The notes beneath the pieces were generated by a model, which saw only the letters and a list, made by a program, of their open reading frames with translations, was not told the DNA's origin and ran no database searches. A stretch of DNA of 11,773 nt from Planctomycetota bacterium (GTDB lineage Bacteria; Planctomycetota; PLA2; JAEUHO01): contig CBDCWP010000023.1 in assembly GCA_965223505.1 (NCBI GenBank), positions 1 to 11,773 of the forward strand, given 5' to 3'. Each line of letters starts with the position of its first letter. The first letter of the stretch is position 1. Below, piece after piece: positions 1-11,773 of this stretch. The position numbers and the translations under genes were made by a program.

Positions 1-254
1 GAGTGTCGTTTCGTGCCCTGCGGGCGCGCCCAAATCTCTTTACGGTGCGATTTGGGCTCCGTAGAGTACGGCGGCTTACGGGTCGCCACCGGCGCGGGAG
101 TTCCGGTGCGTGGCCTGAGAAACGCTGGGAGGCGTAGGACGTTACTCCGCTTCAGCCATGGCTTTAGCGGGGTGGCCAAGTACGGACATCTCTCGTTTCG
201 CGGCGCGCGCCGCGGATCGGGACCAAATGGGAATCGGCCCGGTGGGGGTCGATC

Positions 255-260
255 GAGGAG
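255..260 (+). promoter_or_regulatory. Shine-Dalgarno site for the 267 start
   Basis: GAGGAG 6 nt upstream of ATG267. Confidence 0.8.
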
Positions 261-266
261 CGCTCT

Positions 267-2456
267 ATGTTGCGCGGTTTGTTTTCACGCTTCGGCTGTG
301 TGGCCATGGTGTTCTGCCTGGTCATCTTCTCGTGCCTGACGACCTCCTGCTCGGGAGGCGGCGTCGCGGCGCGGGAGATGGTGCTGGTCGAGTTCCTTCT
401 CGTTGATCGTTCGTTGCGTCCCGTTTCTCCCACCGGAACGGAAGACCTTGCGCGCAACGCGCAGATCCTCTTCGTGTTCTCGGAGATCGTGAACGCGAAC
501 ACCGTCACCCAGCAGACGATCCAAATTCGGTACGGTCCTACGTTCCAGAGCGTGCCGGAAGGCTCGTTCTCCGTGAACGGCAACCAGGTCCGTTTCGACC
601 CGACGGTGACCGCCCAGGGTCAGCCGAACCCGTACGGGTTCCGCCCGGTCGAGCGCTACTCGGTCGACATCCCCAACTTCGAGGAGCAGGATCAGGTCGT
701 CGAGAACGCCGACTTCGACCCGAACCTCACGACCTTCTTCACCTCGTACCGGACGTCGGACGGCTTCCTGCGCGAGCTCATTCCGCCGGAGATCCTGGAC
801 GTGTTCTTCATTCCGGATCCGGATCCGCTGACGAAGAACATCCCCGGCAACGGCATCCTCGCGTTCCTGTTCACGGAGCCGATGCAGATCGGTTCGTTCA
901 TTCAGGGGCCGAGCGACGACAGCGGTCCGGACGTCAACACCACGATCGACGTTCGCTACACGCCCGGGGATCAGATCAACATCGACAACCTGGTCGCGAA
1001 CTTCGCGGTTCCCGGCACGTTCTCGCAGAACGCCGCCGCGACGATCGCCTTCTTCCGTCCGACGTTCTCGTTCGGCAACAAGAAGCTCGTATTCACCGCG
1101 CAGGTCTTCCAGGGCCTGACGGATCTCTCGGGCAACCTGTTGATCAACCCGCAGAGCTACGGCCCGTTCACCTGTGACGGCACCGGCATCGAGACGGGCA
1201 AGGTCATCACGGAGGACTTCCTCACGCAGGATCCGAACGTCATCGACTTCATCGAGACGGACGCCGACTGGGGCGTGTCGGAGCCCGGTGTGCTGAAGAG
1301 CGTGCCGATCTCGAGCCGGAACGCCTACCTCTTCGGCTATCCCTACGCGGACGGCCTCGCGGGTGGCGGCGGCTCGTTGAGCGGCAACGGCCAGTACGCG
1401 GCGATCGTCGACCCCCTCACGGGCGCCGACCTCAACAACTTCGTCACGGGCATCAACCCGCCGACCTCGGCTGGTCGTCGCGCCATGTGGTCGTACTCGG
1501 ACACCGAGATCGGCGCACCGGGCTCGGTCACCGCGATCGGATGGGGTCCGGACAGCAACGCGACGTTCGCCGCCTTCCACCAGCAGATCATCATGCGGAT
1601 GGGCTTCCAGGAAGGCAACTCGATGACGCTCGGCACGAGCTTCTCGGGCAACTACGCGGGCGGCGCCGACGCGATCCTCTACAACGGGTCGTACTCCATC
1701 GTGCAGGCCGCCAACCACGGCAACACGCCGGGGCACCCGGTCACGCCGCACCAGGGCCCGTATCTCGACAACTTCGGGTGTACGAGCCCGAACATGACGT
1801 CGATCGCCAACTGGAACCTGCCGCTGTTCAGCGCCACGGGATTCTACGGCTGGCCTGAGCTGACGCAGTTCTTCGAGTGGGACGCCGGCGACGAGAACGT
1901 CGACAACGACAGCGTGCTGATCTTCGACGTGAGCGTCACCGAGGGTGACAGCTTCCAGCAGTTCCGCGCGTGGTTCGGTGTCACGTTCCCGTGCTCGGGC
2001 GTGCTCATCACGGGCTTCCCGGGACGCCGCCTGTACGCGACGTTCGAGGAGGATCAGGCCAACCCGACGACCAATCTCACGGCCGGGATCCTGAACCCCG
2101 AGCCGACGATCATGGACATGTGCTTCACGATCACGAAGCGCGTGAGCGTCGCGCAGTCGACGTTTTACCCGGCAGCGGTCACGTTCGGCCCCAACACGGA
2201 CTACCGTCCGGCGGAGCTGAGCCCGCAGGTGCAGGTCGGCGGCGCGCAGCTGGTCGTGGAGTTCCAGGGCGCCGAGATCGTCGACATGGACAACATCACG
2301 ATCAACGCGGCCGGGCAGTCGACGGGCTGGACACAGGACATCGACGACCTGGACGGAATGGATCGCGTGCGCTGGCGCGTGTTCCTGATCGCGAACCTCG
2401 AGGAGCTGACGCTGGCCAGGTTGGTGCAGCTGCGCATCCCGATGGTGAGCAACTAG
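267..2456 (+). CDS. Secreted lipoprotein, 729 aa, with two Ig-like (Big_5/PF13205-type) domains, an unknown central beta-rich domain and a conserved C-terminal domain (paralog A)
   Basis: Long ORF with strong C/G third-position bias and a good RBS. Basic-hydrophobic signal ends LTTS-C28-SGGG. Big_5-like patterns: 'NAQILFVFSEIVNANTV...SFSVNGNQVRFDP...YSVDI' and 'LAFLFTEPM...IAFFRP...GLTDLSGNLL'. C-terminal motifs shared with the next gene. Confidence 0.85.
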   Translation: MLRGLFSRFGCVAMVFCLVIFSCLTTSCSGGGVAAREMVLVEFLLVDRSLRPVSPTGTEDLARNAQILFVFSEIVNANTVTQQTIQIRYGPTFQSVPEGSFSVNGNQVRFDPTVTAQGQPNPYGFRPVERYSVDIPNFEEQDQVVENADFDPNLTTFFTSYRTSDGFLRELIPPEILDVFFIPDPDPLTKNIPGNGILAFLFTEPMQIGSFIQGPSDDSGPDVNTTIDVRYTPGDQINIDNLVANFAVPGTFSQNAAATIAFFRPTFSFGNKKLVFTAQVFQGLTDLSGNLLINPQSYGPFTCDGTGIETGKVITEDFLTQDPNVIDFIETDADWGVSEPGVLKSVPISSRNAYLFGYPYADGLAGGGGSLSGNGQYAAIVDPLTGADLNNFVTGINPPTSAGRRAMWSYSDTEIGAPGSVTAIGWGPDSNATFAAFHQQIIMRMGFQEGNSMTLGTSFSGNYAGGADAILYNGSYSIVQAANHGNTPGHPVTPHQGPYLDNFGCTSPNMTSIANWNLPLFSATGFYGWPELTQFFEWDAGDENVDNDSVLIFDVSVTEGDSFQQFRAWFGVTFPCSGVLITGFPGRRLYATFEEDQANPTTNLTAGILNPEPTIMDMCFTITKRVSVAQSTFYPAAVTFGPNTDYRPAELSPQVQVGGAQLVVEFQGAEIVDMDNITINAAGQSTGWTQDIDDLDGMDRVRWRVFLIANLEELTLARLVQLRIPMVSN

Positions 2457-2462
2457 AGACAA

Positions 2463-2502
2463 CCTCACTCGCCCGCGCTCTTCGGAGCGTGGGCGGACGA
2501 GG
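2463..2502 (+). other. Stable stem-loop with C(UUCG)G tetraloop just downstream of paralog A, with no U-tract
   Basis: CGCCCGCGCTC-TTCG-GAGCGTGGGCG (2470-2495; 11 bp including one G.U), extendable by CCTC/GAGG to 2463-2502. Confidence 0.75.
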
Positions 2503-2644
2503 GGATGAGAGCGTCGGTCGTGTCCGGCACGGCGGCGCTCGACCGGCGGCGGCCCAATGGGCGGCCGCCGGGGTGGTTTGGGCAGAATGCGGAATGGGGC
2601 GGGCCTTCAGGCGCGCTCCGTTTCGGCTACGGGAATTGAGAACC

Positions 2645-2648
2645 GGAG
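2645..2648 (+). promoter_or_regulatory. Shine-Dalgarno site for the 2658 start
   Basis: GGAG 9 nt upstream of ATG2658. Confidence 0.65.
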
Positions 2649-2657
2649 AACTCACGA

Positions 2658-5600
2658 ATGCGTCGTCCTCGTTTGTCTTGCGTCCTGATGCTGACGCTGA
2701 CGCTCGCCGTCTCCGTATCCATGACCTCGTGTTCAGGTGGTGATGGCGACGGCAACCAAGACCTTGTTCTAGTCGGTACGAATCTGCCCGGCATTGCAGG
2801 CATCGCGTTGAATCAGCCGCTGATCCTCACGTTCAGCGCGCTCGTCGATCCCTTCTCGATCACGCCCGACACCTTGCGCGTCGTCGGCGCGCAGGGGCCG
2901 TTCTTCGAGACCACGGTCGTGGACCGCAATCTCGTCGCGTTGCTTCCCGCAATCGCGAACTTCGAGAACTACTCGGACTCCGGCTACGCGCCCGGCGTCG
3001 AATACACCGTCAGCTTCGCCGTGTTCCCGGCGCCGAGCACGATTCGTACGCCCGACGGGAAGCCGTTGATCCAGGCGTTCAGCTCGTCGTTCACCACGTT
3101 GCCCTTCCCGGGATTCATCGAGACGCGGCGTCCGATCAACCACGGGCTGCCGCCCAGCCTCGGCGGGACGAGCGACGACGAGGGCTGCCTGCAGAACGTC
3201 GGCAACCTGCTCTTCCAGCCTCCCGGCATCGTTCAGACCGGAACGGGGCCCGGCGCGACGTTGTTGTGTCTCCAGAACGAAGGCCAGCCTCGCATCATCG
3301 AGCCCGAGAGCGAGCCGCGGCACGACGCCATCAACGTCGGGACTCCGTCGGCCGTGAACCCGAGCTTCATCGACCTGCCCGCGCTGCGCGTGCGGGGGAA
3401 CGAGGCGTTCGACCCGCTCACGACGGCGCCGTACACGCCGACCACGCAGCTCGGCACCAACGTCCAGCTCTGGCACGTCGCCAACAAGGACGGCTCGCCC
3501 GTGGCCGGCGGTCCCCAGCAGGTCGAGACGAACAAGCCGTTGATCGTGCAGAGCCTGGCGCTCGGCACGCAGGTCATCCTGGTTCCGTCGCGAGCGGTTC
3601 CCCAGGGCATCTACATGATCAACATCACCGGCAACGTCACCGACATGGCGGGGTTGCCGTTGCGCATCGACGACCGGCCGGACCCGGCGCCCGGTGGCTA
3701 CGACGTGTACGAGGCGGCCCCGGCATTCCAGCTGGCCGTGCCCGCGGGATACCGCATCTACTTCAAGACGCTCGAGCTGCCCGGCACGGCGCAGGCGATC
3801 GACGAGAGCTTCTCCAGCAACGCGCGCGAGTGGGGCAACGACACCGTCGCCTCGACCGGCGTGCAGGAAGACGGGCTCTATACCTCGACGTTGCCCGACC
3901 CGACGCCGCTTCCGGCCGGGACGTACGACGGCGATCCGGACCTCCCCTTCCCCTTGGGGCCGACGCCGGCGTTCACGCTGCAAGACACCAACGCGCTTTG
4001 TGGTCAGAGCACGACCGCGAACTGGAACGGCGGCAACCGCTTCCTGAACTTGCCGAACCTGCAGCTCAACCCCGATGCGTCGGGTGGCGGCGGTGAGCTC
4101 AAGGCCGTGTGGAGGCCGTACTGCGGTTCGGGCAACGACGGCATCTTCGACAGCAATCTGCCGCCGAACAACCCGGGGCCCGGCGACGACATCCTGATCG
4201 ACAGCGATGCCACGTCGATCGACGGCATCCTGGAGTACGACTCGTTCAACCTGCGGCCCGGCGACAAGATGACCGTGAGCGGCAGCAAGCCGCTGCTGAT
4301 TCTGGTGCGCGGGGACTTCTGCTGCGAGGGCGAGATCGTCCTCGACGGTGGAGACGGCGGTCCCGGCCTGAACACCGACGGCACGAGCCTCTACAACAAT
4401 GCGGGCGCGACGCGCACGTCCGGCATCGGCGGCATCCCCGGCCCGGGTGGCTCGCCCGGTGGTGACGGCGGCGATCCGAGTCTGACGTTCACCGCGGGTG
4501 GAACCGGCAACCCGGCGTCCACGCCGATCGGTCTGTTCGGCCCCTACCTGTCCACGATCACGCCGATCACGGCAGCCGCGCAGTCGTTCTGCTGTCCCGG
4601 TATCGAGGGCGGCGGTGGCGGCGGGTTCGGGGAAGCCGGAACGTCGGCGACCGAGCAGGGCGGTGTGCCGCCCAACGGCGGCCTGGGCAACGGCGGGCCG
4701 GTCTTCGGCGACCCGCTCTTCCTGCGGGAGATCGCGTTGTTCATTCCGGATCGCATCTACGTGCCGAACGCCAACATCTGCGGCGGCAACGGCGGCACGG
4801 GGGGCGCGGCCGACGACGACCTCGCGGCCAACGCGGACGACGACATCGGCAACCTCGGCTCGCAGGACGGCGGTGACGGCACGATCAGCCTCGCCAGCGC
4901 CGACGACGGCGGGGGCGGGGGCGGCGGCGGCGGCGGCGCCCTGTGGGTGATCTGCTGTGGCGAGGTCCGCATCAAGGCGGGTGGATACATCCACGCCAAC
5001 GGCGGCAACGGTGGCAACACGTACGGAGCAGCCGATCAGATCCTCGATCTGGGTGACGACGGCGAGTTGGGCGGCGGCGACGACTTCGTCGTCGGCGCGA
5101 ACACCGCCGCGGCGCCTTCGGGCGACGGCGGCCCCGGCGGCGGCGGTTCCGGCGGCGCGATCTTCCTGGTCGGTGGCACGGGCTGCATCGTCGATGCCGG
5201 TGGCCGGCTCGAGTGCCTCGGCGGCACCGGCGGCGGCGCGCTCGACCCGACGTTGACGGGCGGCAACGGCGGCAAGGGCCGCGTCCTGCTGATGAACCTC
5301 GCCGGCGGACCGGCTCCGGTCGACAACTCCAACCCGAACGACGTCGATCCGTCCGCGGTCACAGGGACCTTCGTTCCGACCGTGGACACCGCCAGCGTCG
5401 GAACCAGCATCTGGCTCGACCTGTTCACGCCGACGGCCGACTTCTTCCCGGCGGGCCCGAACGCACCGTTCTTCAACACGAACTTCAACTTCCTGAACCT
5501 GAACGGCGGCGCCGGCTTGTTCAGCGCGACGTTGGAGTTCCAGGGCGCGAACGACTTCCTGCCGCTGCCTCCGGGCGGACCGCTCTCGCCGGCATCCAGC

Positions 5601-5768
5601 GACGGACTGACGGCCTGGGTCGGCATTGCCGGCATCGACGCGATCGACATGAAGCGCTTCGTCAGGTTCCGCTGGCGGTTCTCCGTCGATCCTGCGTTCC
5701 CGGGCTTCGGCCTGACCGCGTTGCCGATGCCGACGATCCTGGATGTGACGATCCCGTATCAGAACTAG
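2658..5768 (+). CDS. Secreted lipoprotein, 1036 aa, with two Ig-like (Big_5-type) domains, a glycine-rich central domain and the conserved C-terminal domain (paralog B)
   Basis: Signal MRRPR+hydrophobic ends SMTS-C25-SGG. Big_5-like 'LNQPLILTFSALVDPFSIT...PGVEYTVSF...DGKPL...SSSFTT' and 'VILVPS...YMINITGNVTDMAGLPL...IYFKT'. GGxGGxG runs alternate with beta-strands at about 4345-5290. C-terminus EFQGA...RFVRFRW...IPY. Confidence 0.88.
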   Translation: MRRPRLSCVLMLTLTLAVSVSMTSCSGGDGDGNQDLVLVGTNLPGIAGIALNQPLILTFSALVDPFSITPDTLRVVGAQGPFFETTVVDRNLVALLPAIANFENYSDSGYAPGVEYTVSFAVFPAPSTIRTPDGKPLIQAFSSSFTTLPFPGFIETRRPINHGLPPSLGGTSDDEGCLQNVGNLLFQPPGIVQTGTGPGATLLCLQNEGQPRIIEPESEPRHDAINVGTPSAVNPSFIDLPALRVRGNEAFDPLTTAPYTPTTQLGTNVQLWHVANKDGSPVAGGPQQVETNKPLIVQSLALGTQVILVPSRAVPQGIYMINITGNVTDMAGLPLRIDDRPDPAPGGYDVYEAAPAFQLAVPAGYRIYFKTLELPGTAQAIDESFSSNAREWGNDTVASTGVQEDGLYTSTLPDPTPLPAGTYDGDPDLPFPLGPTPAFTLQDTNALCGQSTTANWNGGNRFLNLPNLQLNPDASGGGGELKAVWRPYCGSGNDGIFDSNLPPNNPGPGDDILIDSDATSIDGILEYDSFNLRPGDKMTVSGSKPLLILVRGDFCCEGEIVLDGGDGGPGLNTDGTSLYNNAGATRTSGIGGIPGPGGSPGGDGGDPSLTFTAGGTGNPASTPIGLFGPYLSTITPITAAAQSFCCPGIEGGGGGGFGEAGTSATEQGGVPPNGGLGNGGPVFGDPLFLREIALFIPDRIYVPNANICGGNGGTGGAADDDLAANADDDIGNLGSQDGGDGTISLASADDGGGGGGGGGGALWVICCGEVRIKAGGYIHANGGNGGNTYGAADQILDLGDDGELGGGDDFVVGANTAAAPSGDGGPGGGGSGGAIFLVGGTGCIVDAGGRLECLGGTGGGALDPTLTGGNGGKGRVLLMNLAGGPAPVDNSNPNDVDPSAVTGTFVPTVDTASVGTSIWLDLFTPTADFFPAGPNAPFFNTNFNFLNLNGGAGLFSATLEFQGANDFLPLPPGGPLSPASSDGLTAWVGIAGIDAIDMKRFVRFRWRFSVDPAFPGFGLTALPMPTILDVTIPYQN
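4908..4937 (+). repeat. In-frame poly-Gly codon run (Gly10, ending in (GGC)6)
   Basis: ggc ggg ggc ggg (ggc)6 inside paralog B. Confidence 0.9.
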
Positions 5769-5792
5769 CGAGCCTTGCTCGCGGCAACGGTT

Positions 5793-5815
5793 TGGCCGTG
5801 ACGAATGGCCGTGAC
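5793..5815. repeat. Perfect 10-bp direct repeat TGGCCGTGAC x2 with a 13-bp period
   Basis: Copies at 5793-5802 and 5806-5815 in the intergenic region. Confidence 0.85.
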
Positions 5816-5820
5816 CACTT

Positions 5821-5858
5821 GGAAGCCCCGGGGCCTGCGCCTCGGGGCTTTCTTTCTC
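5821..5858 (+). terminator. Rho-independent terminator downstream of the lipoprotein pair
   Basis: AAGCCCCGGGGC-CTGC-GCCTCGGGGCTT stem (5823-5850, one G.U) running into the U-rich tail TCTTTCTC. Confidence 0.75.
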
Positions 5859-5883
5859 TCGAGGAAGGGTCTTCCCAGTCGCG

Positions 5884-6954
5884 ATGAGCTCGAGACGCCC
5901 CGGACTGCTGGTACGCCTGCTCGCGACGCTCGTCGCGCGGCTGTACCTGCGGCGCCCGCAGATGGCGGAGGTGATTGCGATTCGTTACGGCTCCCTCCGC
6001 GCCGTTCTGGTCGGCGTCGCCAACGAGGTGGCCTACCGCCTGGGGGCGTCGCGGGCGCCCGGGATGCTCTCCGCGAACATCGAGCTCACCAACCACTGCA
6101 ATCTCAAGTGCAGCTTCTGTCCGACGGGCAACGGCCTCATGCAGCGGCCGCGTGGTTTCATGGACGCGGACGTGTTCCGCAAGGCGCTGCGGGGTGCGGG
6201 ACCGCTCGAGTTCGTGCTGTTGTTCCAATGGGGCGAGTCCCTGCTCCATCCGACGTTCACCGAGCTCGCCAAGGAAGCAGCCCGGCGTGCCCGCACGTTG
6301 GTGACGACGAACGGAACGTTGCTCGACGAGCGCCGCGTCCGGCAGGTCATCGATGCCGGTCTCGATCGGGTGACCGTCTCGATCGACGGTGACGCCGCCA
6401 CGCACGAAGACGTGCGCGGTGTGCCGTTGCAACGTACGCGCGACGGGTTGGATCGACTGCTTGCAGCGCGTGACGCGGAGCGGCCCGACATGGCGGTCGA
6501 CGTGTCCATGGTGATCGCGCCCGAGACCGAGCGTGCGGCGGCGTCCTTCCGCGAGACGTTTGCCGATCGCGTGGATCGCGTGCAGCAGATTCCCCTTCTC
6601 ACGGAGGGTGAGCGACGCACCCGCTGCCGCGAGCCTTGGCGCAGCGGCCCCGTCGTCCTCCAGGACGGCCGCGTGACGGTGTGCTGCGTCGACCACGACG
6701 GGGATCTGGCCGTCGGCGACGTGCGCGAGCAGTCGCTCAAGGAAATCTGGAACGGTCCGCGCATGCGCGCGGTGCGGAAGGCGCACGCGTCGGGCGAGCT
6801 TCCGCCCCTCTGCGCCAAGTGCACGGAGTACCCGACCGACGCGGCGGCGCCGCGCTTCTCGAAGCGCGAGGAGGCGTCCGCCGATGCGCCGCACCTCAAG
6901 CACGCGAAGCCGCGGCCGAAGCGCCGGCGCGTCGCCGAGAGATCGACGCCGTGA
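5884..6954 (+). CDS. Radical SAM protein with C-terminal SPASM/twitch (PF13186-type) domain, 356 aa
   Basis: IELTNHCNLKCSFC (CxxxCxxC, 6097-6120), WGESLLHP, TTNGTLL, VTVSIDG. Twitch-like CREPW...DGRVTVCC...GDV...SLKEIWNG...CAKC. The start is uncertain (weak RBS; in-frame ATG5962 is an alternative). Confidence 0.9.
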   Translation: MSSRRPGLLVRLLATLVARLYLRRPQMAEVIAIRYGSLRAVLVGVANEVAYRLGASRAPGMLSANIELTNHCNLKCSFCPTGNGLMQRPRGFMDADVFRKALRGAGPLEFVLLFQWGESLLHPTFTELAKEAARRARTLVTTNGTLLDERRVRQVIDAGLDRVTVSIDGDAATHEDVRGVPLQRTRDGLDRLLAARDAERPDMAVDVSMVIAPETERAAASFRETFADRVDRVQQIPLLTEGERRTRCREPWRSGPVVLQDGRVTVCCVDHDGDLAVGDVREQSLKEIWNGPRMRAVRKAHASGELPPLCAKCTEYPTDAAAPRFSKREEASADAPHLKHAKPRPKRRRVAERSTP

Positions 6955-8045
6955 AACGGCTGCGTCGCCAGTATCTGGACATCCTCGGCGATCGCGTGGC
7001 TCGCGGCGACGTCCGCTCGATCGCCGGTCTCGGATGGCGCTGGGTCGCGACGGCGCTCAGCCCCTGGACCCGGCGGCCGATGGCCGGGCCGGCGTTGGGC
7101 ACGCTGCTCGTCACCTACCGGTGCGACCTGCGCTGTGCGGTCTGCGACCTGCCGGCGCGGGCGGCGGCGCGGCGGCGCAACGGCGAGCGCGAGCTCGAGA
7201 CCGGCGAGATGTTCGACGTGTTGCGTGACATGAAACGCATCGGGACGGCCGGCGTCGGTGTGACCGGCGGTGAGCCGATGTTGCGCGAGGACATCTTGGA
7301 CCTCCTCGCGTACGGAAGCCGTCTCGGCATGCACATGCATCTGAACACGGACGGCTTCCAGGTGGCCGAGCAGGCCGACGCGTTGATTCGAACGCGCGTC
7401 CGGTCCGTGAACGTCTCGCTCGACGGCCACGACGCGGCCGTCCACGACAAGGCGCGCGGACGCAAGGGGTCGTTCGATCGCGTGCTGGCGGCGTTCCGCG
7501 CGCTCGCGGCGTCGCGCGGCCGTCGTCGCTTGCCGCGTCTGACGGCGGTGACGGTGCTGTCGCACCACAACGTCCATCGCGCGGGCGACGTCGTTCGTGT
7601 CGCGCTCGATGCCGGCGCGGACCGCGTCGGCGTGATTCCCGTGCACGACTTCGGCCACGGCGCCGTCGCGCCCGGCGACGAGGCCGTCGAGGCCGGCATC
7701 GCCGAGCTCAAGCAGCTGCACGCGAAGGGCGTGATCGACAACAGCCTCGCGTATCTCGACCTGCTGCCGCGCGCGTTTCGCGGCGGCGCGTCGCCGCTTC
7801 ACTGCTACGCGCCTTACGCCAGCGTCGTGGTCGACTGCTACGGCGACGTCTATCCGTGCTTTCCGTTGATGGAGCGCAAGGAGCCCGCCGGCCGGATTCC
7901 GTTGGCGGCGCTGTGGCGATCCGACGCCTACGCCAAGGTGCGCGACGAGCTGTCGGGGTGCACGGCGTGCCTCTGGAACTGCCACACCGAGCTGAACCTC
8001 GCGCTGCCGCAGCGAGGCGCGGCGGCGGCGGGAGTCGGCGCGTGA
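6951..8045 (+). CDS. Radical SAM/SPASM-domain protein, 364 aa (GTG start; the ORF track start at 6636 is too far upstream)
   Basis: GTG6951 overlaps the upstream TGA (GTGA). VTYRCDLRCAVC (7122-7145), TGGEPMLRED, LNTDG, VSLDG..HD..RG..GSF. C-terminal CYAP...DCYGDVYPC...CTACLWNC. Confidence 0.9.
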   Translation: MKRLRRQYLDILGDRVARGDVRSIAGLGWRWVATALSPWTRRPMAGPALGTLLVTYRCDLRCAVCDLPARAAARRRNGERELETGEMFDVLRDMKRIGTAGVGVTGGEPMLREDILDLLAYGSRLGMHMHLNTDGFQVAEQADALIRTRVRSVNVSLDGHDAAVHDKARGRKGSFDRVLAAFRALAASRGRRRLPRLTAVTVLSHHNVHRAGDVVRVALDAGADRVGVIPVHDFGHGAVAPGDEAVEAGIAELKQLHAKGVIDNSLAYLDLLPRAFRGGASPLHCYAPYASVVVDCYGDVYPCFPLMERKEPAGRIPLAALWRSDAYAKVRDELSGCTACLWNCHTELNLALPQRGAAAAGVGA

Positions 8046-9190
8046 ATCTCGGGTTCGCCAAGGTGCTGGACCGGGTCGCGGGCAGCCTGCTCGGACACGC
8101 GATCGCGACAGGCGATGCGATCGTCGAGACGATTCGTGCGCCGACGCCCGTCGAGCACGTACGCCGGCTGCTCGTGATCAAGTTCTGGGGCCTGGGCAAT
8201 TGGGCGCTACTCCGTCCGGTCGTCCGGGACCTGCGCGCCCGCTATCCGGGCGCGCGCCTCACGATCGCGACGCTCGACACGAACCGTCGGTTGGTCCAGG
8301 ACCTCGCAGACGATCTCTTGCTCGTGCGCGCCGACAGCGGGATCACGATCGCCCGAGATCTCGGGCGCGCGGTCCTGTGGCTGCGCCGCCGCCGACACGA
8401 CCTCGCGCTGGACTTCGAGCAGTTCTCCCGCACGGGGGCGTTGCTCGCCCGCTGCGGGGGCGTTGCGCAGCGCATGGGGTTCCGTTCCGGCAGCGCCGGG
8501 CGCGACCGCCTGTATACGGTCACCGTTCCCTTCCGACGCGACGACCACGTCACGCGGTCGTTCCGTGATCTCGCCGAAGCCGGCGGGCTGGCGAAGGGGG
8601 CCTACGTCCCCGGCGGGCTCCGCGTCGATGATGAGGCGCGCGCGTCGGCGGCGCGGTGGACGACGGGCCGCCCCTTCGTGGTCCTGCACCCCGGCAGTGG
8701 CGACAACTTCCCCGGACGGCGCTGGTCCGAGAGCGGATTCGTCGCCGTGGGTCGCACCGCCGCCGCGCACGGCCACCGGGTGTTCGTCACCGGCGGGCGT
8801 CAGGAAACCGAGCTCGCGCAGCGGGTCGCCGACGCCATCGGCGACTTCGCGGCTTCCCTCGCGGGACGCCTCGGCATCGACCAACTCGTGGCGCTGCTCG
8901 ACGACGCGACCGCGCTCGTCAGCAACGACACCGGTCCGGTTCACATCGCCTCGCAGCTCGGTACCCCCGTCCTGGCGTTCTTCGGACCGAACACGCCCGT
9001 CCTGTACGGCCCGCTCTCCGAGGGCTCACAGTCGTTCTTTCGCGACCTGCCGTGCAGCCCGTGCCTGCGCAACAGCAACTACCGGTCGAGCCGCTGCCGC
9101 ATCTTCACCTGCATGGCGTCGATCCCCACCGGCGAGGTCGCAGCCGCCCTCGTACGTCTGATGGACCGCGCGAGGAGCGTCGTCCGATGA
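8042..9190 (+). CDS. Glycosyltransferase family 9 (WaaC/WaaF heptosyltransferase-like, GT-B fold), 382 aa
   Basis: GTG8042 in a GTGA overlap. LLVIKFWGLGN, R.RYPGARLT, DLALDFE, VVLHPGSG..RRW, LVSNDTGPVHIASQLGTPVLAFFGP, CSPC. Confidence 0.9.
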   Translation: MNLGFAKVLDRVAGSLLGHAIATGDAIVETIRAPTPVEHVRRLLVIKFWGLGNWALLRPVVRDLRARYPGARLTIATLDTNRRLVQDLADDLLLVRADSGITIARDLGRAVLWLRRRRHDLALDFEQFSRTGALLARCGGVAQRMGFRSGSAGRDRLYTVTVPFRRDDHVTRSFRDLAEAGGLAKGAYVPGGLRVDDEARASAARWTTGRPFVVLHPGSGDNFPGRRWSESGFVAVGRTAAAHGHRVFVTGGRQETELAQRVADAIGDFAASLAGRLGIDQLVALLDDATALVSNDTGPVHIASQLGTPVLAFFGPNTPVLYGPLSEGSQSFFRDLPCSPCLRNSNYRSSRCRIFTCMASIPTGEVAAALVRLMDRARSVVR

Positions 9191-11310
9191 GGCGGGACCG
9201 CTGGATCGCCGTTGCCGTGGTCGCGCTGGCGACGTTCCTGGTTCACGCGGGCACGTTCGACGCGGGCTTCGTGTACGACGACCACCGGTTCATCGAGTTC
9301 AACCCGGCGATCGAGTCGATCCAGCTCGGCCGCTACTTCAGCGACCCGGTCACGGCCTCGAATCCGGACGGCATCGTGCCGGACATCTACCGTCCGCTGC
9401 GAACGCTCCTCTTCGCCTTCGAGTACGCGGTCTTCGAGGACGCGCCCGCCGGCTGGCACGTCGTCAGCGTGCTGCTTCACACGCTCAACGCGGTGTTGGT
9501 GCTGCTGCTCTTGCACAACCTGCTCGCCGGCGGTTGGATCGCGCCGGCGGCGGGCGCGTTGCTCTTCGGCGTGCACCCGGTGACGAGCGAGAGCGTGGCC
9601 TGGGTGTCGTCGCAGGGTGACCTGCTCGCCATGACGTTCATGTTGTCCGGCCTGTTGGTGATGCGCCGGGCCGGCGTCGGACGTACGGTCGGCGGCGTCG
9701 CCTTGTTCGCGTTGGCGTGCTTCTCGAAAGAGAGCGCGCTCGTGCTGCCGGCGCTCGTGCTGATGCACTGGATCGTCTTGCGGGCGCACGGTGAAGACGA
9801 CGTACCGTCGACGTCCGAGACGGTCGGCCGCATCGCGGCGCTGGCGGTCGCGGCAGTCGCGTACATCGTCCTTCGGTCGAACGTGGTCCCGTCACCGTCG
9901 GAGCTCGGCTGGATGGCGCAGGTGCCGCACACCGACGGCGTCGCCGGAAGCGCGCGCGGCATGTCGGCGGGCCTGGTGTGGTATGCGCAGATGCTGTTCT
10001 TCCCGAACGGCTTCACGTTCGACATCCGCTACGACATTCCACTGCGCTGGTCGGATCGCGAGGTCGTGCTCGGGCTGGGCATCCTCGCTACGGTGCTCGC
10101 CGCCGGGCTGTGGGGGCTTCGGCGCCGGCCGGTGCTGGCATTTGCGACGCTGGGCTTCCTCGCTTGCCTGGTTCCCGTGAGCAACGTCATCGTGCCGCTC
10201 AAGGCATTCGTCGCGGAGCGCTTCCTCTATCCCGGACTGCTGTGTGTCGTCGCGGGGCTCGCTTGGGCGCTCCTGCGTACGCCTGAGCGCTGGCGAACCG
10301 TGGCGCGTGTCGCCGCCGTGCCGGTTCTCGTCGTGCTGGCCTTCCTCACCGTCGATCGCAACGAGGCGTGGAGCGACGAGGCCACCCTCTGGCGAACGGT
10401 GCGGGAGCACCGTCCCGACAACGCGAACTCGTACCAGGGGCTGGCGTTCGAGTACGCCAAGGAACACCGCGTCGCCGACGCGGAGCGGGCGTTCCTCTCG
10501 TATCTGGAGTTCAACCCGAACGACGGCAAGTCGCAGGCCATTCTGGGCGACCTGTTCGGCGACGTCGCGGCGTCCCTGCGGCTGTCGGAGGCCGCAGCCG
10601 CGGGCGGCGGCGTCTCGAACATCGACCTGCGCCGCAAGCAGGCGCGCGTGGCGCAGATCTCGGCGTACCGACGCGCGCTCGAAATCTGGGCGCAGTACGG
10701 ACTCGGCCAGGGGCGTGGCTCGCCGGAGCAGGAGCGGCGCATGCTCCTGAAGTGGATGGACGCGGCCCTCGAGCTGGGCGACGTCGCCGAGCAGCGGTTC
10801 GCCAACGATCAGCTGCTGCTGCGCGACGGGTTGGACCCGAGCGACACGGAGCGCGTCATGCGCGACGCACCTGTTTCCCGCCGGTTCGCGCGGCTGAATA
10901 TCGCCGTGCAGGCCCTCTTGGCGACGATGGGGGGCCGCGCGATGCCGGAGGACCCGGAGGTGCGCGCCAAGCTCGAGCGCGACCGCGCGGTCGTGCTGCG
11001 CGACGTCGGCCTGGACCCGCGCCGGTCGAGTCCGCAGCTCATGCCCGGCATGAACGAGCGGATCGACCCCGTCTTGAAAGACGCTCTCGAGACGGCGCCG
11101 GGCACCGTCGCGAACCCCCTGATCCGCCAGCTGACCGTGATCAAGATCGGCGTGCTCATGCGGCTCGGAGAGGGCGATCGTGCCCGAGCGTTTCTGCGCC
11201 AAATGATCAAACGCTTTCCCGACGACAAGTTCTTCCAGGAGATGTTCGCCGGATCGAACGCGCGTGCGCCCGGGCCTCCGGCGCCTGCGAACCGGAGGAA
11301 GCCAAAGTGA
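9187..11310 (+). CDS. TMTC-like GT-C membrane glycosyltransferase (protein O-mannosyltransferase-like) with C-terminal TPR/helical region, 707 aa
   Basis: ATG9187 in an ATGA overlap. FVYDD after TM1 (D31-D32, 9277-9282), YRPLRTL, WHVVSVLLHTLN, LLFGVHPVTSESVAW, FSKESA, AERFLYP, RNEAWSDEATLW. About 10-11 hydrophobic segments, then TPR-like 'AERAFLSYLEFNPND...LGDL'. Confidence 0.88.
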   Translation: MRRDRWIAVAVVALATFLVHAGTFDAGFVYDDHRFIEFNPAIESIQLGRYFSDPVTASNPDGIVPDIYRPLRTLLFAFEYAVFEDAPAGWHVVSVLLHTLNAVLVLLLLHNLLAGGWIAPAAGALLFGVHPVTSESVAWVSSQGDLLAMTFMLSGLLVMRRAGVGRTVGGVALFALACFSKESALVLPALVLMHWIVLRAHGEDDVPSTSETVGRIAALAVAAVAYIVLRSNVVPSPSELGWMAQVPHTDGVAGSARGMSAGLVWYAQMLFFPNGFTFDIRYDIPLRWSDREVVLGLGILATVLAAGLWGLRRRPVLAFATLGFLACLVPVSNVIVPLKAFVAERFLYPGLLCVVAGLAWALLRTPERWRTVARVAAVPVLVVLAFLTVDRNEAWSDEATLWRTVREHRPDNANSYQGLAFEYAKEHRVADAERAFLSYLEFNPNDGKSQAILGDLFGDVAASLRLSEAAAAGGGVSNIDLRRKQARVAQISAYRRALEIWAQYGLGQGRGSPEQERRMLLKWMDAALELGDVAEQRFANDQLLLRDGLDPSDTERVMRDAPVSRRFARLNIAVQALLATMGGRAMPEDPEVRAKLERDRAVVLRDVGLDPRRSSPQLMPGMNERIDPVLKDALETAPGTVANPLIRQLTVIKIGVLMRLGEGDRARAFLRQMIKRFPDDKFFQEMFAGSNARAPGPPAPANRRKPK
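11294..11298 (+). promoter_or_regulatory. Shine-Dalgarno site for GTG11307
   Basis: GGAGG 8 nt upstream of GTG11307. Confidence 0.75.
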
Positions 11311-11773
11311 GCCCCGTCCAGTCGCTCCGTGCATTCGCCGGACTCGGTGCGCGCATCCTCGGATCACGCTGGAGCGCGACACGGCCGTTCAAGATCACGT
11401 TCGTGTTGACGGACCGCTGCGACTGCCGCTGCGCGGGTTGCTGGATCTGGAAGAAGCCCAAGGGCAAGGAGCTGTCGCCGGACGAGATCGGCGCGTTCCT
11501 GCGTGATGCGCCGTCGCTTCGGTGGGTCAATCTCACCGGCGGCGAGCCGTTCTTGCGCGACGACATTCCCGAGGTCGTGGACGCGGTGCGCGGCGCGCTA
11601 CCCAACCTCGCCGTACTCGACTTTCCGACGACGGGGCAGCGCACCGACGCGATCCTCGAGGGCTGCGAGCGCATCGCCGGCTTCGGCATTCCCCGTTTCT
11701 ACGTCACGTGCAGCATCGAGGGTCCGCAGGCGCTTCACGACGAACTGCGCGGGCGTCCCGGCGCCTTCGAGAA
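11307..11773 (+). CDS. Third radical SAM protein, partial (runs off the window; absent from the ORF track)
   Basis: Manual translation from GTG11307 (GTGA overlap): MSPVQSLRAFAGLGARILGSRWSATRPFKITFVLTDRCDCRCAGCWIWKK...VNLTGGEPFLRDD...FPTTG...TCSIEGPQALHDELRGRPGAFE. No stop codon. CxxxCxxC at 11418-11441. Confidence 0.92.
   Translation, partial: MSPVQSLRAFAGLGARILGSRWSATRPFKITFVLTDRCDCRCAGCWIWKKPKGKELSPDEIGAFLRDAPSLRWVNLTGGEPFLRDDIPEVVDAVRGALPNLAVLDFPTTGQRTDAILEGCERIAGFGIPRFYVTCSIEGPQALHDELRGRPGAFE

Follow-up and report, generated by a model that had tools for sequence, protein, structure and literature searches.

The locus described here raises the question of whether a bacterial relative of the eukaryotic TMTC enzymes, encoded together with a GT9 enzyme and three radical SAM (rSAM) enzymes, decorates the surface proteins encoded beside it or another component of the cell envelope. 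Bacterial TMTC relatives are numerous and, to our knowledge, uncharacterised.

Gene content and transcription units of the locus

The window (i.e., the whole stretch of DNA analysed, 11,773 nucleotides from a Planctomycetota bacterium) is filled from position 267 to 11773 by seven co-oriented genes of the + strand, G1 to G7. Their order is that of the original prediction, all seven genes having been found: two Ig-like lipoproteins, two rSAM/SPASM enzymes, a GT9 enzyme, a GT-C enzyme with a TPR tail and a further rSAM enzyme. The features are the following:

267..2456, + strand: G1, a 729-aa lipoprotein with tandem Ig-like (Big_5) domains in its N-terminal part and an all-beta C-terminal region of no assigned family (ORF, lipobox, Pfam, AF2, Foldseek)
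2658..5768, + strand: G2, a 1036-aa glycine-rich lipoprotein whose N-terminus is paralogous to that of G1 (ORF, lipobox, similarity to G1)
5821..5860, + strand: intrinsic-terminator-like hairpin between G2 and G3, 14 bp (10 GC) with a T-rich tail
5884..6954, + strand: G3, radical SAM enzyme whose C-terminal domain is SPASM/twitch-like, with CX3CX2C at nt 6097-6120 (PF04055, PF13186)
6951..8045, + strand: G4, radical SAM/SPASM enzyme, CX3CX2C at nt 7122-7145, its start overlapping the G3 stop by 4 nt (PF04055, PF13186)
8042..9190, + strand: G5, GT9 enzyme (heptosyltransferase-type GT-B), whose C-terminal 4-Cys motif at nt 9053-9112 is invariant (PF01075)
9187..11310, + strand: G6, polytopic glycosyltransferase of the GT-C type, 707 aa, with TPRs in its C-terminal part at about residues 398-692 (AF2, Foldseek, hhalign, motifs, TPR Pfam)
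11307..11773, + strand: G7, third radical SAM enzyme, truncated at the window end after 155 codons, with CX3CX2C at nt 11418-11441 (PF04055)

The five enzyme genes form one translationally coupled operon, with a 4-nt overlap at every junction (G3/G4, G4/G5, G5/G6 and G6/G7). The arrangement is not a product of chance, since relatives with 40-75% identity have these genes in the same order. On the other hand, G1 and G2 constitute a transcription unit separate from the enzyme operon, because a conserved terminator-like hairpin lies between them and G3 (folding energy of -27.3 kcal/mol; comparable hairpins occupy this place in all 13 orthologous loci). Thus, of the predicted arrangement, in which the lipoprotein genes lie directly upstream of the enzyme operon and in the same orientation, order and strand hold, but the hairpin at 5821-5860 divides it into two units. 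This hairpin is all that the G2-G3 spacer contains. No conserved small precursor ORF was seen, and the ORF list (minimum 60 aa) shows nothing suggestive of a RiPP precursor peptide beside the rSAM genes.

Families and folds of the seven proteins

Both lipoproteins begin with a signal peptide and a lipobox (PROSITE-style lipobox pattern), and the T-S-C of the G1 lipobox is invariant in 11 of 11 orthologues. G1 matches Big_5 (PF13205) at 26.2 bits, barely over the cut-off of 23.6. Its AF2 model (mean pLDDT 76, and 85-92 in the Ig-like part) contains tandem Ig-like sandwiches at about residues 40-320, for which Foldseek returns the Ig domains of LdtMt2, Fabs and titin; weak similarity to Bacteroides surface glycan-binding lipoproteins was also found (probability 0.6). 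The 127 relatives of G1 are nearly all about 715-790 aa long, and those with a named source all come from Planctomycetota. G2 is 26% identical to G1 over 159 aa (E 9e-8); Big_5 passes its cut-off in 6 of 17 G2 relatives and is present in 46-73% of the members of the atlas clusters of G2. The two proteins had been described as Ser/Thr-containing Ig-like lipoproteins. The lipoboxes and the Ig-like part of G1 bear this out, but the Ser+Thr content is ordinary (15% in G1, 13% in G2) and the G2 of the window gives no Pfam match. In the orthologue alignments, the CC motifs of G2 and at least one cysteine of G1 are not kept, the conserved cysteines being those of the lipobox plus only a C..C pair in G2, and no conserved Cys/Ser-rich target motif was seen.

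The AF2 model of G6 (pLDDT 93.5) shows helical repeats at residues 398-692; TPR_19 and TPR_14 exceed their Pfam cut-offs and TPR proteins are also among the fold matches. Foldseek relates the protein to the GT-C structures AglB, AftB, STT3, Pmt4 and ArnT with E values of about 1e-3 to 1e-2, and the query-normalised TM-score is 0.28-0.34 over 707 aa (3wak, 9dlh, 8pn9, 8age, 9i5k and 5f15), i.e., a weak but consistent similarity of the predicted fold to solved GT-Cs. In Pfam, DUF1736, PMT (PF02366) and PMT_2 are unmatched by G6 even at E<=10. Among the 42 family members (G6 and 41 aligned relatives), none matches PF08409 (DUF1736) at E<=1 and none has a significant match to any Pfam GT-C family; PF08409, which in the TMTC family lies in the loop that follows TM7, is carried by distant homologues only (P0083, P0092, P0097, P0109, P0114 and P0117). 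Profile comparison nonetheless shows homology between G6 and bacterial TPR proteins that bear DUF1736/PMT (hhalign over 578 columns, probability 100, E 2.4e-68). Moreover, D31, D32, Y68 and Y348 are conserved in at least 90% of the 42 sequences, and R69, P70, K181, E182, S183 and R345 are invariant. The TMTC motifs given in the available text of PMC7801869 are a DD in the first outer loop, (SHKS)YRP, KE(T/Q) and ERxxY; in G6, D31-D32, Y68-R69-P70, K181-E182 and R345/Y348 correspond to motifs M1, M2, M4 and M7 of that source, which also gives ArnT as the best HHpred template for TMTCs. The label of TMTC-like GT-C is therefore retained on profile comparison, motifs and fold, and not on PF08409.

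The presence of a GT9 enzyme in the operon was confirmed, G5 matching PF01075 at 114.3 bits (cut-off 22). It scores below the cut-off of each of the three NCBIfam LPS heptosyltransferase (I/II/III) models: 80.8 vs 134.6, 75.5 vs 170.2 and 58.6 vs 185.3. Among solved structures, the G5 family profile matches at E<=1 only 3tov (GT9), WaaF, WaaC and plant PnsB1; the autotransporter heptosyltransferases, whose solved structures are in the PDB, are absent from these matches. The LPS heptosyltransferases WaaF and WaaC, enzymes that act on lipid-anchored acceptors, are the closest to G5. Its 4-Cys motif lies outside the region common to the solved LPS enzymes.

At least three rSAM enzymes had been predicted, and PF04055 and the CX3CX2C motif are indeed found in G3, G4 and G7, with PF13186 in G3 and G4; for G7, the SPASM domain is seen in its full-length orthologue of 355 aa (L014:12148-13215), and only there. 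Orthologue alignments of G4 begin at residue 1. The best solved relatives are BtrN for G3 (8e-12), PqqE (8e-16) and BlsE for G4, and SkfB for G7 (9e-11). BlsE is matched by all three enzymes, and the sugar-acting BtrN and BlsE rank high for G4 and G7, with a similarity that is confined to the core (48-57 bits against solved structures). No named NCBIfam rSAM model (BtrN, BlsE, PqqE, anSME, MftC and others) reached its cut-off: the best scores are 91 vs 400 for G3, 90.8 vs 381 for G4 and 33.8 vs 284 for the G7 fragment, the BlsE model scores 64 bits against a cut-off of 400, and the top sub-cut-off matches of G3 are 'metalloenzyme maturase' models. Since the NCBIfam scores of the rSAM and GT9 enzymes are so far under the cut-offs, no specific chemistry is assigned to them. 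SPASM rSAMs more often act on peptides or proteins.

Recurrence of the cassette and of its neighbours

Searching through relatives of G6 yielded 78 loci, mostly from one phylum. GT9 and/or rSAM genes lie beside the GT-C gene in 44 of them, and the same five enzyme families are reshuffled into at least four gene orders while staying together. In the GT-C tree, the linked proteins form one group of 35 rows (SH-aLRT 94) with branch lengths of more than 1 substitution per site, and across the midpoint root lie 32 rows, none of them linked. Mapped on this tree, the linkage label switches 3 times, vs 27.7 times after shuffling of the labels, a shuffling that ignores relatedness. Hence, the recurrent linkage of rSAM, GT9 and TMTC-like genes across genomes, which the original prediction proposed to look for, is real and belongs to one GT-C clade.

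The lipoproteins follow this clade in part. Relatives of G1 and G2, at 27-60% identity, lie upstream in 15 of 15 loci of types A and B (the two nearest branches) with enough upstream DNA. Synteny ends directly upstream of G1, and many type A loci share long synteny that reaches GlmS. In type C loci (the third branch), G1/G2 were found in none of the 9 with at least 5 kb upstream, so that the expected co-occurrence of the lipoproteins with the GT-C genes stands for the two nearest branches and fails for the third. In 12 of 12 type C loci, a DUF1573 Ig-like gene lies 3' of G6 by profile search, with which Pfam agreed in the two loci scanned, and at locus L071, which encodes a further G6 paralogue, a divergent Big_5 gene adjoins. 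An Ig-like gene thus recurs beside the GT-C in three differing arrangements. In the three type D loci (carbamoyltransferase-only), which lie in housekeeping contexts and carry a carbamoyltransferase-GT-C pair without G1/G2, no Ig-like gene was found beside the GT-C. Together with the missing G1/G2 of type C, this means that the lipoproteins are not obligatory.

A NodU-type carbamoyltransferase gene adjoins G7 in all 13 type A loci for which downstream DNA is present, and in 5 further loci it lies directly upstream of G6 or G5 in the same orientation; it is missing from the original prediction because it lies beyond the window end. The substrates of this family are sugars and small molecules. 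The original prediction had proposed to inspect the downstream genes for a GT2 polyprenol-phosphate sugar synthase or flippase. Neither of these, nor a phosphoglycosyltransferase, is encoded in the window or in roughly 9 kb of downstream DNA (by Pfam on the single locus L014, whose downstream genes recur in up to 13 relatives), the carbamoyltransferase being there instead. In the Pseudomonas LPS core, according to the available part of PMC8005017, GT9 heptosyltransferases are paired with the carbamoyltransferase WapO, which acts on HepII.

A proposed route of envelope glycosylation, its alternatives and known systems

From what is demonstrated above, namely which genes are present, how they are translationally coupled, to which families and folds their products belong and that their linkage recurs, we tentatively propose, with a probability of about 40%, a two-compartment envelope glycosylation in which a tailored lipid-linked sugar is made in the cytoplasm and transferred in the periplasm by the GT-C, probably to the neighbouring Ig-like proteins. 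In the cytoplasm, G5 would attach a heptose-like sugar, taken from a nucleotide donor, to a lipid carrier anchored in the membrane; G3, G4 and G7 would then tailor the attached sugar by radical reactions like those of BtrN and BlsE (oxidation, decarboxylation, epimerisation or deoxygenation); and, in most genomes, the NodU-type carbamoyltransferase encoded just past the window would add a carbamoyl group. The carrier-linked sugar would then be flipped to the periplasm, where G6, by its TMTC/ArnT-like catalytic core and its periplasmic TPR arm, would transfer it to the acceptor. The most likely acceptors would be the Big_5 Ig-like lipoproteins G1 and G2 in this lineage and, in the sister lineage, the DUF1573 Ig-like protein in that genomic place. 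The identity of the donor, the order of the steps and the acceptor are what we infer. In the available excerpts on eukaryotic TPR-bearing GT-Cs, these enzymes also target Ig-like folds, i.e., cadherin EC domains for the TMTCs and a domain common to cMET, RON and plexins for TMEM260. The scheme develops the earlier one, of rSAMs and a GT9 that build a lipid-linked sugar and a GT-C that transfers it to the neighbouring lipoproteins: linkage and homology speak for it, but the lack of a nearby GT2 or flippase gene, the separate lipoprotein unit and the type C loci without G1/G2 speak against it. We know of no precedent for a GT9 working on a polyprenyl carrier, such loading being known to us only for GT2 enzymes. 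The most far-reaching form of the scheme is improbable in our judgement: a first bacterial case of TMTC-type, domain-directed protein O-glycosylation, in which a sugar not known before, i.e., an rSAM-remodelled carbamoylated heptose or higher sugar, loaded by the GT9 on a polyprenyl carrier, is placed onto the Ig-like domains of surface lipoproteins.

A serious rival, doubtful as it may be, keeps the same enzymes and changes the acceptor to LPS (lipid A, inner core) or another envelope glycolipid or polysaccharide; the original prediction had already rated a target of the LPS or glycolipid kind as equally possible. The GT9 would add a heptose to the lipid-anchored core in the cytoplasm, the rSAMs and the carbamoyltransferase would tailor it, and in the periplasm the ArnT-like GT-C would attach one more residue. 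Instead of being substrates, G1 and G2 would be surface proteins encoded nearby or partners in glycan handling. The closeness of G5 to WaaF, WaaC and 3tov fits this, as do the GT9-carbamoyltransferase pair of the Pseudomonas LPS core and the place of ArnT among the fold matches of G6 and as best TMTC template (available parts of PMC8005017 and PMC7801869, respectively). The type C and type D loci without G1/G2, the separate transcription of G1-G2 and the weak similarity of G1 to glycan-binding lipoproteins point the same way. However, G6 carries a TPR arm of about 300 residues, which ArnT-type lipid A modifiers lack, and G5 stays under each LPS heptosyltransferase cut-off. Moreover, the adjacency of G1/G2 is kept in all 15 loci across 27-60% identity, though synteny ends just upstream of G1, and the Ig-like gene beside the GT-C returns in its three arrangements.

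A maturation of proteins is quite unlikely. Here, the rSAM/SPASM enzymes would modify G1/G2 or another exported protein before export (cross-links or oxidised residues, as for QhpD and anSME), the GT9 would add heptose to this same target in the cytoplasm, in the manner of autotransporter heptosyltransferases, and the GT-C would add a periplasmic sugar. The usual peptide or protein substrates of SPASM enzymes, the nearness of G4 to PqqE and of G7 to SkfB, the maturase models that top the list of G3, the position of the 4-Cys motif of G5 and the tight adjacency of the lipoprotein genes are consistent with it. Against it stand the unconserved cysteines and the missing target motif of G1/G2, the absence of solved autotransporter enzymes from the G5 matches at E<=1, the type C and D loci that keep enzymes without G1/G2, the sugar and small-molecule substrates of the carbamoyltransferase family, and a G2-G3 spacer with a hairpin in place of a precursor ORF. 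That the genes are adjacent by descent alone, each enzyme serving its own pathway, is very improbable: the loci do come mostly from a single phylum, with type A synteny often extending to GlmS and tree shuffles uncorrected for relatedness, but G3 to G7 are joined by 4-nt overlaps, the five families stay together through the different gene orders, synteny stops at G1, and the linked GT-Cs form one clade with long branches.

One GT-C clade now has fixed partner enzymes and candidate substrates, and its function is therefore testable. The joint conservation of three rSAM/SPASM enzymes and their tie to a GT9 and a carbamoyltransferase suggest a sugar chemistry not yet described, and the cassette, present in many Planctomycetota, points to a previously undescribed route of cell-envelope decoration. 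Should the Ig-like lipoproteins be the acceptors, the cassette would offer a prokaryotic model of domain-specific O-glycosylation by TPR-bearing GT-Cs; if the acceptor is LPS, it would represent a new modification of the planctomycete envelope, which is still poorly understood.

Among known systems, the twitch/SPASM sugar-tailoring enzymes BtrN and BlsE share with the rSAMs of the cassette the CX3CX2C motif and a C-terminal auxiliary-cluster domain, BtrN being the best solved match of G3, but the similarity is limited to the core, and the peptide modifiers PqqE and SkfB score equally or better for G4 and G7. In the ArnT/Ara4N lipid A pathway, as proposed for the cassette, a GT-C transfers in the periplasm a lipid-linked monosaccharide that was tailored in the cytoplasm, and ArnT is among the fold matches of G6. 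That pathway depends on the GT2 enzyme ArnC together with a deformylase and a flippase. These are not near the cassette; conversely, ArnT has no TPR arm and its pathway no rSAMs. The Pseudomonas LPS inner core (WaaC/WaaF and WapO) resembles the cassette by its genomic pairing of GT9 and NodU-type carbamoyltransferase (available part of PMC8005017), whereas G5 has sub-cut-off NCBIfam heptosyltransferase scores and an extra 4-Cys tail, and the cassette has rSAMs and a GT-C with no Kdo or lipid A genes nearby. Actinobacterial Pmt is, in the excerpts available, likewise a bacterial GT-C that glycosylates secreted proteins and lipoproteins from a polyprenyl-phosphate sugar. Unlike G6, Pmt is a member of PF02366, lacks TPRs and depends on the GT2 enzyme Ppm1. 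Finally, the eukaryotic ER protein O-mannosyltransferases TMTC1-4 and TMEM260 differ from G6 by their setting, by the Pfam DUF1736 match that G6 and its relatives lack, and by the linkage of G6 to partners that are absent from TMTC pathways (a GT9, three rSAMs and a carbamoyltransferase); the donor of the cassette is unlikely to be plain polyprenyl-phosphate-mannose, and the activity of G6 is a predicted one. They share with it a polytopic GT-C core followed by TPRs on the non-cytoplasmic side, the DD, YRP, KE and (E/D)RxxY motifs (available text of PMC7801869), the profile homology to bacterial DUF1736-bearing proteins and an association with Ig-like folds, the G6 genes adjoining those of secreted Ig-like proteins as the TMTCs, in the excerpts available, act on cadherin EC domains.

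Gene order and proposed transcription units

All the real genes of the window, whose G+C content lies between 63 and 72%, are carried on the + strand, together with a hairpin in the G2-G3 spacer:

267-2456, +: G1, Ig-like lipoprotein, signal peptide and lipobox cysteine
2658-5768, +: G2, Ig-like lipoprotein, signal peptide and lipobox cysteine
5821-5852 (stem; 5821-5860 with T-rich tail), +: terminator-like hairpin, 14 bp, GC-rich, -27.3 kcal/mol
5884-6954, +: G3, Radical_SAM and SPASM, CX3CX2C
6951-8045, +: G4, Radical_SAM and SPASM, CX3CX2C
8042-9190, +: G5, GT9 (114 bits)
9187-11310, +: G6, GT-C with helical repeats at residues 398-692
11307 to window end, +: G7, Radical_SAM in the 155 codons present, CX3CX2C

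From G4 to G7, every start codon shares 4 nt with the stop codon of the preceding gene, and these four starts are supported because the alignments of orthologues begin at residue 1 of each protein. The hairpin of the 115-nt G2-G3 spacer has counterparts at the same site in 13 of 13 orthologous loci (-29 to -46 kcal/mol), with different sequences. Because of this hairpin, we regard G1-G2 as one transcription unit and the adjacent G3-G7 as another, rather than placing all seven genes in a single operon; its conservation suggests that the expression level of the two lipoprotein genes differs from that of the enzyme genes. A sigma-70 scan of the window gave no promoter-like site, and an Rfam search of the window gave no match.

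Recurrence of the cassette and its neighborhood

We collected 78 loci in a single scan of species-representative genomes with an alignment of the G6 family, and searched them by tblastn and with profiles built from those loci. The linkage of radical SAM, GT9, and GT-C genes, on which the original prediction built a glycosylation system, indeed recurs in the type A, B, and C loci and in L030.

Gene-order groups of the loci carrying G6 relatives
Type A, 21 loci: G1-G2-G3-G4-G5-G6-G7, to the extent covered by each contig
Type B, 8 loci: gene order of type A, at identities of 27-47%
Type C, 12 loci: G3-G5-G7-(G4)-G6
L030, 1 locus: G3-G5-G6
Type D, 5 loci: co-oriented carbamoyltransferase gene immediately 5′ of G6 or G5
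Unlinked, 31 loci: without linked partner, mostly Acidobacteriota and Gemmatimonadota

Relatives of G1/G2 are present in all 15 type A and B loci whose contigs extend far enough upstream, and in none of the 9 type C loci with at least 5 kb on that side; synteny ends immediately upstream of G1. In a tree of 76 G6-like proteins (a quick tree without mixture model, in which L029/L032 and L041/L076 were flagged for long branches), all 35 rows linked to the cassette group together (SH-aLRT 94), and the three carbamoyltransferase-only rows (L024, L028, and L067) form their own clade (support 100). The midpoint root places both, with L032 and five unlinked rows, on one side (support 92), and the 32 rows of the other side are all unlinked. 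Along this tree, linkage switches 3 times, versus 27.7 times with shuffled labels, the shuffle ignoring relatedness. One locus labelled Pseudohongiellaceae (Gammaproteobacteria), L040, carries a cassette and neighbors 62-86% identical to those of the Phycisphaerales locus L031, which points to wrong binning of the contig or to recent transfer.

Beyond G7, a convergent NodU/CmcH-type carbamoyltransferase gene is found in 13 of 13 type A loci with downstream DNA, followed by genes for an RsbW-like kinase and a GAF-PP2C phosphatase (a partner-switching pair), a c554-like multihaem cytochrome, a DUF1573 Ig-like protein, and GlmS. This stretch occupies positions 13565-22181 of the type A locus L014, and the same genes are syntenic in up to 13 type A loci. 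The GT2 polyprenol-phosphate-sugar synthase or flippase sought downstream on the basis of the original prediction did not appear: the roughly 9 kb downstream of the cassette in type A relatives showed no gene for a GT2, a phosphoglycosyltransferase, or a flippase (Pfam on L014 only). In type C, profile searches place a DUF1573 gene directly 3′ of G6 in 12 of 12 loci, an assignment that Pfam confirmed in both loci scanned. The type C loci of the L031 subgroup present a divergent type I phosphodiesterase/nucleotide pyrophosphatase gene upstream of the cassette, and sulfatase and GDSL hydrolase genes after the DUF1573 gene (in L031, 5311-6942 on the - strand and 13725-16717). In L024, L028, and L067, the carbamoyltransferase and G6-like pair lies after prfA-prmC and before two response-regulator/GGDEF genes, a different, housekeeping-like context; a YfhO-like GT-C gene occurs a few kb further in L024 and L067, followed in L024 by a GT9 gene.

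Properties of the encoded proteins

The membrane half of G6 has no Pfam match. Its AF2 model (pLDDT 93.5) predicts a helical membrane bundle and then helical repeats at residues 398-692, and Foldseek places AglB, AftB, STT3, Pmt4, and ArnT amid TPR proteins, with weak E-values. Against solved structures, both the G6 sequence and the family profile retrieved TPR proteins only. The family profile aligns with that of eight distant homologues bearing PF08409, PF02366, or PF13231 (probability 100, E 2.4e-68, 578 columns), and the family keeps the DD, YRP, KE(T/Q), and ERxxY motifs listed for TMTCs in the accessible text of PMC7801869. Because of the model, the Foldseek matches, the profile alignment, and these motifs, G6 can be assigned, on sequence and predicted structure, to the TMTC/PMT/ArnT-like GT-C group, of which it is a divergent bacterial representative. 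Thus, the "TMTC-like" label of the original prediction holds for architecture, motifs, and profile homology, but not for Pfam DUF1736, which matches 0 of 42 G6 relatives at E<=1. A predicted complex of full G6 with residues 38-330 of G1, run without controls, scored 0.00 and speaks neither for nor against binding.

G1 exceeds the Big_5 cut-off by a small margin. Its model (mean pLDDT 76) contains well-predicted Ig-like sandwiches at residues ~40-320, resembling the Ig-like domains of LdtMt2, Fabs, and titin, and a less certain C-terminal beta-rich half. The family is narrow (127 relatives, nearly all of ~715-790 aa, those with a named source being Planctomycetota), and a protein Atlas search with G1 gave no usable match. 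Across 16 G1 relatives, a block at residues 425-437 (nt ~1539-1580), GWGPDSNATFAAF, shows almost no variation, and the model places it in a loop predicted with low confidence; it includes D-S-N-A-T, similar to a bacterial N-glycosylation sequon. G2 resembles G1 over its first ~150 residues (26% identity, E 9e-8) and, weakly, at its C-terminus (E 0.23). The window's G2 has no Pfam match; 6 of 17 relatives pass the Big_5 cut-off, relaxed Pfam scans of these 17 revealed Big_5 alone, with no beta-helix or enzyme domain, and the Atlas search with G2 returned no clusters other than those of G2 itself, which bear Big_5. Glycine makes up 17% of G2, and the stretch at residues ~520-880 (nt 4200-5300) includes Gly runs as long as 10 residues and several CC pairs. 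Neither of these two features is conserved in 12 orthologues, so the CC motifs were rejected as thioether targets, while the orthologues do share a C..C pair near residues 182-210.

G3, G4, and G7 miss every curated NCBIfam cut-off. The best solved relative is BtrN for G3 (8e-12), PqqE for G4 (8e-16), and SkfB for the G7 orthologue (9e-11), BlsE coming next each time; the full-length G7 orthologue of L014 (355 aa) has SPASM in addition to Radical_SAM. G5 scores below the NCBIfam cut-offs for heptosyltransferase I/II/III, and its family profile (21 relatives) matches the solved 3tov, WaaF, and WaaC. Outside the part aligning to these structures, a C-terminal CxxC-x10-C-x4-C (residues 338-357, nt 9053-9112), invariant in the 21 relatives, could be a metal-binding knuckle. 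Longer GT9 fusions join GT9 only to GT2, GT4, or TPR modules, and none to a radical SAM or GT-C domain, a blank that is weak evidence.

Probable joint function and possible acceptors

Three features argue for one joint pathway: the genes are translationally coupled, their families have been re-shuffled repeatedly while staying together, and the linked GT-Cs fall into a single clade. It is very improbable that the genes have no common function. In the cytoplasm, a sugar would be built and tailored by the GT9, the radical SAM enzymes, and the carbamoyltransferase; G6 would then transfer it in the periplasm.

We give a protein acceptor a probability of about 40%. It is favored by the TPR arm of G6, by the repeated presence, in three arrangements, of genes for Ig-like secreted proteins next to that of the GT-C (G1/G2, DUF1573, or the Big_5 gene of L071), and by the eukaryotic analogy, as far as the accessible literature describes it. 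Against it, types C and D do without the lipoproteins, G1-G2 are read as separately transcribed, no carrier-loading GT2 or flippase is linked, and G5 is closest to LPS enzymes. Transfer to LPS or another glycolipid is a less probable but serious alternative, and direct action of the radical SAM enzymes on proteins is unlikely.

We found no published description of this gene combination in a search largely outside subscription journals. The parts of the cassette all belong to known families; new sugar chemistry is a real possibility, though an unproven one. According to the accessible text of PMC8005017, the LPS core of Pseudomonas pairs GT9 heptosyltransferases with a carbamoyltransferase, WapO, that acts on the heptose HepII, and this pairing is what the cassette has in common with it. 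Finally, the two-compartment logic is shared with the ArnT, Pmt, and OST pathways, where it is already known.
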